Shown here piece after piece: positions 1-64,000 of a stretch of DNA of 64,000 nucleotides; position 1 is the stretch's first letter, and each line of letters starts with the position of its first letter. Both the position numbers and the translations under genes were made by a program. Source of the DNA: Rhina ancylostomus (Eukaryota); the NCBI GenBank assembly GCA_030265395.1, contig JARFYF010000094.1, forward strand, positions 33,749,836 to 33,813,835, written 5' to 3'. The notes beneath the pieces were generated by a model. It was not told where the DNA came from and ran no database searches. It saw only the letters and a program-made list of their open reading frames with translations.

Positions 1-499
1 GAGTGATCGCTCCCTTCCTGTTTCTGACTTCCACCCATGCTGACTCAGGACATCCTCCCTTTCTACAGCTGTGACACTGTCCCTGATCAGTAAAACCACT
101 CCCTCACCTCTTTTACCTGTGTCCCTGTCCCTTTTGAAATATCTAAACCCCAGAATATCATAATTCAGCTTTCAATGACATTTGAACTGACTCCTCTTGT
201 TCTCAATATGCAAGTTTCATTAATATCTGACTGAACTGACGGAAGGCATACTTTCCAGTAATTTAGCAATAAGAAAAAGTAGGCAAGCCTCCTACAAGAG
301 AATTATACTTCCGAAGAAGCAAAAAAAACCAGCATTTCTAGTGATGGTGGAAAAGAAAAAAAATCAGTAATTGTGGTCTTCCAATCAACCAGCTCAATCA
401 ATGGAATTCATCAACTGTTCAGCAACTGGTTACTATTCCTCACATTACCTTAATGTTCAAAGCCCTTCAAAATGAGCTGCATAGTGGCAGTTTTATCAG

Positions 500-890
500 T
501 GCTGTATCGGGGGATAGTTACAAGATAAGGGAACAGTCGTTCAGGACAGGCATAAGTAGAAACTTCTTCATGCAGAGGATTGTAAATATNNNNNNNNNNN
601 NNNNNNNNNNNNNNNNNNNNNNNNNNNNNNNNNNNNNNNNNNNNNNNNNNNNNNNNNNNNNNNNNNNNNNNNNNNNNNNNNNNNNNNNNGTAAATATTTG
701 GAATCTCATCTGCAGAGGGTTGTGAATTAAATTCAAAGCTGAGACTTTTGAACTCTACAGGAACCAGAGAGTATGGGCATCAGCCAGGAAAATACACTTG
801 ATGCCCAGGATCTGATCTAAAGTTGAATGTTACAACAGGCTTGAAGAGCTATATGGTCTACTTCTGCCTCTATTATTTTTATATTCTTTG
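500..890 (+). mobile_element. CR1/HER1-like LINE 3' fragment (spans a 100-N gap)
   Basis: Translation GDSYKIREQSFRTGISRNFFMQRIVN..WN resembles the CR1 ORF2 C-terminus (GHSLKIRGxxFRTEMRRNFFTQRVVNLWN). A typical 3'-UTR-like tail follows. Confidence 0.75.
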
Positions 891-1119
891 TTTAATGGAT
901 ATTAATATGCTTTGATTTTGTCTGCAAATTGTGACTGCTCATTTTTAACACTACTTGCATCAAACTGGTCAGCAGGTCAGCATTACTTGTATTTTTTGAA
1001 GTATGCAGAGTATGCAAAATACTTCTTATGTAATACTGATTTAACACCAGTATTAAGTTAAGATGCAAGAATCTAGTTAATGCCATGTTTTAATCACACA
1101 AAAATAATCTGACATCCAG

Positions 1120-1850
1120 CACAAGAGGAGCTCCTTGCACTGTTCAAAGGGATCCTCAGTGATTTGCTGATTTGTGATCAATGATTGGAAGGAGGGTTGT
1201 TTGCAACCATTTGGTGGAGCTTCACTGTTGAATAGTACTGGATTTTCAGAAGTCATGAGGGAGTGCTATGGTTCAAGGTAGAGTTTTATTTGTGCCCACA
1301 CCAGTACCCCGCAAACATGGAAGCTAGTTGCCAGTAAGCTTTTGGCATGATAGGGGAAGAGGAGAAGGTGATGGCCTGGAGAGCACAGCAGCATGCCAGA
1401 AGGGAGGAGTTGAAGAAGATGACAGCCTGTAACCAGGAGGCCCTAACCACAACAGGTTTTCCAGGAGCACTTCTCCTGCATTACCTCAACAGAGACGCCA
1501 TGCTTAAGGAGACCCTACTTCTCCAAGGAGGTCCTTAAAGAAATCTGCGATGCACTGCAGCCATACCTCTAACTGCACAATATGGCCAGAACTGTCTTAC
1601 TAGTTGCAATAAAAGCAACAATGGTGATAATTTTCTATGGCTCTTGATGTTTCTGAGTTGGGAACCAATGCAGTGCATGACTACATGGGGAGAGTTACAG
1701 AAACTCTCTGCTCCAGGAAAGCTAAGTTCAGCTCTTTTCTTTGGGTACAATTCACCAGGCCAAATTGGCACAGGAATTTTCCATCACAGCCAGGCACCCT
1801 CCCTACAGTGCAGAATCAACTTCAAAAGGTTGTTGCAGAGATGTGTATGA
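1120..1850 (+). mobile_element. PIF/Harbinger transposase fossil, N-terminal part (stops and frameshifts)
   Basis: Manual translation gives FQEHFSCITSTETPCLRRPYFSKEVLKEICDALQPYL*LHNMARTVLLVAIKATMVIIFYGS, then AVHDYMGRVTETLCSRKAKFSSF and TLPTVQ. These match the Harbinger/HARBI1-family N-terminus (CLRRLRFxKEVxxEICxxL..RTALPVAVKVTxALNFYASG..AVHxxIREVTxAL..GFPxVQG). Confidence 0.75.
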
Positions 1851-2449
1851 GAATGACAAAATTCCAGAAAAGTAACATTTACTTTTATTAGTGGCAGTAA
1901 TTTGCAAAAGGCTGTTCAGCATATTTGTTTCTGGGAGAAACAACATCTTAAGCCACAGTAACAATTCTTACATATTTTTAAAACATTTAGTCAAGTCATT
2001 AAATCATATCCACAGAGGGTTTCACCTTAGTAACTGCTGTTGTGTTTTCAATATATACATCACTTAATGCAATGCAGTTCACTGCACCAATCAACCGACA
2101 TAATTGGTTTGGTCTGTGGTGTCTGCTGCAGAGACAGGTGGGACTAGGGTCTGTGGTTGAATGGGCAGATGACAAGCCCCTAACAGGGTTCAAGAAGGAG
2201 ACCATTGACCACTGAGAGGGAAACCTGATAAACTGGGAGTAGGAGCAGATTGAATAATCTAAAATACAGAATTCCAAAAAATGTCACAATTTAGGTAGGA
2301 GCTGAACAATGGCAGAATTCACATTGGCACAGTAAATCACTGCTCTATCTCAGCAAAGAGTTGTTTAGAAACTAAAAGAGATATCACTGCCTCAGTGTGT
2401 AGCTGATCCTTAAAAATAGCTGGAAGTTAATACTAGTAAACAACTAAAA

Positions 2450-2770
2450 CCTAGAAATCAGCCATGACGACTTTATCAGGTGAAAATCCACTAAGCCATT
2501 ATTTTTTGGCCACCATATCAATCCAAACTCTGTCTACTTAGGGGTAAGGGACATCTACACAACACTTGACTCAAAACAATCACTGAAGAAGGAAACTCAG
2601 ATATAATGAGAACTATTCTGCCACCAGCATGGTGATGAACATACAATTGCTTCCTTAAGCAATGCTTCCATTGCCAAATCCACTTGGGAAATGTTATGCA
2701 ATAGAATGCAGAAAGGTGTCCCACCAGACATGATAGCTTGCTGCATTCTCAACAACCTACCAGTTACGTC
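2450..2770 (+). mobile_element. PIF/Harbinger transposase fossil, C-terminal DDE part
   Basis: The motifs SHDDFIR*KS, CLLRGKGHLHNT*LKT, RYNENYSATS, EHTI, LKQCFHC and MIACCILNNL occur in that order. They correspond to Harbinger SHDAFIL, WLLGDKGYPLxxWLMTP, RYNxxHxxTR, IExTIG, LKxRFRCL and VVCCMLHNL. Confidence 0.8.
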
Positions 2771-4899
2771 GATTCAGCCCTTGCCAACTGTTTGTGAGCA
2801 AGAGGTGATGGGGTTTGTGAGCAAGAGGTCCGGGCAGACAGATGGCACCGTGATTTAAATGAAGAGAAGCCAGAATGGAATTGCTATTCTTCAATAAAAC
2901 AACAGTCCAGCCCTACAAGTTTGAAGACCTAGAAGCATTCAGACCAGCATTTGTTACCCAACCTGAAAAATGAAAAAGTAAGATAAAATGTCCATGTTTT
3001 AAGGGTGTAACTCAAATGTGATTTCCTCTCAGTACTGCTTGACTATGGATTTGGAGATTTCCTGAATGTCTAGGGGTCAAGAAGGTTTTCCTCTCTCCTT
3101 GTAGATGAAGGCAAAAAGATTTTTATCATACAATCAGATGGTAATCTTTTCTGTGGTAATTATTGAATCCAGCAAGCTGCCAAAACATATAGAAAGACTT
3201 CTACCACTGAGCTCTGTCCAAAAAGCAAGTTCCCTTTAGAAGACAGGTGCTAGCCTCTCCTGAAATTGGGCTCTGCGTATGTTCTTTAAGGCAAACAACG
3301 GCATGAAAAGTGGTGACTGGATGTGAAAGTCATGTTAAATGAGATTTGAAAATAACTGTATGAGCATCATGCTTAAACAGGCACTGGTCAATCGAGTATC
3401 ATAATCCCAATGCACATTTTTCAGTGCTATCAAATTTATTCCCCCCCCCAAAGATTATGCTCCCCTCTCAGTTAGAATTTCAGTACACTGTGCATGGATT
3501 TATTCTTCACTCTCTCTTGAAAGAGAAGGTGGCACACAATCAGTGCCAATAGCAGAAGCTCCAGTGAATCAAATACGGGTCCAGCAACTAATGGATCTGA
3601 CCATTATGGGATTGACCCCCACAAAGTATGTAGGGTGCGGCAGTGCAGGAATTACTGAAGATAATGATACGCAATTACAAAAATTATTATTTCACAGCAC
3701 CCAGGCGGTACCAATGAGTTAAATATCTTCGACACTTAGTTCACAATTTAATCTCATCCTCTTTAATGGATGTCCGTGGCTGGGCTTGGTCTCACAAATT
3801 ACAAGCACTTTCCTGCAGCTGACCCCTAAGTCCACTCTTCGATGTGTGAGACTACATAAAATCAGCAAGCTATTCATCCATGAAGCATAAAGTCTACCAT
3901 ATATCCACATACATACATGCACCCATACATACACTTTCCCTTAGGAATCGTCATCTATTGTTTAGGTGTGGGAACCATGGTTGATTTCTTTCTGTTCCAC
4001 TAATCTAGATAACATTGTGGTGTTCTCTCATAACCTTACAGCCTCCAACTGAGATAAGCTGATAGGGAACTGAAAACTGTGAGTATTGTGGTTTCAAGGA
4101 TTACTTGTGTCATGTAAGACACCATGCTGGAATTTCATTTGGGACGAAATTACTTCATAAAGCATATTGTAAATTCAGAGCCTACTTCCTTCTGGGTTGA
4201 AAACCTCATGGTTAGCATTTTTTTTATAAGCACGTCATTATGTTACTCAGTCATGGTAAAATATAAACAAATTTATCTTTGATTTTGAAATATGCTTTAT
4301 TATAAATTTGCTGTGGACTAGAACACAGCTGTCACGTCAAATGTACCAACTAAAAACAAATACAGTGCAATATGAATGGTGCTACTGTTTATCTTTGCCC
4401 CTCCCTGATGCCATATTTTGTTCGGTAACGCACTATGTCAAATGGGGGGAGCTGCAAGGTACAAAACAGTAAACCCTGAGACTTGTATACAGCAAAATTA
4501 CTTTGTCAAGTCATATAATAAAAGAAAATACTGTTCTGATCTCCAATTACAAGTAAGTAGCATTAAAGCCAATGTGTAATTCTACATTGTACTCAATAGA
4601 AATTAAAATCATTTTTCATCACTAACATTTTGCATCACTAACATTCAATAATGATTATAGTCACATTCTTGTCAGTCTCTTGCAGTTTTATCCACAAAAA
4701 TATTGGCCATATAATTAGAAAATAAATTCAGAGAAACTTCAGATTAATTTTTCCTCTTTTGTCCATTTCTCTCCTAGAGGCATTGGTTCTTGTTGGATTA
4801 TTACAGGCAATGCCAGCCCTTGATTTACAGTAAGTAAAAGACAAAAACTGGAGTTGAGAGTTTATAAGTGCAGTTTTAACTGACTTGGCAGCAAATATT

Positions 4900-5210
4900 T
4901 CTAGGGAGGAAAGTTGTACCAAGTGGAGTTCAAAGGAAAAAGGGGCACACATGTGGTAAAGCTCAAAACTGAGTGGTTGTGGACAGCTTTGTGGGAATAT
5001 GGGATGGTAAATTTGAATGGGTGGGCATATTTGTTCAATAGTTGTGTATTTACATCATGGGAGAGATGAAGGGAGAGCAGATGGGAAATCAATTCAGAAG
5101 GGAGCGGGCAAGGGAGCTGAGATGGAGATTGAAACCATTGAAGGTGAGAACCCATTCAATGCAGGGAAAGAAGCATAGAGGGTGAATCGCAGTGTGGGTT
5201 CGGGAAAGGA
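4900..5210 (-). mobile_element. L2-clade LINE, apurinic-endonuclease-domain fragment
   Basis: ORF 4901-5155 (PCPLPSELISHLLSLHLSHDVN..HPFKFTI..KAVHNHSVLS) and the adjacent-frame GFNLHL resemble L2 APE motifs (GDFNLHL..PCxLSSEF..LNLSLHVN..GHPLDL..AISDH). Confidence 0.6.
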
Positions 5211-6061
5211 TAGTGACAATTTTAAAGGAGATGAAACATATTGAGATGACTGATAAAGCAACAGATGCAAGGGCAACATGGACATACCATCACTATTACA
5301 ATTTGGACAGGGCACATAATGGAAAGTATAGTAAAGCACTACAAAGTAAATAGTTCTGGCAACTTTCAGTTAAAACCAGGATAGACTGTGGATAACACGG
5401 GCATTGTTTAAGAGTAAATCAGATTTCATTTTTCTGACATGGTGTTCCTGGATTTTTATTGATGTTCAAGTTTTGTGGTTCTGTCCATTCTTTTGTTCGC
5501 CATTGTACTCTAATCATTATTCTTTCACACAGTTATAATAGCAAGAATACAAAGCAAGAACACATGCAGCTGTAATCAAACAGTGCTGGGTATGAAATGC
5601 TAAATATACCAGAATACTCCTACGCCTTGGTAGCATGAGGACTTTTGTAGTTCTGGGGACTGATAGAAACAGCCAGGGTCCCAAGAATGTAGCAACACTC
5701 TGGTAGAACTGTAGAAGTCAGGCCATACAGGAGGATATTATGAAGTGCCATTACTATAGAGGAGAATGTGGGTTCCTGGAATGATTACAATCTCCATCTC
5801 AACTCCTTTGCTCTCTACACTCTAAATTAATTTCCCATCAGCTCTCTTTTAACCTCCCCCTCCATATAACTGGACTGTTAGAATTTCAGAATCCTGGTGT
5901 CTATAACTAGTGTGGCAGCAGACAAGAACCTAACAATCAAACCCCTGGCTTAGCTAGTGGTATCCCAAGCCCAGCAGCAAATTCATCAATAAAAAACAAA
6001 TGCATTTTGTCCTTGACTAAAAGTGTAGCATTTTATCATTAGATCAGTTAAAGTTACTGAC

Positions 6062-6206
6062 ATATCCTGGGAAATCATGCATTGTACTTAGTCCCAACTA
6101 CGGAATTTGTCTCCATCTAACAGTCCCCGTTCCAGGATGTGTCCGCAATGTGAAAATAGGGGTGGTGTGATGACTTGCAAGCATTTGAGAAAGCTGAGGA
6201 AACTTT
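6062..6206 (-). other. Candidate non-coding exon of the minus-strand gene
   Basis: The minus-strand acceptor is gtattctgttttaatgcatttcAG| (AG at 6208-6207). The donor |GTcagt at 6061 is weak. No recognisable protein is encoded. Confidence 0.25.
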
Positions 6207-8059
6207 CTGAAATGCATTAAAACAGAATACAAAGGTAAACAAGAATATGTTATTCTGACCTTTACAATTTACTTATTTTACTTAATTGCAGTTGAGAAAG
6301 AAATAATGGACAATTTTAAAATGTTTAAGTCATTCAGTTGGTTCATTTAACACCCTCCTAATGGATATTTGCAAAGTTACAAAATAGTTCAGAAATGTTG
6401 ACACATAATTTCAATATTAGATGTTGACATATAAAAGCATTGCACAAAACCATCATATAGGAAGGAAGCCTTGTGGACAGAAAGTGCGGCATTATATGCA
6501 AATTATTAATGTTGAAATAGTTAACGGAGCGAGTATAACTCAGAAATAACTATAGATAATATTAGTGGACAGATGTTTAAAATATTAGAATGACATATAT
6601 CTCTCCACCATTTAGAGGAAGTGTTCATTTATTTACGTTAGATGGGTTAAGGCCTCTATTAAAATTGCAGAGACAGAAATGTCATACAGATGCATCAAAT
6701 ATGTTTACAGTAATATTGCCAAGAGTAGCACTAGCGGACAGAGGAACAGCATGAAAATATGTTAAGCCAAACCACTAACTGTAATTTATAGGCTTACATG
6801 ACTGCAATGCCTTGATCCCTTCACAAAAAAATCCAAATGCCTTTCAAATCAAACCAATCATCTCAAAATACAATTTGATGCTGTAATTACACAAAATACA
6901 CTACAGGAAAATGTGTGATCTTTCACAGTCAGCTTCGCCCATTTGAAAATTAACACTAGTTGATATTGAAACCTAAAATTATTGGTGGAAATATTCTGAA
7001 ATAAACAAAAATGGTTTTTGACCAATTAATTCCATAACAAAAATCATTTAATTTTACATTATAGTGAAAATATCAGTAATCTAACCATAAGTGGAAAATG
7101 ACACCAACAGGAAATAAACTGCTATGCACATTAAAGCCAAAATGATTGCATCAAAGATGATTTTTAAAGGATTCCATAAAAACGCAACTTGATAACTGCA
7201 TCATGTGTTTCAGCTACTGTAGGACTGTGACAGTACAAGTGATTTAAAATTGCTATGTCCTTGACTGAGCTGAAAAATGTGAAAGAAAACTGAGTTTGTC
7301 AGATTTGACTTAATCAAACCTATGCAATTCTGACTGCTCATAAAAGATTCTACATACCATCAATAGCTTAGTATATTCTATTAAACAATAATCTTATATG
7401 GTGTGACTTTTCTACATTTAACATACATCTGAGACAGCTGAATACTGCTGTTACTTTTATCTTTTTGCTTGGGGAATTACTCCTTTGAACATTCCACAGG
7501 TACCATTATTTATCCCTTAAATAACCTACAAGAAACAGGATGGCACCTTACATTTATCTATTTGTCAGGTTGTCCAGTTGTGACAGTCTTTGTCCGAATA
7601 TGTTCTTGCAAGGTCATTGCAATGAACCATGGTAGATCAAATTCAAAAGTAATATTGGTGAGTGGCAAGAAAGGGATCAGAAATAGTCTTCAATATGAAA
7701 TACAGCTTGTTTTAAGATAACTTCACAGGAATTTTCAACAATACATTGACATCTTTCACTGACATAAAAGTTTGCATCATTAAGTTTCAAATTGACTCAT
7801 AGTTTGAAGTTTTATGACCTCAACTTCAACAACTAAAATGCTTTATTAGCTCCTGCAATATGATGCTGTTTTGGAAAAATTGTGTTTTTTTTACTGGTTT
7901 TGTAAAACTATATTCAGTATGTAAGGTAGCCTAACCTCATTCAATGCAATCTTCTTTAAAGCAATGAAACCTGCAAGGAAACTTTAATATTTGCCATTGT
8001 GTGAACTGTGTATGTAGGGAAATTTACTAGGTGACCCCTTATTTACAAATAGTTGCTCT

Positions 8060-8450
8060 TAGTTCTCCCACTATGACAAAAATCGTTTCCACATCCACCT
8101 TGCCAAGATCATGCCTCCACCCCAAATTTTATGCTTCAGTCAAGCTGTCTCTCACTCTTCTAAACTCCAGCAGGTTTCATCTTGAGACAACTCACCCATT
8201 CCAGGTATTAGTCCAGAAAATCTTCCCTGAATTTTTCCAATGCATTAAAATCCTTCCTGTACCAATGCTGTACATGGCCTATTTTTGTATTCAATTCCCC
8301 TTGCAATAAATAATAATTGTTAGCTTTCTTAATTATCTACATACTAGCCTTTGTGAATCACCCAGACCCCTCTGCATCTCAAAGCTCTACAATCATAGAT
8401 GATTCAGGTATTAAGCTTTGTTCTTATTTTATCTGCTAAAACAGACAATC
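8060..8450 (-). mobile_element. CR1/HER1-like LINE fragment
   Basis: Reverse-strand CR1 ORF2 3' sequence (tctcactcttctaaactccag, tccaatgcattaaaatccttcct, acccagacccctctgcatctc). Confidence 0.6.
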
Positions 8451-9394
8451 ACAGTTACACAATGTACATATAAAGTAAAAAGTCATTCTCGCCATATTTA
8501 ATGCAAGGAAAATGGCCAGCACAGTTTATACACAATGTCTTATTAGAGTTATAGATTTTTGATATCAGACCAAGGTACCATAATAAGGGTTAATTTCAGA
8601 CCTATTTTCAGAGCTGATCAAACTAACTTCTGTTTCAAAGCTTCGATGAACAAATCCAGGTTCCCCAAAAGAGTACTCTTTCAGTGAAAAAAAAAGTTGC
8701 TGCAACTGTTTGTTCAGACTGCTTCAAACGAATACAAAATCCACAAATCTACAGCCTATTAAAATCTTTTTCTCAGCTGTACTGAGAAAGTTCAATACTG
8801 TAATAGTAATGAATATCTTACTCCAATGAAAAATAGTTGGTGTTTTTCACAGATACTACCCGAGCCGACCAGTGAAATTACTCAATAAAAACAGATGTTT
8901 ATAAAGTTTCACAATCAAACTTACTTCAGAAATAACTACCAGATTATAATTTCAGAGTTCCTTTTTAAATGTTAACAGTTACAGGATCATCAGAAATTTC
9001 TAGTTCCAATGCTAAAAATGTATTCAAATAGAGTATTTATCTAATACTAGTGAGAGACCAATATATCTGCCTTTTTTAACAATAAAGCCTTCTTTAAAAA
9101 AAGTTTCATTTGAGAATTATTTTCCTGAAAGATCTTTTATACGAAAAATCACTCTTACAAAATAGTTCAAAAACAATGCTTTTATTTATAAAAACTCTAT
9201 TTAAATTATTGTTTATATATAACTAAATTGTAATACAGTATCTTCCAAACTGCAAGCAAAGAACTCCTGATTTGGTTTTCATTTTTGTTCTCTAAATATT
9301 GGTAACTTTACCAAAACAGCATTTACTGCCCATCCTATGGTTGTCCACAGAGATTAATAGTCAACCAACTAGGGAACTGGATTTCCATGTTTAT

Positions 9395-10390
9395 TTATTT
9401 CTTTTTCAGGATCAGTGTGTCACTGGCAATACCACCACCTCTAACAGCACTAGAGAAGGTGGTGGTAAGCCATCTTCTGGAACCACTGCACTCCTTCTGG
9501 TAAATGTACTCTCACAATTCTGTTTGGGAGGGAGTTCCAGAACCTGGATCCTATGATAATATGATATAATTTACAAGACAGTAGCAAATGGAACTGAAAA
9601 TGGTATAATTATCAGGGAACATTCCCAGTTCTGACACTATTATGGAAATGGGTCAATGGTGAAGCAGCTGACGAACTCTTGCAGCCATGTCCTGGCACTG
9701 GGATTATCAGCCTCCAACAACCAAAACCATCATTCTTTATGTGATATATGACTCCAGTCACTGGAGGTTCTCCCCTTGATGTACATTTACTTCAGTTTTT
9801 TCCAGGGCTCCTTGATGCAACACTTTCTTGATGTCAAGGGTAGTCACTCTCACCTCACCACTAGAACTCAGTTCTTTGGACCAAGACTGTGATGAGATCT
9901 GGAGCTCAGTGTTCTTGGCAAAACCCAAATGGTAAGCAGAATATTAGTGAGTATGTGATGCTTGACTGTACTGTCAATGACACTTTGCTGATGATTGAGA
10001 GTAGCTGGATTGGACTTGTCCAGTTGTTCGTGAACAGGAGATACTTGGGCAATTTTCCATGTTGTCAAGCAGCTGCCAGTATTGTAACTGTAATGGAATA
10101 GCTTGGCTAAACGCACAGCTAGCAATGGAGCATAGGTCCTTCAGAAAAGCATATCTGATGCTCTCAGCCATCTCTTGATATCTTATGGATGGAATCAAAT
10201 TGGCCGAAGACTGGCTTTTGTGATGGTGAGGATCTCAAGAAGAAGCCCACATGGAACAGCTACTTATCATTTCTAACTGATCATGATTGTGATGAGCACC
10301 CTGCACCCGTCCCACCCCCATACACACCTGACCATCACTGAGGATTGGGATGTTCTTCTCCCACTTGTTACTTAATGGTCCACCACCATT
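9395..10390 (-). mobile_element. CR1-group LINE with decayed reverse-transcriptase domain, internally deleted
   Basis: ORF 9868-10125 LAVRLAKLFHYSYNTGSCLTTWKIAQVSPVHEQLDKSNPA matches the non-LTR RT N-terminal motif (LAKLFQxSYNTGxxPxxWKIAQVCPVHKKQDKSNPANYRP). Confidence 0.8.
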
Positions 10391-10554
10391 CATGTCAACA
10401 GAGCTTCAATTCCATCCTTCAAGAAATAATTGTTGTTTTCTCTATGGCCTTGTCAACTTGTCACACAAGTTTAATTGGAATATTCATACTCTAAGATCAT
10501 ATTGTTTTTCTCCCCCACTTGAGCTTGCATCTTCATACGTAATAAGAGACCTCT

Positions 10555-11035
10555 TTATTTTTCCTTCCAAAATGTACGACCTTGCATGGATCTGTACTGA
10601 AACTCAGATGCCAATTATTTTTCCATGCTATACACTTTTGTCCTCTTGTAATTTGATGCAGCCCTCATTATTTATTATTCTCCCCAATTTGATATCATAT
10701 GTAAATTAAGAAATTGGGTTCTCGGTTCCAAAATCTAAACTGTTAATATAAATTATGAACAGTAGCAATCCTAGCAGTGATTCTTGTGGGTCACCATTAC
10801 CCACCATCAGAAGCTACCCTTTACTTTCATTCTCTGCTTTCTATTGTGAAGGAAGCTAGCAACCTATTCTGCTCCCTCTCCCTGACTCTGCATTTTCTGA
10901 TCTAATTCATTAGTCTATTATGGGGTATCTTATCAAAGACATTGAAAATTTAGATAAATTACATCTACTGTACTATCATTGTCTACTTTGATTAACTCTT
11001 CAAAAAAATCAAGGTTTGTCAAGCAAAACATCTGG
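10555..11035 (-). mobile_element. CR1 LINE RT-domain fragment
   Basis: The end of ORF 10933-11250, CLTNLDFFEELIKVDNDSTVDVIYLNFQ, matches the CR1 motif SCLTNLxEFFEEVTxxVDxGxAVDVxYxDFQKAFDKVPH. Downstream sequence resembles the GVPQGSVLGP and ADD regions. Confidence 0.8.
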
Positions 11036-11829
11036 GTTCTGTATTCTCTCTTGAATATTTTGTCCCACAAAACATACAAAGTCCCCTGAAAGAAAAAAAA
11101 ATTCCTCTCCTCTAAACACTGCAGTAAAACAAAAGAATATTTTTTATTAATTCTTCTTCTGGGGAAACCCTGATCTTTCTTTCCCAGAAGATTCAAGAAG
11201 AACAAGAGCAGGAATAAAGAGAAACAAGAGACTGCTGACTCTGGAATCAAGACATTAAGACAGCTGGCTACCTTAATGTCTTGGTGATTAATTACATCTT
11301 GTAATATACAACCTATTCCTGGTCATGAAGATCCAAGATTTAATATATTTCCTCTGAAGAATTTGCAATCTTAGACATAGAACCAAAATATTAATATTGT
11401 TATCATCTCCCAAAGCTGCAGGAGGAAGTGGATGGCAGAGCTATGCACCTTTCAACTGACTTATGGTGATCTGCTGGAGAGAGAGCATCTAGTGTGAATC
11501 ATTTAGGACTAGGGCCACTGATTTACACTGATGGAGTCTAAGGCAGCTTCTAATGCATGAAATTCCAAGATATTGAGCAGCACTTTGGGATCACATTCTG
11601 AAAGTACATCTGTTTTTAATTAGGCATGGTGGTTTACGGTGACCAAATAAGTCAAATTCTATTTTTATTGCACGGGATTCCAAAATTGAGAGTCTGGGAT
11701 TTTTGCCAATGTTCTGGGGTTTGACTTTCATAATTCCATCCATTTTTCCGTGAAATTTACAAAGCCATGGCCTTAGTTAAGATTTTCTTGTGATTGTTGC
11801 TGTAGCTGAATAGCCTATTGACAACCACT

Positions 11830-11960
11830 ATTTTCTTCTTCTTTGGCAGTCGCTCAGGGTTGAGGATGACTTATTTCCATGCTGGTAGGAGAGGAGAAAG
11901 GTTTGCTGTGTGATTTCTTTTAACACGGGATAGCAGTTGCAAACCAGCTACCATACTCAC
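11830..11960 (-). mobile_element. RTE-clade LINE 3' end
   Basis: The minus strand reads ggaaataagtcatcctcaaccctgagcgactgccaaagaagaagaaaa, a typical RTE 3' terminus with an (AAG)n tail. Confidence 0.55.
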
Positions 11961-14900
11961 AATTGAGACTTTGAACAAAACAATCCTTTGAACAAAATAA
12001 TCAGAACATTCATGGATCTGCACCACACAATTTACCTTTAGGAGATTTTTATGGTAGATATTATATGGGTGTCATTGCAATGGCTCATTTGTAAAAGTTA
12101 CCAAACAGAAAGATACCATATGTAATGAGCTGCTCACCTTAGCCAGTAACTTTGACTGTAACGTCTCTATACCCTGGAGGTTAAAGTTATCCTGGGCTCC
12201 TTGCTCTTGATTATTCTCACTCATGCAGTAAAATGCCTGAATTGTACATGTAAATATTGAATTTCCTTTGGATAATACTCAGAATTCAACAACAAATTAT
12301 GCTATAGGCCACTTTAACTGAGTAGTTGAGACCTACTGATGCTGCTCATCTTTAATCTTGCAAGTCACTCTTTCTGGGAAAGAAGGGAGAAACTGGATAT
12401 TCTTTGGCCCTTCCAGGTAAAGTGATAGAAGTATTCATGATTATTTTCATCTGAACTATTTTAACATGTTTTAAAACATTTAATGTAGCAGTAGCTTGGT
12501 TACTTTTTATGACACAATATTGTTTCTAATTCCTTCCAATTCCAATTAACTAGACATTTAAAATATGCCATTTATCCATAAAGAACATCCCACCAGTTAA
12601 AATGACAATTCAGAGAACAAGGACATCATTAATTTTACAATAGATAAATACAGGTTAATTAATATTACACTGCCCACTGACATATTTATCAGTTGCCCTA
12701 GTTAATTTGTTACCCAAATGCAAAAAAAATCCCTAGACTTCTTTCAAAGAGCCTTGCACATACATTTCTGAATTGCTTTTTTCTTGTTTTTCTTTTATAG
12801 AAGGCTATTCCTCAAAGTGAACCTTTATTTTTCAGATTTTTTTCTTGCCACATACATATTGCATTATCAAGGTCCAAAAAGTTCTTCAAATACTTTGGTT
12901 TGACACAAGTTTTTATCGCCGAAGATGTGTGTCAAAATAGAAAGACTTAGAAATTATTTTAGAGATGCATCTTCAAATTGATTTGCATTTTTAACTGAAC
13001 AATTTAAGCAGAACATAAGCATGTAGGGAGGAAGAACTCAAACAGTTAACAGAAACTAATCAGATTATAGTGGTTTCAGGTATGTCCTATTTTTGGTTTA
13101 ATGGAATGTGATCATTTGCAGTTTCAAAAGCTGGTGACAAACTTCTAACTACATCTAGTATTCATGAAATGACAGCACAAAAGTGCTTTATTACACCAAA
13201 CATGGGCACAACCTAAACAATTTATGAAAAATATATGTCCTATTCAAATGCAAAATCTACAACAATGATATTCATGAGAGCTCACACACTGGACCCACAA
13301 TTCTGAAAATGGTTAGAATCTCAGCTTCTTAAAAAAATCATAGCAAGTTTACCCAGTTTGCAAGAGGCATGTGCAGAAATATAGAAAGTAATACAGACCC
13401 GAAATGAAACAAACCACAGAAAGTTCACATTGTGAAGTTTATTCGCAGTACAAAAGGAAAAATATTCAAAGAAAATAGAGGAAATTGAACAGCATACTTT
13501 TACTTCAAGTAAGTAATATTCCTTTTATGGTCTAACCAAACATTCTTTACATGCCATTGGTACATTGCACTAAAAAATAATCAAGTAATTTAATTTTTGT
13601 ATTTCTTAGGTTGAACAATAAAATAGTGAAGCCCTTTATCACCTGTGTGATAATGCTGAACAAAGCATACCAAGCACCATCAGACACAGTTCTAATGTGT
13701 TACTAAAATTAAACATCTTATCTATTCCATTGTTTTCAATCCTACACATACAGTAAAAGCAAGTCCTTCATAATTTCCCTGACACTCAAATCTTACTTAA
13801 AATCACAATGCATTTCTAACATGGGTATAATAGCTTACACATTAAACTGTTAGAAAGAATGAGCTTAGCAGATAATGAGAAACATTTAATGGATCAGTCA
13901 ATACAGCGGTTATTCATTTTCTTCATTTTGGTACACAATTTCATACACATACCTTTTATGTTTCAACACTTCCACTTTCTTAATTTGCAAACATAAGAAT
14001 TGTTCCTGAATAAGAATTGCTCAGTAAAAAGCATGCACATCATTCACACACTTAAAAACTCTTAAACGTTGAATCTTCAGAGACTCTAAATGACCTCTGA
14101 AGTTTACTGGTCTGCTATTAATACAATGCTAAACAAGAAGTTCTGTTATTTGAACAATGGACTGAAACATAGCAATACAAAGCAAAGATTGTTCCAAAGC
14201 ATGGTGTTCACTGACTGCAGGTTATCTGGTTTTATGTTTTAATCTGCAAATCATAAGTGGAAAAATGTGAAGTATGAACAAAACTAAAAGGACATCTCGC
14301 AAAAAAACTATCTACGTTAAGTGTTTTTCTAATCAGTGTGGCAACCTTCGGAAATGTGACATCAGAACATTGAGGTACAATGTAACACATTGAGAATTCT
14401 ACTCAAAATGGAATGTAAGTTTTATGAGCTTTATTAGACTTTCAAAGTGAAAACATGTATTCAGTAATAACTGAGCATGATGCAATCGGTTCCTGAACAA
14501 ATCTGTTAAATGTGGGGAATGACAAAGCATGCTGGACCACTTGATCTCAGACCTCATTCCCCTTCCTTAAAAATCATTTCCACATTGCAGTTTCCATCAG
14601 ACTGTTGCAGCAGATGTTGGCTCTTAAACTCCACAGACGACACAGTTCACAACTTCACTGAGACGACTGTGAACCACATCTGTAGCTGATGAGACTGGGA
14701 GTGCAGAAGTGTGGCAGGCACACAGGCAGCCTGGACAAAATATTGTTTTTCACTCTACCCTACACAGGATCACTTTATGCAAACTTCTACTGTTAATCCA
14801 CCCTGTCTCTGCCATTTAGAAGCAGCCCGTCAAAGTAACTTCCTCAATACAACTTGAGCTCTGTGCATGCATAGGACAGAAAATGAGAGCATCCAGGAAG

Positions 14901-17900
14901 CAGTGTGTTTGCTCTGAAAAATCAAGCTGTGGCAGTATTTCACAAACCACAACACCTCTACTAACTCCTCATTAACTGGGCTACATTCCAAATTCATTTG
15001 CAGCCCCTAGAGAAAGCAGCTTCTTGTATTTATTAAAATGACAAAACAGAACAGATTTACATATGCAAAACACAGAAGCAACAGGCATTCCCCCCAATTG
15101 ACCTACAGCATGTAGTAGCTGTTGGGGCAGCATTGATATTCCCTCACAGATTCTGTAAAAAGTCAGAGGCATAAGAATACCATCTGGGTACCACTTATTT
15201 AAATCTGGCACCTTTCCTGCAGCAGGCTGGAGTGGCAATGTGGAGAAATAAACTGCATCATTTACTTAAGATCCACCTACTATTGTGCTTGTAAAACACA
15301 AATACGCAATCAGTTTCATTATTTCTATTGTGTCATCCAAGTAACCTTTTGGAAATTGGAACATAAACAGCAATATAACATGACAATGGATTCACAGTAA
15401 AGTAATAGCAGTGATTTCATTCTAACCAGGTCATTCATTTGTGAAAGACACAGACTTTTTGCAGACCACCATGACTTCACATCCTTCTTAAAACCAATAC
15501 TTATTTTGAAGTGGGTTTCACTGGGCCTAACATTCTCAAGAGCATCAAGTCAGAGGCCATTGTTGGTATCTATAACATCCTTTGTATTGGGCACACACAC
15601 ATTTACGCAAATGAACCACAATGTGTCACATCCTTATCAAGATATGAATCCTCAAATTCATAATAAATAACTGAATCTGAAGGGGTTTTTTTTAGGTACA
15701 GAAGGAATATTTCTGCTCCATTTTCCAATTCAAAACAAAATCTTATTACAGTGTAAACAAAAGTCAGCAAAATATATTCATTCAGTTAATACATTTTCAG
15801 ATGTAGTCTGCACAACTTGAAAGAGGAGCACTGCATTTCAGGTTGCTGCAGGGTCAGTGATACACAAGTATGAGTGCCACATCTGCTGCATACTGCACAG
15901 AGCTCTGTGTTCTAACAACACACAGTAGGTAGTGCCTGAATGATTGCAGTCTTTTGGTGACATGCTGGAGAAAGGGCACCAAAACACCTTCAAAGCTTGT
16001 TCTTCTGACTTATATCCTATTTACACTGTCGATCTGACAGAACCAACCTCATATCCACAATAGTATATTTTTGATATTGAGCATAAATTCTTCAAATTCT
16101 TGGTTTCAAAGTCACCTCATTCAGGAGTAGGTTTCATGCCAACAACGATTCAGAGGCAGTACAGTGTGAACTCTAAATGAATTTCAAGCTGACAGTTACA
16201 TTTGATGAACCTCCACCTTCAGTGAATCGTCACACTGGAGGGACAGACTAACAGAGCCATTATCTGTGCACATACGGTCACAATGCTCATAGATTAATGA
16301 AGGTTGAAAAAATTCTAACATTGGAGGTTTCTAATACATATAAATGCCATTGACATTAGAAGCATCTTTCTGATACAATAGAGCAGTTATAATCAGGGTA
16401 CATTATCATGAGGAAGATGAATAAAGCTGAGTAAATGTGCTTTTACAAACAGCCTGCATCATATTTTTAAGGTAAAATTTATTTTATTATGCTTTGATAC
16501 GAGAAATATATATAATACTTTGCCTATATGAAACTGGAGAGTTGAGTATTGTAGTGTTTAAGAAACTGTCATGGAAGCTTATTCCTCATTTTGCCTGTTG
16601 GAAAGCTGTATGGCACTGCCCAATTTAAGGGTTAAACAAAACACTAACCATATGAAAATAGAGCACCAAAATGCTGTAAGTGATTTTATAAATCATCAAA
16701 CCTCTGGACACATGGAATGACTTCTGAAACCCAGAATGTGCTGAAGAGGATGAGACCAAAAGCAGAGTTTGTGACCTAAAAATTTAATCATCTAACAATG
16801 TTTTCATTATGCAATTGTAAAATCAATTTCTTTCAGGTGTTTGTGATGACATCATTCCACATGCCACTCTCATTTTGAAGTATTGGAGCATAACTCAAAC
16901 CAAGTTGTCCCTGGAGTGATCACCCCACCCAACATCACCACCCAAGGCCCAAATTATTACCCTGGAAGTTCTAACACTCCCCTGCCTATCCAACTTGACC
17001 TGACCACCCAAACCTCAGAAACCCTCCAATCTGGCCTTGTCTCCCAACTCTCTAGACTCTCAAAGACCAGGGCCTACTTTGCAATTCCAATGGCAATCTT
17101 CATCTCCAATCATAGCCATGGCCATGGCCATGGCCATTCAGCTCTTTGACATTCCTAATCTTTGGTCTGATTCTGGACCCTCCTGCCCAGTTCTAGACCA
17201 AACACTGGCAGTGATCCTGGGCTGCCCACCCAAGCCCTTGGCCTTGACTCTTTATTTCCTTGTCATGGTTCCCTCAATTTGGCTCCATTAATGCCTTGTT
17301 GTCCAGCACATGGATTCCATGCTGGACTGATTTCATAACAATACACANNNNNNNNNNNNNNNNNNNNNNNNNNNNNNNNNNNNNNNNNNNNNNNNNNNNN
17401 NNNNNNNNNNNNNNNNNNNNNNNNNNNNNNNNNNNNNNNNNNNNNNNNNNNNNNNNNNNNNNNNNNNNNNNNNNNNNNNNNNNNNNNNNNNNNNNNNNNN
17501 NNNNNNNNNNNNNNNNNNNNNNNNNNNNNNNNNNNNNNNNNNNNNNNNNNNNNNNNNNNNNNNNNNNNNNNNNNNNNNNNNNNNNNNNNNNNNNNNNNNN
17601 NNNNNNNNNNNNNNNNNNNNNNNNNNNNNNNNNNNNNNNNNNNNNNNNNNNNNNNNNNNNNNNNNNNNNNNNNNNNNNNNNNNNNNNNNNNNNNNNNNNN
17701 NNNNNNNNNNNNNNNNNNNNNNNNNNNNNNNNNNNNNNNNNNNNNNNNNNNNNNNNNNNNNNNNNNNNNNNNNNNNNNNNNNNNNNNNNNNNNNNNNNNN
17801 NNNNNNNNNNNNNNNNNNNNNNNNNNNNNNNNNNNNNNNNNNNNNNNNNNNNNNNNNNNNNNNNNNNNNNNNNNNNNNNNNNNNNNNNNNNNNNNNNNNN

Positions 17901-18130
17901 NNNNNNNNNNNNNNNNNNNNNNNNNNNNNNNNNNNNNNNNNNNNNNNNNNNNNNNNNNNNNNNNNNNNNNNNNNNNNNNNNNNNNNNNNNNNNNNNNNNN
18001 NNNNNNNNNNNNNNNNNNNNNNNNNNNNNNNNNNNNNNNNNNNNNNNNNNNNNNNNNNNNNNNNNNNNNNNNNNNNNNNNNNNNNNNNNNNNNNNNNNNN
18101 NNNNNNNNNNNNNNNNNNNNNNNNNNNNNN

Positions 18131-18288
18131 AAGCAGATATGATAGGGTCTTGTAAGAGACTTTTGGATAGGTACATTGAGCTTAGTAAAATAGAGGGCTA
18201 TAGAAAGTTCGAAGGTAGAGACTCGTTCGGCACAACTTTGTGGGCCGAAGGGCCTGTATCACGCTGTAGGTTTTCTATATTTCTATAT
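18131..18288 (+). mobile_element. HER1/CR1 LINE 3' end (5' part lost in the large N gap)
   Basis: Contains the HER1/HE1-type tail ggcacaactttgtgggccgaagggcctgtatcacgctgtaggttttctatatttctata. Confidence 0.75.
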
Positions 18289-19026
18289 CCTAAATCCATT
18301 TGCCTTGAACCTCTGGCCTAATTCCTGGCCAGCACATTTCTGTTTCTGAAAATATGTGTGATACTTACTGTTCTGCATAAAGCCTACCAATGTATGCATC
18401 AGGGGTCCATAGATTAACTGCCACAGGTATTTCTGCATCCACCACACCCTTTAGGTTGCACTAGAATTTCTAGGTCTATTGGTAGCTCTAAGATGGTAAT
18501 TGTTAACCAATTTTGAGATAGAAGATCTTGAACTGATGCCTAGCTTAACAGGCAACACTACATCAGCTGGAGGCAAGGTGCCAGCAGCTGCCATCTTATG
18601 CCCATCAAACCAGGTCCATTCACAAGTAAAACAGAGTACACTTAAAGAGCGAAAGGAAACATACCTAGAGACTGAAACTGCAATAACTGCTCTAAATCAA
18701 AGCAATGTGTTTTTTTTCCAGAAAAATGGGGTAGGTGGAAAATAATGAATATAAAATTAACTGCTGTCTCCCACACCAGTTAAGTTGCCAGGCTTTATTG
18801 ACAGGAAGGTTACTCAATATTCACCACTCTGGCTGGCAATAACAATCTGAGTACCTTCTATTGTCTTCATTCCTTCCAAACTGCAAATGGTTGAATACAA
18901 CACAAGAATCTGTAGAAAAAAATCTCTATTATAACTCAGTTTAACTTAGAATAATAAATATCCCCAACATATTTGATTGGCAGTTTATACCTAGTCATAT
19001 AGACAAACTGCAAAGGATTTACTCAC

Positions 19027-19221
19027 AAATGGTTTCAGTGACCAAGGGCTTTGAGGGAACAAAAGGAGGTAAAATTAGCTTGGATCATATTCCAGATAAT
19101 TTCTGATTCCTGCTGGAATACAACTGTGAAGATGTGAACAGAATCAAGGTACTTAATGCTTATCATGGATGAAGCATTAGGGAGTTGCCAGAACCAATGA
19201 AATACATCCCAGCAAGATTCA
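19027..19221 (-). other. Candidate 195-nt internal non-coding (5'-UTR-like) exon
   Basis: The minus-strand acceptor is strong (tttatttttatttttcttccctctactgaatgcAG|) and the donor is |GTgagt (19026-19021). All three frames contain a stop. Confidence 0.5.
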
Positions 19222-21566
19222 CTGCATTCAGTAGAGGGAAGAAAAATAAAAATAAAGTAATTGGAAATATTTTTTCAGTTGATCAGTTTTCAATATTCTT
19301 TTCAAATTTAAAAACTCACGTAGATTCTTGAAACACATTGAATGCATCTGTATTGGCACAATATTACACTTACTCCAAGGCAAAAGTCCTCCTTATTTCT
19401 TTAGATCTTTGGATTATGAATACTGACATTCAACTTCCAGTTATCTCTAAGACCAGGGCAGCTCGTAAGTAAGTCTNNNNNNNNNNACATAAATTTATGC
19501 TTATTATAATTGTTTCAGCAGCATGAAATAGCTTGTCATTACCAACCAGATGCAAGAGATATCCCACTACCTCATTTTGAAATGTTCAGTGGAATTGGTA
19601 TTACCGGAGAAGAGAGAGAAGGATGATGAAAATATCAACATGGTTTTAAATGAAGGACCTGATGATGTAACGTGTGAATCTACTAAATAATGAAACACAT
19701 GCTCTCCACTTTGGTATGCTTATACAAAGTTTCTTAAGTAAGGCATGTTTCGAAGTGAGACATAATTCGACTATGAGGCAGGAAATATTTCATTTTAACT
19801 TGTTTTTATTACTCAAAACACAGCAGTATAAGTCAATAGATATTGTGTAACTTTCTGCTGCTAGTTCAAAAGCAACATTTCTAGAGATCCGAGAAGAAAT
19901 TGCTTACCCCAGCCATTCTTATTTCTTGGCAAGGGACTGGCAAATAACCAAAACTGGGAACTAAAGAATGGAAGCAAAGTAACAAAGAGCAAAAATTCTC
20001 TCTCTTTACTGTCTGTTCGTATTTTCTATCAAACATTTATGCCTTCAATTTTAAAATGTATAATTTCAGCTTAAGAGAGCCTTGTATTGCATTATTTCAT
20101 ACCCATACCCAGGATATAAAAAAGTGACAAAAAGGGTTATTTGTGTCATTAAATAACACATTCAGTTGACTCCCATATTACGACGGTTGGGGTAACAGAA
20201 TTTGCCCTTACGGAATTCACAAGTCACCACCAAAAATAAATCGGAATGGAATAAAAATTTCTTCTTATGGAATTTATCTAAAAATTGTAAATGTACAAGA
20301 TTTTTTTCAAAAAGCATTTCTTGATGCATGCATAGATGACGCCACTTCACATTACAGAAAAATCGCAATACAGATCATTTTCAAGGAACACGATAGAGAA
20401 AGACAGCTTCCATTTTAACATCAGTAAGGAAAGTAGAAAAGAAAGTAGAATTGCACCATAATTGGACTTGTTTCTGAGACTGCATCTGAAAGTTCTCTTA
20501 AGTACATTGCCAAGTCTTCAATAGCATGGGATATATTTCAATAATCCTTTTCAAATACAATCATGTCAAGCCAAGATTTGTACCTAAATCAAAATCTAAG
20601 TAAATTACTAATACTAATTATACTGGAATTCTGACGGACTACAATTTCTTTCAAGAAATTATTTAAGGGGTCCTCTGGGCTAACAATGTAAGGAAAGATC
20701 TACAGTGACAAAAATCTGCATGCTCCAGCATCCCCAATCAAAAGTGACAACAAAACTGTGATATTAGCTGAGGATCATGCAGTCAGAGCAACTGGTACTT
20801 GTCCATCACCGCAGCAGAGAACTTAATTCTGCTGTTGTTTCTGTTTGGCTGAGGGTACACAAATCAATAAGCATGGCTTCTCAGCAAAGGCTGTGAATGT
20901 TCAACACTAGAACACCCTTGGAAATGTGACTGCTTTTGTTTTAGCGACGAAAGACTATCAGCATGCCTGAGGAATAAACAAGCAGCCTTGCTGTGAGAAG
21001 CCCAAGCATCCACTACTTGAAAGTCTGAATTTGAAGATTAATTTTTTTTAAGAAATTATTCCTTTTTTCATACTATTTGTTTCAATCTGCCTTGTTTCCA
21101 GTTTCTCCATTTTATTCCACTTTTTCTCCCTTTAATATTTTATTACATTTCACTTCAATCTAGGAAAGATAACATCACTCATGTTGAACAACAGAATGAT
21201 TAAGTTCATTTTTTTCTTAATTCTTCTTCACTGCATGCATAAAAGCAGATAGGTTTTCTTGAAACATGACTGTATGGCTGTGTATAGTGACAACTTCATA
21301 GTCAGAGTGGAAATGATTGGATAATTCCCTTGTTAATGAAGATCGGTGAACATAAAGCTGCAAGTGACTGAGATCGATTTTAAGTGTATAATTTACACGT
21401 AACTATCTTCTGCTCACTTTTTTTCTGCAGAAGTGACCCTGCTTTTATTATAAATTCCTATAGTTTCTGTTTATCCCTTTCTTCAAATGGTTTCACTTTT
21501 TTAAGTAAATTGACTTTGCTGTGCCATGGGCTGCAGTCAATCATACATCCCACCCCACCTCCAATT

Positions 21567-21870
21567 AGAGTCATATAACACAGAAACAGACCCTTTGGCC
21601 CAACTGGTCCATGTTGACCAAGCTAGTCCCAGTTGTCCGTGTTTGGCCCGTGTCTCTCTAAACCTTTGACATCAATATAGCTGTCCAAGTACCTTTTAAA
21701 TGTTGTTAATTTACCTGCCTCAACCACTTCCTCTGGCAGCTCGTTCCATATACTGGCCACCCTCTAGGTGAACAAGTTGCCGCTCAGGGTGCCTTTGAAA
21801 ACTCTCCCCTCTCACCTTAAACCTATGTCCTCTAGTCCTTGGGCAATCAACCTTGGGAAAAAGACTGTGT
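21567..21870 (-). mobile_element. HER1/CR1 LINE 3' end
   Basis: Reverse complement of the standard tail (acagaaacagaccctttggcccaac..cctcaaccacttcctctggcagctcgttcca..tctcccctctcaccttaaacctatg). Confidence 0.8.
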
Positions 21871-23164
21871 GCAGTTGTTTTTCTCTCACACGTTCAGTTC
21901 CATTCACCTCAGTGGATATGGGAGAGGTTGAGCACAATCAGCAGCTGATATAGGTTAGGCATCAGTGAGCAAAGGTAGATTTCTTTGATTCATACGTAAA
22001 GAGCAGTANNNNNNNNNNNNNNNNNNNNNNNNNNNNNNNNNNNNNNNNNNNNNNNNNNNNNNNNNNNNNNNNNNNNNNNNNNNNNNNNNNNNNNNNNNNN
22101 NNNNNNNNGTGTGCATTCACCCTATCTTAGGCCACCTCATTGGTTGATGTTCTGTTTGAAATAAGTAATTAGAGTAATCCATGGCAGAATGACCAATTTG
22201 AACGCTGGAATCTACTGACACTGCTGATCTGCTAACCAGAGTACTTAATGGGCAAGGCATGTAAAAATTATACATTGCTGCAATGCAACATCTAATGTGT
22301 TTCACTACACTTCCTAGTAAACTGTGGAAAACTATTGTTCTTAGAAGACCCTGAATTGGTCCTAACTAATAATGATGACAAGTCACCTTGCAAAAAACAG
22401 CATATGTGATAAAATAATTCACATCACAAATATCCACCAATGCATGAAACCCAACAGAAAGATTTCCAAAGTTGTTAAAAGTGATACTTAATAGTACTTA
22501 ACAAGAGCCATGTGTTAGCAATGTGGAAATTTTACCTTGTAATACATATAAAATAGCAATTGAATACTTACTTTGTATCAGAAATGACTTACAAACTCAG
22601 GTTTATAATGCCTTTATGAATATGTTACTTTGTACAGTTAAGCAGATCTTTCAACCTTAGATATGTTTAGTGAAGATGAAAATTCAGACAAGACCTTAAA
22701 TTGTCAGGTACAACCAAACTCCCGAGGATGTGAGACGAAAGAATATTCTCTTTATGTCTGCAAAGGGATGAAACATTGCAAATCTTTCAATTATTGTGTC
22801 TGATATAAAGTACAGGAATAAGCAAAATAAAGTAATTTTATGTTTAGTAATAAATGCAAGTGATTGTTAAAAATAATGAATAGGAAACTGTATGCAAGTA
22901 CTGAGAAAATGAAGGATACAAGTATTTCCAAACTTCCAGTAGTATCAGCCAATTTTCTACTCAGTTCAGAGCTAGTAAGTTAGGCACATCATTATGTTCA
23001 GAGAGTTTTTATGGTTCCACAATTTATACTTAGAGCATTGGTTATAATTTACTTTAAATCATATCCAATGCTAGTAGTATAACATTAGCAGGTATGGTTA
23101 ATTTTAACAGTTCTTTTGATCCTTTGTACACACCAATTCACAATACAATCTTATATATAATGTT

Positions 23165-23535
23165 ATGAAATGGAAGGAGCTCATTTGCCCATCATGTCAA
23201 TGCCAGCTTGCAGATTATTTGCAACAGTCCCATTCCTCAATTATTTCCTTGTAACCTCTTCCCTTCCACATGCCCATCAACTCCCTGCAACCCCACGTGC
23301 CACCCCCCCCCCATTCTCCCGCCACCCAACTTCACTAGTAGTAATTTACAGTTCCCAATTAACCTACCAACCAGCATGCCTTTATGATATGGGAGGAAAA
23401 CAGAGCACCTAGAGAAAACCAAGTGGTTACAGGGAGAATGTGCAGACTTCATACAGTCATAAGGTTGGGACTGAAACCAGATCACTGGAACTGTGTGGCA
23501 GCAGCACCAACAACTCTATGCCACTGTGCCACCCA
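23165..23535 (-). mobile_element. HE1-like tRNA-derived (V-)SINE, near full length
   Basis: Shows a reverse tRNA-like head (gggtggcacagtggca..ccagtgatctggtttcagtcc), a V-domain-like core (ttctccctgtaacc..tttcctcccata..ggtaggttaattgg..tgtaaatt) and a HER1-like tail. Confidence 0.8.
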
Positions 23536-26500
23536 ATCTAGCGTATTTATGAAATATTACATAACCGCAGTGAACACCTGCAGAATTGTAGCTGATAACT
23601 TTTTGATCGATGGAACATATGTTTTAGGTATCTAGGAAGTGCTTTCAGTAAATGGAGCATTTTCCCATGACAGATTTATTTCAGCAATCCCTTTCCCAAT
23701 TTATGCAAGATTCTAATTCATCACTGTCTTCAAGGTCAATTTAGACTTCTCTATTCCTTCCACTATAGCATCTTATATGCAAACTGTTACATAATGAACT
23801 TTTTAAATAATTTGCCACAAGTTATATGCATTAACACCTGCTTAATCTCCAAAACATTTTATGTCTGGTAAAAATTAGTGATTACTCCATTAACACTTAA
23901 TTGCATAATAATTCATAATTAAAGTATGCATAAAGTAATCACCACAACCCCACCTTCCACCCCCACCATTACTAGTTGATAGATTCAATAGTATCTACTC
24001 CATTTGATACCTTTCATTTTCAACATCCTCCTTATTAATCCTTTTCTTTCCTAACTTCCTATCTTTCAGTGAATCTAAGTTATTCTATTACAACTTGGTA
24101 TTGCGAGGCCCAGTCGAGGTTATTTAATGGGATATTCCAAAGCTAAGTGAATCTTAAACAGTGAGCAATAAACACAAATTAAATTGCCATTTCTACATTT
24201 AACAGGACACCCTCTTAAAAGTTTTTTAAAAAAGGGCAATTTACTATGTGCACTCAAAAGTTTTGCATATAACATTCACAATGCTACACCTCTGTGAAGC
24301 CTACAATTATGTTGCTCACTGCGAGCAACTGACAATTCCCTTCAACAGATACAGCAGTACCGTTTTAAAGGCTTTTTTCCCACCTTTTCAAGTACAACTT
24401 CAAATAATTGCAGCCAGTACTTTGTTGATGTACTAACAGATCTTGTGAATCTGCCTATTTTTAGCAAAACCAAATTGCTGGACTATCAGTACATATTTTG
24501 ATTCAGTAAAGACATTTCCTGGTAGAAAAAAAACCTTGCAACTAGAAGTAGGAAATGTGATGTACTCATGCTATACAATATAGTGGTTTCAACTGAGTGA
24601 TGGCATCTCATTTGGTATACAGTAATGCTACATTTTATTATGTATGTGTAATTGGATTTGTTGTTCCAGAACTCAATACACTGTATGACTGATTATCAGG
24701 GATGATATAATCTAAAATTGCACCTTGGTTTCATTATTTATGCATCACAGTCCAAAATGCAGGTTGTCCCTTTACTGAGGTTTAAACCAATTGTGCACAT
24801 TTGTTCTGGACAGATATCTATCAGATACTCTGTTTGTTGAATTAACACACTACAACTAGCAGGGAACCACAAGAGACAATGTGGCAAAAGCTAAGACATT
24901 ACACACATGCAAGTAGCATTTTTATTAAGCTGCGCTGTCCCACAAATTGACTTTTCCAAAGGAAACATCATAATAAAAGCAACCTGCCAGCAATCTGATT
25001 TCAAATACAATCTGCGTTTAACTCATTTATGTGGGCTCCCCTGATCACTCGGTGAATTTATCCACTAAGTAACCAAGTCCTACAAATCAGTAAGGGCTCA
25101 AGCCTTCAGTCTACACTTTATTAATTTATCTCATCTGGAGAATCAATGGAACGTAACAATTGGCCTCAGTGCCTCTGGGTTAGCAAGAGGGGAAACCTAT
25201 TACCAATAGCACAGCTGACTAATGCAACTGCCCACATTTATTTGAAGGAGAGGTAAAAAAGTAGGTTCGGTGTTGCTCTATCTATCCCTTCCCAAAGGAA
25301 TACACTGCCAATAAGCTTCCACAATGTCAATGACAAACAAGCCAGCCATTCGTATCTAAAAAACTATACCCAACTAAGTGAAGAAAGAGAAATAAACTTG
25401 CAAAGAAAGTTTGCTCAGTTTTTTAAAAGCAGGATTAGTGCTTAAGAATGGAAATTATATTTATAAAGAACATCACATTCTATTTTGCTGTATGATTAAT
25501 AGGAATGAATAAAAACAATTATTTATACACATGGAGATCAAAATTCTGGGAAATCCCAAGTGCTTCCAAACCCATGTTAAACTGTGTGAACATGGGTCAT
25601 TAGTGAAAGTACATCAGTGGAGTTTGCCTCAGAACAAAATAGGAGGTCTGTTCAAATGTTCTCAAGATGTAGAGTAGCCTAAATTAATAATTCCCAGAAG
25701 GGCTATCAGAATATCTCTGAAAGGAAACCGAAGCACTCCAGGACCAATATTTATTCCCTCCTACATTTTAGAGCTTGTCAGAAAATTCATATCAAAACTA
25801 CTGTGTCGATCAGAATTTGAATCTGAAAAAAAATGATTTTGTAAGAATAAAGTAATTTTTGACAACTAGTTAATAAAATTAGTCACAATGTTCTTTTCAG
25901 GGGAAGGAACTTGCCATGACAACTGTACAAAAAGTTTGTTTCACAACCTTAAACTACAAAGAACTCACTGGTGTTAAATGGGCTTTAAAATAGTTAAGTG
26001 CATTGTTAGATTAACCACATCCATTTGTTCTATATTATAAACCTTTGAATTTTATTCGCAGCTGAATAATATTTTCAAGTAAAAAGGTGTTCTTCAAATT
26101 ACAATGGTTTTAGCAATCCTTTATAAGCACATATCCATTTTTATTCAGATGCCAATCTATTAATCAAGTTAGTTCTGACTTATGATATGTAAATGTAAAA
26201 TATTAAAGCTCATGCTACTATGCCAATGGATTTTGTCACCAGGTTACAGCATGGCTTTACCTACTGCAATGTGAAGTGCAAATGTAGGACAAGTGTAATA
26301 AAGCTTATCCAGATTCACGAAAAAAGCTGTAATGTATGTATGTTAGCTGCTTCAAAGTACCAAGGTAAAGATTCATCAGTCGTGCAATGATTTAACTACC
26401 TATTACATTGCAGCTTCAAAAGTAAAATTTGCTTCTGTTCTTTTCCATAAGGTAAGAATTTGTACCTTTTTTTCAAAAAACAGAATGTTCTAATTAATAA

Positions 26501-26861
26501 TAATTTAGTTCAAAGAAAATGCTTCTAGACTTCCAAATAAGCAGCACTGTAAACTTGCAACATCACATATACCATGTTTAGACGATAAAAAGTATCACAA
26601 AAATGCAGATTCGAACTAAAAACCAATGTATTCCTTAAGCTAACAAGGCTAGAAATTGACACTGATCTATCCGACCAAAACCATTGGTAGTTGAGAAGCA
26701 ACAATGTAGCTGTGGCCAGCTCACTGGTACAGTAATGACACTGGTAATATAATCATGAATGCCCACTACTTTGAGTTCCACCAACACACCATTATTTTTT
26801 AAGAGACTATTTTTGACTCCAAAAGATAACTACCTATAAAAGGCATGTGTATTTTCAATTC

Positions 26862-26908
26862 ACTGAATTCACAACAAAACACAGGCTGTGTTTTGTTGCG
26901 AATTCAGT
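26862..26908. repeat. 47-bp near-perfect palindrome (23-bp arms, 1 mismatch, 1-nt spacer)
   Basis: actgaattcacaacaaaacacag-g-ctgtgttttgttgcgaattcagt. Confidence 0.9.
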
Positions 26909-29900
26909 AGTGCTATCTACAATTCTGACTGCCAAGATTTTAGTTGATGGAGAGAGAGTAGGCAATGTTGGCAAATAGTCTAATTGAAGGAATTCTCACT
27001 AGTATGTTTCAACTTTATTATGAAGGCATTCCAGCATTCCAAAATGCAATGCAAACTATGTAAATTGTAGACTTTCTGTTGGTGCCATAGCACTGTAATA
27101 GTATTGGTACAGTTAATTAATAACTAATTAAATTTATTTCCCTGTCATTTGTATCCTCACGAATATTAATTTCACTCTCTTCATATGAGTATGACATACT
27201 GGACATCAATTTCACATATTTGAGGCGCAGCTAATACAGTTAATGAGCTATCAATTCAAGGTAGTTATATTTTTCTCTTCAAATTAAGCACTGTAAAAGA
27301 GTAGCAAATCAATCTATTTTTGCAAACCTATTAAACTCTTGGTTTTTGTAAATTCAGAGGAGCAAAGAATTAAAATTCTGGACCTACTTCAATGAACTAT
27401 CCTTAATATGGTAAGATTTTGTCGAAGTTCCAGAGCTCCTTAATGTTGGATCTCCATACAGCTGTTGGTGCACTTTCTCAACAGTCTGTACAAAATTATG
27501 GAACCNNNNNNNNNNNNNNNNNNNNNNNNNNNNNNNNNNNNNNNNNNNNNNNNNNNNNNNNNNNNNNNNNNNNNNNNNNNATATTGTATTCTTAAGGCCA
27601 ACTGTCAATTATAGATGGTGAGAAACTACAATACTATTATTGCTGTTTTCAAATTACATATTTTAAAAAGTGATAGTATGTTATTATAAAGTGATTGTTA
27701 TCAAGCTTTAGATGATAAATAGTATGTTTACAAACACTCAAGTTCGAACTTACTAAGTGTTAAAGCAGATTTGAATCACAATTTTAAATATTTAATTCTA
27801 ATATTGATAAATTTGATTCTTTTACCCATTCGAAGTAAGTTTTACCCCACTGTGAAATAAATTCATAAATCCACAATCAACTATGGAACTAAACCATCTT
27901 TGGTTTACCTTCACTGTAGAATCTTCCACTTTGAGATCAAAGACTTTCGTGTATATATGAATAAATGTGAATTTACAACAGCTGTAGGAAATCACAGTGC
28001 AAAATAAAGTATTAAAATGAAAGGTAATAGATTAGAATAAATCAGTAGGTATTTACTGCAACAACCTGTATGATACATTGGGGAAACAAATAAATTAATG
28101 AGAGTCACTTACAGGGTTACAATGACCTCAAAAATTAAGATACACCTTAATATATGACAACTGATATTGGATATCAGGAAGCAACCACTTCACAGAATGA
28201 ACATAATCAAATGGCACTTTAGCTGTAATTGTTCTTATAAAGTTAGTTAAGCATGTTAGTTTTCACAGAATGTGCTGTTGTCATTCAGAAGTCATGCATC
28301 ATTAACCCTTTCTCTCAGTTCAGCTTGCCTTCAAAAACTGAGAAATAATTACTTTTCACAACTGTGTCTAAACACCATCCATATAGTACACAAAAAGGAT
28401 CTTTTAGTTGCCAAGATATATAGCAAGTAATTCACCATCAAACAACAAGATAAACCTTTGAAAAAGCTACTTCAGTTAGTCAAAGATCAAGAAAAAAATT
28501 ATACAGACACTATCAATGTTTGGAAATAGCTTAACACCTATTCATAATATAATTGCCAGTTGACAAAGGCCAATCATACTATCCCATTATATAAAGATCC
28601 TCTAGAGAATGTGGTTTGCTTTTGGGAAGTTTATTGAACTGCAGATGCAAAACCATATATCTACATCTTACTTTATGTGTAATTAGGTCTGTCAGCACTC
28701 TGCTAATGTACTATACTCAAAAATCATTAATTCTCCAATACCTAATGCCAACTTCATTCATTAAGACCCAATTACTTTTTTCTGCTATGGATTGCTTGGC
28801 CAGCAATTTTGTGAATTTATGTACAGGTATGAGTCTACTGTGATACTGATTATTTGCCATAAATGGCAAATAGGTTTTAATGTACACCCAGTAATGCAAT
28901 CTATATTCAGAATGTGCATGTTAAGTGTTATTATACTGATATTCTTATAATGATTATTAAACAATGTCAAATGAAAAGGTATGTAATAATTAAATGTACT
29001 TCCTAAATTTCAAACTGTTCCTACTGTTGTTCATATAAATAACCATATCTAAAAAATGCAATAATTACAACTTGAGTTGTCAATACTTTATAATTAAACT
29101 ATATATAATAATAATGCCATATAATTTGTTTCTTCATAACAAATGGTTTAGCATTAATGTAAGTTGTCAGGAGATATCACTGATACAGCAAGAATGAATA
29201 AATCTCAAGCTATGTACAATCAACAGGATTTAATTTTTTATCTCTTCCCCTTGATAGAGAACATCTATCCAAATAGCTTTATTTAGTTGAGAAATGCTCA
29301 AACTATTTGCACAGTCCTATAGGACCCTAGTTCTTAGCTGGACCACACAAATGCTATTTCCAAATGTCAGTTTATGCTGGGACTCAAACCTACAGCCACA
29401 ACAGTGCAAAGCAAATGATTCAACCACGGCAAGGAGGAAGACTCTGTTACTGATTGACATGTTCAATAGGCTCACTCCAATCTTGCCTAACAACAGCGCC
29501 TTCTTTTTTTAATAGTCATTCAATTTTATAAAAAAGAAATAACTTTTGAAAGAGCACAGTTGAATATTTTTCTTACATTCATATTAAAGGTTAGGGTGCA
29601 CCTAAATACTGCATTGTTTAACAGGAACTTTTTATAAATCTGTCAACTTATTAAATTACCATACCAATTATTCAGTTTTATAATTCAGACTGCTTTAATT
29701 AGAGAAGGAGCCATACAAAATCTGTTAGAATAGTACAATATCGTAAGTAGATACTGAGATAACTGAACGCAATGACTCCAGATAGGAAATAATTTTATTT
29801 TTTTAAACGTTTACGCTTCATGTGGCAACATCATTCAGCAAATTGTATATACTTAAATAAATTACAGTTGATACATTTCCATGGATTTAACAAATGCATA

Positions 29901-30447
29901 GACATGAGATTTATTAAGATTTGCTACCTCTTTGCAATGAAGGATTGTTTCATATAAATATTTAAGAAAATCTACATCTGTAGATATCAATATTGATACT
30001 TAGATTTGTATATTTCTTTATTCCACTATGTATCTTTTACCTACGTTTTAAACTTAGATAGTATCAGTATCTCTGACTACAAAATGAACTGTGTTTGAAT
30101 GTTCTCACTTTCAAAGTTCTTGCAAAGTCCTACTCTAACTAGAAGTGTACCAAATCTCAATTTGTCCCAATGTGTTGCAAGCTACTATCGAGGCATATTG
30201 CATCTGGAGATAAAAATTTTGGCTAGAGCCTTGCTTAATTTATGCAACATGTTCCACTATATTTTGTTTCAGCTCAAGTACTGTTTATTCTTAATGTAGC
30301 CATACTTTGGCAACAGATAACAAACTTCCACAGCACTGTCCCACATGAATCTGCAACTGTCAATTGTAATCAAAGTCCCTAACTGGAAGCTGAAAAAAAA
30401 TCCATAGTGCATGTCACGAATGTACAACCGAATCGCCAAAACAGTAA

Positions 30448-30501
30448 TCTATCTATCTATCTATCTATCTATATATATCTATATAGATATAGATATATAT
30501 A
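30448..30501. repeat. (ATCT)n/(TA)n microsatellite
   Basis: atctatctatctatctatctatctatatatatctatatagatatagatatatata. Confidence 0.9.
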
Positions 30502-33092
30502 GTAATTATTATATATTTAGTAATCTATACACATTGTGTGTCTCTGTGTATGTGTGTTCATATACATGGAGGCACATGGCAAACAAAATTTTCTAAATAA
30601 TGATTATCATTTGTGACTTAACTTGTTAAGAATGGAGTACAAGGCAGGTGATCCATATGATTCAGATGGTAAGACGCTTCACGGTTGCATCTTAATGCAA
30701 AAACATAAAGCGCTTTTGGACAGTGGAGGTTTCGGGGTCCCAAGTGACTGTTTTTTTTGAGGGGAGGGAAGAGGGTCACATTGTCTCCTTTATCATTTAG
30801 TTTTACTATTGTGCAGTTGCATGTGTACAGAAGCGAGAAGGCAAGCCCACCGCCTGGGCACACGGTTGAAAGGTTTCAGAGAAGCGGACCCTTGACAACG
30901 GCCCAGCAGAGGCTTTGTTTGATCTGCAAATGCTTCGTTGCTCTGGGTTGTCAAGGTTCGCTTCTTGCTGGCCTGTTTACTTCACTGCGATTTTCTCAGA
31001 CATTTGGTAATCCAAGATGAAGGAGGGCTGAATTCCACATTGTTTTCTTTTCGCTAAACATTAAACAGACCCTTACTTTGGATGCCTCCCCATAACCCCC
31101 CCCCCGAGATGCCCCAAGTAAATAACAACAACCGGATTGTGGGAGGGTTGCGAACGGCTGCCCCTGGGGATGAGGCAGCCTGGCTAATGTTATCACAAAT
31201 ACAGTTATTTGGGTGATTAATCTGCACTTCATCAAGCCCAGTACCTTGCTTCTACCGGTGTTCTTCTCTTTAAACTCCGCGGGCAAACACAAACAACTCA
31301 TTGTCCGCCCGGACAGCCGCCAAAACCTCGCAAGTCGGCGAAGTCGAGCGAACAACTTTCAGTCAGAAACTCGCGCGCGCCGCCCTCCCATTAAGAAGGG
31401 AACAAGGATAAAATATTTTGTTTTAAAATCTACTTTAATATAATGCATACGTACATGTTAATGATGAGTGTTTTTTTTTAAAAAATGAAGCATTGTTTTA
31501 TTCTCTGGTGTTTATTGCTCCAATTGACAGTGGCCGTGCTGAGACGGACAGCCGCATCTGACGTGCAGCCCCCGACTGACAGGCGAGTGTGAAGGAGGGT
31601 GGGGAGACCCATGGAGGTGTGCAAGATCTGACTAACTACCGGCATGACCACAGCGGAGAACCCTTGCGCTGCTCGGCTACCTGCATAGTCTTTCGGCGAC
31701 AAATTTTAAAAAAAGTCAAACAAGCACCAAGTTAACTACAAAGTAAGAGGGGGAGCACGCACAGCTCCCAGGGGCAGGCAGTGCAATGCCAGGCCCGGAA
31801 CGAGCACTTAGGGGAAAGCACGACCCCCACCAGCAACCCCGCGCTCTTCACCCAGCCGGCAGTGGGGGGGGGGGGGCGTCCATACGCCACCCTACTCATC
31901 CCCAAGCCCTGCATCGCTCCGGCCGGTGTCCCTGTACCACACACCTCACCTCAAGCAGAGCGGGGCGTTCAGCCGGGGGAAGCTATCTATCCTCCGATGA
32001 TAATGAATGAGCGAGCGGGGGCGGAGAGGGCGCTGGCCGGGACATTCGTTTTGGAACAGTCTGGTATTGTTTCTGGAAGTGGGGGGCTTGCGCTCACCCT
32101 CGCTGTCGGGGTGACTCCGGCCTTACACCCATTAACATTCCCGGCCGGCTGGAGCGTTAGGCCGTCTGATACAATGCAATACATTACAACTCTCCAGCAG
32201 ACAGCACTACTTTCTTAAAACAGCAGTAAGTTTAAACCGCCAGCGCTCTGGCTGCGGGCTTCTTACTTTGAGTACCGGAGCTTCCAGCGGCCAAAACTTG
32301 GAGAAAGTGGCGATGAAGTCTATTCGGGTCGCACTGAAGAGCTGAAGACACTAGGCATTGCAATAAACTTGATGTCCCCTTCCCCCAACCTCAATAAATA
32401 TCTGACACACAAAAAAAAACCTCAATGCAATGCAGTATGGAATGCTCAAACTATGACTAAATAGAATTGTGGAAATGTTGGAATCCGCATTTGCCCCATA
32501 ATTTTAATGACCTTCAATATAATTCGATGCTATCGCCCTCGTGTGATGCCCATCCAAACTCGCACGGGTCTTTTTGAAAGTACAGGATGAGAAAAAGTGA
32601 CAAGTTTCAGGAGTTCCCCCCCCCCCCTCCCCTCCTCTTCCCATGCGGTTCCTGCTGTGTGCCTATTCCCCCTACAGGAATGGTGTGATCCTGGAGAAGA
32701 GATTCCTCGATCCACAGCCTGTCAGGTCTCCGGCGAACTGCCGATCCTGCTCCTGCTTCTCAGCAAACTCGCAGAAAGAAACCTCACGCAACACAACTCC
32801 TTGAAACTGACCACACTCGCTAATAACCCCTTGCTGACCAAGCCAGAGAGTCCCGCGTCTCAATTGAGACACAAACCACGGTCCCCCTTGGCCAGCGCAT
32901 TTTTCTTGTACAGAGCCAATGCAAATTGTTTATGCCCGAGTCGAAACTCACTTTCACAAACAACAATATTTTTTTTGCAAACACCCCAAACTGCACGTGG
33001 GGCTTGGAGGAAATCAAAGTCAAGCCAAGCAGAAACAGTTAATCTAAAAGCGAACAGGGGCAGGGAGAGAAAAGAATCAAATTTAAACTTAC

Positions 33093-33140
33093 CAGTTGGT
33101 ACAGCTTTAGATTGTTGGGTAACCAGAAGATAATTTGACC
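33093..33140 (-). other. Candidate 48-nt exon
   Basis: Acceptor tgtgtgttgcAG| at 33142-33141 and consensus donor ctg|GTaagt at 33092-33087. Confidence 0.55.
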
Positions 33141-33295
33141 CTGCAACACACATGCGATTGTGTACGAGAAAGCATGCAACAAGCACACAATAAATAACAA
33201 TATATTACTCCGCTCTGGCACTACGTTGTGGAGCTGCCGCTTTCCAAAGACACAAAAATCTGCCTGGTGCAACTAAGCAGCCGGATTGAACTCAC

Positions 33296-33445
33296 ACTTG
33301 ATGGGATCCTTTCCTATCCTGCTGCCGCGCGTTACCCCACTCTTCATTATTGAGTATTCTACAGAACTTAATGAGTCTTGGGGGGGGGGACAGAGAATAC
33401 AAATCGCGGAGTTGGATGTTGTTATTTTTTGCTGCGAGCTGCCTC
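33296..33445 (-). other. Candidate first exon (5' boundary unknown)
   Basis: Donor caagt|GTgagt at 33295-33290. It lies just downstream (minus strand) of the CRE/forkhead motifs and 155 nt from the 48-nt exon. Confidence 0.45.
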
Positions 33446-33446
33446 C

Positions 33447-33476
33447 TGACGTCATATCCACCTGCTGTGTAAACAA
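33447..33476. promoter_or_regulatory. Compact motif cluster: full CRE, E-box, forkhead/FOXO site
   Basis: TGACGTCA at 33447-33454, CACCTG at 33459-33464 and GTAAACAA at 33469-33476, all within 30 bp inside the CpG island. Confidence 0.5.
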
Positions 33477-33725
33477 CATGTATCAGGGCTTTAAGGGGGG
33501 AAAGCTGGTCTAGGATCGGAGCTTTGAGCACAGGCAGTTAGGGTGCACCGGTGCAATTTTGGCGTTAACGCCAAAATTATAAACAACCATAAACCCCGAC
33601 GGTGTCATTCGGGCTGTGAAGGAGCTCGACCCAGTGAAAGTGATTGTGTAAAAAGTGAAAGAGTGTGTGTGTGTGTGTTTCTTAACAGACAGCTGGGCCA
33701 AGGAAGCGACTCCGAGAGGCGGCAG

Positions 33726-33766
33726 CGCTCCGCTCGGTTCGGCTCCGCTCGGCACGGCTCGCTCGG
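33726..33766. repeat. Degenerate GC-rich pentamer repeat (GCTCG/GCTCC/GTTCG), truncated by a gap
   Basis: cgctccgctcggttcggctccgctcggcacggctcgctcgg followed by Ns. Confidence 0.7.
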
Positions 33767-36700
33767 NNNNNNNNNNNNNNNNNNNNNNNNNNNNNNNNNN
33801 NNNNNNNNNNNNNNNNNNNNNNNNNNNNNNNNCAACCCTGTCAGGAAGTGGAAAGTGTCAATATTTAGAGTGCCAAACCTACTCTTATCTACTTCACCGA
33901 CTCTATATAAAAAAAACACGGACGATCTGGAAGTGTCGAACCACTAATGTGCCTTATTTTTCTGTCTCTCATTCAGTAACCGCGGCTATGTTCAAGGGTT
34001 ATTTATTATTTTACAAAGGAAAGAAATAACAAAAGTTCAGTTGGAAGGGGTAAGATGTAGAGGGTAAAGTTTATAACTTGTGATACATGTCACTGTTTTT
34101 AATGACTTGTTGTACACATCTGGTTGTATCATTTCAGCTCTTTGATGAATGGGAAAGATGCTCTTTGATATGATTGTCTAGGTGTAATCAGCTCTGAACT
34201 CCACCATCGTGGAGTATGACACTAGCCTTCAAACCTTTAATCGCCTTTTAAGACCTATCTTCTGATACATTCTTACTCTGCGTATTAAGGGAATTGATAT
34301 ATAACTCTCTCCGAAACAATCGAGCACACGAAACTGCGACAATTTTTTTCCTTGATAGCCTTATAATAAAAACATTAATTACGAACCCGATGGGGCGATT
34401 TTTCTTTTCTTGAAAAATGCTTGCGAACCGGTTCAGTAGTCCAATTAACACTTCTAGAACGTAACATTAATCTGCAATTTAACTGAAATCTTTCTGAAAC
34501 CTTGCGTGTCCTTGATCAAGGACTGAAATGCAGAGATATAAATTTATTTATAAATGACGCTTAATTTATTACAGGGGGCATCGGTGGCCGTGCTGAAGAG
34601 TGGCGGATTTCTTTCAAGTCTCCGTTCTACTGAGAGATGGATTTGTGCAAACGGAGAGCTTGGGACGCCATCCCCTGGTTATAAAAGCATCGGGAAAAGC
34701 CAAGGAGAAAATAATGTGTAAAGACAGTATTATTTGTGTGGGATCCGATGCAGAATTAAATGTTACGATGTTATAAATATATATTCATCTTGCTTGAAGG
34801 CGTCCTGATCATACAATGAACAAAAATAATCAAAATCTGAGTCCGAATCATATTACATTTATTGTCATGTTTAGGTTTAATTGCAAATATGTAATAAACG
34901 CTGTTACTAAAATTAAGTTTACATGCACTAAAAGGATGATTCACAACCCGTTTTACAATAACTCGTGCTTTTATAAAAGTATTAAAATGGAATTTCTACG
35001 CAACGTTTGAAACTTCGGGTCGCGGAACTTCCTGTAGTTCTCTCTAGCCCGCCCGAATGGTGGTCTATTTCGCATCAAATAAATTGAAATAGGTTATTGT
35101 CAAAAGATGGGAGCCGAAAATATTTGGGATATTTTTCAATCCCGAACGAATAGCTGTAGTGGAAAGTAATCGAGTTCGTTTCGATTGCACTTTCCTGAAT
35201 CCTTCCCGAACATACTTACAATTCCGTTTCCACTGGCTCATCTTACGGCTTACCTGAAGGAGTGCGCTGGCAGTTCAATGCGAATTGTGAAGACCCGCGG
35301 AACTTTCGGAGAACAGCAAGGACATTTAGCGATATTCAGCTCAGATTATTGGATTTAGCAGGCTGCTGTTTTGTTTTGTGTGAGAATGCAAAACTGTGAG
35401 AGCAAAGTGAAGTTAAGAGGTAGCATACACATAAGGGGTAGTAATAAACACATCTCGAATGTAACCTAAATGTTGAACTTGATTGCAAGCTTAACCCAAT
35501 TATGATTTCTCAATACCTCGTATGCTCTTCTTCACGTTGTTTAAAAGAGTCAATTTCGTATTTAAATAATCACACCTCCAATTCACTTCATCGTTATATA
35601 GTTACATTTTTCCACTAATATCCACCTAGCACCGAGCTATGTCCTAAAATGTTAAATGTTCAATGTGAAATAAAAATGGAAACAATTCAGGCTTTGTTTT
35701 TAACTGAGTTTAACTAAACATTAAACACCTTGTGGATAAATCCACGTCTATTATTACCATGCGCTCATTCAAAACTAACTCCCCTCTTGTTCAAGGTTAT
35801 TTTAAGAAAAACGGTAAAGACTTAAAATGAAATCAGATAAATGGGCTTTCGCATACTCTATTCCAATCGTTCAAGTCTCCGTGGTACTTACGGTTGCAAA
35901 GTAATTGGATTTTATTTCAGACGGGGATATTATAAAGATTTTATGAAAAGATTTGTTCATTTAGTAAGAGTGCTGCCCTTTNNNNNNNNNNNNNNNNNNN
36001 NNNNNNNNNNNNNNNNNNNNNNNNNNNNNNNNNNNNNNNNNNNNNNNNNNNNNNNNNNNNNNNNNNNNNNNNNNNNNNNNNTCATTTAGTAAGCGTGCTG
36101 CCCTTTCACCGTCTGACACATCTGGAGTATTCAAGAGAAGTGTGCATCTCGGTGAGCGAACACTTTTAGAATAGTGTTGTACTCTGGGTTTTCCTGATCC
36201 CTGTATTTGTTCAGGTATGTACCATTTTGTAAAAAAAATTGTTAAAAGTACTACAATTGCCTGGATGCATCAGAGGGAGCATGATAACCTTTGTGAAGAG
36301 GCATCGGCAATGTCGCAGAAATTGGCGTGAGGTTTTTTGGGGGATCCGTCAGCGTGGATGTTTAACTCGGTAGCCTCTCAGATGGGGTCACTCAGCTGCA
36401 TCGGTATCACGGGCTTAAGGACATTCGGTGTATCAATTATCCTCGTTATGTATAATCTTTATACGCGTGGCCTCGCAGTAGTATGTTCACTTATCTATAT
36501 CGGCTATCATTAATACAGTTATTTACCTGTACAGTCATTTACCTGTATGGACCTGTATTGTAACTCTGTACTAGGAATGGCTTTCACAAGTGTTGTCGGT
36601 AAGCAGTATGGACTGTCAGATGTAGAGCCACCCGACGTACAGATTATTAACCTTTGCTTGCCACATTCCGGTCCTGCTACAGCAAAGACGGTTCAGCAGT

Positions 36701-39700
36701 GGGAAGGGAATATTTATTTGAAATATTCGCTGTTCGGCTGATGGCCGTGATTTTGCCCTTAGCATGGTACCAACATATGAAGAAAGCATGTCGAAGCTGT
36801 GATCATACAGGGAATTTAGGGGAGGGGGCATGGTAGACGGAGGATAAAGCTTCCTCTTACNNNNNNNNNNNNNNNNNNNNNNNNNNNNNNNNNNNNNNNN
36901 NNNNNNNNNNNNNNNNNNNNNNNNNNNNNNNNNNNNNNNNNNNNNNNNNNNNNNNNNNNNAAGCTTCCTCTTACATTTCCTTCTGGCTCATTCTCACACT
37001 TAGACTTTCTTTTCCCCTGGATCTTCAAACAACCTATCTAGAAATCAGTTTTTAATCTCGTATCGATTTTAATTATATTCTTCATTTGTCCCCTTCACAC
37101 TATAGACTTTGAAGGTATCTGTTACATTATTTATTCTCTCTGGGTCCTGGATTAGTCAGATCGTTTGTTACTTGTATTTTTCGTCAGTGAGTGACAGGTT
37201 GTGCTTTGCCATCAACAAATACCAGACACCCCTTTGACTCCTTTCAGCTGAGTTTCCCCAAACTTGTGCATGTTTAAAGATAGTGCCATACTGTGAAATG
37301 AAATCACCCACCTACCATCTTGCAGCTCATTTTGTATTGACTAGTTTAGGTTTCTAGCCAAATGACAGCACAGTATGTGACCACTGATGTTTACAGGTTA
37401 GTTGTATACTGTATAATTTTTGGTGGATTCTCAGATCTCTCTCCCTTATAATGACAGGTTTTCATTTCAACTTTTTGATTATATTGCACTTTTTAATGTT
37501 ACCTTTTGACATTTACTGTATATCCAAGATTACATCACACAATATTTGTTAAAGTGATTCCAGATTTCCTTGATAAACTCACATTAAGATGCTATTTCTT
37601 GGGGTTATGAATAATCAAATGACCTTTGTTTCAATTTCTCTTCTTCTTACGTTCTTTCATTTTCTCCCATTTCTATTTCTTTGATTTTCCCCATTTTTTA
37701 AGATATAAACTTACCCAAGTAAACAACATACAAATTCTTCTCCAAAGTAAAACAACTAACAGAACATAAAGACATAAATGTTAAATAAAACCATGCACAG
37801 CCAGCATAAAATATTTATACCAATGAAATCTAGGGCCAACAATTTCAAAGAAGCTAAATAATATTTTCAAGTGGCAATAACCTCAAAGTGACATCAGTTT
37901 CACTTGCGATAAAGTTAATTAAATGATTAAAAATAAAATGTTCTCACTTGCAACAATATCAATTAGAGCAACAATAAATACTGAATTCTGATGTAACCAT
38001 ATAAAATGCTAAAAAACATAACTTAGTCTGAACCTTACTTATCCATTTTCAGTTAATGCATTTGCTATGTATTTTTAGTTTTCCCTTGCTGTTACATTTT
38101 TCATTTTCTAGATTCAATTATATGTGTCTTGCTTTAGTTTTATTTTAGAATTTTTGTATTTGTTATTAATTATCTTCCATTTTCCTTTACTTTATTTGTG
38201 TTATCCTCATTAGCCTCTCAGTTCCCATCTTGAGTTTGATTTCCTATTTGTTCCTTTAATCTGTTGCTTTATCATCAATCACCCAGCTTCACAGCTTGAA
38301 GCCTTCTCTACAGTTTTGCAGCAGTGAATATGTTTCTATTGATCACACATCCAACCCCAAACAAAACAGTACATGCAAATCTATCTCATCATTCTACCTA
38401 CAAAGAGAATAATGGCGCTTGAGGATACAGCTATTGTATTTTCTCCAATTGCCAGTACAGCTCAGCAGGACAAATCAAGACCTCAGTCGAGGCCTGTAGT
38501 TAGCTGTAATAGATGCAATAAGCCATCCCCATGGTCCTGTTGGCTAACTACACAGGCAGTTTTATATATTTTTTAACTAAGCTGAACTGTATCATGTCTC
38601 AGCTTACATCTGGAGGACAAAGAAAGGAGATTGATTTCTCAGATAAAAGACTCCAAAGATTGTGGGGTTTATTTGCAGATCAGATGCATTCCTTAACAGG
38701 ATACTGCTTGACATATTTTCTTAGTCTAGGGTATTTGTGACAAATAAAACACATGGCTAATTGAATGTCCCAATGCTCATTAAAAGAACTTTCATATCCA
38801 TCCTTAGAAGCTTGTTGCAGTAGAAGATTAGAACAAAATTTATCCCAGATGGTAATTGAACAATTTTGACTTTTATTAGAAGAGGGCATTGGAGGCGGAA
38901 ACAAGTGGAAGTATCAAGATTTTCTTGGTCTCAGCACTACCCAAGAAACAGAAGTGAAATGAAGCTTTCCCTTTTCTGATAAGTATTCAACAGCCAATTT
39001 ACGAATGAATAGCTAGATATCGATAAATATGTAGTAGGATATGAAAATAAGTCTAAAATTTGTACAATGCAGTTTCTTCTATTTGACCAACAGTGTGATA
39101 ATAGAATGGAATTGCTGAGCCAGCAGCTCAAGTTCCTCCTCATCATCATACAGAAAAAAGAGTTGGCATTTCCACAATATTATGTAAACAAATAAAAACC
39201 GCCAAGTGGGTGAATAAAACCTCTGTTTAATTCTTTCACTATAGAGAGTGTGAATCCAGTACTTAGTATTATGTGGGAGCACTCAGATATGGCTGACTCA
39301 AATGTTTTCATTGATTTTAACTCAACAGAAGGGAAATAAATAATCTGAAGAGTTTGCAGCTGAGTCTTTCTAGGTATTTCAAATTCACTTCGTTTCAGGA
39401 GAGTTTCTTATGATATTGTCACCAGTGATTGTGGATGATTATACCGTTAATTTCCCTGATAAAACCAGAGACTTATCTTCAGGCAGTACAGCAATATGAT
39501 AATTGTCCTTATGATTGGGTAGTTGGCACTGGTTGTACTGTCTCATTAACTTCCCTTATTGACACCCCTAAGGCATTAAGGTTTAAGTCTTTGATACTAG
39601 AGCTGTAATGGAACTGTTTTTTTGGCATCAAAGCTCAAAATATGTGCAATAAAACAAAGGTTTGGCAGCATTGATAGTGTTAGGGAATCTAACAATGCTG

Positions 39701-40832
39701 TTGAATTTAATCAGAGTGGTTGGAAGAATGTTCTGATGCTAGCAAAGCTGCTTCAAACAAAACGGATCAATTAATGCTCTTGTTGATTTCATCTTGAATT
39801 CTACTCTAAAATTGTGAATTTCTCTATTTCATTATTAAGTTAATAAAACATATTTCCTGTATAACAGATTCGTATGATTCAATTTCTTATGCATCTTATT
39901 TTGTTGATTGAGATGAATGCATCAGATTTTAAAGAACAGGCCATTGCATTAAGGTTACTAAATATCCCTCAATTTAAAAAAGGACCAAACTATCTTTAAA
40001 GTTTTATTTAATTCTAGTGAAGAATATCCAACAAAACTTTGTATATCCTTTTCTACAGGCAACAAAGAATACATTTCAGGATGACTTTTTATAATCATTG
40101 CACACTATATTACTTGGTGCTCAGCAAGACCCTCTTTGTCAATATATGCTCTGTTAAAAATCACATGAAGATTACTAGGAATATTTGTTATCTCAGTACT
40201 GGCCTACAACACGTTTATTTGAAAAATTTTATAAAATATGTAAAGTTAGCCAATGCCGAGAATTTTTTTTGCAGTTTGACTCACATTGTCATTAATATCC
40301 TATCTGAATGTATCATCTATCACATGAATCTTAAAAATTCTCAATAAAATAGAAAATATCAGAAATGCAAATAAATCACCCATACACTTTGAGTGTTTTA
40401 GGGGTTAGTATATTCTGACATGTACCGACTATGCATTTTATCCAGATATATTTGATATTAACCTTCACTTTCAAATAGATTGTGTTAATACTGCCAAGTA
40501 AATTGGCACAGTTGATGGAAAAAGTCATTTTGCATAGTAACAGAATGACAAAATAAAGCTTATTTCTATTTGATCGCAACCTCTGAATATGCAATTCTTC
40601 TGTGTTGGCGGCTTCATATTATGAAACCTAAATCAAATCACAGATGAAATAAGACCTCAAGGAAACAATACAAACAGTTCATACAATTGCACTCAAAGTT
40701 TCAATTGTAACTCAGTTGATAGCCCTCTCACTTATGAGTCAGAAAGTTTAGATTCACGTGTCACATCAGAGACTTGTGCACATAAATCTAGGCTGGCATT
40801 CCACTGTAAGACTGAGGGAGTTCTTCACTCTA

Positions 40833-41520
40833 AATCCATAGCTCCCTGAAAATGGCAACACAGGTGGATAGATTGTGAAAAAAACATTTGATATGCCTGC
40901 TTTCATAGGCTGGGGCATTGAGAATAAGAGATAGAACATCACATTGCAGTTGTACAAAATATTGGTTAGAATGCAGTTAGAGTATTGTGTACAGTTCTAG
41001 TTTTTACACAACAGGAAGGATGTGGTAGCAATAGCGAATTGCAGAAGAGATTCACCAGGATGTTGCCTGAAATGGAGGGCTGTAGCTCTAAGGAGAGATT
41101 GGATAAACTGGGTTTATTCTGACTGGAACGCACTTGGCTGAAAGGTTATCTTCTTGAGGTTTATGAGATTATGAGGGGCATAAGTAGGATAGATAGTCAA
41201 AGTTTTTCCCAGGGCAGAGTCTTGAACCAGATGGCATGGGTTTAAGGTGAGAGGGGAGAAATTTAAAGGAGATCTGAAAGGTAAGTTTTTCACACAAAGG
41301 GTGGAGAATATATAGAAAGAGCTGCTGGGGGAGGTAGTGGAAGCAGATACTATTACAACTATTGAAAACGTATTTGGATAGGTACTTGTATAGGAAAGAA
41401 ATACAAGGATATGGGCCTAATACAGGGAAAGGGTATTAGCGTAGATTGGCATCATGGTTGGCATGGATGAGGTGGGTCATAAGGGCCCATTTCTGTGCTC
41501 TAAGTTTCTATGATTCTATA
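40833..41520 (+). mobile_element. HER1/CR1 LINE 3' portion inserted into the DeuSINE
   Basis: Encodes decayed HSSLKMATQVDR..QLYKILVRMQLEYCVQF..QKRFTRMLP, followed by the HER1 tail ending in ttctatgattctata. Confidence 0.85.
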
Positions 41521-41633
41521 GTGAAGGAGAAAAGCATGAGAGTCATTCCCATGGCCCTGGTTAATATTGTTAAACCATACTGCTTTCCAAGGAGATTGCT
41601 GAGCTAAAATTGATTGTCATGTTTCTTAAACTG

Positions 41634-41795
41634 CAACAACTTCAATTTAAGTAGTGCATTTAACAGAGCAAAAATTTCCCACGCATAGTATGAAAGACTT
41701 ATTTAAGGTATTATTTCATCCATGATTTGATACTAAGCACTTATGACCAAAGGTTCAGTCAAAGAGATGTGTTTTAACAAGCATATTTTAGTTGG
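41634..41795 (-). mobile_element. L2 LINE 3' end inserted into the DeuSINE
   Basis: caacaacttcaatttaagtagtgcatttaac..tgaccaaaggttcagtcaaagagatgtgttttaa matches the reverse of the common elasmobranch L2 tail. Confidence 0.55.
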
Positions 41796-43084
41796 ATTAA
41801 GTATCAGGACTGAAACTTAGCTAGAGTACAATTATAACTATTACAATAGTGATTATTATTTTGAGGATGAAAGATGCTATATCACTACAACATTTTTATA
41901 ACCAAGAACCCGATTTTGTTGTTTGAGAGATATGTGTAGTTTATTCTGCAGACCCTATACTACGTAAGATTTAATTATCCATTATATATTTAGATCAAAT
42001 AATACATACCTAAATGTAAGGCTGTGTGTAATTTATTGTTAATTTATAGATGTCAAAATATATTGATCACATTTGCAGTTTATTTATATCTGCCTTGCTT
42101 ATCAAAGGCCACCACCATTTTTAAACTGATTGATTTGGTAAGAGTTCATACTAGAAAAAGGATTCAGATGAATTCTATGGATATTACTGACAAAATATAA
42201 AACAAAGGGTGGATGAAAGTCAGCCTGCTAACCTTCAAACAGTAAATATCCTTCCCTTCCATGAAAAGCCAGGAAAAACAATAAAACACAGCATTGTTTG
42301 AGTTGTTGCACCCCTCCCATAATCAGGACACTTCAGAGTGCATTACTCATGAGCGATAAAACTCCTGGAAATGAGATATGTAGATTATTTTTCATAAATG
42401 GCAGATTCCAGTGGACCTTTTCACTGTCCTACAGTCCACAGGAGGATCCACGAAGAAGTACAAACCTTACTGGATTGATTAACCTTTGATCAATTTCATT
42501 TTGAATTGGACATTAGATTACAATACTAGCAGCCATTGTAATGTAAAACTTTAATAATCATACTTTTAAAATTAAAATTGCATTGTGAGAATGTTTGTAT
42601 CTCAAAACTAACTGAATGGAGACCCAGCTAGATAAATATTTAAATATCTGTCAGATATGTTACTTACATTTAAAGGCCATACAGTACATTTAATTTTCAA
42701 TAATGCTTGCAATCTCAAATAAACACAATATTTGAACTCATTTTTAAATTTTATACCTGCATTTAGCAGTTATTTACCAATGTTACAGTTCACTGCCATG
42801 CAATTGTTGAAGCAATAAAATAGAATTAAACCTGCCAGCTATTAACAATAGTTGCAAGAGGGGCATGAATTACCAAGGGAACTATAGTTTAACATATAGA
42901 TGCTTATTAAATGGTAGGTGATGTTTCACAGCATTGTTTACAAGTACCTTGGTGTCAGCAGTATTTGTAATATTCAGCTGATAACCTGATCTTTCATTTT
43001 TATTTGTCACTGTTTCCACATTCCAGTTTGGAAGTTGATTTAAATAGGCTAAATGCAGTCAATGAGAGGCTAATTACTCCCCAA

Positions 43085-43900
43085 TCTCAGTATGAAGCTG
43101 CAGTATGCAGACAGTACTTGTGTTTGCACCTGCTCAGAAGCCAATCTCCAATCTATTGTTAATCATTCACTGAAGCATACAAGAGGTTGCGTTTTACACC
43201 CAACATCTTCAAAACAAAGGTCTTCTACCAATCTGTCCCTGCCAACAATAAACATTCATAGTAAGATCCTGGAAAACATCAAGCGTTTCTCACATCTCAG
43301 GAGACACTTCTCAGCAAAGGTAGATATTGAAGGTGATATTCACTATCACCTTCAGTAAGCCAGCACAGCCTTTGTTTCCTTAAGGAAAAGTGTATTTGAA
43401 GGTGAAAATCTCAAACCTGCAGAACTCATAGTCTATTGGACAGCAGTGATTCCTGCCCTCCGATACGTTTCTGACGCTTACACTATCTACGCAGGCCTCT
43501 CAAGGAACTGTAAAGATACCATCAACACTGTCTCCACAAATTCCTCCAAATTCCCTGGAAGGGCAAGTGATCAGATGTCGGCATTCAATTTCAGGCCAAC
43601 GTTTGCACGTTGAGACCTTAGTTACACTCAGTCAGCTATATTGGGTAGGACCTACATCATTTGCTTGCCTGACATCCAACTCATAAACAGATACTCCATT
43701 CTGAGCTTTGTCACAAAGGGACTAGCAGGTGGACCGAGGAAGAATTCAAGGACATATCAAAGCCTTCTTGAAAAAATGCTACATCTCCATTGATTCCTAC
43801 ATCTCCATTGCTCAAAGTGAAGAAGAAGCATTCAGAACAGTAGTGAAAACCTCAAATCCATCCACCTCAGAACCCACAGAACCAAAATGGAAGCAGGTTA
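43085..43900 (+). mobile_element. RTE-clade LINE, decayed RT and C-terminal region
   Basis: KLQYADSTCVCTCSEANLQSIVN..LENIKRFSHL..FSAKVDIEGDIHYHLQ, then LRKSVFE and AVIPALRYVSD. These match RTE motifs (LQYADD..LENVxxFxYLGS..IxxRLxxAxxAFGRLRKRVF). Confidence 0.85.
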
Positions 43901-46739
43901 TCCTCAATCCTGAGGGATTCCCTCAGAGATATCTCACCTGGGATAGTGACCAAGTTGCATGAAGGCAATAAAATGACTGGCAATGATTATCTTTACTTCT
44001 TTTTGTATATCTTTAAAAAATGTTCAGTCATGATGTGTTGGNNNNNNNNNNNNNNNNNNAACTTGAAAGCTTCTGAACAATTTGATATACAGATATTGGA
44101 GGCATCCTTGAAAGGTACACAATGTTAGGGAATCAAAACAGTGAAAGGAGTTTGGTTTGTCACTAAGGTACATTCTCATTCCCAGCCAGAATTTTGAGAC
44201 GAGCAACTACATTTTATGGCAGCAACCATGGGGGGGAACTAGAGAATGAGGAAAACAAATGAGCAAGTCAGCCTGTACTCTTGTGCGCAACTTAGAAATA
44301 TAAATTCATCCATGACTGGATAAGGTAGCCACACCATATTGTATGATATGCATGTTGAAGTCAACTTCTGAATTCTGTTCCACTGTTCAAAGGAACAGTA
44401 ATTCAGAATTGCAGTTCAATGCATGAATACTGCGATATAATAAGTTTACTGCAAATGACTGATGACGAATTTCTATTCTCTAGGGCATCGTTATGGGGCA
44501 ACATTGGGTGAGGGCTTGATGTAGGTAGTCTGTCAGGTGGAATAACTATAACTGCAGTGGATGACTGAAGAGAAAAATATAGTTTGTGAAATTTGGCTCC
44601 ATTATGCTGGTTAACCAAGAGCTTCAAATAAAAACATGGTTTGAATTGCCAAGTGTATGTGTAGCATGATATGTACCACTCACTATTCTAGTTACGATGT
44701 TAGGTGTTTGAAGGTCATGCAACATGTATAAATATGCAGATATAATGCAGATTTGAAGACAATGCTGGAAAACAGGACTTCAATGACGCAATTAATACCA
44801 TACTTACTACTTGCAAGGAGAACCAAGCCTTTATCAACAGGAAGAACACACCCGCACCTGACTTGTCAAGATCATCAGGTTTGCTGGCAAAATGTAGGAG
44901 GGTTGATTATCAAGAAAAACTGGTTTGTGTGTGCAGGTCTTCACACAGCTTCTGAAGTCAATAAGGAGTATTGCAGTATTTAAGACTTGCATCCTGTCTT
45001 TTTAGCAAACCCCACTGTCCCCAAAGATAGAGGGTTTGGTAACCATTTCACTTGGTCCTTGTCATGACATGAAGATTGCAGGGAAGGTCCAAACAGCAGA
45101 CCAACCAGCTAGAAGAGGCAGGTGAAGGAAAAGGGGGAAAGGGCCTTCAGCAAAGAGGTTTATTCACGAAGGGTTTTCTAACAACAATTTTCCTCCTTGG
45201 ACTTCAGTGAGGATCAGTGCTTCAGGTAATTTTGCTTCTCCAAAGAATGCTGGGGAAATGCAATTTATGTTTGTCTCCAAGGTGATATTAGGGTCATCAT
45301 GGATAAACTCTACTTCATGAGAATCATCTGCTCTCTTCATGGAAAGTAGTAGATGGTAGAAACATATGGATGCCAGGAGATTGCAGGTACAGTGTGCTTC
45401 TGACTGCACTTACATTGCTTCAAGGAGGCCACATTTGAATCCTGGACTGCATTGCAACCTCTAGAGTTCTCAGTTCCCTGAAAATGCAACACATCTGTAT
45501 CTATATTTATTAGATTATGGTGATCACTGTCCATTACCTGGCTACCAGTCATGATGCTTTCATTTTGCAACAGTATGTTATGCTGTCCATCTTTAAGCCA
45601 CCATCTCGTATTCAAGAGTGGCTATGGAGAGACAAGGGTATGCCCTCGCTATGACCTTTTGACTCCAAACACAAGATGAGAACTTTCCCACACAGAAAGC
45701 CATTGATCTACTCATATGTGTTTTCAGGCAATACTTCCAGTTTACAGTACAAAGCAGGTTTTCAGATTTGTGGTTGCCTGTAGTATCCTCCACAGCCTGG
45801 CAAAAATGAAGTCCTCACCTGAATCCTCTGATGCAGAACTAGCCTCTGACCTTGCCCTCCTTTTAAGTGCAAACTGTGCTGTTTTGGCAAGCTACTCAGT
45901 CCTGTTCCTTGCCATGTTTCTTACCATATGCAGAGACCACCTCAATGAATACCTCTGTAACACACACTGCGTCTGCGTCAGAAGTGGCAGCTGCAAATGC
46001 AAAATTGAATGTTAATTTGTCTTTTTCTTCAACCTTTCCTTGCTATCCATTCACTGCTTGGCCTGGTTGAATTCCTATATTTCTGGATCCTAAACCATAT
46101 TCCTTATTCAGATTTTCCTGCTTCCTCCTCCATTGTTGCTTACATATAGTGCCTGTTCTTAGTTATCCCTCTGCAGCCAAATAGCCATAAAACTCAGCTT
46201 CTCTCCCATTCTCTCTCATGGAGGATATTATAATGCATATAAATGATAAATAGTATATATATTTATAAGAATATATGAAACATTTTACAGAATTGTATAA
46301 TTGATATGTAATTGCAGTTCTTTACACCATTTAGTTTACTTCAATCTTCGCATGCATTCCCTTCATTTTTAAATATTTTACATATAGGTTTTATCTAATG
46401 TTTCAATAAATGTATTAATTTTATTTATTTTTGGCATACTATTTAGCTCATAGTAAGAAAAAAAATCATTTGCACCGCTGCAAAGTATAATAGAAAAGGG
46501 TTACATTTAAAATCATGTACACGGTACATTTGCAAAAGCCAGTTGTGCACACTGGTGGCTCTCTCCTGACACTGCTGATTGTAACTCAGGATATCCTGTA
46601 TTTTTTTGAGGATAGAAACATGAAAATACAAGATTTATTATAGTAATTTTTTCTGACATATTTTGTAGTGACTGGAAAAGAAATAAAAGTTACTTAAAAA
46701 AATGAATGTGATATGGATTAAATAATATGTAGAAAATAT

Positions 46740-46770
<31 letters not shown>

Positions 46771-47132
46771 GTAAGTGTNNNNNNNNNNNNNNNNNNNNNN
46801 NNNNNNNNNNNNNNNNNNNNNNNNNNNNNNNNNNNNNNNNNNNNNNNNNNNNNNNNNNNNNNNNNNNNNNNNNNNNNNNNNNNNNNNNNNNNNNNNNNNN
46901 NNNNNNNNNNNNNNNNNNNNNNNNNNNNNNNNNNNNNNNNNNNNNNNNNNNNNNNNNNNNNNNNNNNNNNNNNNNNNNGTAGCATTCAGTTAGCTGTCAG
47001 AGAAATGTGAATCTTGGAACAGGTTTCTCCCTCATGGGCTAGCAACCACAGGGACTTAGTAGAGGCAAGCCTTGGTCCAGTGGCAAGGAGATCCAAGATG
47101 TTAGGAGGCCAAGCTCTGTTGCACAGACTTTG

Positions 47133-47141
47133 CACACACAT

Positions 47142-47178
<37 letters not shown>
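47133..47178. repeat. (CA)n microsatellite
   Basis: Long cacaca run. Confidence 0.95.
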
Positions 47179-47179
<1 letters not shown>

Positions 47180-49884
47180 CTTGCCTGCACACGTTATCTT
47201 GGCCTTTGCACCCTCCACATTGATCATCTCCACCTTTAGTCTCTCCTCCCTCAGTCTCCCTATCTTTTCCGTTCTCCCATGTTTGTATGCGTGGTGTGTA
47301 ACTGCCTCGCTCAGTCTCCCCACTTCCTTGTTAACCCTCCCTATCAGCTCCACTCACCTCCTTCTCTCTCAGTCCGACTGACTAAGATGGAAGGAGGTGA
47401 GTGCTGTCACTTGCCTCTTCATGGCTGCTCTCCAACTGACAAGCCACCTTGTCCTATGAATTCTCCCCACATGTTTGTCCCAGCAGCCACTTGACCCAAA
47501 GCCTGTAGCCTCACTCAGAACCCTTGGACCTCTCCAGAATATCTCAGCACCCTCTGCAACCTTACCTGGTGCTGCTTGACACTGGCAGATTACAGTGTCA
47601 GTAGGTGAGGCGGTAGCCCTCAGCACTACATTTCTTGACCAGCAGATATGCACTCATTGTGCAGGAGCATCTCATTCAGCTATTATTGACACTCAATTTA
47701 TACAACAACCCTGCATTGAGGGTACCTCTGTCTCCCTCACTCCTCNNNNNNNNNNNNNNNNNNNNNNNNNNNNNNNNNNNNNNNNNNNNNNNNNNNNNNN
47801 NNNNNNNNNNNNNNNNNNNNNNNNNNNNNNNNNNNNNNNNNNNNNACTCCTCCTAAACTGAAGGGACTCTGTCTCCCACACTCCTCAACTCAGGGCACCA
47901 ATGGCCTTTATAAAACATTGCAAAACTGGGCAAAAAGATGTGAAAAGTAGTGCTGTGGCATTTAACACTCAAATTCATGTGCTACCATGGGAACTGTGCA
48001 GCTCCTTTTGAGACCCATGGCAGATCTTGCATCATTTTCACACTGAACACTGAGAAGCTAAGCAGCATTGAAGAACTCTCTGCATGACAGCCACAGTGCA
48101 GCAACAGGAAAGGCTGCCATGGAGAGGAGGGAAAGTGGAAGGGGAGGGCATAGTGCTCTCTGTTGACTGGGCCAGCCCACCTGTTTCCCCTGCTCCTCCA
48201 CCTCAGCCCTCCTGTGAGGCAAGTGGCTTCAAGTCACTAAGGGCTGCTGATTAATCTGGGGGCGAGGGACCCCAACAGGCAGCTCACAAGTGACCTTTGA
48301 AGAGAAAGGAGCTCCATTGTGAAATGAACCAAGATTTGCAGTGCTGGTCCTCTAATTGCAGTCACTTTCCCTGTATGATATTCTGCTGTCCACTTGTGAA
48401 TTAGTAACTAAGGTAAAAGGCTTCTCCCAGAATCTCCCATTCCTCCTAGCAGTGAAGGAAAACATACATTACATGAGCTATGAGGTCATTAGCTGTACAA
48501 ATGCCAGCCATACCAAGGTGAATCAGGCCTACAAGTGCTCAGGCCAATCTGCCAATGGCCCCTAGATGACTCAGAAATGATGGGTAATGTGCATGAAATG
48601 GCTTTTATGTACAACCTTGTGTATATTTCTCCAGTTTCTAGGTAAGAGTCTCCAAAACAAATAGTCCCCTTCAGCAAAAGAAGACAATCCCTGAAATAGT
48701 CCTAAACCCATTCCTAACTCTAAGGGTTGTGGTACGTACACATACATACTTTTTTATTAAATTTTGGAAGTTTTTAACTGGGTAACATGGAGTGGAAGCA
48801 AAGCGTGGTTAATTCTGGGTGGAAAATTATTTCCTTCACAGTGATGCAGGTTCAATCGATGTATGTAACATAGAAAAAACATTGTGTAACAATCTTAGAA
48901 AAAATTCCTAATCACCAAGTCAATTAAGTAAATAATCTTCTGACCATTGTCAATTGATTTGCATTCAGTATCACTGATTCCAGAAAGTGGCTTGCAAGTA
49001 ATTTTGTATGCTGCAACTTGAGTTCCTTGTACTGCTGTTATAGCTCAATTTCCTGTCACTAAAATTACTACTACCCATGACAGCACTGTATAATGCATAC
49101 AGGCATTTTTTATGCTTCACCAGGCCTGGTCTTTCCTTTCACTTCCACTATCACATTAATAGTGCCTTTCACATCTTTTCTATTGTGTGGTGTTCAGTAT
49201 CATCTCTGCACTGTACAGGACTTCCACATCCTTCTTACTTAAGTTGCCCCATTAGCTCTTTCTTTGGGCCAGGAAAGAAGTGACCCTTTCACCCTCAAAC
49301 ATACTATCCTGCGTGCTTTTGTGTTGTGTTCCACTAGCAATCAGTCAAGATAACATTGATATCGGCTAGGTGTGTGTAAATCACCTCAGACTGATGTTCA
49401 AGAGCTTGTCAGACACTGAAAGTACCCAGATTCCCCCATGAACTTGCAGCCACTGTCCCAACCACTTATGCTGTCCATGGTTACCAAGGGCAACTGTTAA
49501 CATTATAAAGTAACATTAACTATCTGGCATTGCTATAGAAGTCAATTAGAGAAGTGTTGCTTCTAATATTATGAATGCATTTGGGCATTTTTCAAAGCGC
49601 AAGAAGTTCTTTAATAAATTTACATCTCAATAATTCTCTGCATTTGTGAAGTTGAGTCTTTGTTTTGGTAAATGAAGACAAAAAAAAAGAGGTGCAATTG
49701 GGGAAAGAAGAAAGAAATACATAATCAAAAGTGGCTGCGAATACATAGACTGTGATTTAATCATTAGTATCTGAATGTTGTTTGATTTCAACCTGACGAA
49801 AATATGTTGGGGAGGTTCAGTTTGCTAGAGAAACAAAATAAGGTGGTTTAACATCAAAACTGGAATGAACAAACAAATTTAGAT

Positions 49885-50035
49885 GGGAGATAAATGTTGG
49901 CCAGGACAAAACCCCAGTCCCACTCTAAGTATGGTGACTGGATCTTTCACATTCATGTGCCAGGTGATGAGTCCTTGATTCAACAATTTATTTGAAAGCG
50001 AATGCAATACTCCAGAAAGCAGTACTCCTGATGGG
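49885..50035 (-). mobile_element. SacSINE1-like DeuSINE fragment
   Basis: gggagataaatgttggccaggaca..ggatctttcacattca..tttgaaag..gcagtactcc is the reverse of the DeuSINE body. Confidence 0.55.
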
Positions 50036-52439
50036 GACTAACCAAAGTTGTGTTCAACTGAGGCATAACATCCAATCTTGTTTGGGCATTTCATTGATCA
50101 TACCTATGCAGTAGGTTTTAGTGATTTATGTTCAGATAAGCACTAACCACAGCAATACCCACTCATTTAAATTGTCCACGTCCTTCATAACAAACTTCTC
50201 CCATTATTACAACCCAACTAATTTAGTGACTTTTGCAACTCTGAACATACAATCAACTTGCTAGAAATTGCAGTTTGCCCTCTTTTGATGCACTAGACAC
50301 ATGATGCATATAGTACTAACAACGACTTAAGTCTCCTGAAAAACATGTAAAATTGGGCAAAAATATGTAAAAATAATATTACTGCATCGTGCACACCAAT
50401 TCATTTACTAAAACAGGACATGTACAGTTCCTGTTTGGACCTTTTTTGAGATCTGTACCATTTTCCTGCTGACTGCTGGGCAGCAAGAACTCACTCACTG
50501 ACAGCTGCAGAACACTGACACAGAAAGCTGCCATGGAGGTGAGGGAAAACATGGGGAAAGGAAGTGCAATGCTCACCGGTGCTTCTGGGCACACCCCCCA
50601 CCCTCCCCTTTAGCCAATGCACTGGTCCAGTCACTTCCTCTGCCTTGAATAGCACTGTCTATTTTTTGATTACTTCATATTTGTCCAGGTGTTCAGTCTA
50701 TATCAATTGACAGACTGCGGTAACATTTCCACAATTGATGTTAAACTGACAGGTCTATAGTAAGCAGGTTTGTGTTATCTCAAATAATGGAGTGACATTG
50801 CGAAAAGCCAACCCAAAGACAATGACATAAGGAGGTGATCTACTGTCCAAAAATGAAAAATTGTGACAGACACCAAAAGTAGGGTACTTATTTCTTTTGA
50901 ATATTTTGTACAAAACAAAAAATAACAATTTGCTAATACATGAGAAACTCTTTTTGGGACACAGGCCAATTGAACAAGTGATTAATATTATCTGCATATT
51001 ATTAATATTTGGTTGATACTATTGGAGAAGTATTAATCATAGCTTTCCAAAGTGCTCTAAAAGCAAAGGATCTGCACCATTATGTCGAAGTCTTGCATGC
51101 AGTAAACCCTAGCTTTACCTTTCAAAGCAATAACATCAGATAATTCACTGGAGCTCCATTCACTTTGCTTTTTCCTACAGTACTTTGGAAAATTATGATT
51201 CATACATCAACCAAATATTAAGACAAATACAGATAGTGCAAATCACTTGCTCTCATGGTTCATTTGCCCTGTCTCCCAAAAAACCTCATGCATTGGCAAC
51301 CTGTTATTTTGTGTTTTGTTTAAAATATTCAGAGGAATGGAAGAGATTTTGGTGACTGTCACATCTTTCCATTTTTGGACAGGAGATCACCTCCTTACTT
51401 CAGTAGTGTCACATTGCTGATGAGAATATGCCTATTAGTTTTGACAAGTCAATCATCTCATGAAACAAAAAAAAATGGTAGAAATTCAATGCTTCCTTCT
51501 TTAAGCAGCCAATTAGTTTTCTTGTAGAACTAGAAATGCTTCATACTGAAATCACCAGATGCAAATTCCTTTTGGGCACTTTGAAAGGGCTTGTCTTTTG
51601 CATTTCATCTAAATAAATATTATACAACTTTTAAAAAGGCTTTGTATTGATTATAAAAATAAATCCATTCTCCTCAATCCAGTTCGTAGCTTTTCATTGC
51701 TGAAAATATTAATTCCATTTGGAGCTCAACTTTAGTAATGTTAGAATTGTTTGAGTACAAGATTTCTGTGATTATTTCTCACAACTGTGCTTGCATTGTG
51801 AGAGGCAGGATAACAGGGCTGAATTTTGTCTGTATACAGTATTGCCAAACCCACACAAAATGACTGTTAGATAGCTATCAGAAACAAAAATCATTGCTGA
51901 GTAAGTTAATGTTCCTACCAATACTCAACAATAGCTAAAGCTGCTCTCTTCCTTTCCCTCCCAAACAAAACAAATATTTGTCTTCCTACTAAAACATGTT
52001 GGCTCCTTGCTGAGGCACAGTCTCAAGACAGCTGCCCACCAATTAACCAAAACACTATTTTTCACAAACTTTAGATAATAACTACTTACTAATGAGAGCC
52101 ATCACAGTCATGCAAATACCATGAAATAGTTAAGTCACAGTGATTTTATTTTCTTCCCCAGCTCAAAGTTGGAGATTAGGTGAAGCACCACTGTCTACTG
52201 AGGGCAGTTGGCTTTGCTTTCTGGTTTGTATGGCTCAGGTGCACAACAACAGTGTGAAGTTTTTCCTTGTTCTTTCAACTGTGATTTTACCAAATGTGCT
52301 ATTCAGGAAGTGACTAATTTGGCACACGTAAGGTTAATATAACTACACTTCAGGCCCCAATATCCTGAAAAATGTTCCTCAGAATTCACTTCGTGAAATT
52401 GAAAACGGCACTTAATGAAAATAACTTTTCAAAGCTTTT

Positions 52440-52625
52440 TTAAGAATACAGTGGCCCCAAAGTGAAAGGAGAGATGTTCAGAAATGTGGCTGAGGTATAG
52501 GTTGAAAATATAGTTCTTATAGAGACTTTTATGCGAGACAGAAAAGTAGAAAGAAGGAGGAATTAAGGGTAGACTTCCAAGGAGTAGGGTCAAACAACCA
52601 AAAATCTTCTCATTGCCATTTGATC
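52440..52625 (-). mobile_element. Old L2-like 3' fragment
   Basis: aaggagagatgttcagaaatgtggctga..gtagaaagaaggaggaattaagggtagacttcca resembles the reverse L2 3' region. Confidence 0.4.
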
Positions 52626-54334
52626 CTGCAATCTTTTCAAAATTTAGTGGAGCAATGATCACTGGCTATACCAGTCTTTGGATGTTTGGATATCTGAAAG
52701 GGAATTAGATGTCTTTCCATAGTGAAAGAACACATTTTCAATAATAGATTTAAGGCAAAGTCTGAGGGGACAAAAAAGAATGAGATTTCTAACAGTATAA
52801 GAAAGCCTAAAGAGCTGTTCAAGGGAACTATAGAATTTTTACATCATAGCTAACCATTTAGCATTGTCACACAGTGTGAATTTTCATTTTTGATTTTCAA
52901 ATGAACAAAGTAAATATTTCCCATCAGTAAAGTTACCAGTCACACCATATAACACATGTAGCTCCATGGGCTCACGTTTCCCTTTCAAAATAAAACAATC
53001 GAGCTGAAATGCCCAAAACGTTACATTTGACAAGTTTGTGCTTGTGGATACATAGATGTTTTAGAAAATCAAAGCCTTGTTGCATTATTATGTATTCAAT
53101 TGCACTATTTATTTTTTTGTTAAAAATCATGTTTTCTCTTGTATTTTAAGTTTTCTCTTGTTTTTTAAAACTAACGTTTGTAACCTTATAAATTTCATTT
53201 TCTGTTCATAAATTCAAGAGTAATATCCATTCAATTTCTGATAACCAATGCGTTCTTTGTTAAAACTAGGTGTTCAAAAGTCTAACCCTACCATAAACTT
53301 TATTGGCAAATGTTGCTTGTTTTCATGGAAATAGTTTCAGTGAATAGGGTTATAAAATTGAAGGAAATCTGACAATGATTCAACTTATGATTCCTCAGTA
53401 TTTTCTTACAGGAGGAAGAGCACAGTAAAGTTGTGCTGAGTTAGAAATGTTCCGTGTCTTTTATCATTGTGAAGTTGAAATTACACTGTGCAAGATTCAT
53501 AATGAATATATTAGCACATTCATATGATTTAACAAAGGTGCAACCTCATTTACTTGAGATTGATTAGTGCATCAGTTAAAATAGCAGAGAGAAATTTCAT
53601 ATAAGCTTGTTAATATGTTCATTCCTAAATGGAATTTCAACCTCATATAGTATGAAGAATAAGGAAATTATTACCTCGCAGGATCTAAAACATTTGCTTT
53701 TGGTAGTTTAAACTGGTGAGATTCACTTTCAGGCTCTGGTCTCTAACAGCTTCCTTTGTACCCGGTTAAGGACATAGTTTAACCAACTGAGTGCTCTACA
53801 ATTGCTGACAGCAGGGAAGCTTGTTGTACGTCTGAGCAAGGCACTGATAACGTTGGTTAATGTTTCTCCCTCTATGAATGTTCAGTTGCAGATGACGCCT
53901 TCTTCTAAGGACATTTACTAGTTAACCAGCTTGGTAGCTTTTGAGCTGCCATTTAACTCTTATTGACTGAGGCTTTTTTGATGTACACTAAGCACTTCTT
54001 GTAAAATCACAGCACATGGTTTCATTTTAAAAAACTTTCCAAAAATATTGGAGACTCTGTGGTTATTGCACTGTGTAGCCCTTAAACCGTGTGCTTAAGA
54101 AAATGTATCTCAGCAGAGATTACCACTAGCACTAAAAATAAATTTCAATCTTATTTTCTCTTATGTTTAGTAACATTGTTGAAAATTTCCCTGCATACTT
54201 GGTGTTCATAAGATAGCACTGATTACAGAAATATGAGACAGCTGCAGCATACACTGAAGCAAAGATGTTTTCGGTACAAGGGTGAGGGGCATTTGACTGA
54301 TTGTGTCCTTGCTAAAGCAATCAAAAGCTTATTG

Positions 54335-54760
54335 CACTGCTCCATTCTCTCACCATGGCTTTGTTTCTTTCCCTGCTTCAAATATTTATTCTATTTTCTC
54401 TTAAAAGATCCAATGGTCTTTGCCTGTGGCAAAACATTCCATGCTTCAACAACCTGCTGTGAAAAGAATTTTCTTCTAACCTCTCTCACTGTCTGGGTGA
54501 TATTTTTAACTTTCCTCTGCTTGGGTAACCTTTGACCCCTCGTCACCAATTACCCAACCTGAGGAAATAGCCTTACGCTATTCACTCTACCAGAACACGT
54601 CATCATTTTAAACACTTCTATTAAATCTCATTGTAGTCTTCCCTACTTCAGTGGAAATAGGTCCAATATATCAAAGTCTCTCATCACAACTATAGTGGTT
54701 TTAATGTATTTTCTACAATGGGACATTCAATACTGCCCCTTGTATTCTAATTTTAACTTA
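54335..54760 (-). mobile_element. Old CR1 LINE 3' fragment
   Basis: cctgtggcaaaacattccatg..ctgtgaaaagaattttcttct..ttttaaacacttctattaaatctc is reverse CR1 ORF2 C-terminal sequence. Confidence 0.6.
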
Positions 54761-56161
54761 ATAGTATCCACATTATGTTTCTTCTTTTGCGTTGTATTCC
54801 ATTACACTTTCTATAAAACCGAGAATCTTTTGTCATTCTCAAGTTGTAGCAATCCACAGAATTTATTTATTAAGAAATTTACTGTTGCCTTTAAGTTGTT
54901 GGTAGTGGGCTTTCCTCGAGAATGCCTGCAATCCATAAAGCTTCAGCTGTGAATGAGCAAGAGACTAACCACCATGGCTCAATTTTTAAGTGCAGTGTTG
55001 CTCATTCAACACTCTCCAAAGCCTGGGTTGCAAAAGTTTGGATGAGGGACAGATTTGCCATGAGTTCTTGGTAAAGGTAAAAGAATTTCCAAAGGAACAA
55101 GCATATGAACTGAGAAAGATCATTAAAAAAGAATCTTGCTCTTGGAGTCTGAATCAATAATTAATAGAAGGTTTAAAATTTACACCATTAAAGCTGTTAG
55201 TTAAAGTGATGATAAAGCTGTTATTTCAGTGGTGTGACTCTTGATAACTCAGAGTAAAATGCTCCCTTGTTGATGGAGTTCTGTATTTACTTGATCTTAT
55301 TATCCCATAGATCCTATTTAGCAGCTAAGAGTTGACACGTACCCATTATAATAGAATTAAAATTCATTTACTTTTATTAAAGGTTTATTTGCAGTTAGAT
55401 TTCAGTTCTGAAGCCAGTATAATTTCTGTGCATAGAAAATTGTAGCTGAGAATATAATTATTACAAAGCCAAGGCGTGTGCAAACAATATGTTCAGCATG
55501 AAATTATTCCAAAAATGTGGTCAGGCTGGCTGCTGAAGAAACCTGATTGAAGGCACAGGGCTGACATCTAGTGTCACTCTGCAGAACTGCAGTGCCAGCA
55601 AGAGACCAGTTGGAATAAATAATCAGTGGGTGGGGGAATTTCAGCTGCCAACAAGTTTCCGGCCGCAGAACTGTAGGTTTCTTTAAATTTCCCACGTGCT
55701 TTAGAATGAGGCCGTGGTGGCTTTAAGTTCCGAGCCTCTTTAATTTGAGACAAACCGTCGACTTACTCAAAATTAGGTTGCATTTAGCCACTCTGCATGT
55801 AAATTTGGGGATTGACTTCAGCGGCAACCTTGGGTTTCGGAAAGTGGGGAGGGTTTATCCAAAGCTTGGGAGGCCAAAACGCTCTTTGTGTGGCCCAAAA
55901 AGGTACTCTCGCCGAGAAGGGCCATAATGCAATTTTAGTGAGCTCTCTGCATTGGCAAGAAACTTGATTGGTACTGCATTTGCCAGCAAAACACTCCCAG
56001 GTATGAGGTCTGGATCTTTTGTACACATAATGCAAATGCACATGGATGTCACTGGGCAGGCTTTGTGTGCTGAAGTAGAGGATAACCAGAGAGCAGAGGC
56101 CTACTTTGGTATTACTTGAATGGCCCAACCATACCTGTGTCATAGGCAATGAAAGTTCTCG

Positions 56162-57375
56162 GAATCAGAATCAGGTTCATTATCACTGACGTATGTTGTG
56201 AAATTTATTGTTTTGTGGCAGCAGTACAGTGCAAGACATAAAGATAAAAGTTACAAAAATAAATAAATAGTGCAAAAGAGGAATAATGAGGTAGTGCTCA
56301 TGGCTTCATGGACCATTCAGAAATCTGATGGCGGAGGGGAAAAAGCTGTTCCTGAAACGTTGAGTGTGGGTGTTCAGGCTCCTGTACCTCCTCCTCGATG
56401 GTCATAACGTGAAGAGGGCATGTCCCAGATGGTGAGAGTCCTTAATGATGGATGCCATCTTCTTGAGGCACCGTCTCTTGAAGATGTCCTCGATGGAGGG
56501 GAGGGTTGTGCCCATGATGGAGCTGGCTGAGTCTACAACCTTCTGAAGCCTCTTTCGATCCTGCACATTGGAGCATCCATACCAGGCGGTGATGCAACCA
56601 ATCAGAATGCTCTCCACTGTACATCTGTAGAAATTTTCAAGAGTCTTTGGTGACATACCAAATCTCCTCAAACTCCTAATGAAGTAGAGTCACTGTCGTG
56701 CCTTCTTTGTGATTGAATCAATGTGTTGGTCCTAGGATAGACCCTCTGAGATGTTGACACCCAGGAACTCGAAGCTGCTCACCCTTTCCATCACTGACCC
56801 CTCAATGAAGACTGGTGTGTGTTCTCCCGACTTCCCCTTCCTGAAGTTCACAATCAATTCCTTGGTCTTGCTGATGTTGAGTGCGAGGTTGTTGTTGCTG
56901 TGACACCACTCAACCAGCCGATCTATCTCACTTCTCATCATCATCTNNNNNNNNNNNNNNNNNNNNNNNNNNNNNNNNNNNNNNNNNNNNNNNNNNNNNN
57001 NNNNNNNNNNNNNNNNNNNNNNNNNNNNNNNNNNNNNNNNNNNNNNAGATCTCTGAGGCAAGATTCCTTCCAGTTGTGACCAGTGTTTGGTCCTGAGGAA
57101 GTATCCTGACTCCAGTCCTGTACCAGTGTGCTGCATTTAGGTTCTCTGAGCTTGCTCTTTTCTCAACATTGCGACACAGTCATGAGTGTAGAGAGAGTAG
57201 AGCAATGGGCTAAGCATGCATCCTTGAGGTGTGCCTGTATTGATTGTCAGAGAGGAGGAGATGTTACTAATGATCTGTACTGACTGTGATCTCCTGATAA
57301 GGAAATTGAGGACCCAGATGCAGAGGGAGGTACAGAGGCCCAAGTTTTGAAGCTTGTTGTTGAAGGAATTTGTAT
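56162..57375 (-). mobile_element. Rex1/Babar-like LINE, 5'-truncated, relatively young, with a gap and a foreign insert
   Basis: Three ORFs encode RT and C-terminal motifs: NTGTPQGCMLSPLLYSLYTHDCVA; LVEWCHSNNNLALNISKTKELIVNFRK..VSSFEFLGVNISE; and FYRCTVESILIGCITAWYG..SIIKDSHHLGHALF. The element ends in a (TGATTC)-type tail. Confidence 0.9.
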
Positions 57376-58244
57376 TCATTCAGTTTTTCTTTGTTATTCA
57401 TTACTCCCACACCCTTTTTTCCCACTGCTAACTTCTTTAGGACCTCCTGAGTGTCTCCCTGACCAGCCACCAAACCACCTAGTCCCGATCTTCCCCCCAA
57501 CCCTCCCGATCATCTCACCCTTCAATTTCCCTCCACTCTGATTATCTTCCCAATCCCTTAAACACTATTATCTCCCCCAATGAACACTCACCTTTCCCCA
57601 TCCCTGCCGGAACTCCAGACTGTTCAATCGTCACCAATCCCAATTATCTCCACAGTTGGATCCTGTCCCCACCTCCCATCTCTCCATGATCCTCTGTCCC
57701 CTGATCCTCTGACCCCTTGTGATCCTCTCTCTCCTTCTGTGATTGCCTCCCATTATTTTAGAAACCTCCAATCCTCTCCCATGCTTACTTCCTCTGGATT
57801 CACCACTGTGTGCAATGGGGGAGAGAATGCAGATGAAAGATGCTTGAGCCATTTTCCTTGGATAGGGCTTATTCTACCTATCATGTCTTGTCTAAGTCCT
57901 ACAGGCAGTCATACTTTATGTTGCATGAGATAGAATAAGATTGCCCATAGGTCTTGCACAAAATTAGTGCTGGACATTGGTTCATGGAGAGAATACAGNN
58001 NNNNNNNNNNNNNNNNNNNNNNNNNNNNNNNNNNNNNNNNNNNNNNNNNNNNNNNNNNNNNNNNNNNNNNNNNNNNNNNNNNNNNNNNNNNNNNNNNNNN
58101 NNNNNNNNNNNNNNNNNGATATTCAGAGGGACCTGTGTATATAAATCACACAGTTATTGCAGGTACAGCAAGCAATTAGGAAGGCAAATAGTACGTTGAT
58201 CTTTACTGGAAGAAGATTTCAGTACAAGAGTAAAGAAATTCTGG

Positions 58245-58378
58245 GGACACAAGAGACTGCTGATGCTGGAATATGGAGCAACAAACCATCTGCTGGAAGA
58301 ACTCAGCAGGTCAAGCAGCACCTGTGAGAGGAAAGGAATTGTCAATGTTTCTGGTTGAAACCCTGCATCAGGCCTGAG
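58245..58378. mobile_element. Penelope-like-element terminal fragment with degenerate hammerhead
   Basis: acacaagagactgctgatgctggaa..gctggaagaactcagcaggtcaagcagca is homologous to 60882-61112. The minus strand reads ctgatgcagggtttcaaccagaaacattgac. Confidence 0.6.
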
Positions 58379-58429
58379 GAAATTCAGGAGAGGGCATCAG
58401 GAAATTCTGGAAGTCCAGGGGTAGGGGAG

Positions 58430-58640
58430 GGGTGTCACAGTGGCATCCCACCTCCCAAAAACATATGGGTTGGTTGTTTAATTGGCCACTGTAAATTGCC
58501 CCTAGTGTGTAGGTGAGTGGTGGAATGCGGGGAGAGTTGATGGGGATGTGGGGAGAATAAAAGGGGATTAGTGTAAATGGCACTTGATGGTTGGTGCAGA
58601 CTTTGGCTGAAGGGCCTATTCCTGTGGTGTGTGACTCCGT
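58430..58640 (+). mobile_element. HE1-like SINE (internally deleted) nested in CR1
   Basis: ttaattggccactgtaaattgcccctagtgtgtagg..ggctgaagggcctattcctgtg, homologous to the reverse copy at 23165-23535. Confidence 0.75.
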
Positions 58641-59309
58641 AAATGCAATTACAGAGTCCTAGTGAGACTGTATCTCGAATACTGTGGACAAATCTGGGTT
58701 CCCTACCAAGGAAGGATATATAGGGATAGAGAGAGTGCAATGAAAATTTGTAATTGTTCCTGAAATGATAGGTTTGTCCTATGAGGAGAGATTAAGTAGA
58801 CAGGGCCTATGCTACTTGGAGATTAAAAGAATGAGGGGTGATCTCATTGAACCACCTAAAATACTTCTGGACTGGGGTCTCGAGACAAGGGCATCACACC
58901 TCGGAATAAGTAATCATCAGGACTGAGATGAGAAGAAATTTCTTCACTTTAAGGATAGTGGATCTCTGGAATTCTCTACCCAAGGGAGTTGTGAGGTTCG
59001 GTTGCTGGAAGTTCTGATTGAAAGGTGGAGCAGCTGCAAGCAGCTAAATGGCCTACTGTTGCTCCTGTTTCCTGTGTTTATATGCCCTTCATGCAGTGCT
59101 GCTTTAACATTCACTTTCAGGAGTATTGCAACTATTAGCCTTCCACTATATCTGGTTTCTTAAAGGAAAATACAAAGAAATATCTTGAATGGGATCTTCT
59201 TCTGGGTATATCTGGCAGGCCTGCACAGGATGTGGTTAAAATTGTGGAGTTACCCCAATTATGGCATCAAACTTCCATCTGCATACTCAAAGAAGGTCAC
59301 AATATTATC

Positions 59310-59905
59310 GGTTCATTTCAAAAGAGTAGGTTAAAATATAGGAAGTTATGACAATCCCTTTTTAAACACTGTGCCAACCACAACTGAAATGTTGCATCCA
59401 ATTTCAGTCACCTTGCTTTTGGAAGAATGTGACGTCCTTGGAGACATTGCAGAAAATGTTGACATGAATGACCCATGACCTCTATTATGGGGAAAGACTG
59501 GAGAAGCTGAAATTTTCTTCTGAGTTCAGAAAAGATTGAAAGGAATATAGGGGAGGTATTTAAGATAATGACACATCTCTATGAGAGTAGACTGAATAAA
59601 ACATCTTTTGTTGATGGAATGCCTGAGAACCAGAATTCACAGATTTAAGGTGACTGGCAAAGATCCAAAGCCACAATGAGGGCAAACTTTTCTATGCGGT
59701 ATGGTTAACATCTGGAATTCACTGCCTGACAGGATAACCAGCCTGACTCAAACCTGACCTTTAAAAGGTCAGTGGATCAGCAACTGAAGGAGAAAAACCT
59801 GTCGAGCAGCAGGGAAAAGGTGGGAATGGAACTCGTTGCATTACTCTTGCAAGCAGCCAGCATGGTTTCAAAGGGCTGAAGAGTTTCTTTTCTTGCTGTT
59901 ACCAT
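59310..59905 (+). mobile_element. Older CR1 LINE 3' fragment
   Basis: Decayed PQLKCCIQFQSPCFWKNVTSLETLQK and VNIWNSLPDR motifs plus a 3' tail. Confidence 0.7.
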
Positions 59906-60881
59906 CTCTTCATTCAGGGAAGACAGCATGACCCAGCAGCATATTGACAGAAAAGTCACCCCATTAATTTAACTGCCATCCTGCTCTGTTTCTAGAACAG
60001 ATGGGGTTAGTATAAATCGTGGACTCTATTTTGCTAAGCATTCATCTCTGATTTCTTGCTGATCTGCCTATCATCAGCCTGTTCCTAATGAAACCTACAG
60101 TAGATCTCAGAACACTGCAGACAATGGGAAATAAATTCTTTTATGGTTGTCAGCACTGAATGTGTGTGTGAAAATCAGCTGCCAGCTATCCTTGCCTCCC
60201 ACATATAGTTTCATAGNNNNNNNNNNAACAGAGCCACGTATGCAGATATGAGCATTCCTGGTCGCCTGCACTCATACAAGTGTCTATTTCCTCCAGTATT
60301 TTGTGTACGTTGCTCCAGATTTCCAGCATCTGCAGTCTCTCTTGTGTCTCCGACATGGTTGGGGTGAGCTAGTCCCAGCAACTTTCCTTCACCCTGACCA
60401 AACACACACTCATCTCGTAATGTCTTTTCAACCTTCTCTGGTCTTAAATTGTTTAACTTTCTTCCGTTGCTCAGCAAATCTGTTCAGTTAGTCAGCAGCG
60501 CCACATAAATACCCAGGAAAGCTTTAGCTTTGTATTGAAATAGGATATCCTCTGCTGGAGTGCGGCATAGGAAATCTGTGTTAGGAAAGGAAAATCTACC
60601 CTTTTCCAAATCATCCAGTGATCTCATATAAAGGATATCTTTCTGGATACCAGGTCTCGCGATAGTTTATCAATGTTAACTGGATACAGGGAACAACTGC
60701 TGCATGGAGAGGGAAGGCACCCCCAGTTTTATGTATATTTCAGACTAGCAACCTGTTGTCAACTGCTGGGCACTGGTATTGCCCAGGTGACCACCTTTTC
60801 ACATTTATAAATCAGGACACAGGCAACGTAAAGAGATTATCAGGGGGTGGGAGATGAGGGAGAAGGTGCATGGTTGGGGTG

Positions 60882-61112
60882 ACGCACACACAAAGTGCTG
60901 GAGGAACTCAGCAGGTCAGGCAGCATCTATGGAGGGAAATGAACAGTCGATGTTTCGGGCCGAGACCCTTCCTCAGGACTGGTGAAGGGTCTTAGCCCAT
61001 AACGTAGACTGTTCATTTCTCTCCATAGTTGCCTCCTGACCTGCTGATTTCCTCCAGCATTTTGTGTGCGTTGCTCCAGATTTCCGGCATCTGCAGTCTC
61101 TCTTTTGTCTCC
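60882..61112. mobile_element. Penelope-derived fold-back (inverted pseudo-LTR) element
   Basis: Inverted arms of ~88 bp (60882-60971 and 60984-61071), flanked by catggttggggtga (60869-60882) and catggtcagggtga (61115-61128). Confidence 0.7.
60944..60981 (-). ncRNA. Minimal type-I hammerhead ribozyme motif (Penelope-associated type)
   Basis: The minus strand reads CAGUC-CUGAGGA-A-GGGU(CUCG)GCCC-GAAA-C-AUC^GACUG. It has stem I CAGUC/GACUG, a CUGANGA core, a 4-bp stem II, GAAA and an NUH triplet. Confidence 0.7.
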
Positions 61113-61599
61113 GACATGGTCAGGGTGAGCTTGTCCCAGTAATTTTCCTTCACCCTGTCACCCACCACTGGGATACAGTTTTAGAAGCCACATTCCACAA
61201 TCCTCAGCTGCTGATCTATACCTGCACAGGTCACACTGCAGTTACCATGACCTGGCCTTTGCAAGCAAATCTCAAGGAAATGACTGGTGTTCAGTTACAT
61301 GAGCTCATGTGAGGTAAAACAACATCTGCACTCCCATGTCTGTGCATGTGAATGTGGAATCTTGAGCGAAGTATTGGCAGCTCACATCAGGNNNNNNNNN
61401 NNNNNNNNNNNNNNNNNNNNNNNNNNNNNNNNNNNNNNNNNNNNNNNNNNNNNNNNNNNNNNNNNNNNNNNNNNNNNNNATTTCCCTTTGATTGGAATGA
61501 AAGCTGTGAAACCTTTGTCACTTTAAGAAGATATTTTGATAGGTTCTGTGCAAAAATAACATTTTTCTTACCAATATTTTTTAAGACTCTGTAATGGAT

Positions 61600-61845
61600 T
61601 GTTAATTCAAACTTTTTAAAGTGGTTAATGGAACCTTAAAATATGTGAGATTTTTTAGAATGTTTGCAGGGGCTAAGCCAAAGGCGACTAGACTGGTGAT
61701 AATGGTGTTCTGAATACAGAACATGTTCACATCACAAATGTACAGAATTAATGTCTTGACTGAATGACACTATGAATGTAAAGAAAGCCATGTATTTCTT
61801 GTGTATATTTTCTATGAATAAAATTTATTTTCTAATAAAAAAAAA
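61600..61845 (+). mobile_element. Possible L1/Tx1-like 3' end with polyadenylation signal and A-tail
   Basis: ..ttttctatgaataaaatttattttctaataaaaaaaaa. The 5' boundary is uncertain. Confidence 0.35.
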
Positions 61846-63127
61846 GCACTGTGCTCACTGCTGGTTGCAGAATCCACCCTTTTGTGAGAGACTGCAGGAC
61901 AAGTGTTGCCCCAGAGTCATTCTGCCCAGTACGTGGCCTGGATCTTTGTAATTTAGAAGTGTCCCACCCTAACAGAGGCGAGTGCTCATCCTGGCAGTAG
62001 TCCTGTTTAGGATCGGTTAGGTTGTACGTGGCTAGTTTGGTGCTAACTGAGTTCAGGGCAAACCATTTTATAAACTAAGATGGTAGGAAGATAGAACCTG
62101 TCCACAGATTTTACACATTCAGGCATTGGACACTTTTACCTCTACCTGATACAGTGGACAGCATGCTTATTTCCTGCATACAACATATGTGCAATCGCAT
62201 TTTGTCCTACTGGACTCCTGTACATTTATCCTGTCTATAAAACACACAACTGTCAGATTTCTAGGTCTATGCTGAACTCATCTGTGGTAATCCTTAGTGG
62301 AATAGTATGATTACGCTCCCTGTATCAATGACTGGTTGAGAATCAGTACAGCCAGCACTTTAATAATGGTCACTTGGCCAAGATATCAGAGTACTATTAA
62401 TGCTTTCACAGGAGTTAATTCTTCCTTGATAGACAGGAAGAGGAGAATCTTCTTGAGAACCGAGAGAGGGAAATACAGACATTTATACAGGCTTCCAAAT
62501 TGCCAGAAGTTTTAAGGACAAGTTCACAGGACTATTTCAGAAATATGTACATTGAAAAATAGCCAACAGTTTGAATGGAGTCATGGTTCAGAGGCCATTA
62601 CAGTGTGTTTGTGAGGAAGAAGCAGACAATAACTTTTCTTTAGTTTCTGTCCTTAACCAATATGCTCCAGGAAATGAGTAACTAAGAGAAAGAAGGATAG
62701 CCAGCGAGTCACTTCTGTTTTCCCTTGTATATTTCCCAGCAGCCAGACAGTTACTGACAGAAGCCAGGTTCACGTCCTTTTGCCCTCCTTGATAGAGGCA
62801 CGGGATATTTGAAAAGTTCAGAGATAACTAGTTGTTGAAAATTGAAGAGAGATTGACAATATAATTAAAACCTTTGTTGGTTTTGAAACTCAATGCTCTG
62901 ACTTTTCCTCTGTGAACTTTATTAGTTTATGTACTGATGTAATAACCAAGACAGCCATTTTTGTCATTGCTATTATTGATTTAATGACTCAAATTCGAAG
63001 AAACTGGTCTGTATTATATGCTATGTTGGCAGAGATTACCTGGAATGAACCAACTGTAGCAAAAAAGCAAGACAAGGGGATTTCAGGTTTTGTTTTTTAT
63101 CCACAATGTTGTCTCATATTATCATGT

Positions 63128-63720
63128 TGTGGCGACTTACCGTTCACGAACCAGCTCCCACGATCGCGAGTGTTGTCGGAGGCCCCGACACAAGATGGTG
63201 CGGGGCACTTCTTCTTTGTTGGGCTAGTGGAGCCTGCGCGTGGGAAGGTCACGTGACCCGCGCGTGATGTCAGCGCGGGAACTGTGTTTATTAAAGGGGC
63301 AGTGCACCCCAGTCATTCATTCGACTCTTGGACTCCAAACAAGTGTCCCGTGTCTTTATTCNNNNNNNNNNNNNNNNNNNNNNNNNNNNNNNNNNNNNNN
63401 NNNNNNNNNNNNNNNNNNNNNNNNNNNNNNNNNNNNNNNNNNNNNNNNNNNNNNNNNNNNNGGGTTATGTGGCGACTTACCGTTCACGAACCGGTTCCCA
63501 CAATCGCGAGCGTCGTCGGAGGCCCCGACACAAGATGGTGCGGGGCACTCCTTCTTCGTTGGGCTTGTGGAGCCCGCGCGGGGGAAGGTCACGTGACCTG
63601 CATGTGACGTCAGCGCGGGAACTGTGTTTATTAAAGGGGCAGCACACCCCGGTCATTCATTCGAATCTTGGACTTCAAACAAGTGTCCCGTGTCTTTATT
63701 CAGTGTAGCTAGCCGCTACA
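63128..63720 (+). mobile_element. LTR retrotransposon (Gypsy-like): two ~253-bp LTRs with the interior hidden in an N gap
   Basis: Direct repeats at 63128-63361 (cut by the gap) and 63468-63720. Termini are TGTGGCG..CGCTACA, the 4-bp TSD ATGT lies at 63124-63127 and 63721-63724, and a G-run (gggtta) precedes the right LTR. Confidence 0.85.
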
Positions 63721-64000
63721 ATGTATTGCCTCTCATTTGGAACATACTGCAAAACTGATGTACATTGTTTCACCTTGCAGGATGGCATCTCTCAACTGCA
63801 CTTACATAGGAATTGAAACCTCTGCTGGATCTGATAGCAAAACAAGGCACAGAGCAGTACCACTGAGACGAGAATCCAAGATCTTCCTGCACACCCTTGT
63901 GCACCAAGCTCTTTATCTCAGTTGGAGCAAAGGGGGAAGTAATGATCAAAGTTAAGGGGCTTCCTCATAGGAGCAGTAAATAACATCAGAAGTAGAATGG

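What the first reader, a model, noticed from the sequence alone, without database searches (positions are those of the whole stretch)
60944..61011. Back-to-back minimal hammerhead ribozyme motifs in a Penelope-derived hairpin
Seen: minus strand 60981-60944 reads CAGUC CUGAGGA A GGGUCUCGGCCC GAAA C AUC^GACUG. This has an intact CUGANGA/GAAA core, a perfect 5-bp stem I, a stem II and essentially no stem III. The opposite arm (+, 60979-61011) is a decayed mirror copy, CUGGUGA A GGGUCUUAGCCC AUAA CGUA GACUG, which has lost core bases but keeps the palindromic ACGU. Known: Penelope-like elements carry minimal type-I hammerheads in their pseudo-LTRs, whose palindromic stem III favours dimeric cleavage. 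Inference: the ancestral motif was ..GAAACGUC and the minus copy lost the G by CpG decay, so this copy may be weak or inactive. The family could still seed many ribozymes across elasmobranch genomes.
Basis: partly seen in the sequence, partly recalled or inferred. Interest (0 to 1): 0.7.

Follow-up and report, generated by a model that had tools for sequence, protein, structure and literature searches.

The report
Dead Penelope transposon-end ribozyme hairpin
This is a short leftover of a Penelope-type jumping gene, likely from a ray or shark, inserted as two end pieces joined back to back; one piece still shows that family's known miniature self-cutting RNA motif, but it is damaged and predicted to be trapped in a hairpin, so it is an ordinary, likely inactive copy.

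Summary
The motif is real. The minus strand 60981-60944 has a minimal type-I hammerhead layout, and the ancestral GAAACGUC form occurs 65 times exactly in this genome (control 0). It belongs to a ~230-bp insertion of two 5'-truncated pseudo-LTR ends of a Neptune-like Penelope element, joined head to head between 14-bp target-site duplications. Long copies lead upstream into RT and GIY-YIG coding remains. Roughly 400,000 such ends are estimated genome-wide; 19 adjacent head-to-head pairs occur among 201 sampled hits.

This copy is likely dead: CpG decay broke the dimer palindrome, and 10 nt of native upstream sequence abolishes the predicted fold. The plus arm is no second ribozyme: it is cut inside its own core, and its CUGGUGA most likely comes from the inversion junction. 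Copies decay neutrally (core 6.9% vs flank 7.2%); subfamily consensuses keep most of the fold.

Both motif and inverted arrangement are in print. One side result: 19 of 77 copy 5' ends fall within -7..-3 of the core, not at the cleavage site, suggesting a defined RNA start. The scan found this family before in other shark or ray genomes.

The parts
60869..60882 (+). Left target-site duplication (14 bp)
   Evidence: 12 of 14 identical to 61115-61128; the two differences (TG vs CA) fit decay of one CpG; read from the sequence
60884..60981 (-). Inverted pseudo-LTR end without tail (about -6 to +92 of the family, C3 = 0); carries the hammerhead motif
60944..60981 (-). Minimal type-I hammerhead motif: core intact, stem I 5 bp, stem II 4 bp, loop-3 palindrome lost (ACGU to ACAU at 60951); predicted cut 3' of C60949
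60974..60992 (+). Head-to-head junction; the arms share 60979-60981; the same 19-nt junction recurs at 30 places in the genome
60979..61111 (+). Primary pseudo-LTR end, 5'-truncated inside the hammerhead core (no 5' stem I strand; A6 replaced; GAAA reads AUAA), with tail
61072..61111 (+). About 40-nt Penelope 'tail', present on this arm only
   Evidence: tail described in PMC8557442
61115..61128 (+). Right target-site duplication, after 3 extra bases
60887..61068 (.). Fold-back of the two arms: 90 nt each, 84% complementary
   Evidence: -149.3 kcal/mol for 60870-61130, z -15

Best explanation
The stretch is a ~230-bp insertion of two 5'-truncated ends of a Penelope-like retrotransposon joined head to head between target-site duplications, and its hammerhead motif is inherited from the parent element and likely inactive here. 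Shown: the structure, the family link to RT and GIY-YIG remains, the junction, neutral decay of copies. Inferred: in the once-active parent the motif was the minimal hammerhead of the pseudo-LTR, cutting after GUC only as a dimer (two ACGU palindromes pairing as stem III) or with help from the element's protein. Inferred: the element's RT primed at the tail (+133) for one arm and near +92 for the other, stopped within the hammerhead, and the two short cDNAs were joined through the 3-bp CTG/CAG microhomology at integration. Predicted: any read-through RNA meets the antisense arm first and folds into a 90-bp hairpin, so neither arm forms a hammerhead.
For: Family: 201 profile hits in 1,100,771 non-N bases of 120 stretches, 0 in the reversed control. 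Upstream of the motif in long copies: the endonuclease C-terminus (L016) and RT-thumb-C-X4-C-X2-C-GIY-YIG remains (L034); Pfam RVT_1 E 8e-4 and GIY-YIG E 0.011, both under the curated cut-off; 107 protein relatives, best named ones from rays and sharks, long ones carrying RVT_1 and some GIY-YIG. Arrangement: 19 head-to-head, 1 tail-to-tail, 1 tandem neighbour pair among 201 hits; 27 of 92 copies picked by a downstream pattern have an adjacent inverted partner. 3' ends are bimodal, about +86..105 and +128..134, as the two RT start sites reported for an anole element would give (PMC11167929). Neutral decay: non-CpG core 35/510 vs flank 44/612 mismatches, p 0.91; CpG core sites 84/204. Trapping: stem I and II probabilities 0.98 and 0.96 alone, 0.00 with 10 or more native upstream bases. 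Palindrome: 6-mer self-duplex -3.1 (ancestral) vs +2.8 kcal/mol (this copy).
Against: No full-length pLTR-ORF-pLTR copy was recovered, so the motif's place at the 5' end of the ORF is taken from other Penelope elements. Pfam hits on the decayed pieces are weak, and three other pieces gave no RT or GIY-YIG hit. Covariation is modest: score 0.241 vs 0.208 shuffled (10/500), and only one clear two-sided change, C-G to U-A at the core-closing pair, which is one event between subfamilies. The minus arm's core letters and both stems are still intact. Cleavage was not assayed and folding is computed.
Confidence: 0.88

Rival explanations
1. The minus-arm motif is a working or host-used ribozyme that cuts a host transcript or pairs with other genomic copies in trans.
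For: Core letters, stem I and stem II are intact. About 3,500 exact-core motifs above control exist genome-wide and could supply partners.
Against: Palindrome lost; fold abolished in context; no sign of selection on copies. A single minimal motif showed no cleavage and dimers only low activity in PMC4209133. The anole motif needed protein, and no reads ended at its cut site (PMC11167929).
Confidence: 0.04
2. The short units are an independent non-autonomous element (retrozyme or SINE-like) with its own master copies, and the hairpin form is itself mobile.
For: Most copies are 90-140 nt; 5' ends pile up; the same junction recurs 30 times.
Against: Copies are dispersed (1 tandem pair among 201 hits), unlike retrozymes. 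Ends are not at the cleavage site. The 12 fetched same-junction loci differ in arm length, tail side and subfamily bases, as independent events would. Long copies run on into the ORF.
Confidence: 0.06
3. The hairpin, not the ribozyme, is the active part: such inverted pairs (about 17 per Mb in the sample) give double-stranded RNA for editing or small RNAs when transcribed.
For: 90-nt arms, 84% complementary, very stable fold; 19 pairs in 1.1 Mb.
Against: No expression data for this locus; no host gene was identified (4 window ORFs gave no Pfam hit). The microRNA-family matches are far below threshold (28 vs 100 bits). It would be a by-product, compatible with the best explanation.
Confidence: 0.1
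4. The motif is a chance match or an assembly artefact.
For: The isolated fold is unremarkable (z -0.47); no Rfam hammerhead hit; the assembly has many N gaps.
Against: Counts against reversed controls; arms differ by 16% and are bounded by a target-site duplication; the motif fits the published consensus.
Confidence: 0.01

Closest known systems
Minimal hammerheads (min-HHR) in pseudo-LTRs of metazoan Penelope-like elements (Cervera and De la Pena 2014, PMC4209133)
   Same: CUGANGA plus one extra base, G10.1-C11.1, GAAA, palindromic ACGU in place of helix III, short helix I. Mostly single dispersed motifs from truncated elements; pairs on opposite strands 100-700 bp apart were noted in Schistosoma, and one inverted copy in a bracovirus-borne element. 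The listed Acropora Neptune motif also has a 4-bp helix II.
   Different: No cartilaginous fish is in the table or alignment that I read. Scale is larger here (3669 exact-core matches, about 400,000 decayed ends, vs about 4,000 and 9,000 motifs in coelacanth and Xenopus). This copy has lost the palindrome. Two subfamilies carry core changes (U4A in part of A; A9C or a shifted extra base in D).
Inverted pseudo-LTR insertions of EN+ Penelope-like elements (Arkhipova 2013, PMC3846280; Craig 2021, PMC8557442)
   Same: Inverted 5'-truncated copy adjacent to the 5' end, head to head; 30-40-bp tail at one end only; short overlap between arms; target-site duplication.
   Different: Here both arms are only 100-135 nt and the junction lies inside the hammerhead; no ORF is left in this insertion.
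Neptune clade of Penelope-like elements
   Same: RT, then a C-X2-5-C-X2-C linker, then C-terminal GIY-YIG (L034, L035; 15 of 29 relatives over 700 aa match such a pattern); defining motif per PMC8557442.
   Different: No tree against reference Neptune and Nematis elements was built; Nematis shares the linker.
PAc (Poseidon of the green anole; Frangieh 2024, PMC11167929)
   Same: Hammerhead just upstream of the tail; two RT start sites matching two genomic 3' ends.
   Different: Different clade. Activity there was shown with purified protein; here nothing was assayed. In the parts I read, that paper does not report a pile-up of 5' ends at the hammerhead.
Non-LTR retrozymes (PMC7229834; bioRxiv 10.64898/2026.07.22.740005)
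   Same: Non-coding, type-I hammerhead, linked to Penelope pseudo-LTRs; reported in one chondrichthyan genome.
   Different: Retrozymes are tandem units, each with a hammerhead; these copies are dispersed or inverted.

Membership tests
PLE minimal hammerhead (minus arm of this copy) | CUGANGA core followed by one extra unpaired base | tested here: met
   60976-60969; consensus
PLE minimal hammerhead (minus arm of this copy) | Helix II closed by G10.1-C11.1 | tested here: met
   4 bp; 87% of cells paired over 33 aligned copies
PLE minimal hammerhead (minus arm of this copy) | GAAA and U16.1-H17 | tested here: met
   60956-60953, U60950, C60949
PLE minimal hammerhead (minus arm of this copy) | Palindromic positions 15.2-16.2 for dimer stem III | tested here: not met
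   CA here; CG in the family majority (31 and 33 of 51 copies; 65 exact ancestral copies)
PLE minimal hammerhead (minus arm of this copy) | Helix I of 3 bp or more | tested here: met
   5 bp in isolation; predicted not to form in context
PLE minimal hammerhead (plus arm of this copy) | Intact core and helix I | tested here: not met
   CUGGUGA, AUAA, and two core-proximal stem I pairs missing
PLE minimal hammerhead (family) | Stem covariation with conserved core | tested here: inconclusive
   Four subfamily consensuses vary at N7, loop II and H17, with one C-G to U-A swap; score 0.241 vs 0.208, 10/500 shuffles; two subfamilies alter core bases, and C and D keep only 3 contiguous stem I pairs
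PLE minimal hammerhead (family) | Self-cleavage as dimer or with protein | not testable with these tools
   needs an in vitro assay
EN+ Penelope-like element | RT and C-terminal GIY-YIG upstream of the pseudo-LTR end | tested here: met
EN+ Penelope-like element | Inverted 5'-truncated copy, tail at one end, target-site duplication | tested here: met
EN+ Penelope-like element | Full-length partial tandem (pLTR-ORF-pLTR) | tested here: inconclusive
   Longest copy followed (L130) is 5'-truncated about 2.1 kb upstream of the motif; no wider hunt was made
Neptune clade | C-X2-5-C-X2-C linker between RT and endonuclease | tested here: met
   L034, L035
Neptune clade | RT phylogeny with reference elements | not tested
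   no named reference set was at hand
Non-LTR retrozyme | Tandem units each with a complete hammerhead | tested here: not met
   1 tandem pair among 201 hits; this locus is inverted

The most novel reading that the evidence does not exclude
The short copies record the element's RNA start. The transcript begins at the first bases of hammerhead stem I (an initiator-like YCAGTY that is also a splice-acceptor-like CAG). The RT primes internally at the two tail sites of the 5' pseudo-LTR and runs off that uncut RNA end, leaving tens of thousands of 100-140-nt solo copies. The genome would then be an in vivo record of Penelope internal priming on uncleaved RNA, with the hammerhead marking the RNA's 5' end rather than cutting the template.
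Probability: 0.35. Interest if true: 0.45.

Novelty: new member of a known kind. Interest (0 to 1): 0.17.

Why it matters
The locus itself does not matter: it is one of several hundred thousand decayed ends. The family extends known Penelope hammerheads to a cartilaginous fish at very high copy number. Its many independent insertions give statistics on where the element's reverse transcription starts and stops, which is still poorly understood. If the 5'-end pile-up marks the RNA start, it supports the in vitro finding that these elements copy uncleaved RNA from internal sites, and gives a direct 5'-RACE target.

Tried and rejected
Rfam search: no hammerhead family; microRNA matches far below threshold, read as by-products of the hairpin.

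Self-cleaved template as the source of short copies: 3 of 77 ends at +28/+29 and 4 of 49 at +28..+30, too near background to claim.

Spliced template with a shared first exon: the 80 nt upstream of the 19 peak copies match neither each other nor the element in sense, except L334. L334 is an internal deletion, not a true end, so the peak is 18 if it is dropped. Four of the 19 show inverted element pieces upstream, of which one search counted 2 as adjacent partners. A target-duplication-like match scored above the cut-off in 6 of 19 (null 4%), ending 3 to 20 nt before C3, so long carried-over host exons are not indicated.

Cap-derived extra G: G precedes 10 of 19 peak ends, of which one is explained by a junction; not tested further.

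RNA evidence: no RNA holder listed on record. Contigs of 7 coded runs were laid; they hold related copies. No joint with intron-type ends appeared among the 15 shown in each call (480 and 81 more were not shown), which is no evidence either way.

Dimer energy by full-structure evaluation failed (invalid value); only the 6-mer duplex was used. First clustering was confounded by truncation and redone on downstream columns. Pfam gave nothing relevant on three decayed ORF pieces and nothing on four window ORFs. The Lunse et al. dimer paper (PMC5785218) is not held; I know it only through the review PMC6765202.

Full report
Observation. It is the only match of a hammerhead descriptor on either strand of the window. 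It lies at the centre of an inverted repeat with arms 60887-60976 and 60979-61068, 84% complementary. Rfam has no hammerhead hit here, and the isolated fold is no better than shuffles, so the case rests on the family.

Anatomy. The insertion runs from about 60884 to 61114 between 14-bp duplications at 60869-60882 and 61115-61128, whose two differences fit decay of one CpG. The left arm is an inverted piece from about -6 to +92 (C3 = 0) without tail. The right arm runs from the core to +132 with a tail of about 40 nt. The arms share three bases at 60979-60981. The plus arm has no 5' stem I strand and reads CUGGUGA and AUAA. The G in CUGGUGA is what the inverted arm supplies: it occurs in 30 of 115 junctions of this type but in 194 of 5662 normal contexts (p about 1e-17). 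So it most likely comes from the junction, not from decay.

Family. The window lies in a 2.2-Gb genome. The exact ancestral 38-mer occurs 65 times (control 0) and the exact-core pattern 3669 times (control 149). A profile found 201 hits in 1,100,771 non-N bases of 120 stretches (the window, 8 neighbours and 111 round-coordinate stretches of large contigs; reversed control 0). That extrapolates to about 400,000 ends. Long copies continue upstream through a pyrimidine-rich region into the endonuclease C-terminus and RT remains with a C-X4-C-X2-C linker. Pfam matches on these decayed pieces are weak or absent, but the best named protein relatives come from rays and sharks at 62-75% identity, and long relatives carry RVT_1 and GIY-YIG. 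I read this as a Neptune-like element, likely in a ray; no tree was built.

Arrangement. Among the 201 hits, 19 neighbour pairs are head to head, 1 tail to tail and 1 tandem. Among 92 copies picked only by a 35-nt pattern downstream of the motif (from the first 90 of 2644 listed matches), 27 have an adjacent inverted partner. 3' ends fall in two groups, about +86..105 and +128..134. Craig 2021 (PMC8557442, passages) and Arkhipova 2013 (PMC3846280, passages) describe this inverted arrangement with a tail at one end. Frangieh 2024 (PMC11167929, parts 1-2 of 4; supplements not seen) ties the two ends to two internal RT start sites.

Is it a ribozyme? For the parent, likely yes. The motif fits the published consensus (PMC4209133: parts 1-3 of 4 of the text and parts 1-2 of 3 of supplement file 2; file 1 could not be searched). 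Clustering 127 of the 201 hits (those spanning the motif) gave four subfamilies. Their consensuses differ at N7, loop II and H17, and subfamily B swaps the core-closing pair from C-G to U-A. On 33 aligned real copies that pair shows 14 C-G and 8 U-A, and the overall score exceeds all but 10 of 500 shuffles; this is modest evidence from few events. Against a simple picture, part of subfamily A has U4A (14 of 37 at that column), D has C at position 9 (19 of 23), and C and D keep only three contiguous stem I pairs. Passages of PMC3088659 say some core variants stay active but did not show these two.

Are the copies active? Mostly not. In 51 family-A copies spanning the motif, non-CpG core bases differ from the majority at 35/510 and flank bases at 44/612 (p 0.91), while CpG-linked core bases, G12 among them, differ at 84/204. 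Eighteen keep the core, 12 also the palindrome, and 4 also both stems. This copy has lost the palindrome: the 6-mer self-duplex goes from -3.1 to +2.8 kcal/mol. Its stems form with probability 0.98 and 0.96 alone but 0.00 once 10 native upstream bases are included; the region folds into one long hairpin on either strand. Because the arms point away from each other, the antisense arm is always made first, and the two motifs can never sit in one RNA. A single minimal motif was inactive and dimers weak in PMC4209133; the anole motif cut only with protein and its cut was not needed for insertion.

Side result: where copies begin. Of the 92 downstream-picked copies, 77 had a usable 5' end (15 dropped for N gaps). 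Nineteen fall within -7..-3, against 2.1 expected from the surrounding 100 nt (Poisson p about 1e-12; 18 if an internal deletion is dropped). These copies rarely have an adjacent inverted partner (2 of 19 vs 18 of 29 for ends at 0..+45, p 7e-4; shorter inverted bits were seen in two more). The unbiased sample agrees more loosely: 22 of 49 family-A ends lie in -10..+9. The peak is at the 5' edge of stem I, not at the cleavage site. The sequence there is YCAGTY in all four subfamilies. It fits the initiator consensus (recalled, from no call) and also a splice acceptor after a pyrimidine tract; in D. virilis the intron ends at helix I and the promoter is internal with an initiator (PMC2377424, passages). 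No shared upstream exon was found. I favour run-off at an RNA start, at about 35%; RT drop-off or microhomology-guided joining remain open, and end calls near the peak carry a few bases of uncertainty.

What is in print. Searches, and term look-ups in three papers, found no paper on hammerheads in elasmobranch Penelope ends or on this pile-up. A 2026 preprint reports retrozymes in one chondrichthyan (part 1 of 5 and passages; its supplements are closed). Lunse et al. could not be read (known from passages of the review PMC6765202), and it or Repbase may already list this family. Earlier notes of this scan report the same kind of family in other shark or ray genomes, some with the sharp starts and the splice-like signal; my reading was on record before that look-up.

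Verdict. Real motif, right family, ordinary and likely dead copy; a new member of a known kind. Interest 0.17.

Noticed in passing
window 60286-60396 (+): A 111-nt, 92% identical duplicate of the right arm's 3' part plus 45 nt of its unique flank, 761 nt upstream. It shares one derived base with the arm and is bounded by a loose repeat, so it may be a local duplication or a re-mobilised read-through copy. The flank matched no other fetched locus.
   Followed up: partly
window 58247-58381 (-): A decayed copy of subfamily D (C at core position 9) with tail.
   Followed up: partly
subfamilies A and D, e.g. L119:9760-9897, L233:6242: Whole lineages carry core changes (U4A; A9C or a shifted extra base), so they may have spread with an altered or dead ribozyme.
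   Followed up: partly
family A, -31..-24 upstream of the core (L285, L295, L329, L277, L325, L313): Six of 77 5' ends cluster near a branch-point-like A at -31 in the pyrimidine tract; too few to judge.
   Followed up: no
G000 C7:74622926 and 74623096 (L064); C84:92118639 and 92118787: Same-strand motif pairs 150-170 bp apart; possible short tandems that could form a dimer, or assembly duplicates.
   Followed up: no
P0001, P0002, P0009: Ray and skate protein isoforms named after host genes contain this element's RT region, suggesting exonised or mis-annotated insertions.
   Followed up: no
L057 (translation, element-strand positions 447-842): A stretch beside an N gap translates like the start of a bacterial RND efflux transporter (resemblance recalled, not tested); possible contamination in the assembly.
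   Followed up: no
window 30001-34000: GC-richer segment (0.45-0.47 vs about 0.35) that may be a promoter island; three long frames there gave no Pfam hit.
   Followed up: partly
window 63128-63701: A 234-nt direct repeat, 92% identical, 340 nt apart.
   Followed up: no
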